A DNA stretch of 58,465 nt from Promethearchaeota archaeon (GTDB lineage: Archaea > Asgardarchaeota > Lokiarchaeia > Sigyniarchaeales > SOKP01): assembly GCA_016930515.1 (NCBI GenBank), contig JAFGGO010000036.1, positions 1 through 58,465 of the forward strand, read 5' to 3'. Shown here one piece after another: positions 1-58,465 of the stretch (positions within the stretch are counted from its first letter, which is position 1; each line of letters opens with the position of its first letter). Position numbers and translations under genes: made by a program. The notes beneath the pieces were generated by a model. The model searched no databases. It saw nothing but the letters and a program-made list of their open reading frames with translations, and was not told the DNA's origin.

Positions 1-115
1 AATATAAAATTTATTTAAATTAAAGGAAATAATCCTTTTGGAATTGTTTTTAGTTAGAATAAAAGTATTTAAAAAAAATCAGGTAAATTTGTATAATATT
101 TCGAAAAATCTATAC

Positions 116-1435
116 TTATTCTCCCCCCGCTAAAGTAACGAAGGTGACATTGTTAAAGTAATAATCGACACCCATCCTTCCATATACTTCCCCTCCAGAA
201 CCGAGGATCATCCTTGGAATATCTTTCCCAATCGTATCGTCTATAGTTTTTACGATTCTAGGAAGATTATCTCCATATGCTAAGAAACGAATTGCACAGT
301 CAAAACCAAGGAGGAATTTAGGATTCGATATTCCGCTCAATGCTTGACTCACGGCATCTCGTGCGGTCCTATGCATTATTTCCATATTACTTTGGAAAAT
401 TTCTATTTTATCAGGCACTCTTTCAAATGGAAATCCAGTGTTAACAAGACTTTCCAGCTCGGGATCGGTAATAGTTGCGGTAAGATGAATGATATCATCA
501 CCATTATCCTTTATTTCCCTCATACCCATAATAATGTGGTAATTAAGATATCCCCCACTTTTCAATTCATATAAAGCTTCCTTGGTAATACCAACTGCCG
601 AACACAACCCCAACAAGGCAGGTTTTCCATCAATTTTTAACAAGAAATTACCTATGTTTTTGGTTGGGGTGCAAGTCTTGCCCGTGCTTTCAGCCCCTGC
701 GGCAAAACCGTATCCAAATTTTGTATTACCACTTCCTGATAATATCGTTCCGACAACATTATCCGTACCCACGGTGTCGTTATAAAACTCAACCGAATCG
801 TAATCTCGTATGTTACTTGCTACATTTCCCACTACGGGATATTTCCATCCTTTTGCGTACAAATTTTCAAGTAACTCTTGCACCGCTGGCATACCCATTC
901 CTTTCTCTTTCATTTCATCCAATTCCTTCTTAAAAAATCGTTTTACGATTCCCGACATAAAAACAACGACTCTACTGTTTAAGGTCGCTTGCTTCGCAAA
1001 GATTTCTGGAGGAAATTTGATGCCATCTTGAAATAAAAGTAAGAAACGATCGTCTTTTGGTTGTAACCCTAGGTTTTTTTGATATATCGTTTCAGCGATT
1101 TTTTCAAATTCCATTCTAGAATTTGATTCGTTAAATGAGGCATCTACCGAAAAATCACCTCCGATTAGCATCAATCCCACACTCCTGAGGGCAAACCTGT
1201 CATTAACTAATATACCGTTTACCGTGCTTCCAATTAATGTAATATTTGGTCCTAATTCTTCTTTAATACCTCGAAGAATCTCTTGATAATTATATTTTCT
1301 TCGAGAAAGAGCATCAACTGCGAGTATTGCCAATTTAGGTTTGGTTTTCATATGTTCTAAAGCCTGCTTAGCAACTACTTTACCAGCGATATACCCATCT
1401 TTTTCAGTGGTAATACCTACTCCCGCATCTAACAT
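116..1435 (-). CDS. FIST-domain (FIST_N/FIST_C, NosP-like) sensory protein
   Basis: FIST hallmarks: N-terminal 'DGYIAGKVVAKQAL', 'LIGSTVNG', 'LLKIDGKPAL', 'GFDCAIR', and C-terminal 'GGEVYG..YYFNNVT'. Confidence 0.8.
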   Translation of the reverse strand: MLDAGVGITTEKDGYIAGKVVAKQALEHMKTKPKLAILAVDALSRRKYNYQEILRGIKEELGPNITLIGSTVNGILVNDRFALRSVGLMLIGGDFSVDASFNESNSRMEFEKIAETIYQKNLGLQPKDDRFLLLFQDGIKFPPEIFAKQATLNSRVVVFMSGIVKRFFKKELDEMKEKGMGMPAVQELLENLYAKGWKYPVVGNVASNIRDYDSVEFYNDTVGTDNVVGTILSGSGNTKFGYGFAAGAESTGKTCTPTKNIGNFLLKIDGKPALLGLCSAVGITKEALYELKSGGYLNYHIIMGMREIKDNGDDIIHLTATITDPELESLVNTGFPFERVPDKIEIFQSNMEIMHRTARDAVSQALSGISNPKFLLGFDCAIRFLAYGDNLPRIVKTIDDTIGKDIPRMILGSGGEVYGRMGVDYYFNNVTFVTLAGGE

Positions 1436-1473
1436 ATTTTTTCTACTTGGTTTTGTTATTATTATTAATTAGA

Positions 1474-2028
1474 TCATAGTTCTGTTAAAAAAGACTTAAT
1501 TTTGGATTGTAAATTCTCAATATCCCCTGCAATTTCCTTCAAAAGAGAAGTCATTTTCTTTTTAAATGAAGAAAAATCGTCTGTTTCTTTTTCAAACGCC
1601 TTTGGTTCGATAATTTTAGCTTGAGCTCGAATTTCTTCACGCTTGACTTGTTTGACGGTCGGGGATTTTTCAGGAATTTCCGTTGCAAGAGGGATGATTA
1701 CTTTATCCATTTCAATTTTGTTTTCTGAAGGTTCTCTAATTTCAATTGCGTTGAGGTCTGGGAAGTGTTCAGGTTCTTTTCCTTGTTCGACGACTTCGAT
1801 ACTCGCACCATATAAACGTTTTTTCGACTTGATCTTCGTTGCGGACACGCCAGCGAAGTATCTATCCATATTTTTCGCTTCAGAACCGCTCCATATCCAA
1901 ATTTTGGATTTTTTTGCGTGTTTATCGATGATAATGTATATATTGTCTTTATCTAGTTTTTTTTCGTCTGTTGGAACTAATTCTCTTCCAATTATTTTAT
2001 ACATTGTTAAACTCATAATTTTCACCAA
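1474..2028 (-). CDS. Single gelsolin-like domain protein with C-terminal helical/coiled-coil tail
   Basis: 'LDKDNIYIIID..KIWIWSGSEAK..' and 'EVVEQGKEPEHF' match the gelsolin repeat pattern (LxxxDxYIlD, IxxWxG, vxqGxEpxxF). Confidence 0.75.
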   Translation of the reverse strand: MVKIMSLTMYKIIGRELVPTDEKKLDKDNIYIIIDKHAKKSKIWIWSGSEAKNMDRYFAGVSATKIKSKKRLYGASIEVVEQGKEPEHFPDLNAIEIREPSENKIEMDKVIIPLATEIPEKSPTVKQVKREEIRAQAKIIEPKAFEKETDDFSSFKKKMTSLLKEIAGDIENLQSKIKSFLTEL

Positions 2029-2988
2029 CTATATTTTAATTATTCGACTTGCCCAGTTATCGATTCTCTCAGAAAATCGTTTTATCTCATTAGGAGAGAA
2101 TTTCTCGTGGTTCTTGCTCAAATCGCGAGAACATCGAGAAATATCGAACAGCGCCAAAGAAGTCCCCAAATGTTCCAAAATAGTGTCTTTTAATGTTTCT
2201 AAAATTTCTGAAAATTTAACTCCCGTGAAATTTGGAAGATCTGTTTTTAGAATCGAAAAGATATTCTTAATTACGATGTACTTTTCATCGTTTGATTTAG
2301 CCTTAATTGAATTTATTAAGTCTAAAAGCCCCGATTCTCTGGATTCATGCGCCTCAGATGTTATTGGGGGTTTAGATTGCTCTAATGGGATGGAGGGCAA
2401 GTTCTCCTCGCATTCAACCAATACTTCTGGAGTAACTGGAAGATCAATAAGTTCTTCACCAGTCTCAGACATTAACATTTCAGGTGCAGTAGGCTCCTCA
2501 ACAGGTTCAGGAATAATGATCCTTGAAACAGCAGTTTCTTTAGTTTCTTGTTCGATTTCAATACCTATTTTCCCAAATCCCTTCGCAGGTAATTTTAAAA
2601 CATCATCTCCGAGGTTAAATATTTGCTTGCGAATTTTTTTTAGAATGTCAATCATCGCAAGTTTTGCATAAGAAAGATTGATTTCTTGTGCCCCCATAGC
2701 TAATAAAATCAGGTGGGGAGGAATATTATAAAACATTATATACCCTCGATCTCCTTCTATTGTTAATTCTTGAAGGGGCCCATGACCAAAACCCGAGGCA
2801 AATTGTTGGAATGTATCTCTCAACACGCTTAATTCCCATAATATTTCTTCTGGAATAAAAAATGGAATCGTGGATTCAATAACCGTGTTATCTTCTACAT
2901 TTACAAAAAAACATCCGTTCAAATCCGTTATATCCTCAATTTCTCGCAAGTAGTCTAATAATTTTATACCTTCGGTCGTAATTAACAC
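2029..2988 (-). CDS. Roadblock/LC7-like N-terminal domain, Pro/Glu-rich linker, C-terminal helical domain
   Basis: 'GHGPLQELTIEGDRGYIMFYNI...LILLAMGAQEINLSYAKL' is MglB/Roadblock-like. The annotated GTG overlaps a GAGGTG SD-like motif, so the start is uncertain. Confidence 0.7.
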   Translation of the reverse strand: MLITTEGIKLLDYLREIEDITDLNGCFFVNVEDNTVIESTIPFFIPEEILWELSVLRDTFQQFASGFGHGPLQELTIEGDRGYIMFYNIPPHLILLAMGAQEINLSYAKLAMIDILKKIRKQIFNLGDDVLKLPAKGFGKIGIEIEQETKETAVSRIIIPEPVEEPTAPEMLMSETGEELIDLPVTPEVLVECEENLPSIPLEQSKPPITSEAHESRESGLLDLINSIKAKSNDEKYIVIKNIFSILKTDLPNFTGVKFSEILETLKDTILEHLGTSLALFDISRCSRDLSKNHEKFSPNEIKRFSERIDNWASRIIKI

Positions 2989-2995
2989 CTCATTT

Positions 2996-3415
2996 TTACT
3001 CTATAAACAAGAGATCGTCAAGGTTACCCTTGAAACCCTTGAATAGATCGTTAATTTTAATTGCTAAATTGCTAATACCAAAAGCAATTCGAAATACATC
3101 CGCTTCTTCTGCAATTATGGTAGTCAAGATGGCCTTTTCTCCTACTTTTTGGATTATCACTCTTCCCGACTCGCTATTTACCATAATTTTTTTAATCAAT
3201 CCTTTTTTCAAATTCATGCATAAGTTTTGAAAGGTAAGTTTTACTGCTGCCGAAACGGCACCTACTAGGATGGGATCCACTTCGCCTTTCCACGTATTTG
3301 CTATAGGAACTCCTGCGGGAAAAGCGATAACTATCTGACCGTGGACATCTCCTTGAGACTCAGTAAACTCCTTAACAAGCTCTTCTAATTGGTTCAATAA
3401 TTTATTTTCCGACAA
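2996..3415 (-). CDS. Roadblock/LC7 (MglB/LAMTOR-like) protein
   Basis: 139 aa; 'GVPIA..VDPILVGAVSAA..GLIKKIMVNSESGRVIIQKVGEKAILTTI'; TTG start. Confidence 0.85.
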   Translation of the reverse strand: MSENKLLNQLEELVKEFTESQGDVHGQIVIAFPAGVPIANTWKGEVDPILVGAVSAAVKLTFQNLCMNLKKGLIKKIMVNSESGRVIIQKVGEKAILTTIIAEEADVFRIAFGISNLAIKINDLFKGFKGNLDDLLFIE

Positions 3416-3883
3416 GTGATATCAGACTATATTTATTGTTTAATTTTAATTCTACCTTATAATTCTTTACGAGATGATTTATCAAAACACCTCGTTAGGA
3501 TGTAAAACTTTGATACATCAATCAAAAAAATTCGCTAATTTATAGTTTTTTATAACCAAAATTACTAATTTTTATATTGATTTTTTATATATTTTCTAAA
3601 GTTCCATATTTCAATAGTGTTTTATTAAATTAAACTGATTGAAATTATCACAGGCATTTAAATAGAGGATTTATTAAATAAAACAAGAAATGCCCCGAAA
3701 ATCAGAGTTAATTAGCTGAAAAGTCTAATTTTCGATATATTTTCAAAATTATCGACCCATATTTGACTTATGAAAAAAATTTCGTGTTATTAGAACACAA
3801 GTTCTTTAATAAAGTATTTTTTTAAACACAAGGTTAATTTTCCTTTTTGTTTATAATCCTAATTTTATAAAATAGGTTTAATT

Positions 3884-4429
3884 ATGAAAAAAAAAGTTAA
3901 GGGATCGTTAGCTAAGATTTTAGTTAGATCGGTTAGATCTAATAAAACTGGAGTCTACGAAGACATTCTCTCGAGAGAAGGGCAAGAATTAATCAACCAA
4001 AGGATATTCGATTCCATATGGTATTCATACGAAGCGTATAGAAATGTTCACGATGCCGTTGCTAAAGTTGAAGCAAATAATAATCAAAAAATCCTGTTTC
4101 AATGGGGACAAAAATTTGGAGATGCTCTCATGACTTCGATTTATAAAAATACTGTTTCTGTTATCGACATTAAGATGGCTATTGATAGATACAAGCGTTT
4201 TCACAATTTACTTTATAACGGGGGCATATTAAAGCATGATTTTCTTTCAAGTAGTCATTTGAGAGTTATCTATGATGGTTTTGAGCGCGATTGGGAGCTA
4301 TATTACTACATTTCCAGCGGTTGGATGCATAAGTTCTTGGAATTGTGTTTAAATAAAGATATAGCGTTCAGTTTCCACATGAAGTCATGGGAAGGCGCAC
4401 AATGGACGGTTTATGATTTTTCTTGGTAA
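3884..4429 (+). CDS. H-NOX/V4R-fold-like protein (DUF2378/TIGR02265-like), array copy 1
   Basis: Shared motifs KxKG, 'SxWYx(F/Y)ExY', 'WG', 'KYKRF', 'GWxxKF', 'KSWEG...W-stop'. The fold call is inference. Confidence 0.6.
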   Translation: MKKKVKGSLAKILVRSVRSNKTGVYEDILSREGQELINQRIFDSIWYSYEAYRNVHDAVAKVEANNNQKILFQWGQKFGDALMTSIYKNTVSVIDIKMAIDRYKRFHNLLYNGGILKHDFLSSSHLRVIYDGFERDWELYYYISSGWMHKFLELCLNKDIAFSFHMKSWEGAQWTVYDFSW

Positions 4430-4582
4430 TAAATCATTTTAACATCTCTCTATTTTTAGAGAAACAATAATATTATTATTTCTAATGAACAATACTGCTT
4501 AGAACTGTAAAAAAAAGCTTAAATTTAAATCCTTGAATTATCATGTTATTTAAAGGGGTTTTTAAAAAAAAAGGGTAAAATA

Positions 4583-5125
4583 TTGAAAAAAGTAAAAGGT
4601 TCCTTAGTTAAAATTTTAGTTAGATCGGTCAGATTGAACAAAACAGGGGCTTACGACCACATTCTCTCAAGCGAGGGACAAGAATTAGTTCATCAGAGGA
4701 TATTTGATTCTATATGGTATACTTACGAGGCCTACAGGAACGTCTACGATGCCGTTGCTAAAATTGAAGCGAATAATAATCAAAAAATTCTATTTCAATG
4801 GGGACAGAAATTCGGTGAAATAATCATGACCTCTATTTATAAAAACTCTATGATAGACAACGATGTTTCACAAGCAATAGATAAATACGCTCGATTTCAC
4901 AAGCTGGTTTATACTTGGGGCAGAATCAAGCCTGAGTTGCTTTCAGATTATCATTTAATCGTGACATACGAGGATTTCGAACGCGATTGGGAACTATATT
5001 ACTACATTTCCAGTGGTTGGATGCATAAATACTTGGAATTGTGCTTGAAAAAACCAATAACTTTCAAGTTCTACAAAAAATCTTGGGAAGGCGCAGATTG
5101 GACGACCTACGATTTTATGTGGTAA
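4583..5125 (+). CDS. H-NOX/V4R-fold-like protein, array copy 2
   Basis: Close paralog of copy 1, with long identical stretches such as 'FERDWELYYYISSGWMHK'. Confidence 0.6.
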   Translation: MKKVKGSLVKILVRSVRLNKTGAYDHILSSEGQELVHQRIFDSIWYTYEAYRNVYDAVAKIEANNNQKILFQWGQKFGEIIMTSIYKNSMIDNDVSQAIDKYARFHKLVYTWGRIKPELLSDYHLIVTYEDFERDWELYYYISSGWMHKYLELCLKKPITFKFYKKSWEGADWTTYDFMW

Positions 5126-5363
5126 AAATCAGTGATACAAATAATAAATCTGTTTCATCAGTTTAAGTTAATAATTTTTATTACAATCAACAATAAAGAC
5201 ACGATATTATCAATAAAAATAAGGCAAATTTTCTCGTTTCGAGTGAATTAGTCGCAGTTATTTGAATTAAAACATGAAAATTTAAATTTCCATTGATTTA
5301 TATATTATAAAACAAATTCAATTCATCTAAAATCACCTAAATTAATTTTCTATTAGAAAAATC

Positions 5364-5906
5364 ATGAAAAAGGCAAAAGGGACAATTATTCTTTATATCA
5401 TAAAGGGAATAAAATCCAATAAGACTGACGCTTACAAGAAATTATTATCTAAAGACGCTAAGAAATTAGTATCGCAAAACATTTTACCCTCGGAATGGTA
5501 CCCTTTCGAAGCGTATAAAGAATGCATGGTTGCCCTTGCTCGCGTTGAAACGGAGGGAAACATGGAAATTGTTAGAGATTGGGGAAGAATGTTTGGTCAG
5601 AAAATCATGACCGATTTATATGGCCAAATCATAGAAGAGGGGGACGTTCGGAAAGCATTAGATAAGTACAAGCGTTTTCAGAGAATTATTTTTAATTTTG
5701 GGTCAATAAACATCAAATTTATTTCAGAAAAAGACATAAACATTTCTTTTACTGGTTTTGATCCAAATTTTCAGGAATATTACGAGTTAGCCATGGGATG
5801 GATAGAAAAGTTCGTAGAATTATGCGTTGGAAAGAAACCTAAAAGCATTTTTTTAAATAAATCTTGGGAAGGAGATGAAATAACCAAGTTCCGAATTTCT
5901 TGGTAG
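5364..5906 (+). CDS. H-NOX/V4R-fold-like protein, array copy 3
   Basis: Same motifs, 180 aa; closest to copy 4. Confidence 0.6.
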   Translation: MKKAKGTIILYIIKGIKSNKTDAYKKLLSKDAKKLVSQNILPSEWYPFEAYKECMVALARVETEGNMEIVRDWGRMFGQKIMTDLYGQIIEEGDVRKALDKYKRFQRIIFNFGSINIKFISEKDINISFTGFDPNFQEYYELAMGWIEKFVELCVGKKPKSIFLNKSWEGDEITKFRISW

Positions 5907-6082
5907 AATCAGTTCATTTTTTAATATTAAAAAAATCCAATAATTCTAAAAGAATATAATTGGGAATGTTGAATTTTTTTTTAATACTATGTGAAACTTT
6001 AAATTTTTTTTAGTCTATTTTATAACAATAACAAATTCAATTAGATTAATAATCTTAATAATTCTCTCTTGTAAGGGTCATC

Positions 6083-6625
6083 ATGAAGAAAACAAAAGGC
6101 ATTTTTATGCATTATATCGTAACGGGAATAAAGGCTAACAAGACTGACGCTTACAAGAAATTACTGTCTAAAGACGCTAAAAAAATAATATCTCAAAATA
6201 TCTTGGCTTCGGATTGGTATCCATTCGAGATTTATAAGGAACTTTTAAACGCACTCGCAAAGGTTGAAGCACGAGGTGACATGAACATCGTTCAAAATTG
6301 GGGGCGTAATTTTGGTCATAAAGCGATGACAGAGCTATACGCTCAAACACTAGAAGAAGGTAATGTTCGAAAAGCTTTGGAGAAGTACAAGCGTTTTTCA
6401 AGAATCGTTTTCAATTTTAATTCGATTAATCTCGAATATATTTCTGGAAGAGAGATTCACGTGTCTTATGAAGATTTTGATCCCGATTTTGAAGTGTATT
6501 ACCATTTAGCAGTTGGTTGGATTGAAAAGTTCGTTGAAATATGCGCGGGTGTCATGCCTGAAAGTTGTTTTTTATCAAAATCATGGGAAGGAGACGGAAT
6601 AACGAAGTTTCGAATTTCTTGGTGA
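6083..6625 (+). CDS. H-NOX/V4R-fold-like protein, array copy 4
   Basis: Shares 'NKTDAYKKLLSKDAKK' and 'KSWEGDxITKFRISW' with copy 3. Confidence 0.6.
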   Translation: MKKTKGIFMHYIVTGIKANKTDAYKKLLSKDAKKIISQNILASDWYPFEIYKELLNALAKVEARGDMNIVQNWGRNFGHKAMTELYAQTLEEGNVRKALEKYKRFSRIVFNFNSINLEYISGREIHVSYEDFDPDFEVYYHLAVGWIEKFVEICAGVMPESCFLSKSWEGDGITKFRISW

Positions 6626-6796
6626 ATCTAATGACCTTTTTTCAAAATAGCACGACTATAATTATAATCAATAAAGATATATTTCACTTTTTTAAAGACA
6701 TATTTAAACCGAGAAAAAATGAAATATTTATATCTAAGTTTTTTTATGAGGGATGTATATAATATAAGAAAATAAACACGATTAAGGTACCGATAA

Positions 6797-7339
6797 GTGA
6801 AAAAAGTAAGAGGTTCGGTTTTTATACCTGTTGTTCGAGCCATTAAAGGCGATAAAAGTGATATTTTCGACTCCCTGATAACAGAGGAGGCAAAAGAGCT
6901 CATTGCAAATAGAATCTTGAGTTCTGCATGGTATCCATTTGACTTGTATAAAAATTGTATGAATGCAGTATCTAAGGTAGGGGCGAAAGGAAATTATGAG
7001 GTGCTCAAAAAATGGGGTGAAGATTATTACGACGAGATATTGCCCACCGTGTACAAGAAAAGCATAAGAGGCAATAATGTAAAAAACGCAATGGATATGT
7101 ACAAGAGATTCATCAAGATGATATACGATTTTGGAGAGGTTATACTAGAATATCCATCAAATAAAGAAGTTAACATAATCTACAAGGATTATGACGATGA
7201 TTTTATACCGTTTTTCTACATTACAAATGGTTTAATCGAGAAATTTGTTGAAAAAGCTTTAGAAAAAAGGGTAAAATCGGACTTTATAAGAAAATCTTGG
7301 GAACAAGGCGGAACCACCATTTTAAAGGTGACTTGGTAA
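6797..7339 (+). CDS. H-NOX/V4R-fold-like protein, array copy 5
   Basis: Same motifs; GTG start; closest to copy 6. Confidence 0.6.
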   Translation: MKKVRGSVFIPVVRAIKGDKSDIFDSLITEEAKELIANRILSSAWYPFDLYKNCMNAVSKVGAKGNYEVLKKWGEDYYDEILPTVYKKSIRGNNVKNAMDMYKRFIKMIYDFGEVILEYPSNKEVNIIYKDYDDDFIPFFYITNGLIEKFVEKALEKRVKSDFIRKSWEQGGTTILKVTW

Positions 7340-7474
7340 ACCCTGCTAAGAAAAATAATTAATTAAGGTCGTCCATAAATCAAATTTTTTCAAGTTCGGA
7401 TCGTTTTAATCCATAAAATGAGATCAACAATTTTTAATCAAATAATATAAAAATGAAGAAAAGGATGAGAAAAT

Positions 7475-8017
7475 ATGAGAATGGCTAAAGGATCGGTGTT
7501 TAAATCTGTTGCTAGGGGCATACGATCGGATAAAACTGGTTTATACGAAGATTTAATATCAGAAGAAGCAAAGGAATTGATATCGAAGAGAATCCTAAGT
7601 TCCTCGTGGTATCCGTTTGAAATTTATAAGAATTGTCTCAATGCTGTAGCACGAATAGTTATAAAGGGAAATATGACAATCGTGAGAAATTGGGGTGTCG
7701 ATTATTTCGACGAGCTTCTTCCAACAGTTTTTAAAGAAGGTATTAAAGGTGAAGAAATACACAAGGCAATGGAAAAATATAAGCGCTTTTTAAGCATGGT
7801 GTATAATTTTGGAGAATTTCTCGTTGAATATCCTTCTGAAAATGAATTAATGATAACCTATAGGAATTTTGATAAAGATTTCGAAGTGCTCTACGAAATT
7901 ATAAGAAGCTTTACGGAAAAGTTCGTTGAAACGAGCGTCGGCGAAAAAACCAATTCAGAATTCGTGCAAAAATCCTGGGAAGACGCAGAAAACACCGTTC
8001 TGAAAATTTGGTGGTAA
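7475..8017 (+). CDS. H-NOX/V4R-fold-like protein, array copy 6
   Basis: Shares 'EEAKELI..RILSSxWYPF..YKNC' and 'EYPS' with copy 5. Confidence 0.6.
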   Translation: MRMAKGSVFKSVARGIRSDKTGLYEDLISEEAKELISKRILSSSWYPFEIYKNCLNAVARIVIKGNMTIVRNWGVDYFDELLPTVFKEGIKGEEIHKAMEKYKRFLSMVYNFGEFLVEYPSENELMITYRNFDKDFEVLYEIIRSFTEKFVETSVGEKTNSEFVQKSWEDAENTVLKIWW

Positions 8018-8121
8018 TTATCAAATATTTTTTAATATTAGCACGATCCTATAAGACTGAAAAAATTTTTATAGCCAATCTCTTATATCTTGACTATAAT
8101 TAACAAGGTAGATGAGTTTAA

Positions 8122-8297
8122 GTGAATAAAAAGAAGATCAAGGGTTTGATGGTCAAGAATTTTCTAAAGGGCGTGAAAACAAGTAAGAACAAAGATACAA
8201 TCTAAAAAAACTTTCCAATAAAGCCATAGAGTTAGTAAATAACATGATTCTAGATTCTACATGGTACGATTTTGAACCATTCAATTTACAGATTTAA
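8122..8297 (+). pseudogene. Truncated, frameshifted seventh copy of the array gene
   Basis: Manual translation gives (V)NKKKIKGLMVKNFLKGVKTSKN, then a frameshift near 8192, then YNLKKLSNKAIELVNNMILDSTWYDFEPF. This matches the array N-terminus. Not in the ORF track. Confidence 0.8.
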
Positions 8298-8316
8298 AAA
8301 GAAATGAAAAAGATTT

Positions 8317-9108
8317 TTAAATTTTATCGAGTCTACCACCATTAATTCCAACTATTTCGCCGTTCATAAACCATGCTTCTTCGCTACACAAGAAAAGGAT
8401 CACGCGGGACACGTACTCGCTTTTACCGATACCCAAGGGTATTCTACCTGAGTAATACTTTCTCCACTTTCCATCCTCCTTGGACAATAATTCTCCAAGA
8501 ATCGGTGTCTCTATAAGTGTGGGCATGATTGCGTGCGTTTTGATATTATATTTAATTAATTCCAAACCGGATGTTTTAACCATCCCCAACATTCCAGCTT
8601 TAGCTGCAGAATAATTTAGTTGTCCTATATTTCCCTCCGCTGCTTGGCTACTAATCGTGATGACCCTCCTGTCAGGATATTCTGCTATAGTATCTTTTGG
8701 GTTTTGTTGGCAATATGAAATCCATCGTTTTGTACAAGCTTGTAAGATCAAGAAAAATCCTTTAAGATGAGTGTTTATGACATTATCCCATCGCTCTTCG
8801 GATAGTTTATGAATCATTCCATCTTGCAAGATTCCAGCGGAATGGATCAAAAAATCTACAGTTCTATATTTTTCAAATACTATTTGAGTACTTTTTTCTA
8901 CATCGGAGCTCTCTCGGACGTCACATTCAATGAAAATGACTTCTCCTCCTGCGTTTTTTATTTCGGTTTCAACTCGCAGACCATTCGCCTTGTCAAAGTC
9001 AAGTAATGCCACGCGAGCACCTTCTTGTGCGAAATCTTTAGCCGTTCTCTCGCCCAAACCAGAAGCACCACCTGTAACGAGGGCGACTTTACCCTTAAAT
9101 CTATTCAA
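8317..9108 (-). CDS. Short-chain dehydrogenase/reductase (FabG-like 3-oxoacyl reductase)
   Basis: TGGASGLG Rossmann motif, YSAAK catalytic motif, 'GNIGQLNY'. Confidence 0.9.
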   Translation of the reverse strand: MNRFKGKVALVTGGASGLGERTAKDFAQEGARVALLDFDKANGLRVETEIKNAGGEVIFIECDVRESSDVEKSTQIVFEKYRTVDFLIHSAGILQDGMIHKLSEERWDNVINTHLKGFFLILQACTKRWISYCQQNPKDTIAEYPDRRVITISSQAAEGNIGQLNYSAAKAGMLGMVKTSGLELIKYNIKTHAIMPTLIETPILGELLSKEDGKWRKYYSGRIPLGIGKSEYVSRVILFLCSEEAWFMNGEIVGINGGRLDKI

Positions 9109-10000
9109 ACTATATTACCTCAATTAAGTGAATAATTTTTTATTTTTTTCATTAAGCATTTAATAATGTATTAAGTTTCATAAAATTTCTAGTTTTTGTT
9201 TAAAACAAAATCATCCATAAATTATTTTAATGAATATTAGAATTGAATCATTAACAGAAAAAAGAAAAAAAGAAGGGTAATGGAATGTTTATGATATTTG
9301 AACGATACATTATTGTGGAGGAATAAAATTATGGCTCAAAAATAACATTCCACTACGTGAGGACGATTTTTTCTCGTCTGATCATACTATGTTTTTTCAA
9401 ATATAAAAAGGTTTGGGTCAAATTTAGGGACGCTCTATTTAATTAATCCGTAAAATAGTGTGCTAGAACAACATATCAGCTAAGTTATGCGTTCATTTTT
9501 AGCATACTTCTATAATCTACAAAAAAAAGCGAAAAAAACTTAAGAGTTTAATTTACGAAAAAAAGTTTTCTTCAATTTTATGATTTAAAAAGGATTCTGT
9601 TTGCAGGGTATTATCCGAATCTTGGAAAAAAATCAGATCGAAAGGCATCAAACCAATCCTATAAACAATTTTTTCATACAAATTCCGCACACAAATTCAA
9701 AAAAAGTAAGAGCACAACAGTCTAGTATTAAGAAATAAAACCAGTCCTTTAATAAAAGAGAGAAATTAAGTAATTTCTCACATGGTGTTCTGTTCATAAG
9801 CCTTTAATTGAATAGAAAGAGTAATACAGTTTAAATCATTAAATATGGCAGATTAAAAATCTTGAACTTGAATATATGTTATAAATATTTAATTTCAAGT
9901 TGAAATTATTTTAATTTTTCGAGAGATATTTTAAAAAATCTATTATTTATTTACAGTTGTTTTATATATATAATACAATAACTGCAGTACTGTTGAAGTA

Positions 10001-10681
10001 GTGATGGAAGATATAGATCTTGAATTGCTTGAAGGAGAAGAAATTTTATGGAAAAAAGTGAAAAGTAAAAATCTAATCGAAAAACCTGTTTATAATCTCT
10101 TACTTGGATTGATATTTATTGCTTTCGTTTCTTTGGGAGGAAATTTCTTGATCAATTTCATATTTTTTCCAACATTAATATCTATTTTATCTATGGTTTT
10201 ATTTCCTCTAGGAGTTTTAACGATAATTGGAATTGTTTTCATACGCCCGTTAATTCTAAGATTATCTAAAATATCACGCGATTTAGGTTTAACTTTTAAA
10301 GAGCTTCAGCATTATCAAGAAATCGAAATTATTTCTAACAAGAGATTAATTAAAAAATCTTACGACGCTTTTGAAATAGATTATTCTCAAAATCCAATCA
10401 CGGATTTGAACGGTTATCAATTGTCAAAAGACTTAGTATATATTGATTTAAGCGCAATCAACACGGTTTTGGTTGAAAAAATAGATGAGGGTTGGCAAAT
10501 TGGTTTTAAATTCAAGGGAAAGGACGATTATCTTGTTCCCTTGCTTTTTTTCGTTCCATTAAAAGAATTTTCCATATTTATAAGCATTCTAAAGGAAAAT
10601 ATTCCGTTAAAAACCAAGAGACATTTGAATAACGACTTAATCGGATATTACAAAAACGATATTGATGAAATAAAAGAATAA
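10001..10681 (+). CDS. Membrane protein with two TM helices and a possible PH-like C-terminal domain
   Basis: 'LLEGEEILW' start, two hydrophobic segments, 'IISNKRLI'. Confidence 0.55.
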   Translation: MMEDIDLELLEGEEILWKKVKSKNLIEKPVYNLLLGLIFIAFVSLGGNFLINFIFFPTLISILSMVLFPLGVLTIIGIVFIRPLILRLSKISRDLGLTFKELQHYQEIEIISNKRLIKKSYDAFEIDYSQNPITDLNGYQLSKDLVYIDLSAINTVLVEKIDEGWQIGFKFKGKDDYLVPLLFFVPLKEFSIFISILKENIPLKTKRHLNNDLIGYYKNDIDEIKE

Positions 10682-10759
10682 TTCATTTATATGGAAGAAT
10701 ATCTTCTTATTTATCATAAAAAAATATATCCAATAATATATAATAAGAAATGATTTGAA

Positions 10760-11206
10760 ATGGTTATTGCAACATCTAAAGAAGAAGTATCTCGGGCACC
10801 TTGGGATTATTTCTCCTGGGGACATATAGATATGGGCTTAGGCTCGTTCTTGATACTCTCCTTGATAAATATAATACCCACGATACTTAATCAAACCAAG
10901 ACGGATATTATCAATTGGTGGATGATGATAGTAGTTGTAATTATTATCATGGTAGCCTGGGAAATCTTTGAAAACACGGTACTCTACAAATATGGTGCGA
11001 AATTTGAAAACAGGCGCGATTCGCTTGTAAATGCAATATGGGACATTATTTTTGGTATCATTGGTGGCATGTATATGTGGATTGTAAAGGGTATTTTAGT
11101 GAATATTATTGGAATTCACACGATTCCCATTTATTTCATTGTTGGTATTGTTACTTTCATCGTATGCTTGATAGGCTTCTTCGTTGGGAGAGCAATTAAT
11201 AAATAA
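10760..11206 (+). CDS. Small integral membrane protein (possible metal-binding H...WE..E...D motif)
   Basis: 'DYFSWGH', 'AWEIFEN', 'DSLVNAIWDI'; four hydrophobic segments. Confidence 0.6.
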   Translation: MVIATSKEEVSRAPWDYFSWGHIDMGLGSFLILSLINIIPTILNQTKTDIINWWMMIVVVIIIMVAWEIFENTVLYKYGAKFENRRDSLVNAIWDIIFGIIGGMYMWIVKGILVNIIGIHTIPIYFIVGIVTFIVCLIGFFVGRAINK

Positions 11207-11227
11207 TTTCTTTTTACTTTTTTTCCT

Positions 11228-12061
11228 TTATTTATCTCTTCGAAATTCAGAGGGTTTAGCGGGAGCTCCTCGATAATAATTACAACCATAAACACCCTTC
11301 CATCCTTTAGGTATCATTGATCCTGGTAGAAACACGTTACAGTCTTCACTAACGGCACCTGGACCAACCACTGTCCCCGGAAAAAGCGAGTTGTTCTTTC
11401 CAATCTTTATCTCCAGAATATTTAAGTTTCCAAAGATACTATTGACTTCGTGACTCGATAACACAGAAGTTGGATAAATAAAAGTATTTTCTCCGATATC
11501 CGTAAACTCCAAACCCGCATATGCATCACAATAAATCACGTTTTTAGCGATCTTGTTATGTCCAATACGTCTCAAAGTTCTATTGATGAGCCAAGGAAAA
11601 GGTGATTTTGAAGTCAACCACATTGGAAATTTTATAATAAAACCCCTTTTGTGATAAAAATTAAGGATTTTACCAATCTCAGTTTTATTCTTCACGGCCA
11701 TAAAGTCTCGTTCAAAGGTGCCTTGTTGAGGAGGACATTTTTTATTCCATTTCATCGTCCAGAGCGCTACAAGTTCTATTAAAAGGATCAAATATATATA
11801 ATAAAGGAAGAATAAAACTACGGGAAAGAGGAAGAATTGGAGTTGCAATCCTAAAGCAAGCACATAATTGATAAAAAAATAGAAAGTAAGAAATAAAGCA
11901 AGGCAGATGTAGAAAGGGACCAAAAAGCAGGCAAGCGAGATTATGAAAAAATACCATACCTTAAACTCAACGAGGTGCTCTTCTTCTCGGAAGTCGTCTT
12001 GAATTTCGTTGTTTTTCGGAGTCATGGAGTTTTCCGCGCGAACTAATGTTGTATAAACCAA
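11228..12061 (-). CDS. Membrane-anchored left-handed beta-helix (hexapeptide repeat) acyltransferase-like protein
   Basis: Two TM helices followed by hexapeptide repeats 'IGENTFI', 'IKIGKNNSL..GTVVGPG', and 'YRGAPAKP'. Confidence 0.75.
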   Translation of the reverse strand: MVYTTLVRAENSMTPKNNEIQDDFREEEHLVEFKVWYFFIISLACFLVPFYICLALFLTFYFFINYVLALGLQLQFFLFPVVLFFLYYIYLILLIELVALWTMKWNKKCPPQQGTFERDFMAVKNKTEIGKILNFYHKRGFIIKFPMWLTSKSPFPWLINRTLRRIGHNKIAKNVIYCDAYAGLEFTDIGENTFIYPTSVLSSHEVNSIFGNLNILEIKIGKNNSLFPGTVVGPGAVSEDCNVFLPGSMIPKGWKGVYGCNYYRGAPAKPSEFRRDK

Positions 12062-12135
12062 AGTTTATTCTTTAAAAGTTTATTTTGCTAAGTATCTTAT
12101 TTTTTTAAAATTTAAAAACCATTGTTACCATATAC

Positions 12136-13407
12136 ATGTCTCGAGAGAATAAGAAGGTATTCAAATATAAAGAATTAACACCGCTCTGGATCGCCGTTTT
12201 TATCGATATTTTAGGCATGACATTAATATTACCCCTAGCTCCATACCTGGGAAGAGAATTTTTACCTCAAATGGACGACTTCGGTCGAGCTTTTACAATG
12301 GGCATCATTCTTGCCGTAAACGCAATATTTTCAGCATTTTTTGGACCTTTTTTAGGAAAAATTAGCGATAAGTATGGAAGGAGGCCAATACTTCTCATTT
12401 CACAATTCGGGACTTTAATAGGATTTTTAATGCTTGCTTTTTCGAATAGCTTAGAAATGTTGGTCGTTTCAAGGATAATCGATGGTATCTTTGGAGGAAA
12501 TTTTCCAATAGCGAAGGCAATGATAGGAGACGTCGTTCCACCTCGCGATAGAGGCATCCAAATGGCTAATGTAGGAACAGCACACGTCCTTTCTTCACTT
12601 TTTGGACCAGCAATTGGTGGTACGCTTTCCGAAATCGGTTTCAATATGGGATTTAGTGGATTATTTTTACCTGGTATAGCTGCTGCGGGATTAACTATCA
12701 TTACAATGTTTCTTACAATTCTCATCTTAAAAGAATCGTGGCCAAAATCAAGTCGCCTTGAACATCTTCAAGACAAGCAAAAAAAAATAAAGTTTAAAGT
12801 AAGGAAGAACAAAAAAGCAATGTTTTACTTGATTGTTTGGGGATTTCACACCTCTGTATTCATGATATGCATTGCTTCGATCTCTTGGTTCGGAGATTAT
12901 GTGTTTGGTCTGACTCGCACTGAAATAGGGCTATTAATGAGTTTCTCGGGTATATTAAGGGCAATGGTAAGGTTTACGGTTTTCAAACCAACAGTTAAAA
13001 AACTCGGGGAGAACTTATCCATCAAGGTTGGCTTGGGATTATTTTTACTGGCGTTCGTTATAATTGGATTCGCCTACGAATTAACCGTGTTCATTATAGG
13101 ATTTATGATAGTAAGTTTCGCTGCCTCGTTAACAAGAGGTTTGTTGAGCAGCAAAATTAGCAAGTCAGTATCTCCAAAGGAACAAGGCAAGATCAATGGT
13201 CTTTCGTCGGGATTGGATAGTATGTCGCAAATAATCGGACCGATAGTAGCACCTACGCTCTTGGGTTTATATGCCATTGGCACCATAGACCTCTATGTCA
13301 TAGGCTTTTTTATGGCATTCATAGGCATCGTTCCATTTATAATGACTTTAAAATCAAGTGATATGAACCACAAAATCAAAGAAGTTGTTGATTTAAAAAC
13401 CAACTAA
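12136..13407 (+). CDS. MFS transporter (TetA/DHA1-like)
   Basis: Motif A 'GKISDKYGRRPIL'; about 12 TM helices. Confidence 0.9.
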   Translation: MSRENKKVFKYKELTPLWIAVFIDILGMTLILPLAPYLGREFLPQMDDFGRAFTMGIILAVNAIFSAFFGPFLGKISDKYGRRPILLISQFGTLIGFLMLAFSNSLEMLVVSRIIDGIFGGNFPIAKAMIGDVVPPRDRGIQMANVGTAHVLSSLFGPAIGGTLSEIGFNMGFSGLFLPGIAAAGLTIITMFLTILILKESWPKSSRLEHLQDKQKKIKFKVRKNKKAMFYLIVWGFHTSVFMICIASISWFGDYVFGLTRTEIGLLMSFSGILRAMVRFTVFKPTVKKLGENLSIKVGLGLFLLAFVIIGFAYELTVFIIGFMIVSFAASLTRGLLSSKISKSVSPKEQGKINGLSSGLDSMSQIIGPIVAPTLLGLYAIGTIDLYVIGFFMAFIGIVPFIMTLKSSDMNHKIKEVVDLKTN

Positions 13408-13423
13408 AGAAAGTAGTACAAAA

Positions 13424-14263
13424 TCAGTTTTTTTCTAAAAATTCAAGAACTATTTTATTAATTTCTGGTGCTTTTTCCTTAGGGGTGCTGTGCATGCCAT
13501 CTATTTCCACGAATTTGCTTTTATTAATCTTCTCGTGAATAATCTTACATTGTTCTTTGGGCGTGATTGGGTCTTTTGATGCACATATTATCAATGTTTC
13601 ATTTTGAATTTGAGCAAGGTTATCGAGAACATCGTGCTGGAGAAGCGTTGGAGCTTGATTGTAATAATCTTGCGGCCTTGTTGGAAGTTCGGTGGCATCT
13701 CTAATCAGATCCTCTGCCGTAAATAAATCGTGAATTAGAGTTTTTGGATTTTGTTTCATATAATTGATGAATTCAGGCGTATATCCTCCTTCTGCTCCTT
13801 CGTAAAATGCACTCACGGGATCTTTGGATTTTAACTCGTAATTTGCAATCTTTCCTTTAATATAGTCTTGTAGTTGTTCTTCAGGAAATTCAACTTTAGG
13901 CACGGTATTAATCAAGATTAACTTGTCCAGCCTTTCAGGATATTTAATTGCGAAGTTTTGCACGATCATTCCTCCTAGCGAATAACCTAATATATGTGCT
14001 TTTTTGATTTCAAGACGATCCAATAGTTGTTTTAGGTCTTCCACATACATATCCATGGAATAGTTATAATCAGGTCTTGTTGACTTTCCCGATCCTCTAT
14101 TGTCAAATCGGATGACTTTATATTTTTCAGAAAATACTTTAAATTGGCCGATAAAAACCTCTTTTTTTGAGCCAAAACCGTGGACTAGGACCAAAGGTTT
14201 TCCTTGACCCGATACTTCACAACACAGTTCAATTCCTTCTAACTCCACGAAAAATTCTGGCAT
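13424..14263 (-). CDS. Alpha/beta hydrolase
   Basis: HGF, 'DNRGSGKS', nucleophile GYSLGG, C-terminal His. Confidence 0.9.
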   Translation of the reverse strand: MPEFFVELEGIELCCEVSGQGKPLVLVHGFGSKKEVFIGQFKVFSEKYKVIRFDNRGSGKSTRPDYNYSMDMYVEDLKQLLDRLEIKKAHILGYSLGGMIVQNFAIKYPERLDKLILINTVPKVEFPEEQLQDYIKGKIANYELKSKDPVSAFYEGAEGGYTPEFINYMKQNPKTLIHDLFTAEDLIRDATELPTRPQDYYNQAPTLLQHDVLDNLAQIQNETLIICASKDPITPKEQCKIIHEKINKSKFVEIDGMHSTPKEKAPEINKIVLEFLEKN

Positions 14264-14584
14264 ATAATAAGTGTTAAATTTTTGCCTGATATTAATATTA
14301 CGATATTAGAATGAATTAGAAATAAAAATAAGAACGATTTAGATAAATGTTTTTAGAAGAAATATTTGATAAAATAAAAACATATAAATATTAATTTTTG
14401 TTCTTGTTCTAATATTCTTATAATATTATCAAGATTTTATTGAGTAATAAAAATATTTAAATAATACATATAGTCAATTCACTTGAGTTCAAGTTAATTC
14501 AATCGATAAATGACTTGAGATTGATGATGAAATAATTTTTATCGAAATTATTTTCTAAAAATTGTAAAGCGTTTAAAATAATCA

Positions 14585-14962
14585 ATGGTGTTTGGGATAG
14601 TTTCAATATTTATAGTCGAAGACGATATATCTTTACAAAACCTGTATCGAATGTTATTTACATCAACCGGACACAATGTATTGGATATCGCAAATAACGG
14701 CATGGATGCCGTGGAAAAATTTAAAGCCTTTAATAAAAAGCCCGAAATTATTATAATGGATCATAGAATGCCCATAAAAAATGGCATAGAAGCAACAAAA
14801 GAAATTTTAAAACTTCACCACAACGTTAAGATTATTTTTGCAAGCGCAGATATTTCCATACGAGAGGAGGCGCTTTCGATTGGAGCAACTCTATTCATTG
14901 AAAAACCTTTCGATATTCAAGAAGTTCTTAATAAAATCGATAGTATATTTATGACTCATTAA
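14585..14962 (+). CDS. Single-domain response regulator (CheY-like)
   Basis: 'VEDD', 'IMDHRMP.KNG', 'KPF'. Confidence 0.92.
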   Translation: MVFGIVSIFIVEDDISLQNLYRMLFTSTGHNVLDIANNGMDAVEKFKAFNKKPEIIIMDHRMPIKNGIEATKEILKLHHNVKIIFASADISIREEALSIGATLFIEKPFDIQEVLNKIDSIFMTH

Positions 14963-15155
14963 AATATTACTCATCTGCCAGAAATAAAAGAAACTTTCAC
15001 ACCAAATTTTTTGTGGTAAAAAATAAGAAGAAAGATATAAATAGAGCTTCTAATTTCTTAAATTAGAGAACAAATTCAATTTAGATTTGACGAGTGCTTT
15101 CCTTACGATTACATGTACTCCTATTGACATGATTTGGATAACGAGCTGAAAGTTA

Positions 15156-17405
15156 TTGATCGAGATTAAATCCCGAATAGTAAAAATACTCTCCCATTTT
15201 TACGAAGGGATAGCTATTGTTGAAAAACAAAGGATTATATATGTAAACGAGAAATTCGCTGAGATTTATGGATATACCGTGGAAGAACTAATTAAGCAAA
15301 GCGATGTTGATTTAGCAATTCCTGAAGAAAGAGAGAAATTGCGTAATTTAAAGGAAAAAGCAATACAGAATAGGGAAGCAAACATTGAAGTTAAATTTTG
15401 GGCATTTCGAAAAGATGGGACGAAAAGATATATTAAAAATAGATATTTCTTCGAAGAAAGTAAAGAAAAAGGAGATGTCTTTTATATCCTTGCCTTAGAT
15501 ATAACAGATTCCTTCGATCAAAAAGCTTTATTGGAAAGCGTATTTAAAGCAGCCCCAACGGGCATCGGTGTTGTCGTGGATCTCCAATTTAAAGAGGTTA
15601 ATGAAAAATTTTGCGATCTTATCGGGTATTCGAGAGAGGAGGTAATAGGTAAAAAAGTTTCAATGATATATCCTTCTATCGAGGTTTTCAAGCATGTTGG
15701 AAAGGTTAAATACGATATGATAAGAGAAAAGGGAACGGGCACCGTTGAAACTAAATTTAAATGTAAGGATGGAACAATAATTGATGTTATTCTAAGTTCA
15801 ACCCCTATCGATATTGAAGATTGGGCCAAGGGGGTAACCTTTACTGCTCTTGACATAACGGAACGGAAAAGGATGGAAAACGCATTACGAACGGAAAAGA
15901 ATATCTTCCAACAAATTTCGCTCGCAAGTCCCACAGGCATTACCATGATAAACGAGCTTGGGAAAATAGTGTTCGCAAACACCCAAGCAGAGAAAGTCTT
16001 GGGCTTAACGAAGGACGAGATAACTAACAGGTCATACAACGCCCCCAGTTGGAAGATCACCAGTTATAATGGAAGTTCTTTTCCAGACGAAGAATTACCC
16101 TTTCAAAAGGTCAAAAGAGAAAAAAAACCAGTATTTGATATTCGACATACAATTGAAAAACCTAATGGTGATCGATTGCATCTCTCCGTTAATGCCGCTC
16201 CGCTTTTTTCTGATGGAAATGAATTTGCGGGAGTTTTAGCAATCGTAGAGGATATAACTGAAAAAATTCAGGCTGAAAGAAAATTAAAGGAATCTGAAGA
16301 AACATTCAGGAGCATATTCGAATCGATTCCAATTGGGATGCATTTATATCATTTGGATGAAGAGAATAATCTAATTTTTATGGCTTCGAACCGATCTTCT
16401 GATGAAATACTTGGAGTTGATACAACACAATTTATTGGTAAGACAATCGAGGAGGCTTTTCCACCATTAGTTCAAACAGATATCCCAGAAAGATACAAAG
16501 ACCTTGCATTAGAAGAGGGAATATGGCGATGGGATCAAGTCGATTACGAATACGAACAGATAAAAGGTGCCTACGAAGTTATAGCCTTCCATATAGCGCC
16601 CAATACCATGGTCGCTTCGTTTATAGACAGTGGAGAGCGCCTCGAACACCAGAGAAAAATTATCGAATCTAAAAAACAATATCGCAAAGCATTAAATCGA
16701 GCTGAATTTTACAAGGACCTATTTGCACACGATATTAATAACATCCTTCAAAACATCAAACTTAGCGTGCAACTCAACCATGCAGAATTAGAAAAGCTTG
16801 TTAATCCCATTAAATTGTTAGAATCGCACCATCTCATTGAAGAACAGGTCAATAGGGGCGCAAAATTAGTATCTAACATACGGAAATTATCTCAGATAGA
16901 GGAAGAACACATATCATTGAAGAAAACAGAATTGATAAAAGTATTATTGGACTCCATATCTTTTGTAGACAAAAGTTATCAACATAAAAATATTGTCCTA
17001 AACTTTAAACCAAAATACAAATACATCTATATCAAGGCCAATGAATTCCTTCGGGAAATCTTCGATAATATTCTTCTTAACGCAGTAAAATATACGAGCG
17101 AACCTAAAGTATTTATAGAGATTAAACTCGAGAAAGACATGTGGAAGAATCAGGACGCCATAAAGTTGCAATTTATAGACAACGGGAGGGGAATTCCTGA
17201 CCAGTTGAAACAAAAGATATTTCAAAGAACTTATCAAGAAAGTAATAGTTTAGAAGGAACTCGTGGTATGGGATTAGGACTTTCTTTAGTAAAGAAAATT
17301 GTTGAAACCTACGAGGGAGAGATCTGGGTCGAGGATAAAATATCGGGAAATTATTCTAAAGGAAGCAATTTCGTGCTCCGCTTCTTTGAATATATAGATA
17401 ATTAA
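15156..17405 (+). CDS. Cytoplasmic multi-PAS sensor histidine kinase
   Basis: About four PAS/PAC domains; H-box 'AHDINN'; N-box 'NAVKY'; G1 'DNGRGI'; G2 'GMGLGL'. Confidence 0.92.
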   Translation: MIEIKSRIVKILSHFYEGIAIVEKQRIIYVNEKFAEIYGYTVEELIKQSDVDLAIPEEREKLRNLKEKAIQNREANIEVKFWAFRKDGTKRYIKNRYFFEESKEKGDVFYILALDITDSFDQKALLESVFKAAPTGIGVVVDLQFKEVNEKFCDLIGYSREEVIGKKVSMIYPSIEVFKHVGKVKYDMIREKGTGTVETKFKCKDGTIIDVILSSTPIDIEDWAKGVTFTALDITERKRMENALRTEKNIFQQISLASPTGITMINELGKIVFANTQAEKVLGLTKDEITNRSYNAPSWKITSYNGSSFPDEELPFQKVKREKKPVFDIRHTIEKPNGDRLHLSVNAAPLFSDGNEFAGVLAIVEDITEKIQAERKLKESEETFRSIFESIPIGMHLYHLDEENNLIFMASNRSSDEILGVDTTQFIGKTIEEAFPPLVQTDIPERYKDLALEEGIWRWDQVDYEYEQIKGAYEVIAFHIAPNTMVASFIDSGERLEHQRKIIESKKQYRKALNRAEFYKDLFAHDINNILQNIKLSVQLNHAELEKLVNPIKLLESHHLIEEQVNRGAKLVSNIRKLSQIEEEHISLKKTELIKVLLDSISFVDKSYQHKNIVLNFKPKYKYIYIKANEFLREIFDNILLNAVKYTSEPKVFIEIKLEKDMWKNQDAIKLQFIDNGRGIPDQLKQKIFQRTYQESNSLEGTRGMGLGLSLVKKIVETYEGEIWVEDKISGNYSKGSNFVLRFFEYIDN

Positions 17406-17410
17406 ATTAT

Positions 17411-18238
17411 TTAACTCGCTAAAATAATTACTATAAAGTAGGCAAGGAGAAAGTTTCCAAGCATTATTCCTATATCTTTTAGCGAAGTCCAACCGCGTAT
17501 GTCGTTTCGAGGCGTTCGAAATATATACATTATGCCAAAAGGAAAAATGATAAATGGTAAGAACCACAATTCAAGGGTTAAAATAAGCGAGACTACACCA
17601 ATAACGAGTGAAATTAGGGCTGAAACCCATATGACGATTTGAGCGGTTTTTGGTTTTAATTTAGCTAAACTATCTCCATCTATCATCTCGTGTAGCATTT
17701 GACCCGTATACGCTACTGATGTAATACATGTTATCATCAACCATTCTAAAAGATTCATTTCTGGTATTAGACCATTTAATATTGAATCTCCAGCGTTAAT
17801 TTTTATCATAAAGTATGGAAGGAAAATATGACTGATCCCTAATAGGATGTGATTTATAATAACAAGTTTTTTAAAAAAGCAGTAAATCACGACCAATACA
17901 ATTATAACGATTAAATATATTCCCAATATGGGTTTTTCAATTATATTATTCATGAAACAAATGGTTCCTAAAAAAAAAGAGGCAATCGCGAGTGTTCCTA
18001 TTTCCTTCCGACCATATCCTTCGGTTCGTTCGAGCGTTTCTTTCTCGTTAGGATCTTTCATATCAATCATATCGTTGAGGGTATTTCCCGTGATTGCGTA
18101 AAATCCAAATCCCGCCAATAAGAATAAGTGATTTGCCAACTCATATCCGTTCAAATATATTGCGAGCAGGCAAGGAACGATAACAGAGAAAAGATATTCA
18201 AGACGAAGTAGTTTAAGTCCTTTACTCATTCTAATCAC
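17411..18238 (-). CDS. UbiA-family prenyltransferase
   Basis: Multi-TM protein with Asp-rich 'NTLNDMIDMKD' and 'HEMIDGD'. Confidence 0.75.
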   Translation of the reverse strand: MIRMSKGLKLLRLEYLFSVIVPCLLAIYLNGYELANHLFLLAGFGFYAITGNTLNDMIDMKDPNEKETLERTEGYGRKEIGTLAIASFFLGTICFMNNIIEKPILGIYLIVIIVLVVIYCFFKKLVIINHILLGISHIFLPYFMIKINAGDSILNGLIPEMNLLEWLMITCITSVAYTGQMLHEMIDGDSLAKLKPKTAQIVIWVSALISLVIGVVSLILTLELWFLPFIIFPFGIMYIFRTPRNDIRGWTSLKDIGIMLGNFLLAYFIVIILAS

Positions 18239-18407
18239 TCAAATTCTATTATAATTGAATAATATGTTTAATATATCTTCAAATGCTATTAATTTTTCTA
18301 AATTCTAAATTATTGATGGTAATTAATCGTAATTGAAAATACCAAAAAATAAAATACTTGATAATTATGTTTTATTTAAAACATTTTATTGAACCCACTC
18401 TTTTCAG

Positions 18408-18779
18408 ATGTCTGGCAACGATAAAAACGGTAATTTACTCGGCGAGCTCAAGGCCTGCATTAAGTGCAAAAACCCTTTTATGGCAAAACAGAAACAACAA
18501 GTGTGTGATAATTGTATTAAATTAGAAAAACTTAAGCAGGAGCTTTCTCAAGGAGTTAACTCTTGGAAAATTAAATTAGAAGGTTCTATTAAGGAAATGG
18601 AAACTGAAGTAAAGCAAATTCAAAGCAAGAAGGAGATATTCCTCGAAAGAATAAAAAAACGAAGTGCGTTAGTTAATAAGTCCATAGACTTGTTAAAAAA
18701 AATAAACGAATCGCAAGATGAAAAATATATAGAGGAATATAAAGCACTTTTTGAAGAAATGAAAAAAGAAGGTTCTTAA
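18408..18779 (+). CDS. Zn-finger (CxxC...CxxC) plus coiled-coil hypothetical protein
   Basis: CIKC and CDNC followed by a heptad-rich helix. Confidence 0.6.
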   Translation: MSGNDKNGNLLGELKACIKCKNPFMAKQKQQVCDNCIKLEKLKQELSQGVNSWKIKLEGSIKEMETEVKQIQSKKEIFLERIKKRSALVNKSIDLLKKINESQDEKYIEEYKALFEEMKKEGS

Positions 18780-18788
18780 AGGGTTTGT

Positions 18789-19565
18789 TTAATCTGTTTT
18801 TTGGAAAAAAATTCCAATATTCATTATTTTATCAACATGTTGGTGTTTTACATCGATTCTCATTACCTTAGCAGCAATCCATACGAAAACATTCCAAATT
18901 TTTTGAAATAATAAATTATTTTCGTATCTGTTTCGGAGTTTGGACAAACTTGTTTCTAATTTTTCAGGATCTCTCGATTGAATGTTTTCCACGCGCATTA
19001 ACTGTCCATAGACACCAAATACCTTGAAAGCTATCAAGTTGAACTGTCTAAATATTATCATAAGCGGCTCTAGTTCATATCGACGATAATGACCAATTAA
19101 TCGATCTTGGGCGGTATAATACTCCATTTTATGTGGGACGGTAACTAAAACGATGCCGTCTTTCTTGAGTATCCTGCTTATTTCAGAGATGGCTACTCTA
19201 TCATCAGACACATGCTCTAACACGTCCAGAGCGCTGACGAATTCAAGCGATGCGTTTCTATAAGGTAATCGGGAAATGTCTCCACATAATGGATTCCAAA
19301 AACGATTAATTGTATATTGTTCTAAGGGTTTAGTAGCAATATCAAAAAAGCACTTTTGAATCACTTTATTTGTAAAATAAAGAAACGAATTTCCTGAACA
19401 ACCCAAGTCAACGCCAGCACTAAAATGACGAAATTTTTTAATATGTTTTCTCAATAGATCAAATTTACAGCGTATTCCAGGGGATAAATAATATTCTGTC
19501 AATCTCCTATCGGAAAAATTCTTATGTTTTTCGTAAAAAAATTTTAAATCTTCGCTCATTAACAC
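18789..19565 (-). CDS. Class I SAM-dependent methyltransferase
   Basis: 'VDLGCSG', 'GDISRLPY', 'LDVLEHV', 'GHYRRY'. Confidence 0.85.
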   Translation of the reverse strand: MLMSEDLKFFYEKHKNFSDRRLTEYYLSPGIRCKFDLLRKHIKKFRHFSAGVDLGCSGNSFLYFTNKVIQKCFFDIATKPLEQYTINRFWNPLCGDISRLPYRNASLEFVSALDVLEHVSDDRVAISEISRILKKDGIVLVTVPHKMEYYTAQDRLIGHYRRYELEPLMIIFRQFNLIAFKVFGVYGQLMRVENIQSRDPEKLETSLSKLRNRYENNLLFQKIWNVFVWIAAKVMRIDVKHQHVDKIMNIGIFFQKTD

Positions 19566-19642
19566 TCAAAATAAATTCAAGATGCTTAAATAAAAATGGG
19601 ATTTTAATTGTATTTTAAAGAATCTAAATAATAAATGAATGA

Positions 19643-19852
19643 CTAGATATGGAGTAATTTTTCGAAAGCAATGAAACCCAATATAAAAACCCATGTAGTA
19701 AAGAAAAATATCACGAACCCTTGAATGTGAAAAGGCGTAGTATCGAATACATCTGAAAACATGAAACCTAATACGAGCAGAGCAGTGATTATTATGAAAA
19801 AAGTAAATCTAACGATCATTACTCCACCACTTCTTTTTTCCATATACATCAA
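19643..19852 (-). CDS. Small 2-TM membrane protein
   Basis: GGAGG SD at the start; two hydrophobic helices. Confidence 0.55.
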   Translation of the reverse strand: MMYMEKRSGGVMIVRFTFFIIITALLVLGFMFSDVFDTTPFHIQGFVIFFFTTWVFILGFIAFEKLLHI

Positions 19853-20030
19853 CCTCCTTTTTTGTCGTTCTGGATATATATTCTTATATGCTTCTTGATG
19901 AGATATATATAATTGTATATATAAATGTTTGGATCTTTTCCGAAGTTCTCTATTTCATTTTAGAATGTTCCAAGAGAATTTCCAATAAATTGGTATTATC
20001 TTTTAAAATCTGTTTTTAATTAATGATAAT

Positions 20031-21524
20031 TCAAGATCCAGAGCGAGGTCTTAGGTTTTTTTGAAGAAATTCTCTATAAGAGTTCAGATGATCAAGAACA
20101 GTAGCCATTAAATCAAATGATTCGAATACTGGAACCCCACGATTAAGTAATTTCAACTTAAAGTTTAGCCTACTCTTGTATTCTTCGAATCCTTCGTTAA
20201 TCTTTAGCATAACGCAATACATTGGTTTTTTACAGGACTTCTTCGCCTTACTGATGAATTTTATAAAAAGTTTATTCACATCAATATCTATGTCCTTATC
20301 GATTATAATCTCGTCTTGAACCGTGGCAAATCGTTCTGGATCTTTAACAAACACTATTGCGTCTATGTTCGGATCCTTGTCCAAAACCGATATGACTCTA
20401 TAATACTTGTGAGGATAAGCACCTTCCGCACCCAAATCCAGTGGATTCGTGAAACTGGTATTAACCTCCGCTAAAAATCGGGAAAACCTTTTAATTGTTT
20501 TATCTGTCAATTGGGGAATAAGTATCCCTTTTTTTTCCAAGGCATCACCCGCTTCTATGGTACTTCCCCCTCCTATCCCAATAAGTCCAATTTTTCTTGA
20601 GGCAGGCAACTTGGTTAACTTGAAAGCTGACGCAAGAGCAGCAAGTTCGGTAGAATTATGAACCAAACAAGAGCCCGTTTGTTTAGCTACAGCTTCCCAA
20701 ATTTTATTATTTCCCGCTAAACCACCTGTATGAGATACGATTGCTTTTTTAGTGGCTTCTCCATAACCTGCACGCCACAAAATCACAGGTTTCTTATTCA
20801 AGTTGCATTCCCTTGCAATGTTAAAAAACCTTCTCCCTACTTCTTGGTTTTTGAGGTGTTCTAAATATAATCCAATAATTCTCGTTTTAGGGTCGTGTAA
20901 GAAATATTCCATAAAGTCGGGATATGTCAAGTCGATCGCATTTCCAATAGATACAACTTTCGATATGTACACGCCATAGGAAACAGCTAATTGGGCCGTA
21001 TTAACAGCAAGACCACCCGATTGAAAAATAGCGCTAAAATTTCCCTCCTTTTTTGACTGGTTTCCTCCGTTATAAATTCCCGAAGAAGGAACATAGATTC
21101 CAAGACAGTTAGGTCCAATTATCCTCATCCCGTACTTTCGAGCAATTTGAAGGATTTTTCGTTCAAGATCGTGTTTTCCAATTTCTCCAAACCCCGAAGC
21201 AAAAATCGTGACAAAATGCACTCCTTTTTGCCCTAATTCTTCCAATATTGAGGGGCATAGCTCTGCTCTTACTGCTAAAATGACATAATCGATAATAACA
21301 CCCTCAAGTTCCTTATCCAAAACTGAAGCGTAACATTTCGATCCTAACAACTCCTGTCCAGCGTATTTGGGATTGAACAAGTACATGGGTACTTTTATCT
21401 TGTCTTTCATAATTCTAGCAAAATACCCTCCAGCAATTGGATCTGGATTTGCACCGATAATCCCTATTGCTCTTGGACGAAATAGTTTTTCGAGAAGAAG
21501 AAAGGTTTCAGACGGAGTGTTCAT
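20031..21524 (-). CDS. Acyl-CoA synthetase (ADP-forming) alpha-like / CoA-binding protein
   Basis: 'RIIGPNCLG', 'QSGG', 'SIGNAIDL', phospho-His 'SHTGGLAG', 'NPLDL'. Confidence 0.9.
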   Translation of the reverse strand: MNTPSETFLLLEKLFRPRAIGIIGANPDPIAGGYFARIMKDKIKVPMYLFNPKYAGQELLGSKCYASVLDKELEGVIIDYVILAVRAELCPSILEELGQKGVHFVTIFASGFGEIGKHDLERKILQIARKYGMRIIGPNCLGIYVPSSGIYNGGNQSKKEGNFSAIFQSGGLAVNTAQLAVSYGVYISKVVSIGNAIDLTYPDFMEYFLHDPKTRIIGLYLEHLKNQEVGRRFFNIARECNLNKKPVILWRAGYGEATKKAIVSHTGGLAGNNKIWEAVAKQTGSCLVHNSTELAALASAFKLTKLPASRKIGLIGIGGGSTIEAGDALEKKGILIPQLTDKTIKRFSRFLAEVNTSFTNPLDLGAEGAYPHKYYRVISVLDKDPNIDAIVFVKDPERFATVQDEIIIDKDIDIDVNKLFIKFISKAKKSCKKPMYCVMLKINEGFEEYKSRLNFKLKLLNRGVPVFESFDLMATVLDHLNSYREFLQKNLRPRSGS

Positions 21525-21549
21525 GTGTTATAATAATTCTGGCAATTAT

Positions 21550-22272
21550 TTAATCATTTGCTCGTACCGTTTTTAGTACCATTTCAATATCGTTTGTGAT
21601 AATCCCGTCAATACCAAGGAAATTTAGTTTTCGAGTTGCTTTTTTTGAATCCACTGTCCAAGCATTCACCTTAATATGGTGAGCATGAGCTGTTTGAATA
21701 AATTTTTTGTTGATAAATTTATGATTGAGATGGACAGCGTAAAAATTGCTTTTTATGCTATTATTTAATGTTTTATATTTCTTAAATCCAAATAGCAATG
21801 GTGCTAATTTGAGTTTGGGTTCCAGTGAATGCAAATGTATTAATTCATCGTGATAAAACGAGCTAATAAGTGTTGAATTAATTAAGTTTGCAGATTCCAA
21901 GCACCGCACGACATATTTTGCCATCCCTGTTGCTTTTATTTCTATTTGTAAGTTAATCTTTCCTGTCGTACATTCAATTACTTCCTCCAATGTAGGTATT
22001 TGTTCGCCTTCTCCAGCATTGAGTTGTTTTAGATCCTTTAAAGTCATATTTTTCACTTTTCCTTTCGTTCCTGTCGTTCTTTTAGTGTTATCGTCGTGGA
22101 TCACGACGATCCTGTTGTCTTTTGATAAGTGGACATCGAATTCGATAAAATCGGCTTTTAAAGCGATAGCTTTCTCAAATGACTTGATAGTATTTTCAGG
22201 AGCAATTTTATTGGCACCTCTATGTCCTATCACGATAATATCACCTTTTTTATCCATTTTATTCCTGCTCAT
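21550..22272 (-). CDS. Glycerophosphodiester phosphodiesterase
   Basis: 'GHRGA..PENT', 'EFDVH', 'HD', 'IEIK', 'WTVD', 'DGIITN'. Confidence 0.92.
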   Translation of the reverse strand: MSRNKMDKKGDIIVIGHRGANKIAPENTIKSFEKAIALKADFIEFDVHLSKDNRIVVIHDDNTKRTTGTKGKVKNMTLKDLKQLNAGEGEQIPTLEEVIECTTGKINLQIEIKATGMAKYVVRCLESANLINSTLISSFYHDELIHLHSLEPKLKLAPLLFGFKKYKTLNNSIKSNFYAVHLNHKFINKKFIQTAHAHHIKVNAWTVDSKKATRKLNFLGIDGIITNDIEMVLKTVRAND

Positions 22273-22634
22273 ATTTAAAATTTTAACGATTTAGCGGTTT
22301 ATACAAATTTGTAAAATCGAAAGTCAATGCGCGTTTAGTTAAACAGTTTAAAGTTTAATTAAATATTCATTTTATCTAAAATTGGCGCTACATTTTAATT
22401 CACATAAATATCTGATAAGTAATAAGCAATTTTAACTTTTATTAAATGGACAATAGTCGCCCTTCTCGCAATAAACCAAAAAGTTTATTACGCATGAGAA
22501 CGAATTTCGTTCCATTACAACAACATTTAAATATCTAAATTTATTTTAGTAAAAATGGTTGTTATATTTATTACAAGCCGCAAAACCATAAACTTTAAAT
22601 AGGTTTTTGAATACAAATATGGAGAAGTGATTAC

Positions 22635-22886
22635 ATGAGATTCTGTCCAAATTGCGACAACATAATGCTTCCACGGAACGGAAAACTCTACTGCCAAGCC
22701 TGCGATGAAGAATTCGACTTAAAAAATGAACAAAGCGACTTCAAGATAATCAAGAAGATAAAACACGATGATAGCGAGGGATCCCCAATTATCGTTAAAG
22801 GCGAATTCGCTGGTCGAAGAATTGGTTCCGAAGATCGCAAGGCTTTCGAAGAATTTTTCAGCGGTTCCGAAGAATCAGGGTATTAA
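22635..22886 (+). CDS. TFS/RpoM (Rpb9/A12/C11)-like protein with only the N-terminal Zn ribbon
   Basis: 'MRFCPNCDNIMLP...LYCQAC'; no C-terminal QxRSADE ribbon. Confidence 0.7.
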   Translation: MRFCPNCDNIMLPRNGKLYCQACDEEFDLKNEQSDFKIIKKIKHDDSEGSPIIVKGEFAGRRIGSEDRKAFEEFFSGSEESGY

Positions 22887-23128
22887 ATAAAAGTTCATGG
22901 CGATACAATAAAAACAACCGCGCTAATTTTAAAGTTGTAAGCAGGCCTATAGCTCCAGCTTTGATCGTTAATATCTTAAAATCATTAAAATATCAATAAT
23001 TGTTCGTTATCTTGTAAATAACGTGAAGAAAAAAATGTTATTATTTAAATGTGTTTTTTTTATATTCCCTTAGATTTAAAAAAAAAAAAGAGTATAGGGT
23101 TTTTTTTTATCTTTTAACGGGTGTTTAA

Positions 23129-23422
23129 ATGAAAAAAAAAAGAGAAGATCTTTCTAATAAGGATATTTCGAGCATTTTTAAGCAAGCTATAGACTTGATC
23201 GACAAACTTGACGATAATCTAGAAGACTTAGTTGAATTTTCATGTAATTTAAAGTTATTACTCAGAAAAATTAAAAATAAGGTTAATTCGGGCGTTGAAA
23301 AAGAGGAAAAAACAGTTAAAATGCTCGCACCTCCAATTAATAAGGAAATTCTGAGTTTGAACGATTTAATTATAATCGATGCGAATGATTTAGAACTATT
23401 AGACGGTAGCGAAGAAATATAA
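23129..23422 (+). CDS. Hypothetical protein
   Basis: 97-aa ORF with GGGTG SD-like motif. Confidence 0.5.
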   Translation: MKKKREDLSNKDISSIFKQAIDLIDKLDDNLEDLVEFSCNLKLLLRKIKNKVNSGVEKEEKTVKMLAPPINKEILSLNDLIIIDANDLELLDGSEEI

Positions 23423-23462
23423 TTATTCTTTTTTTATTTTACTTTTTAATTTAATATTAAAT

Positions 23463-23888
23463 TCATACTTTAAGGTTAAACAATTCAACGAGTGAAACCA
23501 TTTTTTCTTTTAATAATTCAATCTTTTCATCTTTTAAGGAAGTTAAAAGCACTTCTTTGTCGGAATCAGCAATCTCTGTAAAAAAAGCGAGAAATTCTTT
23601 CAAGTATATCACCTTTTTGTTTGGATTTAGCTTGATGTTTGTTATAGTATCAGCGATAATCGTATGAATAAGTGATTTTTCTTCCGATGTATCTTTACAT
23701 AAATTATCAATAGGAATATTTAATTGAGTAAACAATTCGTTTTTTGAAATAGCATCTAGAATAATGTCAAAAAGTAGATCACTTCTCGTTGATAAGCTTA
23801 AATCGTGAGTGTAGCTCGCAAGATTTTCGTCTAATTGCTCAATTTGAGCTATCAATGATTGAATTTTTTCAGAATCTTTTTTCTCCAT
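23463..23888 (-). CDS. Hypothetical helical protein
   Basis: 141-aa ORF with native-looking composition. Confidence 0.55.
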   Translation of the reverse strand: MEKKDSEKIQSLIAQIEQLDENLASYTHDLSLSTRSDLLFDIILDAISKNELFTQLNIPIDNLCKDTSEEKSLIHTIIADTITNIKLNPNKKVIYLKEFLAFFTEIADSDKEVLLTSLKDEKIELLKEKMVSLVELFNLKV

Positions 23889-24070
23889 TTACATCAATTA
23901 AAAATACAACATTATAATTTATAAACGATTTTGAACATTTATGTTTTTTAGGCTAAGATTAATATTAACATAAAAATAAGTTATTAAATTAAACTTGTTG
24001 GAAAAATCGTTATTTCATCCAAATTCTAAAAAATAAAATTTTATAATCTAAATGTGTTAAAAAATAATTA

Positions 24071-24802
24071 ATGAACCCAGAAATCACAACTATACTTTCT
24101 AAGTTTCAAGAACTCATCAAGTATAAATTTAAACAAGAAGAATTATTGAAAGAGGCTCTTACAACACCTCAATTAGCAAACGAAATTGGCATAAACGATT
24201 ATAATTTCTTGGAAACACTGGGAGACGCAGTACTTAAAATTATATTTATCACAAAACTTTATAACGACGGTAAAGGTATTAGAGATCCGGGAACAATTAC
24301 AAAAATTAAACAAAAACTCGAAAACGACAATATTCTTAGAAAAATTGCTTTGGAAAAAATGAATCTCGATAAGTTTATCTTCAAATCGGAGAAACAAAAA
24401 ATTAAGAATACAAAAGTCTTAGCGGATGTTTTTGAAGCCATTTGTGGTGCTCTCTACCTTGATTCGGGAAGAAATATAAATCTGGTTGAAAAAAAAATAG
24501 TTAATAGATTTTACACGGATTATTCAAGTATTATTTCGTCGTCAAAGATATTTATCAAAAACGAACTTATTGAATACTTACAAAAAAAATTTAGAATTAC
24601 ACCCCGTATTTTATGTGAATACGAAAATCTCGGAACTGACAACGAACCTAAATGGGTGGCAAAAAATCCAAAAATCTTTCCCGAAGATCTTAAAATAACG
24701 CTTCCTAAAGACCTAATTTCAAAAAAAAGTAGTTCAATAGGTGGAGCAGATCAGGATATATACGAAAAAATCTTGATGTATCTCAGACGCCAATATTTCT
24801 AA
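24071..24802 (+). CDS. rnc: Ribonuclease III family protein with degenerate dsRBD-like C-terminus
   Basis: Signature 'NFLETLGDAVL' and 'LADVFEAICGALYLD'. Confidence 0.85.
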   Translation: MNPEITTILSKFQELIKYKFKQEELLKEALTTPQLANEIGINDYNFLETLGDAVLKIIFITKLYNDGKGIRDPGTITKIKQKLENDNILRKIALEKMNLDKFIFKSEKQKIKNTKVLADVFEAICGALYLDSGRNINLVEKKIVNRFYTDYSSIISSSKIFIKNELIEYLQKKFRITPRILCEYENLGTDNEPKWVAKNPKIFPEDLKITLPKDLISKKSSSIGGADQDIYEKILMYLRRQYF

Positions 24803-24847
24803 AACTCATTTACCCCATTTAAATCTGAACCTAACAAAATAATATTA

Positions 24848-25390
24848 TTAGGTTCGATTTTCGGGTTTGATATAATTGAAGTTATCAGGTTTCTTTTCCA
24901 TAAGATCTAGAAGTTCTCGAAACGATATTGGAGAGAAATTACAATTATCCACACCTACATCGTGTTGTTTTCCAATAGGTTCGAGACGCCCATGAGAGTG
25001 TCCATACAATTGCCATGAATTAAAATGGCTTTTATTCCAGACCCTCATTGCGTAATGACATAACGTGATATTTTGATTTTTTAATTTTATGTCCTTTACT
25101 TGATTAACACTCTTGCAATATTCTTTAGCAAGTTCAATTACTTGCTTAGAATCGTGATTTCCAACGATGTAATGAATATCGCATTGGGAAAATCGTTCGA
25201 AGAAGGCGGTGGCCGTGCTTTCTTTAAAGGTGAGATCACCTAAAAAATACAATGTATCCCCTGGATTCAACTTATGCTCTAAATTATCAAGAATTTTTTC
25301 GTCCATTGTTCTGACATCCTTAAATGGTCGATTACAATAATTGATGATATTTGCGTGTGATAAGTGAAAGTCTGCCGTGAACCAGATCAT
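24848..25390 (-). CDS. Calcineurin-like metallophosphoesterase
   Basis: DxH 'TADFH', 'LGD', 'GNHD', 'GHSH'; likely start is the ATG at 25390. Confidence 0.88.
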   Translation of the reverse strand: MIWFTADFHLSHANIINYCNRPFKDVRTMDEKILDNLEHKLNPGDTLYFLGDLTFKESTATAFFERFSQCDIHYIVGNHDSKQVIELAKEYCKSVNQVKDIKLKNQNITLCHYAMRVWNKSHFNSWQLYGHSHGRLEPIGKQHDVGVDNCNFSPISFRELLDLMEKKPDNFNYIKPENRT

Positions 25391-25486
25391 CTTTTTTCTC
25401 TTTCTTTTAGAATTACAATATTTAGAATGCTTTAAATTTCTATTTTTAATATAGATCATCTATAATATAAATTATTCTTTAATTCT

Positions 25487-25933
25487 CTCATCGAAGAATT
25501 GAAGATTAAAAAGCCAAAAAGGGAAGATTTTGAAGCAATTTTTTCTTTCCTCAACCAAATTTGGCCAAAAAAGAACTTAAATAAAGAGAAAATGAAAAAT
25601 TCATTTAATATTGGGTTGACTTCTCCCAATCAGGAATATAGGATTTTAAAAATATAAGATCAAGTCCTGGAATTTGCTAATTTAACGATTAAAAATAGTT
25701 TATAGCAAGAAGGATACATGATACATCTTGACGAGATTATAATTGATAAAGGTTAGAGGGATCGTAGGCTAGGTACAGAATTACTTGATTCAATAATTAG
25801 AATTGCCATGAATAGATCTTGCGGGAAAATCGAATTGGATTCCAGGTATCATTGGGTAGAAGCATATAAATTTTAAGAGAGAAAGCAATTTTATTGAAGA
25901 ACGCACATTTTAACCCTCGAACTTGTTCTATAA
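25487..25933 (+). pseudogene. GNAT acetyltransferase pseudogene
   Basis: One frame reads ...HLDEIIIDKG*RDRRLGTELL...CGKIELDS...EAYKF*ERKQF, with five internal stops. Confidence 0.8.
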
Positions 25934-26025
25934 TAATTTTTCTTCAAGTAAGAGGGCTATTAATCTTTAATTAAGATTAGATAACTATTTTAACATCCCA
26001 TACATCCCTTTAATAAAGACTTGAA

Positions 26026-26871
26026 GTGATTAATATGAATGCGGAAAAAAAAATCGTGTTGATAACTGGAGCGTCTTCTGGCATAGGAAAAGCTACGGCA
26101 CTAAAATTGCTTGAAAATGGACATTCTGTTTATTGTACAGCCAGAAATATTGATAAAATGGAACATTTAAAAATAAATGGTGGAAGGATACTCTTTTTAG
26201 ATGTAACTGACGAGAAATCCATTAAAAAAGCGGTGAGCAAGATTATCGAAGAACAAGGTAAGATCGATGTTTTATTTAATAACGCAGGATATGGTGTTTA
26301 TGGTCCAATAGAAGATGTTCCCCTCGAAGAAATCAAAAGACAATTCGATGTTAATGTGTTTGGAATAGGGAGAATGTTGAAGGCCGTTTTACCGCACATG
26401 CGGAAAAGAAAAGCTGGACTAATCATAAATACGGCTTCAGTTGCGGGTCATTTATCGTCTGGTATTTTAGGATGGTACGCCGCTACCAAGCACGCAGTAG
26501 AGGCGATCTCAGATGCACTTCGTCAAGAAATACAACATCTGAATATTAAAGTCGTGATTATTGAGCCTGGCATCGTCAAAACGGAATTTGATTCGATTGC
26601 GTTTGGATTGATGGATAACCTAGAAAACACCTCAGACTACGAGGTTTTAGTAAAGAACGCCAAGAAATATTACGAGAGGTTATATGAAAAGGCTGAAGGT
26701 CCTGAAGGAGTAGCTAAAATCGTATTCAATGCAATAGAAGCAGAATCACCGAGTACTCGATATCCAGCAACACCAAACGCTCAAACTTTGATTGAAATGA
26801 GAAAAAATATGTCCGACGATAAATTTGACGCAGTAATTTTAGGACAATATCGTAAAGCTAGTGGAGCGTAA
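26026..26871 (+). CDS. Short-chain dehydrogenase/reductase
   Basis: TGASSGIG, NNAG, YAATK. Confidence 0.92.
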   Translation: MINMNAEKKIVLITGASSGIGKATALKLLENGHSVYCTARNIDKMEHLKINGGRILFLDVTDEKSIKKAVSKIIEEQGKIDVLFNNAGYGVYGPIEDVPLEEIKRQFDVNVFGIGRMLKAVLPHMRKRKAGLIINTASVAGHLSSGILGWYAATKHAVEAISDALRQEIQHLNIKVVIIEPGIVKTEFDSIAFGLMDNLENTSDYEVLVKNAKKYYERLYEKAEGPEGVAKIVFNAIEAESPSTRYPATPNAQTLIEMRKNMSDDKFDAVILGQYRKASGA

Positions 26872-26970
26872 TATTTCATCAATACTTTAAGATATATAGT
26901 ATTTATTAACTAATGTTTTTTTATTACTTTTAATTTTTCTCACTCAAATAAAAAAATAACAATATTTTTC

Positions 26971-28107
26971 ATGACTAAAGCAATAATTTTATCTGGTGGT
27001 TGGGGGACGCGACTTAGACCCCTAACCTGTTCCTTACCCAAGACTTTAATCCCAGTTGTTAATGTTCCTGTGGTGGAAAGACAAATAACTCTTTTACGAT
27101 CAATAGGAGTGAAAGAGATAGTTTTAGCCGTTAGCGTCATGTCGGAATATTTAAAAGGATATTTTGGTGATGGGAGTAGTCTAGGAATTAAAATACACTA
27201 TACTAACGAAGAGAACCCCATGGGAACTGCAGGAGCCTTAAAATTAGCAGAATACTATTTAAGGGACGATAATTTCTTCTTGCTGAATGGCGATGAAATT
27301 ATTAATTTCAATTTTAAAGAGATGCTCGAATTTCACGAGAATGTGAATGCAACAGTCACTATCGCCAGTAAAACCGTAGAAGACACTTCGAGATACGGTG
27401 TGCTAATAGTAAATGGTGAAACAAACCGCATCGATAGATTCCTTGAAAAAGAGGAATATAATCCACCCAAAGATATGATTGTTCCTATGCCCGTGAATGC
27501 AGGAGTTTATATTTTTGAACCGGAGGTCTTCGATCAAATCGCCCCAAAAAAGAAACTATCAATAGAGCGAGACGTATTTCCGATTCTGGCACGAGAAGGA
27601 TGTTTATACAATTATTCGTTAAAGGGCATGTGGAAAGACATAGGTACGCCCTTGGATCTCCTCGAGGGTAATATCTTACTAATGAAATCACTCATCGAAG
27701 AAACGGCTGGAAAAGAAGAGAATATCATTGCAACCAGCGTTCAATTTGAGGGAAACACTACGATAATTCCTCCTATAACAATTGGCGAGCATGTGATCGT
27801 TAGATACGGATGCAAGCTTGGTCCGAATGCGGTTATTGGAGACAATTCATATCTCGAAAAAAACGCAATGATTAAAAATTCAATAATAAATAACAAGGTC
27901 TTTATAGGTGAAAATTCTATAGTTGAAAAAGCAATCGTTGCTGATAATTGTAGGCTCGAAGAAAATGTGGAATTAAAGGGTAACGAAAACGCTCTGGTAA
28001 TCTTGGGATCCTCTGTACATGTCCTTAAGAATATCAGACTTATTTCTCCTAAAGATCAACACATTACCTATTGTCATCACGAAGTTGTTAGGAGGAGCAT
28101 TGATTAG
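26971..28107 (+). CDS. NDP-sugar pyrophosphorylase (mannose-1-phosphate guanylyltransferase-like)
   Basis: 'LSGGWGTRLRPLT..PK', 'MGTAGAL', 'WKDIGTP', LbH C-terminus. Confidence 0.9.
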   Translation: MTKAIILSGGWGTRLRPLTCSLPKTLIPVVNVPVVERQITLLRSIGVKEIVLAVSVMSEYLKGYFGDGSSLGIKIHYTNEENPMGTAGALKLAEYYLRDDNFFLLNGDEIINFNFKEMLEFHENVNATVTIASKTVEDTSRYGVLIVNGETNRIDRFLEKEEYNPPKDMIVPMPVNAGVYIFEPEVFDQIAPKKKLSIERDVFPILAREGCLYNYSLKGMWKDIGTPLDLLEGNILLMKSLIEETAGKEENIIATSVQFEGNTTIIPPITIGEHVIVRYGCKLGPNAVIGDNSYLEKNAMIKNSIINNKVFIGENSIVEKAIVADNCRLEENVELKGNENALVILGSSVHVLKNIRLISPKDQHITYCHHEVVRRSID

Positions 28108-28109
28108 TA

Positions 28110-28715
28110 CTACTGATCTAAATGAAGTGCAATCAATTCCAGATAAGAAAGCGTGATTGAACGATCTTTTTTTATTCCAAATTCCAATAAAAATTCGAAT
28201 AATTTGTCTTGGAAATGCTCTATTTCTCCACCTTCTATTACCTGGCACTCAACTTCGAGAAAATACCGGTTTAATATCGGGATATAATCTATCAATGCTT
28301 CAATTAAAAGGCTGTTGTGGTGAAATTCGTATAATTCCCTTTCTTTTTTAACAGTAAGTACTTCTCGGAAGCCTAATAATTTTAAAATATCTAAGATCTT
28401 ATCTCCTTCTTCAACTATTGTTTCCAATTCCTTTCGAGTTTTTGCTTTAGAGCTCAGTTTAGCACCTTTATATGTTAAAAAATAATTTATTCTACTTTTA
28501 ACATTTTCTTGATTCATATCAAATTCCAAGGATTTTCTAACTCTTAGTGCTTCGTCGGATTTTCTAAAATCTCTAAGGCCTTCAGGCATATTGAAATAAG
28601 TATCTTCGTGTAGGAGAGAACACTTGTAAACGCCATTTTTTTTAGCAAATTCCTCACGCAACTTAGCTGGGTCTGTAATTTCTACTTTAATTTCGACTTC
28701 AATCATCTCTTGCAA
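28110..28715 (-). CDS. cyaB: CYTH-domain protein (class IV adenylate cyclase-like)
   Basis: 'EVEIK', 'DTYF', 'EALRVR', 'LTYKG', 'FLEVE', 'SYLEL'. Confidence 0.85.
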   Translation of the reverse strand: MQEMIEVEIKVEITDPAKLREEFAKKNGVYKCSLLHEDTYFNMPEGLRDFRKSDEALRVRKSLEFDMNQENVKSRINYFLTYKGAKLSSKAKTRKELETIVEEGDKILDILKLLGFREVLTVKKERELYEFHHNSLLIEALIDYIPILNRYFLEVECQVIEGGEIEHFQDKLFEFLLEFGIKKDRSITLSYLELIALHLDQ

Positions 28716-28778
28716 GAATAATAATTAATAGACTCTTTAAATTATTTACCTTATACTAATATTAATTGGAGTGGTACT

Positions 28779-29744
28779 ATTTCCGATACAAACGCAATCG
28801 TTAAGGAACTCGCAAATCAATATCGATATCTGCCCTACATGATCGAAAGATATGTGGAGTATTTAGGCGTTGAGGGAACGAAGGCACTCTTAGAAGCTAA
28901 CGAAAAACCACTAATCCCCTCAATCAGGACCAACACCATCAAGATTAGTTCCGAAAAATTGCGAAACCGTTTGGAAAAAAAGGATTTTCAATTAAAATGG
29001 ATTGATCGGGTACCTGACGCTTTCTTAGTAACAAAGGAAGCGTCTAATTTAGGCTCAACTCACGAATATTTATTCGGATACTATTATTTGCAGAACGTGG
29101 CATCCATGCTCCCTGCCTTAATTCTCGATCCGCAACCAGGAGAGATCGTTGTTGACATGTGCGCAGCTCCAGGGAGCAAGTCAACCCAACTCGCCCAACT
29201 CATGAACAACGAAGGAACACTCGTTTTAATAGAGAAGAACGCAAAAAGAATTCCCTCCTTGGAATTGAACTTGCGTAGGATGGGTGTAAAAAATGCGTCT
29301 ATATATAACATGGACGCAGTAAATCTGGAAAAAGCTAATTTCTTCGTAGATAAAATATTACTTGACGCCCCTTGCACGGGAGAGGGACTTATAAGACAAG
29401 ATCCCTCGAGAAAAACGAGTAAAAAGTTTCAAGATATCATAAAACTATCTGAAGTTCAAAAAAGACTTCTAAACGCGGGATTATCGGCGTTAAAACCAGG
29501 AGGCAAGCTCATTTATAGCACTTGTTCTATTGCTTTCGAAGAAAATGAAATCGTAATCGACGAAGTATTGAGAAATAAAAAAAATTTTAAAATAAAACAA
29601 CTTGGAGTTCAGTACGGGTCGAAGGGGCTTGTTCAAGTAGGAGGAAAAAAATTACTTGAGGATATTAGGTACTCCCAGAGATTGTACCCTCACATTCAAG
29701 ATTCGATTGGCTTTTATGTGTGCTTGATCGAACGCCTAAAATGA
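28779..29744 (+). CDS. RsmB/NOL1/NOP2 RNA m5C methyltransferase (probable ATT start upstream of the annotated ATG at 28839)
   Basis: 'DMCAAPGSKS', 'DAPCTG', 'YSTCS'; in-frame extension 'KELANQYRYLPYMIERY' after a GGAGTG motif. Confidence 0.88.
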   Translation: MSDTNAIVKELANQYRYLPYMIERYVEYLGVEGTKALLEANEKPLIPSIRTNTIKISSEKLRNRLEKKDFQLKWIDRVPDAFLVTKEASNLGSTHEYLFGYYYLQNVASMLPALILDPQPGEIVVDMCAAPGSKSTQLAQLMNNEGTLVLIEKNAKRIPSLELNLRRMGVKNASIYNMDAVNLEKANFFVDKILLDAPCTGEGLIRQDPSRKTSKKFQDIIKLSEVQKRLLNAGLSALKPGGKLIYSTCSIAFEENEIVIDEVLRNKKNFKIKQLGVQYGSKGLVQVGGKKLLEDIRYSQRLYPHIQDSIGFYVCLIERLK

Positions 29745-29768
29745 TTTGGTGATTTGAATAATATAACT

Positions 29769-30329
29769 TTATTGTTCCGTACGCAAATAATATCCTTTAT
29801 CGATTAAAGTAATTAAATTAAGCTTTGGGTTAATAATATCTCGTGCTTTATCGTATTCACATCGAGCAAGGGAAAGCACCTCACGATCTTGATTTTGAAC
29901 TAAAACAATAGTTTGCATTGATAAATCTTGAGATATTTTTCTAATCATTTTGTTGGTTATCTTATTTCGATAAAGAGTACCTTTTTCTCCAGATTCATTA
30001 ACAATGATAATTTGGGATTCGGGAAAGCTTCCTATTTGAAGCAAAAATTCGGCACCTTCCAAGCTTAATAAAAATTCTCCACGCTTTATTGTGCCAAAGA
30101 ATATTCCCGCATATTGAAGATGAGGATTGAAAATTCGTTTTTGTAAAAAACTAATCAGTTCGTTAGGAACCATAAATATTTTCGGAAAAAATTGCTTGTA
30201 ACGAGTCGTTCCAAGATAAATCCACTTTTCGTATCTGATATTTTTCAAATCTTTGGGGATTTTGGGAGTGATCAAGGAAAGAGAGTTGTGTATGATTTTA
30301 TCTTCTACTGGATTAATTTCTCGAAACAT
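29769..30329 (-). CDS. Nip7-like PUA-domain ribosome biogenesis protein
   Basis: 'MFREI', 'AGIFFG..FLLSLEG', C-terminal 'DKGYYLR'; convergent with NOP2. Confidence 0.75.
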   Translation of the reverse strand: MFREINPVEDKIIHNSLSLITPKIPKDLKNIRYEKWIYLGTTRYKQFFPKIFMVPNELISFLQKRIFNPHLQYAGIFFGTIKRGEFLLSLEGAEFLLQIGSFPESQIIIVNESGEKGTLYRNKITNKMIRKISQDLSMQTIVLVQNQDREVLSLARCEYDKARDIINPKLNLITLIDKGYYLRTEQ

Positions 30330-30420
30330 TTTTTTGATCTTTATTCTATAAAAATAACCTAAAAAAAGATGGTTACCATAATATAGTCACTGAGATGATA
30401 AAAAAATAGGTTTTTCTAAA

Positions 30421-31134
30421 ATGGGCATACGAAAAATTGAAGATGAGATCGATCTAAAAGAAGCCATGAAAAAGCGAGCTACCGAGCTTCGTATTAAAGA
30501 AATTAAAGCGAAAGCATCAACTGAAAACTTCACAAAGGAGAGACTTGTAGAATTAGCAAAAAACCACGGCGTCATCTTGGCGCTAACTCCCGAGCTCAAA
30601 AAGGAAGTCAATGAGTTGCAGCAGAGATATAATATTCCAACATCTAAAATAATAACGGAACAAATTCAAGAACAAGACGTGTTGGATAAAAAATCTAAGA
30701 TTGACCATGACAAGTTAGGCATGCTTGCATATCAACGAGTACTCATGCGTAAGGACGAGACAGGCGGTATTTTACCCATTTCTGAAGTGTTCGAGATAGT
30801 GAACACGGGCACGCTGAAAAACAAGGTGGAATTGAAGGACTTGATTAAATCAATGAAAAATTTGAGCAAGAAAAATGTAATCGATAAAATGATGGAATTG
30901 GATTCTGGAGCGACTATCATCCATTTCTTTCCCATTCAATATACCAGTGATCAAGTAAGGATAATGGAATTGGCGAAAGATAATGGCTACATAACCCTCG
31001 AAGAAGCTTGCACGAAATTAGAATGGTCACAAGATAGAGCCTTGAGGGCATTAGACTCATTGGAAAGATCTGGCGTTGCTAAGTTTTCAGAATCCATTTT
31101 AAAAGGAAAACAGTGGTCTTTTCCATCAATTTAA
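30421..31134 (+). CDS. ESCRT-II EAP30 (Vps22/Vps36-like) winged-helix protein
   Basis: 'MGI' start, 'TGGILPISEV', 'LEWSQDRALRALDSL..G..W.FP' resemble Vps22/SNF8; located in the ESCRT cluster. Confidence 0.8.
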   Translation: MGIRKIEDEIDLKEAMKKRATELRIKEIKAKASTENFTKERLVELAKNHGVILALTPELKKEVNELQQRYNIPTSKIITEQIQEQDVLDKKSKIDHDKLGMLAYQRVLMRKDETGGILPISEVFEIVNTGTLKNKVELKDLIKSMKNLSKKNVIDKMMELDSGATIIHFFPIQYTSDQVRIMELAKDNGYITLEEACTKLEWSQDRALRALDSLERSGVAKFSESILKGKQWSFPSI

Positions 31135-31222
31135 TCCATACAACACTATTCCAGCATAATTTTTTCGCATTATAGATTAATAATCGGTCTAATGAAGATT
31201 ATTAAACTAAGTTTACTTATCT

Positions 31223-31705
31223 TTGTTTATGAAAATCACAATAATGACCGATACCCAATTTGGGAACGGAAAAATGCTCGCAGAGACATTAAAAGGAGAG
31301 TTTTCAGGCAATAACGATGTAAAAATAGCTGATGTTAAAGATGTATCAGCTGAAACGATTGCAAAAGAACTTCCTGACCTGCTAATAATAGGTGGAGCCA
31401 TCCGAGCGTTTAGAGGGGGACCAAAATCTAAAAAATGGTTAAAAAAATTTAACGATGCACTTAAAAAATCAGGTAAAAAGATCAAGTTTGGAACGGGATT
31501 TTTAACTCATGCCCTTCCAACGAACAAGGTTCACGGTTTTGCCAAAAAGTATTTGGACAAGATAAAGAATTCCTCAATGATTGAAAGCTCATATTCCGAG
31601 TTGCTAACAGCTCGCGTTCAAGGACTAAAAGGTCCTTTTTTTCCAGAAGAGGTCGAAAAAGCAATCGCTTACGCTCAGGACATAAATAAATGGCTAAGTG
31701 AATAA
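31223..31705 (+). CDS. Flavodoxin-like protein
   Basis: 'TQFGNGKMLAE', 'DLLIIGG', 'GLKGP..E'. Confidence 0.75.
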   Translation: MFMKITIMTDTQFGNGKMLAETLKGEFSGNNDVKIADVKDVSAETIAKELPDLLIIGGAIRAFRGGPKSKKWLKKFNDALKKSGKKIKFGTGFLTHALPTNKVHGFAKKYLDKIKNSSMIESSYSELLTARVQGLKGPFFPEEVEKAIAYAQDINKWLSE

Positions 31706-31753
31706 AAAAGTATCATGTGTCTCAATAATAAGGAGTACAATTTTTTAATAATT

Positions 31754-32698
31754 CTATTCGAGCTTTATTCTAAAAGCTAATTGTCCTTCTTCAAGTTTTA
31801 TTATTTTAGCCCTCTTGGATTTTGCCAGGATCTTGAAGATCTCTTCCAAATCTTCTTTTGGTAGCGTGCTAAACTCAAGTTGAGCGCCCCTAATTTCGAA
31901 TAGCATTATCGGATCTAACCGACCAAGATCGTAAGCCCAATTGTAAATTTCGTTTGCCCAATTATCCAATGATTTCCAATAAATCCTTAATTGTTCTTTT
32001 TTTTTGGTCAAGAAGGTAGCAAGACCTTGAGAAACTAGCTCCTCAGCAATTTCGCGAATACAATTCGCCCTGTCTTCGAATTTGGCAAATGGCTTTTCGG
32101 CAGCAATTTGTTTGACATAAATGACATGAAGGATGGCATATCGTGCATAATCGAAAAATACTTTAGACCATTCCCTCCTCCACGATAAATAATCGTTGAG
32201 ATTTTGTTTTTTTGAAGGTATAGAATACATGAATTCATATCGCTTTTCTTCGAGCCATGGATACGATTCGAGCAACTTTTCGTAGGGTGAAAGTTCCTTT
32301 TCTATCAATCCTGTTTCCCCGACGATTTCTTTTTCAAGCTTTTGGAGTTCTGATTCTATTTGAGTGGCGTGCTGCTTGTAAGCCTTCTCGTCGATCGTTC
32401 CCAAATTGCTGGTTAAAAAATCATCAATTTTAGCGAATCGAGCCTCTATTTCATCTTCGATTTCGAGCTCGACAGGTTCTTCTTTCAAGTAACTTTCGGA
32501 AGGTAAACTATCCTGTATATCATTTGAAACTTGAGAACTCTCTTTTTTTTTTTGTTTTTCCAATTCTTGGAGTTCTCTTTCTTTCTTGAGCTGTCTTAAA
32601 CGAAGGAGTTCTTCTTGAAGCTCCTTGAGTTCTTTATCTTTTTCAGCTGGAACTTCTCTTGGTTTTTCGTCCTCTTTTTGGGGTCTTTGCTTTTCCAT
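31754..32698 (-). CDS. ESCRT-II Vps25-like protein with long acidic coiled-coil N-terminal extension
   Basis: 'W..EW..VFFDY', 'IYWKSLDNWANEIYNWA', 'LFEI....EF..L' match Vps25. Confidence 0.8.
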   Translation of the reverse strand: MEKQRPQKEDEKPREVPAEKDKELKELQEELLRLRQLKKERELQELEKQKKKESSQVSNDIQDSLPSESYLKEEPVELEIEDEIEARFAKIDDFLTSNLGTIDEKAYKQHATQIESELQKLEKEIVGETGLIEKELSPYEKLLESYPWLEEKRYEFMYSIPSKKQNLNDYLSWRREWSKVFFDYARYAILHVIYVKQIAAEKPFAKFEDRANCIREIAEELVSQGLATFLTKKKEQLRIYWKSLDNWANEIYNWAYDLGRLDPIMLFEIRGAQLEFSTLPKEDLEEIFKILAKSKRAKIIKLEEGQLAFRIKLE

Positions 32699-32718
32699 AG
32701 TCTTATAATTACCTTAGA

Positions 32719-33945
32719 TCATGTAGTTTCGCCATATTCTTCTGCCCATTCTTCGTATTGTTGAAGAGAATTCTCACTTGTCATGGGTTTAACTTTTTTA
32801 AGTGTTTTTTTAAAATCGTTGAGGTTAATCGGTCTTACCTTGATTTCTTTGTTTGGATCCTCGAATAAACCGCTCATGTCCATTTCTCGAACGGGCATCA
32901 TTATGACTTCTTGACAGGCGTTTGATATGTCTCGACCTGAATATCCTTCTGATCTAACACCAAGTTCTATAAAATCGTCGTCGTCTAAATCCATCTCTAC
33001 TCCTTTCGTTTCGATCATAAAAATGGCGGATCTAGCAGCCAAATCGGGAAGTGGTACATACACTTTTTTTTGAAACCTACTTAGCATGGCATCGTCAATG
33101 TCCCAGGGGCGATTCGTGGCACCAAGAACTAACAAGCGCTTCTTGTCAGATGTTTTCAATCCTTGAATTTCGCTTAATAGTTGTGTTTTCACGCGTCGTT
33201 CGCCGCTACTTTCAGAACCACTCCCTCTTTTTGTAGCTACGGAATCAATTTCGTCAAGAAATAAGAGACTTGGTGCTCTCAAGCGAGCTAATTTAAATAA
33301 TATGCTGATCAATTTCTCGCTTTCGCCCAACCACTTGCTCAACAAGTCCGCAGAAGAGGCGCTAAAAAAAGTGGCTTTGCATTCGGTAGCAGCGGCCTTT
33401 GCGAGCAGAGTTTTTCCGCATCCCGGAGGTCCAAAAAGAAGAATGCCAGACCACGGTTTTCTTTTACCCGTGAAAAGTTCTGGTTTTAACATTGGTAATA
33501 CAATTGCTTCCCTGAGCGCTTGTTTGCAATTCTCCAATCCCGCAATATCATTCCAACGAATATCGGGCGATTCGGTTACGATTGTCCCCGAGATCATATC
33601 CACCATCTCTTGTTCTTCTTGAGAAAGCTCTCCACCCTCGGATCGCACTTTATCGTCTTTTGGAGCAGTGGAACTTGGTGAAGAATTAGATCTAACGGTT
33701 CTTGGTTGGGATCCACTTACATGTGATTTTAATATTTTCGCTCGATTAATGTAATCTTCGCTGTTTTTATGACATAACTTTTTCATTTCTTCGTTCTTAC
33801 TGTATTTCATGTATTGAATAAGTATTTCTGCAGCTCTTTGATACTTATTTATCGCTTGTTGGTATTTTCCTTGACGGTCTAATATTACTGCTTGCTTGGC
33901 TTCTTCTACTGCATATGAGTATAGTTTCGAATCGAAGCTTGACAT
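32719..33945 (-). CDS. vps4: Vps4 AAA ATPase with N-terminal MIT domain
   Basis: MIT 'AVILDRQGKYQQAI..Y'; Walker A GPPGCGKT; pore loop 'SKWLGESEK'; Walker B 'LFLDEIDS'. Confidence 0.93.
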   Translation of the reverse strand: MSSFDSKLYSYAVEEAKQAVILDRQGKYQQAINKYQRAAEILIQYMKYSKNEEMKKLCHKNSEDYINRAKILKSHVSGSQPRTVRSNSSPSSTAPKDDKVRSEGGELSQEEQEMVDMISGTIVTESPDIRWNDIAGLENCKQALREAIVLPMLKPELFTGKRKPWSGILLFGPPGCGKTLLAKAAATECKATFFSASSADLLSKWLGESEKLISILFKLARLRAPSLLFLDEIDSVATKRGSGSESSGERRVKTQLLSEIQGLKTSDKKRLLVLGATNRPWDIDDAMLSRFQKKVYVPLPDLAARSAIFMIETKGVEMDLDDDDFIELGVRSEGYSGRDISNACQEVIMMPVREMDMSGLFEDPNKEIKVRPINLNDFKKTLKKVKPMTSENSLQQYEEWAEEYGETT

Positions 33946-34199
33946 TTTTTCGTTTTCCCTCGCAACTTTCTTGATATTTATTTATTTTAAAGTATAAATC
34001 ATGCTTGAAAAATGTTTAGCATTCCATACACAAATCTAACTAATAATGATATTTAATTGTAAGCTAGACCATTTTTCCCACTAATTCGATTTTATATTCT
34101 CTTTGAGTTCTCTTTCAATCGCAAAAATCATAAAAAACGGACTCCACATAATTTTATAATATCGTGTTTATTACTATACTATAGAATTAAAATCTATAG

Positions 34200-34838
34200 A
34201 TGACTCAAATGGGATTTTTAAAAGATTTATCAAAATGGCTTGGTGGTGGGAGAGCTAAAAAAGACAATGTGCGCTCGGCGGCAATCAAGTTAAAAGTCTT
34301 TAACAAGCGCCTCATGCGACAGACAAAAAAATTAGAAACGACTGCTCAACAAGCAAAAGACAAGGCAGTTGCCTTGAGGAGGCAAGGAGACGCAGACGGT
34401 TCCACATTTCACGCTCGTAACTACCTTCAAATAAAGAAGCAAGCTCGCGCAGTTGACGCTTTTCGGACGAATCTGGAGGGTCTCCAGTTCAAGCTAGAGC
34501 AAGCGAACGCCGTGAACGATGTTGCCCAAATCATGGGAGGAATTCAACAATCGCTTTCTCAACTTAAAAGTCAATTATCCATCCCTCAATTGACCGAAAT
34601 GATGGGACAATTAGACATGGACATGGAAGACTTTGCAGTAACTCAGGAAATCGCTGCAGAAGGCATGAGCAACATCACGCTCGACACTGCCGTATCCGAT
34701 GGCGATGTAAAAAACTTCTTAGGAGAAATAGATGCTGAACTTCAAGTAGAAGTCGGTGGAGCTTTACCGAGCGTCGTACCAGAGGGTAAAATTAGCGAGC
34801 TTGAAAAAGAATTAGACCGACTCAAACAGAACGATTAA
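34200..34838 (+). CDS. ESCRT-III Snf7-family protein (Vps2/24/46 class)
   Basis: Basic N-terminal helices, acidic C-terminal half, MIM1-like terminus 'ELEKELDRLK'. Confidence 0.85.
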   Translation: MTQMGFLKDLSKWLGGGRAKKDNVRSAAIKLKVFNKRLMRQTKKLETTAQQAKDKAVALRRQGDADGSTFHARNYLQIKKQARAVDAFRTNLEGLQFKLEQANAVNDVAQIMGGIQQSLSQLKSQLSIPQLTEMMGQLDMDMEDFAVTQEIAAEGMSNITLDTAVSDGDVKNFLGEIDAELQVEVGGALPSVVPEGKISELEKELDRLKQND

Positions 34839-35056
34839 TGTATCATTTTAATTTTTCTTAAATAAATTCGTGGCTTAATGATAGTTGTTCATTAAGAAAT
34901 GAAATATTCCCGATGGAAACTATATTTTAATAGTAAATTTTTTTAAATGAGACTATCCTATAACTTGCATCTTTTGTAAAGTTTAATATTTTTTCATAAT
35001 TTATTTTATGCATACATTATTCAAGGTGTAAATTTTTCAATACAAGATGTTCAATC

Positions 35057-36214
35057 GTGTTTGAAGCAGAAAAGTGTACCAGATGTGGAATTTGTCTCGA
35101 AAGTTGTCCTGTTATCGATCTAACAATAGAACAAGCCAAGCAAGAAATTGAAAATCTCATTGCAGGCTCAAGTTTTATTGTGAACGAATGTGCAAGTTGT
35201 GGAACCTGCGATTTAAATTGTCCATTTGATTTAACTCCATCAGATCTGATAAGAGAACTAAAATACAAGCAAATTGAGGAGTTTGATAAAAACGGAAAAA
35301 TTCCCCGAATGGCTAAATTCATATTTCCATTCAACAAGCCAAATGTGTTCGAGTTTTTTGAGAATCTATTAATGAGTCCCGAAGAAAAACAAAATTTGGT
35401 AGAATGGAAAAACCCCGCTAAATCAGAAGAACTTGTTCTTTTAGGATGCTCAATTGCGTATTTAATGCAACATCTCTATAAGAACCCAACGCTTGAGATG
35501 TTATTAAATGGAAAAGCTATTGCTGGAGGTATAGAATTTTGCTGCGGCGAAATATATCACAGGACGTGCTTTCCACTCTTAAAGAATGATTTAGAAAATA
35601 AATTACTTTTAAAATTTCAGGATTTAGGAGTTAAAAAGTTGATTTTATTCTGCAACGAGTGTTACGAGGCATATAAGCACGAGTATAAAAAAATATCAAA
35701 CGAATTTGAGATCATTTCTATATGGGAATACATTGCTAAAGCAATTAAGAACGGAGAGCTGAAAATATCAAACCCTTTGAACTTAAAGGTAGCCTTTCAC
35801 GACGCTTGCGTGGTAAAGAAGTATCCCGAATTACTTAATTATCCCCGAGAGATAGTGGAAGCTGCTGGTTGCGAGATCGTCGAATTAGAACACAATCGGG
35901 AAAATTCCTTGTGCTGCGGATTGTCTTTGGGATTAACTAATCGCAATCTCTCTGATCAGACGAGAAAAAAAAGATTTAACGAATTTAAAAAAGCTGATTC
36001 TGATTTTTTTATTACCACATGCCCTGGATGCATATCAACTTTCTCAATGGATTACAAGATACAAGCAAAAAAGTACAAAGTATTGTCCGTATTGGAATTG
36101 TTACGAATGGCCTGTGGCGAAACAGTTGACGCATATAAAAATATCAAGATATATAACAGCATTGTAAATAAATCCATGGAAGAAGCACAAGCAAGGAAGA
36201 TTTTAAAAAAGTGA
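35057..36214 (+). CDS. HdrD/GlcF-like Fe-S oxidoreductase (ferredoxin plus CCG domains)
   Basis: Two CxxCxxCxxxCP motifs, two CCG motifs, 'FHDAC', 'CPGC'. Confidence 0.88.
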   Translation: MFEAEKCTRCGICLESCPVIDLTIEQAKQEIENLIAGSSFIVNECASCGTCDLNCPFDLTPSDLIRELKYKQIEEFDKNGKIPRMAKFIFPFNKPNVFEFFENLLMSPEEKQNLVEWKNPAKSEELVLLGCSIAYLMQHLYKNPTLEMLLNGKAIAGGIEFCCGEIYHRTCFPLLKNDLENKLLLKFQDLGVKKLILFCNECYEAYKHEYKKISNEFEIISIWEYIAKAIKNGELKISNPLNLKVAFHDACVVKKYPELLNYPREIVEAAGCEIVELEHNRENSLCCGLSLGLTNRNLSDQTRKKRFNEFKKADSDFFITTCPGCISTFSMDYKIQAKKYKVLSVLELLRMACGETVDAYKNIKIYNSIVNKSMEEAQARKILKK

Positions 36215-36590
36215 TCAGCTGAAGACTTCACTTGGTGCGAGCTGTCTTGGAAAGAACTAACCCAACCTCCAGAAAAACAAGATTCAACGAGTAAACCAAC
36301 ATGATTACTATCCAATTCGTCTACATCTATGCGAAATTCATTAGAATTGATATCCATTCCAATCGGCAGCGCATAAGGTGAATGAAGATTCTGTTGAAGG
36401 AGAATAATCTCAATCCTGATTAATAGAACTTACTAATACCTGATCTCCTGCAGCGCTAGAATGTAATTCCTCGATATAATTACTTGGAACGATATTCATG
36501 ACCCCAAAGTTCTTGTTTAACACAAACGCGACTGGAACTAAAAAGGCAAGAACAATCGCTACGCAAGTATTTTTTTTTTAATTTATTCAT
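36215..36590 (-). pseudogene. Decayed paralog of the secreted clan-CD peptidase
   Basis: Signal peptide frameshifted in an A10 run, internal TGA, second frameshift, and remnant 'VGLLVESCFSGGWV...VKSSAD' similar to 'KGVLAQSCNSGGFV...VISSSD' of 37149..39053. Confidence 0.7.
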
Positions 36591-36660
36591 CGTTTTGAAT
36601 CGTCTTTTTTATTGTCTTTTTCTTTTTTATTTGAGTAAAAAAGCATATTTGAATGTCTCG

Positions 36661-36845
36661 TGGTAGCATATAAAGGCAATTGGCACAAAATGGAATGTTC
36701 GATTTTTGCGCTTGCTTTTCTCGTTAAAAAACCGCCCGATTAGCCGATAAAAATCCCTATTCTTGTAGCGCTAATCAGTCAAAACTAAACTATATTAAAA
36801 TATTCTCGTGAGCTTGGTTTTATTCCGTTCATATAGGATAAACAC
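36661..36845. repeat. 185-bp non-coding direct repeat, copy A
   Basis: Six mismatches to 39127..39311 by manual alignment. Confidence 0.92.
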
Positions 36846-37148
36846 ATCTATAAACGATTTATTACTTTTTCTTGCTTTCTTTTTTTCACTCGATCATTCT
36901 CGTTCTAATTGCGTTTGTTCCTACTTGATAATCAACATTCTTTCCTTTTAATATGATTTATTGTGCATTGATAAATAAAAAACCAATCATTCGCTGAACA
37001 AGTTAATTTCATTTATAGTACTCATTTTTACTGTTGATCTTCAAGCATTTAAATTCGACTCGAGCGCTGAAACAGTGATTTAAATTCCAAGCATCAATAC
37101 AAAAATAAAAAAAAAAATGAGATAGTTAAATCTCGAGTTAAATTTGAA

Positions 37149-39053
37149 TCATCCAGAAAAAAATACATAAGAATCATGCGTTGCCATTTGCGGATTATCA
37201 TTAAATAGAAACAGGTCGTTACAGGTTAAATAAAAGGCTTCCTCGCCATTAGATCTAAAATTTAGATGGCTGTAATAATACCACGCAAAAATGGGACCAT
37301 GAGATAATTGATATATATCCGAAGAAGATATAACGAAGTAATCTCCACCTCTAAAATCTTCTACGAATCCTCCTGAATTACAAGATTGGGCTAAAACTCC
37401 TTTTCTAATGGTGTCAAATCTATCAAAATAAATGCGACATATATCTGAATATATCGTACCTGCACCGTTTCTAGCAAGAGCGATATGAGATCCACAACCA
37501 TAACCACCATGACCAGCGAGATGTATAAACACGGTATCTTTTAGACCTTCGTAATTCGCAATCTCGTTAACCTTTTCTTCAAAACCACTTCTCAAGTCCT
37601 CGTGCATAAAAAACTTGGAATAACCACCGTTGGCAAGAACATTCCTAAATATTGCAATCATCTCATCTTCCCATGGAAAATTTATATTATTTGGTGGTAC
37701 ACCCATAGAAATGAAATCAGAAGCCCAAAAAAATGCAGCGATTTTTTCAGCATGATTGTCTACGGTTGCTTGTGTGATTTCTTCTGAAGATGCATGTCCG
37801 AGATAATCGTAGGCAATAACCTTTATCTCGTGAGGTCCTTCTGCGTATATTGTAGTATCCCATTGATATGTAAAGCTCGTAATACTTGGATCGGGATACA
37901 GCATGGAATAATCTGTATATGCCCATTTTCCATCAATATAGAATTTTACTTCTTTCACACCTACATCATCAGTTGCAGTAACCTTAATCGTGTAGGTTTC
38001 ACAAATGCACTCATAGTATAGATCATTTATTACAACAGGGGATAAAATAGATACTTCCGGTTTGATTGAATCATCAATTATGTGAATTGGTACAACAGAA
38101 GAAACTTTTGTTTGGGATCCAATTAATTGAAGAGAATGATCTCCTAAATCAGGCATAGGAATTATATTGTTCGCAGGAAGAGAAATTGAGTCGCCCGAGT
38201 CTATTTTATATTTCATTTGATTTATACCCACATTCTTAGCCACCTCGTAATTCACTTCGATACCGCTTGAACCATAATGATAATAATTGTTTGGTTCGGG
38301 ATCCTCAATCCTTATTGGAACATAAGAACCGTAACACGCTTCCACGGTGGCCATATCAATCTTTATGGCAACGGCAGGAGGCCATCTCACATACCACCAC
38401 CACACTGGTTGCATCCAATGCTGGGCCCATGTATAGATCATGATCGCAACTTGTCCGTCTTCGTTGACATAATCGTACAAGCTTGAAGCCTTGTTGAGAT
38501 CAAAGCCTAATAATTGATTCCAATCATATTGCCATGTGAGAAAAATACGACTCGATGTTTGAATGTTACTGGTTAACATCGTCCAAGAATTTGTTGCATA
38601 GTTCCGTATCATTATGTCTACATGTCCTGTTGGGTTATATAAATTTGCGTCGATGCTAAATTTTATTTTCAAGTTGTCTAAGGTCAAATCGGGATACGCC
38701 TCGGGAAGGATGTCAAAATAATATACATCCACGACTTCGAAGCCGTCCACTCGATAAGCTGCTTCGTATAGATACTCGTTATAATTTCCATCTACCGTCG
38801 AAGCCCATCCCGAAGGTTTTGTTGGATCTGTCTTTTTACTGTGTAAGTTTAAAGGTATGCTTTCAGAATGGCTATTACTCGAAGGTGTTCTTGATCCTTC
38901 AGAATAATAATATGGAGCAAAAAGACTCGTATGTGGTTCTGAAGCTTCTGAAGAAGCAGGAATTGATTCATTTTGGAATAAAATAGTACTAATTGGTAAG
39001 ATCGATCCAAGAATCACAAGCAAAATTGCTATTGTTTTAATTTTATTTTTCAT
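37149..39053 (-). CDS. Secreted Ig-like domain protein with C-terminal clan CD (caspase/legumain-like) peptidase domain
   Basis: Signal peptide; Ig-like 'VTATDDVGVKEVKFYIDG...WDTT...GPHEIKVIAYD'; dyad motifs 'HLAGHGG' and 'QSCNSGGF'. Confidence 0.75.
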   Translation of the reverse strand: MKNKIKTIAILLVILGSILPISTILFQNESIPASSEASEPHTSLFAPYYYSEGSRTPSSNSHSESIPLNLHSKKTDPTKPSGWASTVDGNYNEYLYEAAYRVDGFEVVDVYYFDILPEAYPDLTLDNLKIKFSIDANLYNPTGHVDIMIRNYATNSWTMLTSNIQTSSRIFLTWQYDWNQLLGFDLNKASSLYDYVNEDGQVAIMIYTWAQHWMQPVWWWYVRWPPAVAIKIDMATVEACYGSYVPIRIEDPEPNNYYHYGSSGIEVNYEVAKNVGINQMKYKIDSGDSISLPANNIIPMPDLGDHSLQLIGSQTKVSSVVPIHIIDDSIKPEVSILSPVVINDLYYECICETYTIKVTATDDVGVKEVKFYIDGKWAYTDYSMLYPDPSITSFTYQWDTTIYAEGPHEIKVIAYDYLGHASSEEITQATVDNHAEKIAAFFWASDFISMGVPPNNINFPWEDEMIAIFRNVLANGGYSKFFMHEDLRSGFEEKVNEIANYEGLKDTVFIHLAGHGGYGCGSHIALARNGAGTIYSDICRIYFDRFDTIRKGVLAQSCNSGGFVEDFRGGDYFVISSSDIYQLSHGPIFAWYYYSHLNFRSNGEEAFYLTCNDLFLFNDNPQMATHDSYVFFSG

Positions 39054-39126
39054 TTTAAGTCGTCGTCTTTTTTCTTTTTGCTTTTTTATATATTTTGATT
39101 AAAAAAAAGCAAGTTTCATTATCTCT

Positions 39127-39311
39127 TGGTAGCATATAAAGGCAATTGGTACAAAATGGAACGTTCGATTTTTACGCTTGCTTTTCTCGTTAAAAAACCG
39201 CCCGATTAGCAGGTAAAAATCCCTATTCTTGTAGCGCTAATCAGTCAAAACTAAACTATATTAAAATATTCTCGTGAGCTTGGTTTTATTCCGTTCATAC
39301 AGGATAAACAC
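39127..39311. repeat. 185-bp non-coding direct repeat, copy B
   Basis: Matches copy A; has a minus-strand TATA-like CTTTATATG at its gene-proximal end. Confidence 0.92.
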
Positions 39312-39616
39312 CTCCACAAACTATTTCCTAATTGTTATCGTATTTCTTTTGATTTTTATCAAATTTTTATTCCAGTTAGATGCGTTTTGCGAAATAGTGA
39401 TTTAGCCGTTTAAAAACCATTGATCTAACAAGTCTTCGCATTTTTATATTTTTAGTAAGTTAGAAATAATTCTTTTTATAAATTTTACATATTTTTCAAA
39501 TTAATTATTTTTTATCTTAATCTTCCCTAGTAGAAAGAAATAAAACCAATTTGAAAATATTATTTTATAATTCAAAACCGTTTTGTTTCAATTATTTATT
39601 ATTTAAAAAAGTAATC

Positions 39617-40696
39617 ATGTCGATCTTTAGAAAAAGTATAAAATTGCTAAGAAAGAGAAATAAAAAAATTGGATTACCTCCAGGTACATTGATTTACACT
39701 GGTGAGAGAAAACCAGAACAAGAAAAGGTCACCATTATTGATTATAACGATAAAAAGATCGATATTAGGGAATTAAAAGAGCTTAAGATAAATTTAAAAG
39801 AAACAGAAAAAGAATTTGTTAGATGGATCAACATTACTGGTCTTGGACAAATGGAGGTGATTGAAGAATTAGGAAGGCAATTTGATCTTCACCCACTCCT
39901 CCTCGAAGACGTGCTAAATCCCGATCAAAGGCCGAAAATTGAAAATTACGGAAATTTTTTATTCTTGATCCTTAACATCATCTGGTGGGACAATAAAGAA
40001 AAAAATATCCAGTCGGAACAAGTTAGCTTGATTTTGGGAAAATCTTATGTCATGACTTTTCGAGAGTTTGAAAACGACTTATTTTTCCCAATCGTCGACA
40101 GATTGAAACAAGCAAAAGGAAGAATAAGAAAAATGGAAGAAGATTACCTCCTTTACAGCCTTATCGATATCATCATTGATAATTATTTTGTTATCATAGA
40201 AAAGATTGGTAATAAGATAGACAAAATCGAAGAAGACTTGATCGATAATCCTACAATAAATACTTTACAAGAAATTCATTCGTTAAGAAGAGAAGTAATT
40301 ACACTGCGCAAATCCATTTGGCCATCAAGAAGCGTGATAAATAGTCTCCAGAGAGAGGAAGCTTTCATAAAAGATTCAACTCAAATTTATTTAAGAGATA
40401 TTTACGACCATATAATTCAAATAATTGATAATTTCGAAAATTTCCGAGATATTATATCTAGCTTGCTTGATATTTATTTATCTAGCGTGAGTAATAAGAT
40501 GAACGAAGTAATGAAGGTATTAACCATTATTTCAACGACTTTCATCCCGATTTCGTTTCTTGCGGGATTTTACGGAATGAATTTTACACACATGCCCGAA
40601 TTATCTTCCCTATATGGATACCCCATCTTAATCAGCATCATGATAATCATTGCTCTAATAATGCTCATGTACTTTAAGAGACGAAGGTGGATATAG
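39617..40696 (+). CDS. corA: Magnesium/cobalt transporter CorA
   Basis: 'GLPPGTL', 'LHPLLLEDV', 'YGMNF..MPEL'; likely start is the ATG at 39617. Confidence 0.95.
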   Translation: MSIFRKSIKLLRKRNKKIGLPPGTLIYTGERKPEQEKVTIIDYNDKKIDIRELKELKINLKETEKEFVRWINITGLGQMEVIEELGRQFDLHPLLLEDVLNPDQRPKIENYGNFLFLILNIIWWDNKEKNIQSEQVSLILGKSYVMTFREFENDLFFPIVDRLKQAKGRIRKMEEDYLLYSLIDIIIDNYFVIIEKIGNKIDKIEEDLIDNPTINTLQEIHSLRREVITLRKSIWPSRSVINSLQREEAFIKDSTQIYLRDIYDHIIQIIDNFENFRDIISSLLDIYLSSVSNKMNEVMKVLTIISTTFIPISFLAGFYGMNFTHMPELSSLYGYPILISIMIIIALIMLMYFKRRRWI

Positions 40697-40845
40697 ACAA
40701 TGCATTTTAATTTATTAAGGAATATTACAATATCAACTTTTGGTATATATATCATGAATTGTTTGAAAATGCAAAACTTTGATCAATATTTTTTTATTGA
40801 AGAAAAAATATTAGAAATTTAAACTCACTAAGCTAATTTTTTTCC

Positions 40846-42273
40846 ATGTTAAGCGCCATTATCGTGATTAGTTGTTTTATTGGAGTGATTATTTTAATTA
40901 TCACGGACAAATTAAATAGGGCCATAGCAGCGCTTTTAGGTGCCATTATAACATATTTCACTTTAATCCTGATCGAGGGAAAAGACTTCACGCTCATCAT
41001 GGATCTGTTGTTTGGCACGCTGGCGGATGGATTTATCAACCTGCATTCACTAATACTAATACTTTCAATGATGCTCATCGTAATTGTCGCTCACGAGGCG
41101 GGACTCTTTCAATTCATTTCAATAATGTTTATTAAATATTCGAAAGGAAAACCCGTACCCTTATTAATAGGATTATGCTCAATTACCGTGCTCATTTCTG
41201 CCTTATTAAATAACATATTAACGGTGATTATTCTCATTCCCCTAACTATTACAATGTCTCGAATTTTAAACATCGATCCCTCACCATACATCTTGACCGA
41301 AGCTGTTTTAGTCAACATTGGAGGGACAATGTTTTCAATCTCCTCAATTCCTAATATTCTAATAACCGCATATGCAAAAATTTCTTTCTTGGAATTTTTT
41401 CTCAATGTAGGCGTTTTCTCGTTAATAATCTTTGTTTTTACTGTTATTTTTTTCGTATTTCTCTACAAAAGTTCTCTAAGAATCCCTGAAGAAAGCGCAA
41501 AGATTTTAAGAGAATTTAATGTGTGGAACTTTGTTCAAAATAAGAGACTTTTATACGAAAGCATGATCGCTCTAATTATTGTTTTTGTTTTGTTTATTTT
41601 ACTACCTACAAGTGTTATAACGCCAGATATGATTGCGCTAACGGTTGCAATAATTTTAATAGTTGTTAGTCGTCTAAATCCTAAAGAGATTATTTCTAAA
41701 GTTGATCTCGAATTAATTTTTTATTTATTAGGAATTTTTGTCATTACTGGGGCATTTGATATTTTAGGAATAACACAAATGTTGGGATCAGTCCTTTCTT
41801 TAGTCAGTGGAAATGCTTTTGTTCAACTAATCTTTGTATTGTGGATTTCTGCTTTTTTAAGCAGCATTATCGACAACATCCCAATTACTCAAGTATTAAT
41901 TCCTGTTATCGGAGAAATGCCCGTTGGGATAGGAAATCAAAAGTTTTATAGCTTAGCTATTGGTGCGAATTGGGGAGACAATTTAACACCCTTAGGAGAT
42001 AACATATTAGTCGTTAATCTCGCTGAAAAGCACAAGAGACCAATTAGTTTCAAACAATTTTTTAAAATCGGTTTTGTAACGACCTTGTATCAATTAGCAG
42101 TAATTTCCTTGATTTTCTTGGTGATATTCTACCTATTTATTGGGTTGGTGATTATAATCATAATATATGGTTGGTTAACTTTCTTTTATTTATTGAGTAA
42201 AAGAGGACCTAAATCATTAAGCTTAAAAATTAATAATTTATCAACTAAATTTAAAAATATTATTATAAAATAA
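40846..42273 (+). CDS. ArsB/NhaD/SLC13 (P-protein-like) permease
   Basis: 'SALLNN', 'NIGG...ISSIPNI', 'SSIIDNIP', 'GANWGDNLTPLG'. Confidence 0.85.
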   Translation: MLSAIIVISCFIGVIILIITDKLNRAIAALLGAIITYFTLILIEGKDFTLIMDLLFGTLADGFINLHSLILILSMMLIVIVAHEAGLFQFISIMFIKYSKGKPVPLLIGLCSITVLISALLNNILTVIILIPLTITMSRILNIDPSPYILTEAVLVNIGGTMFSISSIPNILITAYAKISFLEFFLNVGVFSLIIFVFTVIFFVFLYKSSLRIPEESAKILREFNVWNFVQNKRLLYESMIALIIVFVLFILLPTSVITPDMIALTVAIILIVVSRLNPKEIISKVDLELIFYLLGIFVITGAFDILGITQMLGSVLSLVSGNAFVQLIFVLWISAFLSSIIDNIPITQVLIPVIGEMPVGIGNQKFYSLAIGANWGDNLTPLGDNILVVNLAEKHKRPISFKQFFKIGFVTTLYQLAVISLIFLVIFYLFIGLVIIIIIYGWLTFFYLLSKRGPKSLSLKINNLSTKFKNIIIK

Positions 42274-42423
42274 CCAAATACAAATCATAATTATTTAGCA
42301 AAATTTCTTTAAATCAATTGATTGATTAAAAACTGTAACTAAAACTATTCAATTTGAAGAAAAAGTTTAACTCCTTCCTAATAATAATATTCTCATTAAT
42401 TAAAAACAATTTTTCGAATTAAA

Positions 42424-43865
42424 ATGTGGTTAAGTCCAATAATCATCATTCTATGCTTTGTTAGTGTAATAGTTTTAATAGTATCTCAAAAAGTGAATAG
42501 AGCAATAGCTGCATTGGCTTGCGCAATGATTACATATTTCGTTCTGATTTTTTTAGAAGGATTGGACTATTCGGTACTAATTTCTTTATTGTTCGGAACG
42601 CTTGAGGATGGATTTGTTAATTTGCACTCTCTGTTATTGATCATTAGCATGATGTTAATAATAGCCATCTCTAACGATGCAGGAATTTTTCAATTTTTGG
42701 CAATAAAATTAATTGTATTTTCTAAGGGAAAACCAATGCGATTGACAATTATTTTATGCTCCTTATGTGTATTTATCGCTAGCATCCTTAATAATATCTT
42801 GGCCATAATCATCCTCATTCCTTTAACAATAACAATCTCGCGGATTTTAGCCATTGATCCCTCGCCTTTTATCCTCATGGAAGCGGTAATCGTTAATATT
42901 GGGGGATCCATACTCGTCATTTCATCCATTCCAAATATCTTAATTTCTGCGTACGCACAAATAACATTTATAGATTTTTTTGTAAATCTAGGAATCATTT
43001 CCATAGTGCTATTTTTCTTTACAATCGTTTTATTTATTTTGTTATACAAAAACGAAATAAAAATTCCCAAAGAAGGAATTTCGATTTTAAAGGAATTTAA
43101 TGCGTGGAATCTAGTACAAGATAACAAGGTTTTTTATAGGTGCTTGTTTGGATTGGTTATCTTAATGTTATTGTTTATTTTCGTTCCTCCCTCTGTAATT
43201 TCTTCAGACATTATCGCTTTAAGCATTGCTATTATATTAGCTTTAATTAGTAAAATGAATGTAAGAGACGTAATTTCTAAAGTTGATTTGGAATTGATCT
43301 TTTATTTGTGCGGAATTTTTATAATAGCGGGAGCGCTTGAAATTTTAGGGATATTAGAAGCCATAGGCGAAGGTTTGAAAAATATTGGGGCGATCTTTTT
43401 ACTCAAATAATTTTAATCTTATGGTTATCTGCGGTACTATCTGCTGCAATAGATAACGCACCCATTACCAAGGTTTTAATCCCTATAGTTGGAACGATGT
43501 CAGGAAGCGTGACATTAAATAGTTCTAAAGAAATATTTTATAGTTTAGCGATTGGAGCTAATTGGGGGGAAAATTTAACACCTTTAGGTGATAATATCCT
43601 CGTGGTAAATCTTGCCGAGCAAAACAAGCGACCTATAAGTTTTAAACAATTCTTTAAACTTGGATTTATAACAACAATATATCAATTATCCATTATATCG
43701 CTGTATTATACTATAAAGTTCCATTTTTTAATAGGGATTATAATTGTTGTTTCGATAATTGCATTTGTTTTATTATTACTTTTCCTCAAACGGCAAAAAT
43801 TTAAAGGGCTTGATGTAAAGATTAATCATATAATAAGCAAAATTAGAAACATAATTATAAAGTGA
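42424..43865 (+). pseudogene. Tandem paralog of the ArsB/NhaD permease with a single frameshift
   Basis: Adding one G to GGGG at 43387-43390 joins ORF 42424..43410 to 'GGDLFTQIILILWLSAVLSAAIDNAP' and to ORF 43497..43865. Confidence 0.8.
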
Positions 43866-43872
43866 AAGTAAA

Positions 43873-44517
43873 GTGGTTTTTAAAAACATAAATCGAATAA
43901 AAAACGCTTTACCAGAAATCATTCATATCGCAATGTTTTACAACAATGGGACGATTTTTCAAACGACTTTCGATCAAGAGTTTAACATTCCAAAAATGGG
44001 CGAAAATTTGGCAAGAGCGGTGCAAAGGATGCGAAATGTATACGAGATATGTAATTTAAAAATGGGCGCAGAGGATTATAAAAAACTCATTTTTGAAACG
44101 AAAGACATGTCAACAATCATTATAAAATTGGGAGAAGACAGCAATTTAGTGTTGTTTTTCAAGCAAGAAGAGCAGGTCGATAAAAAGTTGAAATCAATCA
44201 GGCGATACATCAAAAGAATTGAAGAGCTAATCGACATAGACAAATACGAATTGGACTTCTTGGAGCTGAAACAATGCGAAGATGATATCAAGGAATTGAA
44301 AAAAAACCTCGAATTAAAACATCAAGAAAAAATAAAGCTCGAGGAAGAATCGAATAAGTTGGAAATATCTGAGGATAGAGTAAAAGAAATATTAAAAAAT
44401 AAAGAAACGATTCTGGAAGAATGCTCCATTCTCGAAAAAAGGATCGAAGAAAAGCAGAAAGAAGCAGAAATTATCAAGGAAAAGATTGAACAGAAAAAAA
44501 AAACATCCAATACTTAA
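43873..44517 (+). CDS. Roadblock/longin/profilin-like domain plus long coiled coil
   Basis: 'IAMFYNNGTIF..YKKLIFETKDMSTIIIKLGEDSNLVLFF' followed by E/K-rich heptads. Confidence 0.55.
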   Translation: MVFKNINRIKNALPEIIHIAMFYNNGTIFQTTFDQEFNIPKMGENLARAVQRMRNVYEICNLKMGAEDYKKLIFETKDMSTIIIKLGEDSNLVLFFKQEEQVDKKLKSIRRYIKRIEELIDIDKYELDFLELKQCEDDIKELKKNLELKHQEKIKLEEESNKLEISEDRVKEILKNKETILEECSILEKRIEEKQKEAEIIKEKIEQKKKTSNT

Positions 44518-44519
44518 TC

Positions 44520-45515
44520 TTACGATTCTTCTTTGTAGTAATGAGCCATCCTTCGCTTTTCCCTAAGAAGGGCTTTTTCCTTTTCTTTAAGCCGTAGTTT
44601 TTTAAATTTTTTTATCGAATCGTCAATTAATATGCCAATTTTATCAAACATCTCGTTAAATCCTATATAAGTAGCCCTTTTATGGATTAAATCCTGAATT
44701 TCTTGAGAACAATCCCTTGGAGCTCGATTAAACAACTCATTGAATAATTCACTAAATAATTCGGAATTGCTTTCCCAGATATCTTTAATTTTGCCGAATT
44801 TCCGTTTAAAACCTTTTTGAAAATATGAAAATAATTTTTCAAATAAGTTTAGGTGATTATCGGAAAGTTGTATTATAATGGAATAGAAAACCAACGCAAT
44901 CTCGTCTAAATCCATTGAAGGGTTGAAGATTCTTTTTGAAGGAAATTCCTCGAAATCAATGTTTATTACGGGTTCGGATACTGCCGTTAAGGGATAAAGC
45001 TGGTAAATGTCATCTATTTCCTTGCAGTGAATTCTCTCGTTATGACCCCGATCTCCCAATCCAAAGACGTAAGCCACGCAAGCGCACTTTCCCGCCCAAA
45101 AGAAAATGTGGGGGATGATTTTTTCGTCGATTAAGAATTTTTTTGGCAGGTTAAGTAAGTCATATCCGGGTAAATATTTCTCACTTATACAACCAAGCGA
45201 TTGGTGATATACCACTTCAAAATCGTAATTGTGTATTTTGGATAAAATTTGGTTACAGTACACTTCGTTCCACGCTTTTTCGGGAGGCAATCTCTTGACA
45301 ACAATACCGTAAGGGAGTTGTTCCGAAAATAAAACGAATTTTGGCAGGTTTCAAGAAGCGAGGTATTTGTACATCACGAGTATTTTTTTCTTCTCGTTAA
45401 ATCGCTCTCTAAGAACAGAATTAATGAGATTGTATTCTAAATCTGATTTAAAAAGGGGAAAAAGAGCTTCAGGTAAAGCGTGACTAAAATCTTTCTCATC
45501 GTCATTGTTTTGCAT
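44520..45515 (-). CDS. PI3K/PI4K/PIKK-like atypical kinase with in-frame TGA at codon 55
   Basis: 'CVAYVFGLGDRGHN', 'INIDF', 'IVVKR'. The ATG at 45515 is in frame and interrupted only by TGA at 45351-45353. Confidence 0.6.
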
Positions 45516-45532
45516 TTGTTATTCAAGAACGA

Positions 45533-45709
45533 TCATGTATATAATTCTTCTTCATCTTCGTCTTTTAAGGGCTTCTCAGTTTCTTCTGAAATTAAAACCA
45601 CATCACTATCGAGATTTTCAATGGCTTCTTGATCACCTTCGAATTCGTCTCCGTAAGCATCAGATTCTACCTTTTTTTTATTTAATTTTTTTTTATCTTT
45701 TTTTTGCAT
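45533..45709 (-). CDS. 58-aa protein, basic then acidic (not in the ORF track)
   Basis: GAGGT SD; MQKKDKKKLNKKKVESDAYGDEFEGDQEAIENLDSDVVLISEETEKPLKDEDEEELYT*. Confidence 0.55.
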   Translation of the reverse strand: MQKKDKKKLNKKKVESDAYGDEFEGDQEAIENLDSDVVLISEETEKPLKDEDEEELYT

Positions 45710-45783
45710 TATTATACCTCTTTATATTTATTTACATGACACACATTCTCTAAATAAAAGATAAGAAACTCGAATTTATTAAC

Positions 45784-45975
45784 CTATTTCCGTTCCGTGA
45801 TAGCTATAATTTCCGATAGTGGAATGTAAGTTATGTGAGCGTTTTTGTCCTCCAATAAGATAAGATCTGATTCGTTAATAGCTCTAATTACCCCCGCAAA
45901 TTCTTTGTCAATATGCCTGAGATATATAAAAACATGGTTATTAACTAGATTTTCAACAATCTTTTTTGGTATCAT
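45784..45975 (-). CDS. Small Sm/LSm-like fold protein
   Basis: Helix then 'VFIYLR...EFAGVIRAINE..LILLED...YIPLSEIIAI', an Sm1/Sm2-like pattern. Confidence 0.55.
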   Translation of the reverse strand: MIPKKIVENLVNNHVFIYLRHIDKEFAGVIRAINESDLILLEDKNAHITYIPLSEIIAITERK

Positions 45976-46182
45976 ATTTGTGTATTTTTCATTTTTTATA
46001 ATAGGTTTTATTCAATTTTCAAATATAAATATAATTGAATTCATTAATATCGTTATTATTTATTATGTGTAGAAAACAATTTAATACATGTAAAAATGAA
46101 ATAAAAATCTTTAAAATCCATTTTTTGCAGCTAATAAGGATTTTAAAGCAATAATATAACTTTTAAATTTCGAAATAACTCT

Positions 46183-46755
46183 TCATTTAACTTCGATGGT
46201 CTTCTTTTCTATTTTTACGGGCTCTTTTTTGGGAATTGTTACTTTTAAAATACCTTTATCTAAAGTTGCGTTGACAAGATCTTCGTTTGCATTTTCGGGC
46301 AAGCTAAAACATCGATAGTAACTAGAAGAACGATACTCTCTTCGAACTAACTTCCCCTCTTTTTCTTCTCTTTTTTCTTCCTTTGCTTCGCCTTTAATTT
46401 CCAAGTTGCCATCGTGAATGGAAACGGTAATGTCCGACTTGTTTAGTCCAGGCATTTCTGCAACTATGTTAAAATTCTTATCGTCTTCAGTAATATTTGA
46501 AAGGGGAGTCCTAAAAAGTGGTTCTTTTTCCATTTCTGATAATATCGATGGGCCCCAACGCCTCGAACTAAACGGCCACATGAAATTTCCGAATAGATCT
46601 CTTGTCATATCGTCAAAGTATCGATCCATTTCTTGAAAGAGCGAAAATGGGCGATCCCTCCTAATTGCAATTTCTCGGGGTTCTTTTTCTTCCTTTTCTT
46701 TCTTTTTGCTTTTATCTTTCTTGACTTGAATTTGTTCACTCATTGTTAAAACCAT
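46183..46755 (-). CDS. Small heat shock protein Hsp20
   Basis: Alpha-crystallin domain 'AEMPGL', 'GILKVTIPK'; C-terminal IEV motif. Confidence 0.93.
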   Translation of the reverse strand: MVLTMSEQIQVKKDKSKKKEKEEKEPREIAIRRDRPFSLFQEMDRYFDDMTRDLFGNFMWPFSSRRWGPSILSEMEKEPLFRTPLSNITEDDKNFNIVAEMPGLNKSDITVSIHDGNLEIKGEAKEEKREEKEGKLVRREYRSSSYYRCFSLPENANEDLVNATLDKGILKVTIPKKEPVKIEKKTIEVK

Positions 46756-46955
46756 TTTTAAAATTCTTAATTGGTTTCAAGGAATTTAAAGAATATTGCG
46801 TATTTAACTCTATCTGCCATTTACGCTTTACTAGCACCATAACAGAGATCTTATAGGCGAAATTTGATAGTATGAAAGATTCTCCTCTTAAAAGAGTATT
46901 ATAACTCATGGTTTTTTAAATTTTATAGGATATAAGAATTTTTATCAAAAGAGAT

Positions 46956-47384
46956 TTATTTTTTAAAAAGTCCGGTAATTTCGGCGCTATCTAAAGCGTG
47001 GTCTTCGATAAGTTCCTCAAAATTCTTCTTATTTACGCCTTCTATTTTAGTTAAATCGAGAGCGTAGACCTTGAAATTATATCTATGAGTCCCACTTGGA
47101 GGGGCTGGACCACCATAACCTTTTTTACCAAAGTCATTAACGAGTTCTATTCCAGGAACGGGGCCACCTTGAGGGATTTCGTTGATCTTAGCAGGAATGT
47201 TTATGACGATCCAATGAACCCAATTACCCGAGGGCGCGTCGGGATCATTGCACGACAACGCAAAGCACATCGTTTTGGGAGGGAATTTCTCCCATTTAAG
47301 GTGAGGCGAGATGTTCTTGGTTTTATACCCAAATTTACTGTCCAAAAACCCATTATGTTTGAAATCGTTACTACTCAATTTCAT
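46956..47384 (-). CDS. YbhB/YbcL (PEBP/Raf kinase inhibitor-like) protein
   Basis: 'DPDAP..WVHW', 'GYGGPAPPSGTHRY.F.VYALD'. Confidence 0.93.
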   Translation of the reverse strand: MKLSSNDFKHNGFLDSKFGYKTKNISPHLKWEKFPPKTMCFALSCNDPDAPSGNWVHWIVINIPAKINEIPQGGPVPGIELVNDFGKKGYGGPAPPSGTHRYNFKVYALDLTKIEGVNKKNFEELIEDHALDSAEITGLFKK

Positions 47385-47563
47385 ATGTTGTGGTTACACA
47401 ACAATTATATTTAACAATTTAGTAGAAGCAAATTATATCTTTATATTCATCCAATCCAGTATTTTCAATTAAAATTAAGTGCAAAAATAAAAAAAAAATT
47501 TAGTTTAGAATTTTTATAAGTAGAAAAACGCTTTAATCTTGAAGGACTTGGCTAACTACTTTT

Positions 47564-47758
47564 TTAGTTAATTTTGCCGTAATTATTAAGAACAATTGGA
47601 GCACGAGGCAGACTATTATGAGCCCCATAAGTGCAAAAATAATCATAATACCTATCGTTCTTGGCCAATCGCTTCAGTTCGTTCGTAAAAACGAGTTCTT
47701 TTTTGGTAATTATTGCATTTTCCTGAGCTCGGAATTCAAGTTCGTTAATATTCTCCAT
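47564..47758 (-). CDS. Small hypothetical protein
   Basis: Isolated 64-aa ORF flanked by AT-rich DNA. Confidence 0.4.
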   Translation of the reverse strand: MENINELEFRAQENAIITKKELVFTNELKRLAKNDRYYDYFCTYGAHNSLPRAPIVLNNYGKIN

Positions 47759-47956
47759 AAGTAAATGGCATGCAAGTTGTTCTAATTAACTTTTTTGTGA
47801 AATAAAAAAATCATCGTTATAAGATAAAAGATGATTTTGAGATCTTAATAAACAATTTTAAATTTATTGATTAAATTTTAGGGGAAAAGGTTTTTAACGA
47901 ATATTGCTATTTGTGATTTATTTAAAACCCAAATATAACTTCTCAAGTGAAAATAA

Positions 47957-48979
47957 GTGGTATCAGACCTAATTACTATTGGATCGTGCACGCTTGATTG
48001 CATGATTAGCATCAACGATATTTTGCGGTTTGAAATGTTTGACCGAAACAAGAACGGACAAGAGATCAAGAAGAAATACACCGCAATCGAATATAGTAGA
48101 AAGCTCAATATTGATGGAGTGACGTTCGTTCCAGGAGGGTCAGCTGCAAACATTGCTGCAGATTGTTCCATGCTCGGGTTAAAAAGCGCTTATGTGGGAC
48201 TTCTTGGAAACGATTTTGCGGCGAGTATCTGCCTCGAAGATTTAAAAAGTAGGGGCGTCGACTTATCGGAAGTAATTCAAACGAACCAAGATAAAACGGC
48301 ATTTTCCGTCATCTTACGCACGGAATGGGGCAAGGATAGGAGCATCCTTGCGTATAAGGGCGCAAATAACCTGCTCCAACCATCGGACGTGAAAGACGAA
48401 TTATTCAGGGGTATTAAGGCTTTTGCATGGACCTCGTTAACAACGGAAAATGGCTGTAAAGCAATTGATAAGGCCATAACGCTCACGAAACAAGCAGGTG
48501 GTTCCGTTTTTGCAGCACCGAGCATGTCCATCATCAAGCACAACCCACAATGGGCTAAGACTTTGCTTGGGAAATCGGATGTCGTTTCTTTAAACAAAGA
48601 AGAGGCACAAGAATTTACGGATAAAACCGAAACGATCCAAATGATTCAAAAGTTTTTAAAACTTGGAGTTAAATTAATCTCGATCACGGATGGTCCTAAT
48701 GGATCTATCATATCTGATGGAAAACAAATCGTAAATAGTGCTGTATTCAAGGGGGACGTGAAAGACACGACAGGGGCAGGAGATGCTTTTCTTAGCGGTT
48801 TATTAGTGTCTTACCTGAACAAGTTCCCCTTGGAAAAAACCAGCAAGTTAGCCACGGCAATGTCCTTTTTGGAATGCCGGGAAATTGGTGTCAGGGTAGG
48901 AATGCCAACCAGCTTGAAGGAATTAGAGCAATTCGTTCAAGAAAATGCCATAAAACAAGTCATGAGCAAGATTATTTAA
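47957..48979 (+). CDS. PfkB-family carbohydrate kinase
   Basis: 'GGSAANIA' and 'DTTGAGDAF'. Confidence 0.92.
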   Translation: MVSDLITIGSCTLDCMISINDILRFEMFDRNKNGQEIKKKYTAIEYSRKLNIDGVTFVPGGSAANIAADCSMLGLKSAYVGLLGNDFAASICLEDLKSRGVDLSEVIQTNQDKTAFSVILRTEWGKDRSILAYKGANNLLQPSDVKDELFRGIKAFAWTSLTTENGCKAIDKAITLTKQAGGSVFAAPSMSIIKHNPQWAKTLLGKSDVVSLNKEEAQEFTDKTETIQMIQKFLKLGVKLISITDGPNGSIISDGKQIVNSAVFKGDVKDTTGAGDAFLSGLLVSYLNKFPLEKTSKLATAMSFLECREIGVRVGMPTSLKELEQFVQENAIKQVMSKII

Positions 48980-48999
48980 TTGTTTTTTTTTGCACAACG

Positions 49000-49857
49000 C
49001 TATTTAGATAATATAAGCGGTATTTTGGCTTTAAAGTAATTTTTTGTAATGTTTAATAGGAAAACGATGTAATCTTGCTTCGATTTCGTGTTATATATGT
49101 GGTTAAAATGGTTCTTGAGGTCCTTCAATAAGATTGGATCGTCTTTTTTATCCTTGAAATGTTCGATCAAGCCTTGAGAATATGTGTAAGCCTTGTTAAT
49201 CTCGTTTTTGATCAGGATAAAACTTCTCACGAGATCGTGTTCGTTAAGAAATTTTTCAACCATATTTCGTTCGATTTTTAAATGTTCCTCTGATAAAATT
49301 CCATTATTATCAGTAATGATGATATCCCCTTCTAATTTAATATAATCATCGAGTAGATCGTAATTAGGATCTCTTTCTCCTTTTCGGATAATGGAAATGT
49401 CGTGCGCAAATGTTTCTCGAGTGATAAATTCTAAAAAATCGGATAAATGGTCGTAAAGGAACTCTTCTTTAAGAACAAGGGTCACTTTTTTTTTGTTAAA
49501 AATCGCTTTTAGAAGGCGTGTAAGAAGTGGAATCGAACAATTCAACTTAATGAGGTTCAGATCGAGAGTCTCACGCTTAATTTGTTCTAACCAATCTTGC
49601 TCCTTTTTATCTGATTCTTTTTTTCCAGGAGGATTGAGCTTCAGGTCTGCTATAAAACAATCCCTAAAAATGAAATTCTCGTCAACATATCCGATGAAAG
49701 AATGTTCGCAAACGCTATTCTTGGGAATTTCTGCAGCGTATAAGCCTCTTTCGGAGCGTTCGTGGATTTGTTTTGAAATATTTACCCATCCGACTTTTTT
49801 ACAAATAGGACACCGTACTTCTATTGATTTTTGATTCTTCTTCATGGCGTGTTCCAA
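49000..49857 (-). CDS. Hypothetical protein with N-terminal Zn-binding CxxC...CxH domain
   Basis: 'VRCPICKK...CEHSFIGYVDENF'. Confidence 0.6.
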   Translation of the reverse strand: MEHAMKKNQKSIEVRCPICKKVGWVNISKQIHERSERGLYAAEIPKNSVCEHSFIGYVDENFIFRDCFIADLKLNPPGKKESDKKEQDWLEQIKRETLDLNLIKLNCSIPLLTRLLKAIFNKKKVTLVLKEEFLYDHLSDFLEFITRETFAHDISIIRKGERDPNYDLLDDYIKLEGDIIITDNNGILSEEHLKIERNMVEKFLNEHDLVRSFILIKNEINKAYTYSQGLIEHFKDKKDDPILLKDLKNHFNHIYNTKSKQDYIVFLLNITKNYFKAKIPLILSK

Positions 49858-49974
49858 CCCAAGTAAAGCTACTAGTTCGAGAATCGTAAAACGATTTTTG
49901 TAAGTGAAAAAATATACCTTCGTATCTAAGTGTTTACCATATTGTATTAACCGATTAATAAAAATACCTCTTAA

Positions 49975-50691
49975 TTATAAGAGGATTTTCTTCAACCATC
50001 GAGGTAAGGTAAAACCAAGATAAAGTAAGATTGCAACAATCCCAGAACTAATCCGAACCACCAAGAGAAATAAAAACGGAAAATCGCCATTTTCTAATAC
50101 GATTAATACAGCTAAGATAGATAGGGCAATCGTGATGATTTTTCCCTTGATTTTAACCTCTTGATCGTCAGACAACCAGGCGTGAATCGAAAACGCAAAA
50201 CCAAAAATAAGAATAGTGAATAAAGTTGCAAACGAGAACACCGTGTATAGTGGAGTATATAGGATCGTGTGTGGATTGGTTTTCTCAACGAGAATGGAGT
50301 AATCAAGCACGCTAATAAAAAACAATAGCACTGAAATTCCAATAAAAACAGAAATGACAAACCATTTTAGGATTTTTGTTAAAGATAAAAGTTCTGAGAT
50401 GGTGGAAATAAAGAAATAAATAATGAAGGGAACCGCAATGATTAACAACATGACATATACCTGAGCGCTAAGCCCATCGCTCGAAGGTAATAAGAATATG
50501 ACAAACTTGTTTAGAAAACTACTCCACCAAAGCGAGCTCATTGCGATAACAGAAATGCCAAAATCAAGTAATGCTTTTGAGTGATATTTAAAATATAATC
50601 TGATCATGTGAATTCCACTTATAATATATGTCAATATAACGCCAAGCGTTATAAACATGAATATTACTTGTTCTGGTTCCAGTAAGATCAA
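49975..50691 (-). CDS. 7-TM membrane protein
   Basis: Seven hydrophobic segments; C-terminal 'YLGFTLPRWLK'. Confidence 0.65.
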   Translation of the reverse strand: MILLEPEQVIFMFITLGVILTYIISGIHMIRLYFKYHSKALLDFGISVIAMSSLWWSSFLNKFVIFLLPSSDGLSAQVYVMLLIIAVPFIIYFFISTISELLSLTKILKWFVISVFIGISVLLFFISVLDYSILVEKTNPHTILYTPLYTVFSFATLFTILIFGFAFSIHAWLSDDQEVKIKGKIITIALSILAVLIVLENGDFPFLFLLVVRISSGIVAILLYLGFTLPRWLKKILL

Positions 50692-50881
50692 CTCGTTTAA
50701 TAGTTATTTGTTATAATATCATCGAGGACTTAAAAATATTTTTTTAGAAATATTAAAATTAATTTTTTGTTTAAATAGATTCACTTTAAATTGATATTAT
50801 ATTTTAGAAATTACATACGCTCCCTTGTTTTTTATATTTTGGTAATGAATAATAAAAAAATATTATAGATTAAAAAAAAAG

Positions 50882-51160
50882 GTGACATTTAAAACGATCC
50901 GGGCAAAAATCACAAACGATTTAAATAAATTCAAAAATACGAGAGAATTTAAAATCACCAGAGCTCGACGCACGACAGAAAACGGCATTGTCCAAGTAAA
51001 CGGAAACCTACTTTTTGCGCTTAACTTCAAGACGCAGGAATGGAAGGTTTTTGATCGATTGTTAAAAGATTGGATTGGAATAGGAACGATGCATCCGTAT
51101 TTCAACCAATACATCGTCCCAATTTTAGATTTTTTTCGAGATTCATTTCCAGGAAATTAA
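50882..51160 (+). CDS. Hypothetical protein
   Basis: 92-aa ORF in a higher-GC patch between AT-rich spacers. Confidence 0.45.
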   Translation: MTFKTIRAKITNDLNKFKNTREFKITRARRTTENGIVQVNGNLLFALNFKTQEWKVFDRLLKDWIGIGTMHPYFNQYIVPILDFFRDSFPGN

Positions 51161-51353
51161 TTTTCTTATATATTTTTTCTATTTATTCAATCATTATTAT
51201 TCTTTTTGAATCATTTTTTCAAACATGAATATTGAGAAACTTTAGGAAAATAGAGATTTTTGATGCTTATATCGGGATTTTATAAATCTTTTAAGTAAAT
51301 ATTAGGAAAATACTTTAGATTTCTAAAAATTCAATTTTAATAAGAAAAGAAAG

Positions 51354-51455
51354 TGCGCCGCCCGGGAATTGAACCCGGGTCGCCAAGTTGGCAACCTGGC
51401 ATACTGACCAGTTTACTTCTGTCAAGTAGATTGACAGAAACTATACTAGCAGCGC
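51354..51455 (-). tRNA. tRNA-Gly(GCC) with a 30-nt D-loop intron (51411..51440)
   Basis: Acceptor GCGCTGC/GCGGCGC+A; anticodon arm CCAGG-TTGCCAA-CTTGG; T arm CCGGG-TTCAATT-CCCGG; no encoded CCA. Confidence 0.9.
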
Positions 51456-51635
51456 GCAGATTATGTGATAATTAGTGTGATTAAAAAAGAACCAAATAAT
51501 TAAAATTTTATGGTTTTTCAAACGAATTCCCCAAAAACACCTTAAATCTAGATCTTAAGATGAAATAAAATCAGAAGTAGTGAATGGGATTAATGAAAAA
51601 AAATTTAAGCAGAACGTGATTACACTATATTACTA

Positions 51636-52067
51636 ATGAATTTTAAGGACAATTGGAACAAAAAAAAGATCTTAAATCTCTTCTTTGTGCTAATATACAT
51701 TATATCAAACTTTATTGGCGTTCCTTGCTTGATTTACACGACTATAACTTTCGAATTCGCATATATCGTTAATATCATTACTGGTGCATCCCTGTTTCTC
51801 GTGATTTTTCCCACCGCGTTTGTTTTAGACGCTTTTCTTATTATAAAGAAAAACAAACAATGGGACCAGTCTCTCGAGCTTACGGGAGGTTTGGTGTTCC
51901 AATTTATAATTGCGTTCGTATTTTCCGTAATTTCTACATGGTCTATAGGATCAGTGTCAGGAATATTCTTGGTTGATATTATAATACTTTCAACTACTTT
52001 CGTGTCGATGGTTTCAATCGTCCTTGTTGTCATTTTTGTATTATATTCGTATTTTAGCAAAAAATAA
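51636..52067 (+). CDS. 4-TM membrane protein
   Basis: Four hydrophobic segments. Confidence 0.6.
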   Translation: MNFKDNWNKKKILNLFFVLIYIISNFIGVPCLIYTTITFEFAYIVNIITGASLFLVIFPTAFVLDAFLIIKKNKQWDQSLELTGGLVFQFIIAFVFSVISTWSIGSVSGIFLVDIIILSTTFVSMVSIVLVVIFVLYSYFSKK

Positions 52068-52202
52068 TTCTCCTGTTATCGATGCTCATTAAACAATTGT
52101 TTTTAATTTTTTAAAAATAAATCTGAGAAATTAATTCGTCTTGATCTATCAATATTTTAGTGCAAATATGTTAAAAAAATTGGATTAGAAAGGAGTGAAT
52201 GA

Positions 52203-54563
52203 TTAACCCATAATTACCTGCACTACGCGAGTCTTATCATCATTAGAGATTGGAATAATATTACCATCTAGCGATTTTCCATCGATAATTATTTCCCGAA
52301 TTCCTTTCGAAATACTTTCTGGATTTTGAATGGAAATATCGTATAATGTGCCCCTAAAGCGTCGTTTTACCTCAAAACCTTTCCATTCTCGTGGAATACA
52401 GGGGTCAATTTGCAATCCTTGAAGTTCCGGTCTGATACCTAAAATCCAATCGGTTGCAGCTTTCAGGGTCCAGGATGCAGTTCCCGTGAGCCAAGAATTT
52501 TTAGCCTTCCCGTGTTGTGGGTGGTCATTACCCGTGATCATTTGGGAATAGACATAGGGCTCGGTTTGATGTATATCTGCGATATCGTTCTTCGTCGAAG
52601 GAGAAATCTTTTTGTAGTATTCGTAGGCAATATCACCCCGCCCCAAAATGCATTCTGCAATTTCCGCCCAAGGATTCGTATGACAAAATATTGCTGCGTT
52701 TTCTTTTAGCCCAGGAGGGAAAGTGCTAATCCCACCTAAATTTGGATAGTAGTGAGTATACGCAGGGGAAAAAAGCTTGACCCCATATGCAGTTACCAGA
52801 TGGTTTCGCACGGAATTCATGCATTCGACCGCCCTATCTTCGGAAGCTATTTTTCCAAAAACGGCCCAGGTTTGTGTGTTGAGGAAAATTTGCCCTTCCT
52901 CGTTTGATTTACTTCCAATGATGGTTCCATCGTCGTCAATTGCCCGAATATACCACTTACCGTCCCAAGCGTTCTTGTTAATGTGATTGCGATGCTTACT
53001 TGCAAGAGTCTTGAAATAACTAGAATTACCATCAATACACAATGCCGATGCGATATCGCCCATGTCCAACAAGGCCTTATGGTATTGCATGGCAACCATA
53101 ACGCTTTCCGCTCGTTTATTCGGACCGTGAAGTTGCATCGTATCGTTCCAGTCTGCGGTCCCGATGAGAGGAAATCCAGAAGGGCCCAAATTATTTTCCG
53201 TAAAATTAATGGCCTTGCAAAGATGTTCGTAAAGCGTTCCCTTCGAACCTTCCACGAACGGTATTTCTTCCTGTAGAATCGAGCAGTCGCCTGTTTCTTT
53301 CAAGTAATTACTCACAGAAAAGACCATCCACAGGTGGTCGTCTGCAAAGAATTTCATTCGAGGATTCGAGTAATCTGGAAATCCTCCAAGACCCGTTAGT
53401 GGGAAGTATTGATGATAAACCATTCCACTTTCGAATTGAGTTCGAGCGATTTCGAGGATTTTTGTTCGAACCAAGTGAGGAATTGCGTGGCAGGCACCTA
53501 ACGTATCTTGATTGAAATCCCTGAAACCAATACCACGTCCTATTCCCGTTTCGTAAAAAGAGGCGTACCTTGCCCAATCAAACGTTGTTTTGCATTGATA
53601 TTGGTTCCAAACATTGATAATTTGGTTAAAACCCCCATCTGGAGTATTAACGTGAAGATTCTTCAAGTATCCGTTCCAACTTTGTTTTAATCTCTCAAAT
53701 TCGTTTGTAATTTCATCAACATTATCGTATTTTCGTGTAATTTGAGGAATTTCAGATTCATCTTTTGTAATTCCTAAAATGTATATTATCGTTTTCGATT
53801 CATTTGGTCCAATCTCAAGAGAACTGCAAGTTGCTGCGATGGGATTCCCACCTAGGGCTTGTGCATTGCTACAGGATCCCGTTTCAACGCAAATAGGGTT
53901 TTGTTCGGAACGATATCGTCCAATAAAAGACTCCCTGTCGCAATCGTATCCGGATATTGAGTGATCTGAATAGAAATATGCAATTGGTTTCGATTTGTCA
54001 AAAAGTCGATACACGATGGCTTTAAGTTGAGGGTTGTATTTAGCGACAGCAACATTTTGAATGTATTGTAGGTCTCTTTGATCGGATATGGCGTCCCACA
54101 GGCAAAACTCCGCGTAAGAAAACACGTCAAGCGTTCGCGCCTCCGAAGATTCATTTTTCACTGATAGCATCCAAATTTCCAAGTCATCATCAAAAGGCAC
54201 AAAATAGAGGATTTCGCTCGTAATGCGATCAAAAGTTGATTTGATCTTAGTATAACCCAAACCGTGTCGACATTCATACGCGTCCAATTCACTTAAAGTC
54301 GGTTGCCAGGTCGGTGACCAATATTGGGACGTATTCCTGTCTCGTAGATAAATGTACCTACCAGGTCTATCAATCGGAATGTTGTTATACCTGTATCTCA
54401 ATATCCTGTTTTCCTTCGGATCGATGTAAAAACTGTAACCGCCAGCCGTGTTTGAAACCATGGCGCAATACTTTCCGTTGTTCAAGTAATTCATCCAAGG
54501 AGTTGGAGTACATGGGCTTGTTATGACATATTCTTTATTCTCGTTAAAATATCCATATTTCAT
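52203..54563 (-). CDS. GH94 glycoside phosphorylase (cellobiose/cellodextrin phosphorylase-like)
   Basis: 'EYVIT.P.TP.PW.NY', 'RGIGFRD..QD', catalytic 'ADWND', 'KENAAIFCH', 'NSWLTGTA'. Confidence 0.92.
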   Translation of the reverse strand: MKYGYFNENKEYVITSPCTPTPWMNYLNNGKYCAMVSNTAGGYSFYIDPKENRILRYRYNNIPIDRPGRYIYLRDRNTSQYWSPTWQPTLSELDAYECRHGLGYTKIKSTFDRITSEILYFVPFDDDLEIWMLSVKNESSEARTLDVFSYAEFCLWDAISDQRDLQYIQNVAVAKYNPQLKAIVYRLFDKSKPIAYFYSDHSISGYDCDRESFIGRYRSEQNPICVETGSCSNAQALGGNPIAATCSSLEIGPNESKTIIYILGITKDESEIPQITRKYDNVDEITNEFERLKQSWNGYLKNLHVNTPDGGFNQIINVWNQYQCKTTFDWARYASFYETGIGRGIGFRDFNQDTLGACHAIPHLVRTKILEIARTQFESGMVYHQYFPLTGLGGFPDYSNPRMKFFADDHLWMVFSVSNYLKETGDCSILQEEIPFVEGSKGTLYEHLCKAINFTENNLGPSGFPLIGTADWNDTMQLHGPNKRAESVMVAMQYHKALLDMGDIASALCIDGNSSYFKTLASKHRNHINKNAWDGKWYIRAIDDDGTIIGSKSNEEGQIFLNTQTWAVFGKIASEDRAVECMNSVRNHLVTAYGVKLFSPAYTHYYPNLGGISTFPPGLKENAAIFCHTNPWAEIAECILGRGDIAYEYYKKISPSTKNDIADIHQTEPYVYSQMITGNDHPQHGKAKNSWLTGTASWTLKAATDWILGIRPELQGLQIDPCIPREWKGFEVKRRFRGTLYDISIQNPESISKGIREIIIDGKSLDGNIIPISNDDKTRVVQVIMG

Positions 54564-54649
54564 AAAAAATCAACTGTTTTATGGGATTTTATTTTGTTCT
54601 GAAAAAGTTTTTTTAAAATAAAAAAAAGAAATTGTATAATTAGTTAATT

Positions 54650-55456
54650 TTAATACCATTTTCTATAGATACTAGGCACGCAAGCCAAGAGGTTTTTTGT
54701 ATATGCATGTTCGGGAGAGGTAAAAACATCATTCGTTGGTCCTTGTTCAATAATCGTGCCTTCTTTCATTACAATTACTCGATGCGATAGATATTGAGCC
54801 TGCCCGATATCGTGAGTAATGAATAGAATGGAAATTTCATAATCGTCTTGAAGTTGCTTGAACAAGTTCAATACATCAGCTCGGGAGCTAGAATCAATCA
54901 TGCTTGTTGGTTCGTCAGCAATGAGCAATCGAGGTTTAAACATGAGGGCTCTTGCAATTAAAAGTCTTTGTAATTGTCCTCCACTTAATTGGTGAGGATA
55001 TCTTCCTAATGTTTCTTTCGGGTCGAGACCAACAGTATCTATGGCTTTAGCAAAAATATTTCTTCGTTCTCGAATGCTAACATTAGGCATTGCATGGTTA
55101 AAGGCTTGCCTAAATATATGATCAACCTTGTAAAAAGAATTATAGCAACTATAGGGATCTTGAAAAATGCTCTGTACTAGTTTATAATATTTTTTAATTT
55201 TAATTTTCTCAACAGGTCGTCCTCCAAAAAATATCTTTCCCTCAGAAGGTTTAAGAAATCTCATAATTACATTCGCTACCGTGGATTTTCCACTTCCACT
55301 TTCTCCAACAAGAGAGACAACTTCGCCCGAATTGATATGGAAAGACACATCTTTGGCGCCGTATGTTATTTTTGTTCTGATTAATCCCGATGTGTATTTC
55401 ATCGTGAGATGTTCAATTTTCAGAATTTCTTTGTTTTTTTCGTTCGTTTTTATCAC
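54650..55456 (-). CDS. ABC ATPase, OppF/DppF-like
   Basis: GESGSGKS, LSGGQ, ADEP. Confidence 0.92.
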   Translation of the reverse strand: MIKTNEKNKEILKIEHLTMKYTSGLIRTKITYGAKDVSFHINSGEVVSLVGESGSGKSTVANVIMRFLKPSEGKIFFGGRPVEKIKIKKYYKLVQSIFQDPYSCYNSFYKVDHIFRQAFNHAMPNVSIRERRNIFAKAIDTVGLDPKETLGRYPHQLSGGQLQRLLIARALMFKPRLLIADEPTSMIDSSSRADVLNLFKQLQDDYEISILFITHDIGQAQYLSHRVIVMKEGTIIEQGPTNDVFTSPEHAYTKNLLACVPSIYRKWY

Positions 55457-55458
55457 CT

Positions 55459-56595
55459 CTATTCATATAGCCAACATGCTACAGGATTTTCTTTTTTACC
55501 GCCTCTAGGATAAAAATAAGGAGGATATTTTTCAGAGCATTTATCCATTCTTTTGGAACATCGAGGATAAAATCGACACCCTATTGGAGGAGAACTCAAG
55601 TTTGGAGGTCTTCCAGGAATTCCTTCTAATCTCGTTTCTGCAGAACCGTCTGGATTGAAACTTGCAATAGAATGCATTAATCCCTTCGAATATGGGTGCA
55701 TTGGATCGTGGATAATGTCGTCCATATCTCCTATCTCTACAATTTTTCCTGCATACATTATAAAGCATTTTGTACAAATTTGAGCAAGCGTTGGCAAATC
55801 ATGTGAAATAAAGACTATTGTATCAACTACGCCCATTTTTTTTAAATCAAGAAATGTGTCTAGTAATAATTTTTGAGTTGAAACATCTAAAGCAGATGTA
55901 GGTTCGTCAACAATAAGCAAGCTTGGATTCCATAATGTAGAAATTCCAACAACAGTCCTTTGTTTCATTCCACCACTAAGTTCGTGAGAATATTTGTTCA
56001 ATACAGAAGCATCTAGCCCTAATTTTTCAAAGTGAGTAATAACTTTTTCAAACACTTCTTCTCTTGATCTACCAAAACCATTTTTGGGCACTTCAGTATC
56101 AACAACAACATTGGACTCACGAGTCTTACTCCTTCTTGGAAGAAACCCAATTCGTTGTCGCATCACATCGTTTATAATTCTCTTAATCTTTTTAACCGGA
56201 TTTAGAGAATTTTGGGACGCTTGAGGAACATAACCAATTATCTTGCATAATATTTCTTTCCTTAGTTGTTTTTTCTTTTCCAACTCTTTCACGCGTCTTT
56301 CCTTTAATTTTTTACGATATAATGCTTTATCTAACTTGCCCTTTTCTTCTATTTTAGGAACATATACGGGAATTTCGTTTACATAGACTTGACCTTCTTC
56401 GTGATGTAAAAGAGGCATTAATGTTCCAGTAATTAATTCTGCTAATGTCGACTTACCGCACCCTGATTCTCCAGCTATAGCAACAATATCTCCTTTCTTA
56501 ACAGTAAACGTAACTCCATCAACAGCGTGAACAACACCAAAGGATCCCCTATAATAGCCCTTTAAATCTTCTATGCGTAAAATATTTTCAACCAT
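55459..56595 (-). CDS. ABC ATPase, OppD/DppD-like
   Basis: GESGCGKS, LSGGM, 'HPY', 'GCRFYPRC...C...VACW'. Confidence 0.92.
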   Translation of the reverse strand: MVENILRIEDLKGYYRGSFGVVHAVDGVTFTVKKGDIVAIAGESGCGKSTLAELITGTLMPLLHHEEGQVYVNEIPVYVPKIEEKGKLDKALYRKKLKERRVKELEKKKQLRKEILCKIIGYVPQASQNSLNPVKKIKRIINDVMRQRIGFLPRRSKTRESNVVVDTEVPKNGFGRSREEVFEKVITHFEKLGLDASVLNKYSHELSGGMKQRTVVGISTLWNPSLLIVDEPTSALDVSTQKLLLDTFLDLKKMGVVDTIVFISHDLPTLAQICTKCFIMYAGKIVEIGDMDDIIHDPMHPYSKGLMHSIASFNPDGSAETRLEGIPGRPPNLSSPPIGCRFYPRCSKRMDKCSEKYPPYFYPRGGKKENPVACWLYE

Positions 56596-56611
56596 ATTTT
56601 TTCACCAGATT

Positions 56612-57544
56612 TTATAATAATTCCCTCGCTTTTGGATTGAATGTAGAACTAAAACTTCCGTGTAGATTATATATTATTACCAAGAACAATATTATCAATA
56701 ATCCTGGTGGTATCCAAATGTGATAATAACCACGGATAATAGCGCCATAATGTTGAGCATCCCATAATAGCGAACCAAGCGTGATATAGTCTTGTTGTCC
56801 TAATCCTAACATTGCAATTCCCGCTTCAACTTGAATTGCTATCCCCGTAATTATTACAAAACACAAAAAAACATATGACAAAACATTAGGTAATACTTCG
56901 GTAATAGCAATCCTCGTCGAACTTATCCCTGACATCCGGGAAATCTTGATATAATCCCTTTCTTTAATGGATAATACCTGTGCTCGTATCGATCGTGCTG
57001 CCCAAGGCCAATTAAAGAGGGCAATTACCCACAATATTGATGCCATCGTTCTTTCTTGGGTTAAAGTGCCAAGTAAGAGAATAAAAGGAATTACAGGAAA
57101 AATTAAAATGACATTTGTCACGAATTCTGTAATTTTTTCCACAACACCGCCTATATAAGGACCTACAACTCCAAAAACAATGGCTATCCCAGTGCTAATA
57201 ATTGAAGCGAGAAAACCAAATCCTATTGAGTTTCGAGTTCCTGTAATCAAAAGATGAAAAACATCCTGACCTGATTGGTTGGTACCTAACCAAAATGTGG
57301 AAGAAGGAAATAAATTATCCCCTTGATTAGGGCTTACATCGTTAAAAGGGGGGATTAAAGACCAGATTGTTATTACTAAGCATATCGTCATAAAGAAAAT
57401 TACGGCCAAGCATTGTCTTCTGTAATTTGTCCACGCAAGCCTTAATCGTTCCTTAAAAGCAGCCCTCAAACTTCTTTTTTCGAATACAATTTCGAAATTA
57501 TTTGATACGGTTGTATTTGATTTCATTTTATTGATTACCTCCAA
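56612..57544 (-). CDS. ABC permease, OppC/DppC-like
   Basis: 'WLGTNQSGQD'; EAA-like loop 'ERDYIKISRMSG'. Confidence 0.9.
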   Translation of the reverse strand: MEVINKMKSNTTVSNNFEIVFEKRSLRAAFKERLRLAWTNYRRQCLAVIFFMTICLVITIWSLIPPFNDVSPNQGDNLFPSSTFWLGTNQSGQDVFHLLITGTRNSIGFGFLASIISTGIAIVFGVVGPYIGGVVEKITEFVTNVILIFPVIPFILLLGTLTQERTMASILWVIALFNWPWAARSIRAQVLSIKERDYIKISRMSGISSTRIAITEVLPNVLSYVFLCFVIITGIAIQVEAGIAMLGLGQQDYITLGSLLWDAQHYGAIIRGYYHIWIPPGLLIILFLVIIYNLHGSFSSTFNPKARELL

Positions 57545-58465
57545 CCCTAATTCTCGGGTCTATAAACCCATACATTAAATCGATGATGAAATTACCAATA
57601 ACGATAATTAATATGGTTACGATAAAGGCACCAATGATCAAGTTATAATCACCAGAAACAAACGCTTGAACTATCAATGTACCAAGGCCAGGCCAGAGAA
57701 ATACGGCTTCGATAATTAGCGTTGCGCCCAGGATTTCATTAAAGCGCAGGTTTAGCCCTGTTAATTGAGGTAACAAGCTATTCCGCATTGCATAACGTCT
57801 TAATTTAGACTCAGAGAAACCTAACTTCCTGCAATATAGTATGTAATCTGATTCTTTTTCATAAACCATAAGTGAGCGCATTCCTGTTGCCCATCCTCCC
57901 GAAAAACATGTGACCATTACTAAAAACGGTAGCCAATAATATTCAATTAGCTGCGCTAGATTATTAAAATCACCCCAAATTATAGGAGGCGGATATTCAC
58001 CATATGGGAGCCAGTGAGTCTCGTATACAAAAAAATTTATGAAGACATATGCCATCCAAAAAAATGGTGCTGATTGCATTGCAATGATCAGATAATAGCC
58101 GACTTTACTAGCTTTTCCCTTACTGTACCCCGTACGCGCACCAATCCAATTTCCAATGATGAAAGTAATTATCGTAACGGGAATTACCATGAGCAGAGTG
58201 TAAGGAATGTAAGGCATTACGATATCAATTACAGGTCGGCCACCATTTGAAAAAGACACGCCTAAATTTCCGTTGAAAAAAAAATCATATAGAAAATAGC
58301 CGTACTGGTTAATAAGTGGTTCGTCGTAATGATAATATGCTCTTAACTCATCAATCGCTCTCTGCCACGAATCAGCATCACCTGTAGGGGAAGACAAAAA
58401 TTGTCTCAAGGGATCTCCAGGAAGTAACCTAGGTATCAAAAACGCCAAAGATATTCCAACGAAAA
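57528..58465 (-). CDS. ABC permease, OppB/DppB-like (5' end lies beyond the window)
   Basis: 'RLLPGDP', 'NLGVS', 'IEAVFLWPGLG', 'DPRIR'. Confidence 0.9.
   Translation of the reverse strand, partial: FVGISLAFLIPRLLPGDPLRQFLSSPTGDADSWQRAIDELRAYYHYDEPLINQYGYFLYDFFFNGNLGVSFSNGGRPVIDIVMPYIPYTLLMVIPVTIITFIIGNWIGARTGYSKGKASKVGYYLIIAMQSAPFFWMAYVFINFFVYETHWLPYGEYPPPIIWGDFNNLAQLIEYYWLPFLVMVTCFSGGWATGMRSLMVYEKESDYILYCRKLGFSESKLRRYAMRNSLLPQLTGLNLRFNEILGATLIIEAVFLWPGLGTLIVQAFVSGDYNLIIGAFIVTILIIVIGNFIIDLMYGFIDPRIRVGGNQ

Follow-up and report, generated by a model that had tools for sequence, protein, structure and literature searches.

A conserved FIST, LuxE, LuxC and Roadblock cassette in Lokiarchaeia, with a neighbouring array of H-NOX-fold paralogs

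What provides signal input to the Roadblock/GTPase and actin machinery of Asgard archaea is an open question, partly because Asgard GTPases and their regulators are seldom encoded in operons (PMC10933270). A lokiarchaeal locus at the start of contig JAFGGO010000036.1 (analysed over 58,465 nt, the window) bears on this question. Four minus-strand ORFs at 116-3415 encode two Roadblock proteins, a gelsolin and a FIST protein, and six paralogs are encoded on the plus strand beyond a divergent intergenic region of 468 nt (3416-3883). A sequence-only reading had taken operon and array for a single sensing system. The ORF coordinates agree with its four closely spaced genes, with gaps of 7, 0 and 38 nt (the middle value presumes a TTG start, whereas orthologs begin some four codons downstream), with its divergent region, and with its statement that no GTPase or kinase gene lies within 116-8297. 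The six tandem paralogs are also present, but the last of them ends at 8017 and not at 8297. Is this one system, and if not, what are the partners of the operon?

The first gene encodes RB1 (2996-3415, minus strand), a stand-alone Roadblock/LC7 protein of 139 aa; its orthologs are found in 11 of 40 relatives and are located in the operon every time. RB2 (2029-2988, minus strand, 319 aa) consists of an N-terminal Roadblock domain (residues ~1-125), a variable Pro/Glu linker and a conserved helical C-terminal domain (~220-319). Both Roadblocks score below the Pfam threshold and were identified by profile comparison with solved structures (E 9.5e-18, or about 1e-17, for RB1 against 9jue, and 4e-4 for the RB2 N-terminus), which upholds the earlier assignment. 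The C-terminal domain of RB2 matched no named family (Atlas 0.79), giving only weak matches to the C-termini of long helical Loki proteins, and a distant genome (G276) has a short RB2 without it. An ORF at 1643-2671 on the plus strand is antisense to RB2 and gelsolin and was rejected as a shadow. A promoter and terminator scan, of bacterial type, gave results near chance.

The third gene (1474-2028, minus strand) encodes a single-domain gelsolin of 184 aa: residues 5-97 form the domain, and a variable linker leads to an amphipathic helix at the C-terminus. The domain had been predicted correctly: it scores 30.5 bits in Pfam against a cut-off of 21, and its best PDB match is the Asgard 2DGel3 (E 1e-12). 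The cassettes of G037, L080 and G276 have no gelsolin, which makes it an accessory, dispensable member. The fourth gene (116-1435, minus strand) encodes a FIST protein of 439 aa, with FIST N (63 bits) and FIST C (32.5 bits) domains both over the Pfam cut-offs.

The locus is truncated by the contig end 115 nt beyond FIST (positions 1-115), and it is because luxE and luxC lie past this point that the first reading missed the true partners. Orthologs of both genes are present in 11 of 12 operon-bearing relatives and in none of 28 others; the lone exception is a genome that is 68% complete. They adjoin the operon in approximately 20 of 20 loci with informative flanking DNA, including an inverted arrangement and loci that lack gelsolin, and in the distant family of G276 the order FIST, luxE, luxC, RB, RB forms one run. 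The distance from FIST to luxE/luxC is ~100-300 nt, and the linkage is known as gene order rather than as co-transcription. Family membership of these off-window partners was confirmed, with the GGGWK loop and C-terminal Cys retained in LuxE and Cys298 in LuxC. In the genome studied here, luxC and a HEAT-like gene sit at the end of another contig, C174, which terminates 30 nt upstream of luxC. A search of this genome did not find luxE, which probably falls in the assembly gap next to FIST, a region that is contiguous in relatives. The conserved core is therefore FIST, LuxE, LuxC and the Roadblock pair. The earlier view of the operon as a sensing module stands in so far as this is a conserved module of sensing type, but its partners are luxE and luxC and not the array. 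A literature search, of incomplete coverage, found no paper on this cassette, and a search of genome contigs for related loci, with the FIST or a DUF2378 protein as query, gave no match.

Within FIST, C380 and E416 are invariant across 52 orthologs; R383 is invariant as well. The best structural match is the FIST domain of human FBXO22 (PDB 8ua3; Z 19.1, rmsd 3.7, 281 residues aligned), which together with the Pfam scores confirms the FIST identity. C380 and E416 align to FBXO22 C326 and E362, a pair described as aldehyde-reactive; this aldehyde chemistry is known solely from synthetic degraders (bioRxiv 10.1101/2025.08.29.673087). The Cys/Glu pair is general among FIST proteins, including those without luxE/luxC, and is therefore no proof of an aldehyde ligand. 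A string in FIST that resembles Walker A was dismissed for lack of conservation.

Complex modelling points to a physical link between FIST and the Roadblocks. FIST against RB1 plus RB2(1-130) scored 0.83, compared with 0.62 for the best control; in the benchmark, 58 of 80 solved complexes and 2 of 110 mismatched pairs attain this mark. At least 78% of contacts are shared between runs, partner pLDDT is at least 87, and the modelled FIST contacts include residues 384-393, the helix immediately past C380. Conservation of the RB2 interface residues exceeds the average of the domain (p ~0.008), while that on the FIST side is no higher than average. The model supports an RB1/RB2 heterodimer that carries FIST docked on its N/C-terminal-helix face. 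No small GTPase is conserved at the cassette, one being adjacent in just 2 of ~20 loci, in GTPase-rich genomes.

The reading that we tentatively prefer, while holding it somewhat short of probable, is a Roadblock switch that senses an acyl group or aldehyde and acts in trans on a GTPase or on actin. The minus-strand genes would be the visible half of a Lokiarchaeia cassette comprising the Roadblock pair, FIST, LuxE and LuxC, with the HEAT-repeat gene in addition. Judging from their families and intact catalytic residues, LuxE would activate a carboxylic acid, fatty or other, which LuxC would reduce to the aldehyde. FIST, by analogy with FBXO22, may bind the aldehyde or acyl group at the Cys380/Glu416 pocket while seated, as modelled, on the N/C-terminal-helix face of the heterodimer. 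That would leave the opposite, central-helix face open to a small GTPase whose gene lies elsewhere; gelsolin might connect the output to actin or the membrane. It is tempting to go further and speculate that the cassette is a self-contained fatty-aldehyde circuit, in which a reversible reaction at FIST Cys380 switches the heterodimer towards a small GTPase and, through gelsolin, archaeal actin; this fuller version is unlikely.

The same genes could serve lipid chemistry without any signal relay. LuxE, with or without LuxC, might provide a membrane anchor by S-acylating a cassette member, be it FIST at Cys380 or another; alternatively, FIST might itself be a Cys/Glu enzyme replacing LuxD. In either case the Roadblocks would localise a lipid-modifying pathway. 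LuxE is known to transfer acyl groups to cysteines (PMC9157457), luxD and luxAB were seen at none of the cassette loci examined, and the FIST fold also resembles chorismatase (Z 12.5) and Toblerone-fold hydrolases (Z 10.5). However, the equally strict retention of LuxC and LuxE favours a reduced product, the nearest fold is the non-enzymatic FBXO22, and the nearest Asgard relatives of this FIST belong to signalling cassettes that have KaiC and a GTPase but no Lux genes. Such a role is the most credible of the alternatives, although we consider it doubtful.

Bacterial FIST proteins bind heme and NO (PMC12570481, PMC8846402), and a NosP-like sensor of NO or heme acting through H317 or C380, both invariant in the cassette family, would make luxE and luxC co-regulated metabolic passengers. 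This is quite unlikely: related Asgard FISTs do not conserve H317, the place of the C-terminal HxN/HCN His known from other FISTs is taken by Tyr or Phe, no partner histidine kinase is conserved at the ~20 loci, and the persistence of luxE/luxC linkage through rearrangement is left unexplained. FIST might instead be a ligand-free adaptor, as FBXO22 is with BACH1, that scaffolds Roadblocks and LuxCE in one complex. FBXO22 as the top structural match and the modelled docking fit an adaptor, but the strictly invariant Cys/Arg/Glu pocket residues suggest chemistry, and this explanation is improbable.

The array encodes six plus-strand paralogs of 180-181 aa at 3884-8017, with 33-73% identity to copy 1 and spacers of 135-238 nt, hence not tightly packed. 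The H-NOX fold proposed for them is well founded. A model of copy 3 (pLDDT 94) has the full two-subdomain fold, matches H-NOX in Foldseek (E 1.4e-7) and superposes on 4u99 with Z 13.6 and rmsd 3.8 over 168 aligned residues, and hhalign gives 95-96%. The V4R/TRAPP Bet3 alternative fares less well, with a structural Z of 9-10 and no conserved Cys/Zn site in the family (no Cys column exceeds 28%).

Heme or NO sensing by the array, as originally suggested, finds little support. The RFH His is retained in copies 1 (3884-4429) and 2 (4583-5125; His106). Position 106 is Gln in copy 3 (5364-5906), Ser in copy 4 (6083-6625), Ile in copy 5 (6797-7339) and Leu in copy 6 (7475-8017), so four of six lack a proximal-type His; copies 3 and 5 are histidine-free altogether. 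This His is present in 22 of 42 family members and in 14 of 15 in genus g11. It lies within ~2 residues of the H-NOX proximal His (helix alphaF), with ambiguous gap placement; neither a MAFFT co-alignment nor an initial hhalign comparison located that H-NOX residue on the array. The YxSxR heme-propionate motif is not conserved, the string occurring anywhere in just 2 of 99 sequences with the Tyr alone aligning, and no partner kinase is adjacent.

Searches with the window proteins gave no match in PF09536 (DUF2378) or NCBIfam, and only spurious ones in PDB sequences when the array profiles were used (CagY repeats, gp120). However, 18 of 99 aligned homologs match PF09536, and homologs at E 1e-39 carry the TIGR02265 name. 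By sequence relationship the array is a sister subfamily of DUF2378/TIGR02265, with its closest relatives in Deltaproteobacteria, Myxococcota and Thermodesulfobacteriota. Its members would be stand-alone small-ligand binders with an H-NOX fold that multiplied in tandem within this lineage. An acyl-CoA link of the array is seen in this genus and at one bacterial locus; it is missing in three other bacterial contexts and is a lead only.

Are array and operon linked? The array lies within ~4 kb of the operon in four genomes (this one, G002, G005 and GCA_048941705.1), all of which belong to or adjoin one genus. Direct abutment occurs in this genome alone among those examined; G002 has a zinc-ribbon-like gene between the two, and in both G005 and GCA_048941705.1 the intervening genes are acd-etfB-etfA. 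Close relatives thus carry other genes at this place, and the 468-nt region that operon and array share is probably a derived state. In a set of 155 Lokiarchaeia genomes from outside the genus, the operon FIST is present in 16, the array in nine and both in one, where they lie on separate contigs (Fisher p=1). The proposed coupling therefore does not extend across Lokiarchaeia, where the two are unlinked outside this genus. Thus, despite the genuine fold, the histidines of copies 1-2 and the four linked cases, a single gas- or small-ligand-sensing system with the array as input to FIST, Roadblocks and gelsolin is highly improbable, all the more so since 12 of the 18 copies in this genome are spread over eight unrelated loci beyond the array. 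Array and operon are two independent units, neighbours by chance in this genus, and the array is best studied separately.

As a candidate connection of lipid chemistry with signalling on cell shape, the cassette brings together a candidate sensor, a pathway that may make its ligand and a modelled interface of sensor and Roadblocks, all amenable to work with soluble proteins. For the conserved FIST Cys/Glu pocket that FBXO22 degraders exploit, it provides a first hypothesis of a natural ligand; if the aldehyde circuit is true, it would further suggest that the drug-targeted FBXO22 Cys326 pocket has its origin in a natural aldehyde sensor.

Each component has known counterparts. The array shares with DUF2378/TIGR02265 (PF09536) and H-NOX (PF07700) its ~180-aa stand-alone H-NOX-fold proteins in expanding paralog families, and differs in lacking YxSxR and a kinase partner and in having the proximal His in part of the family. 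Like the Asgard mini-gelsolins ProGel, 1DGelX and B35_Gel (PMC7444086; bioRxiv 10.1101/2025.11.30.690169), the cassette gelsolin has one domain with a disordered or helical tail; unlike them, its tail is short and it sits in an operon. FIST shares the fold and the Cys/Glu pair of FBXO22 but has no F-box and is 13% identical. NosP/NosK (PMC12570481, PMC8846402) also have a stand-alone FIST N+C protein encoded beside presumed output partners; there, the output is a histidine kinase or c-di-GMP, whereas the cassette has Roadblocks and LuxE/LuxC, and a heme ligand is not evident.

In MglA/MglB, Ragulator and Asgard Roadblock dimers (PMC10933270), as here, two adjacent Roadblocks can form a heterodimer platform. 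The cassette differs in having no conserved GTPase at the locus, an RB2 with a long linker and a helical domain outside known families, and a FIST modelled on the N/C-helix face. In other Asgard families, a KaiC-Roadblock-FIST-Ras-like cassette, for which a literature search found no paper, places a Roadblock beside a FIST that is related to this one and shares its Cys/Glu motif; it has a single Roadblock, KaiC and a GTPase, and no LuxE/LuxC or gelsolin. Finally, LuxC and LuxE are adjacent with catalytic motifs intact, as in the LuxC-LuxE fatty acid reductase whose motifs were used for comparison (PMC9157457), but the loci show no luxA, luxB or luxD, and the two genes have signalling-type neighbours.

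The operon consists of four minus-strand genes separated by intergenic gaps of 7, 0 and 38 nt: the Roadblock/LC7 genes RB1 (2996-3415) and RB2 (2029-2988), a gelsolin gene (1474-2028) and a FIST gene (116-1435). A divergent gap of 468 nt separates it from the array, six tandem plus-strand paralogs of 180 aa (copies 1-6; 3884-8017). Names of close homologs identify the source genome as a MAG from Promethearchaeota (Lokiarchaeia). This layout was described correctly in the sequence-only reading, and the domain identities also hold: FIST N/C and gelsolin domains exceed the Pfam cut-offs in a search of the window proteins, and solved Roadblocks are matched by RB1 and by the RB2 N-terminus. In both RB2 and the operon gelsolin, the linker varies and the helical C-terminus is conserved. 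The helical C-domain of RB2 (2032-2330), which falls in no named family, weakly matches the C-termini of 650-1000-aa helical Lokiarchaeia proteins in many genomes, including G000:C122 in the source genome and repeats in C23. The FIST stop codon lies only 115 nt from the window start; thus, the locus is truncated.

In relatives, the operon is followed downstream by luxE and luxC, along with a HEAT-like gene in convergent orientation. Of 40 relatives, 12 carry the operon's four genes as a group; individual genomes lack RB1 or gelsolin. Orthologous luxE and luxC accompany the operon in 11 of these 12 and are found in none of the other 28, but since the relatives share kinship and are not independent, this is a pattern rather than a statistic. 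Rearranged loci are more telling for the linkage than such counts. In GCA_019058395.1, luxE-luxC is inverted and placed on the other side of the operon; in two loci (G037 and L080) luxE/C are kept and gelsolin is absent; and a distant family has the order HEAT>FIST>luxE>luxC>RB>RB, with gelsolin absent and RB2 short. Gelsolin is therefore an accessory, while LuxE and LuxC, both of which keep their catalytic motifs, are core to the cassette. That the core cassette is functionally linked is very probable. In the source genome, where no luxE was found, contig C174 stops 30 nt upstream of luxC, so luxE most likely sits in the assembly gap between C174 and the window contig.

A second, decayed cassette copy (G013:C14:38081-39206) has an intact gelsolin, FIST and luxC fragments, and an adjoining HEAT gene. 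The closest paralog of the operon gelsolin (185 aa, E 7e-13) lies at 7867-8424 within G000:C115:6498-17289, in a co-directional chemotaxis cluster (cheW, cheY, cheA, DUF11 protein, unknown, CheW-CheC fusion, gelsolin, cheD, cheC), and is a possible chemotaxis-to-actin link.

The FIST model (pLDDT 93) has human FBXO22 as its top structural match (Z 19.1, rmsd 3.7, 281 aligned). C380, R383 and E416 do not vary among 52 FIST orthologs. An Asgard FIST profile, with an E of only 0.17, aligns C380 and E416 to FBXO22 C326 and E362; this alignment is independent of the fold match, and the spacing is identical in both pairs (36 residues). In FBXO22, aldehydes react with C326 to give a hemithioacetal, an activity that requires E362 (bioRxiv 10.1101/2025.08.29.673087). 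LuxE/LuxC turn fatty acids into aldehydes by reduction (PMC9157457). An acyl or aldehyde ligand at C380 can be suggested tentatively; the main caveat is that FISTs in general carry this Cys/Glu pair.

A model of FIST with RB1 and RB2(1-130) scored 0.83; 58 of the 80 solved complexes attain this mark, against 2 of the 110 mismatched pairs. The best control, which retained RB2 and FIST, scored 0.62, and unrelated partners 0.00. Runs agree on at least 78% of contacts, with partner pLDDT of at least 87, and no solved FIST-Roadblock complex that the model might have memorised was found among structures. FIST thus probably binds the Roadblocks, with the predicted contact on their N/C-terminal-helix face, partly via the helix following C380. 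In MglA/MglB, the GTPase docks on the other side of the Roadblocks, their central-helix face, which is well conserved in the operon Roadblocks. Genes, families, linkage and conserved residues are observed directly, and FIST-Roadblock binding is predicted by the model; the aldehyde ligand is inferred, as are a small GTPase partner that may act in trans and an actin output, which is less likely than not.

The array was proposed to be coupled to this operon, a claim that synteny across Lokiarchaeia does not bear out. The array family is found in 15 of 161 genomes of the class (3 genera) and the FIST ortholog in 21 (13 genera). Outside the source genus, the array is present in 9 genomes, FIST in 16, and both in one, on separate contigs, against about 0.9 expected by chance (Fisher p=1). 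Inside the genus, the array lies near the operon, separated from it by acd-etfB-etfA in G005 and GCA_048941705.1 and by a zinc-ribbon-like gene in G002. The best matches to those ETF genes in the source genome are 38% paralogs on another contig, and the shared 468-nt region probably reflects loss of genes once lying between array and operon. Copies 1-4 and 6 pair one-to-one or one-to-two with those of G003, and the source genome has 18 family copies at 9 loci. In all likelihood, the array is independent of the operon.

Window 49000-49857 encodes a member of a 13-copy, Pfam-less zinc-ribbon-like family (~280 aa); in G002 and G005, the array is flanked by members of this family. Window 14585-17405, 6.5 kb from the array, encodes a stand-alone receiver and a soluble multi-PAS histidine kinase; neither was seen beside arrays in relatives. 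Two arrays of 7-8 family members (G293:C30, G230:C7) carry the RFH His in nearly all copies and have small GTPase genes on both flanks and a metallophosphoesterase on one.

The array had been called H-NOX/V4R-like. The H-NOX part stands: the model of copy 3 (pLDDT 94) aligns with H-NOX from end to end (Foldseek E 1.4e-7; Z 13.6, rmsd 3.8, 168 aligned), a better match than TRAPPC3 and V4R, and the family lacks a Cys/Zn site. Profile-profile comparison with genuine H-NOX sequences gave 95-96% probability; the most closely related proteins, found in Deltaproteobacteria, Myxococcota and Thermodesulfobacteriota, are of the DUF2378/TIGR02265 type. The RFH-motif His aligns at, or within ~2 residues of, the H-NOX proximal position. 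It occurs in 22 of the 42 family members, in 14 of 15 copies of another genus, and in window copies 1 and 2 only; copies 3 and 5 have no histidines. Since the YxSxR motif is absent from the family and the His is found in only part of it, these are not canonical H-NOX proteins. Our best guess is that they have diversified as binders of small ligands and that some may bind heme in a non-canonical way. Array domains also occur fused, as two-domain proteins and a 556-aa three-domain protein followed by an SDR gene (L086; JGI 3300032069). Of 201 Asgard genomes searched, only 3 have H-NOX (PF07700) matches above the cut-off, and in one match (L048) His and YxSxR are both present.

Every cassette component is a member of a known family, and no paper on their combination was found in the literature searched. 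New here are the test separating array from operon, the accessory status of gelsolin beside core LuxE/C, the equivalence of the Cys/Glu pairs in FIST and FBXO22, and the modelled interface between FIST and the Roadblocks. Related FISTs in other Asgard families belong to a widespread KaiC-Roadblock-FIST-Ras-like GTPase cassette (ten loci), with an MFS transporter after FIST in some. On its partner genes, the operon falls outside both NosP and MglAB; it resembles a sensor-Roadblock-GTPase module, following the logic of MglB and Ragulator.
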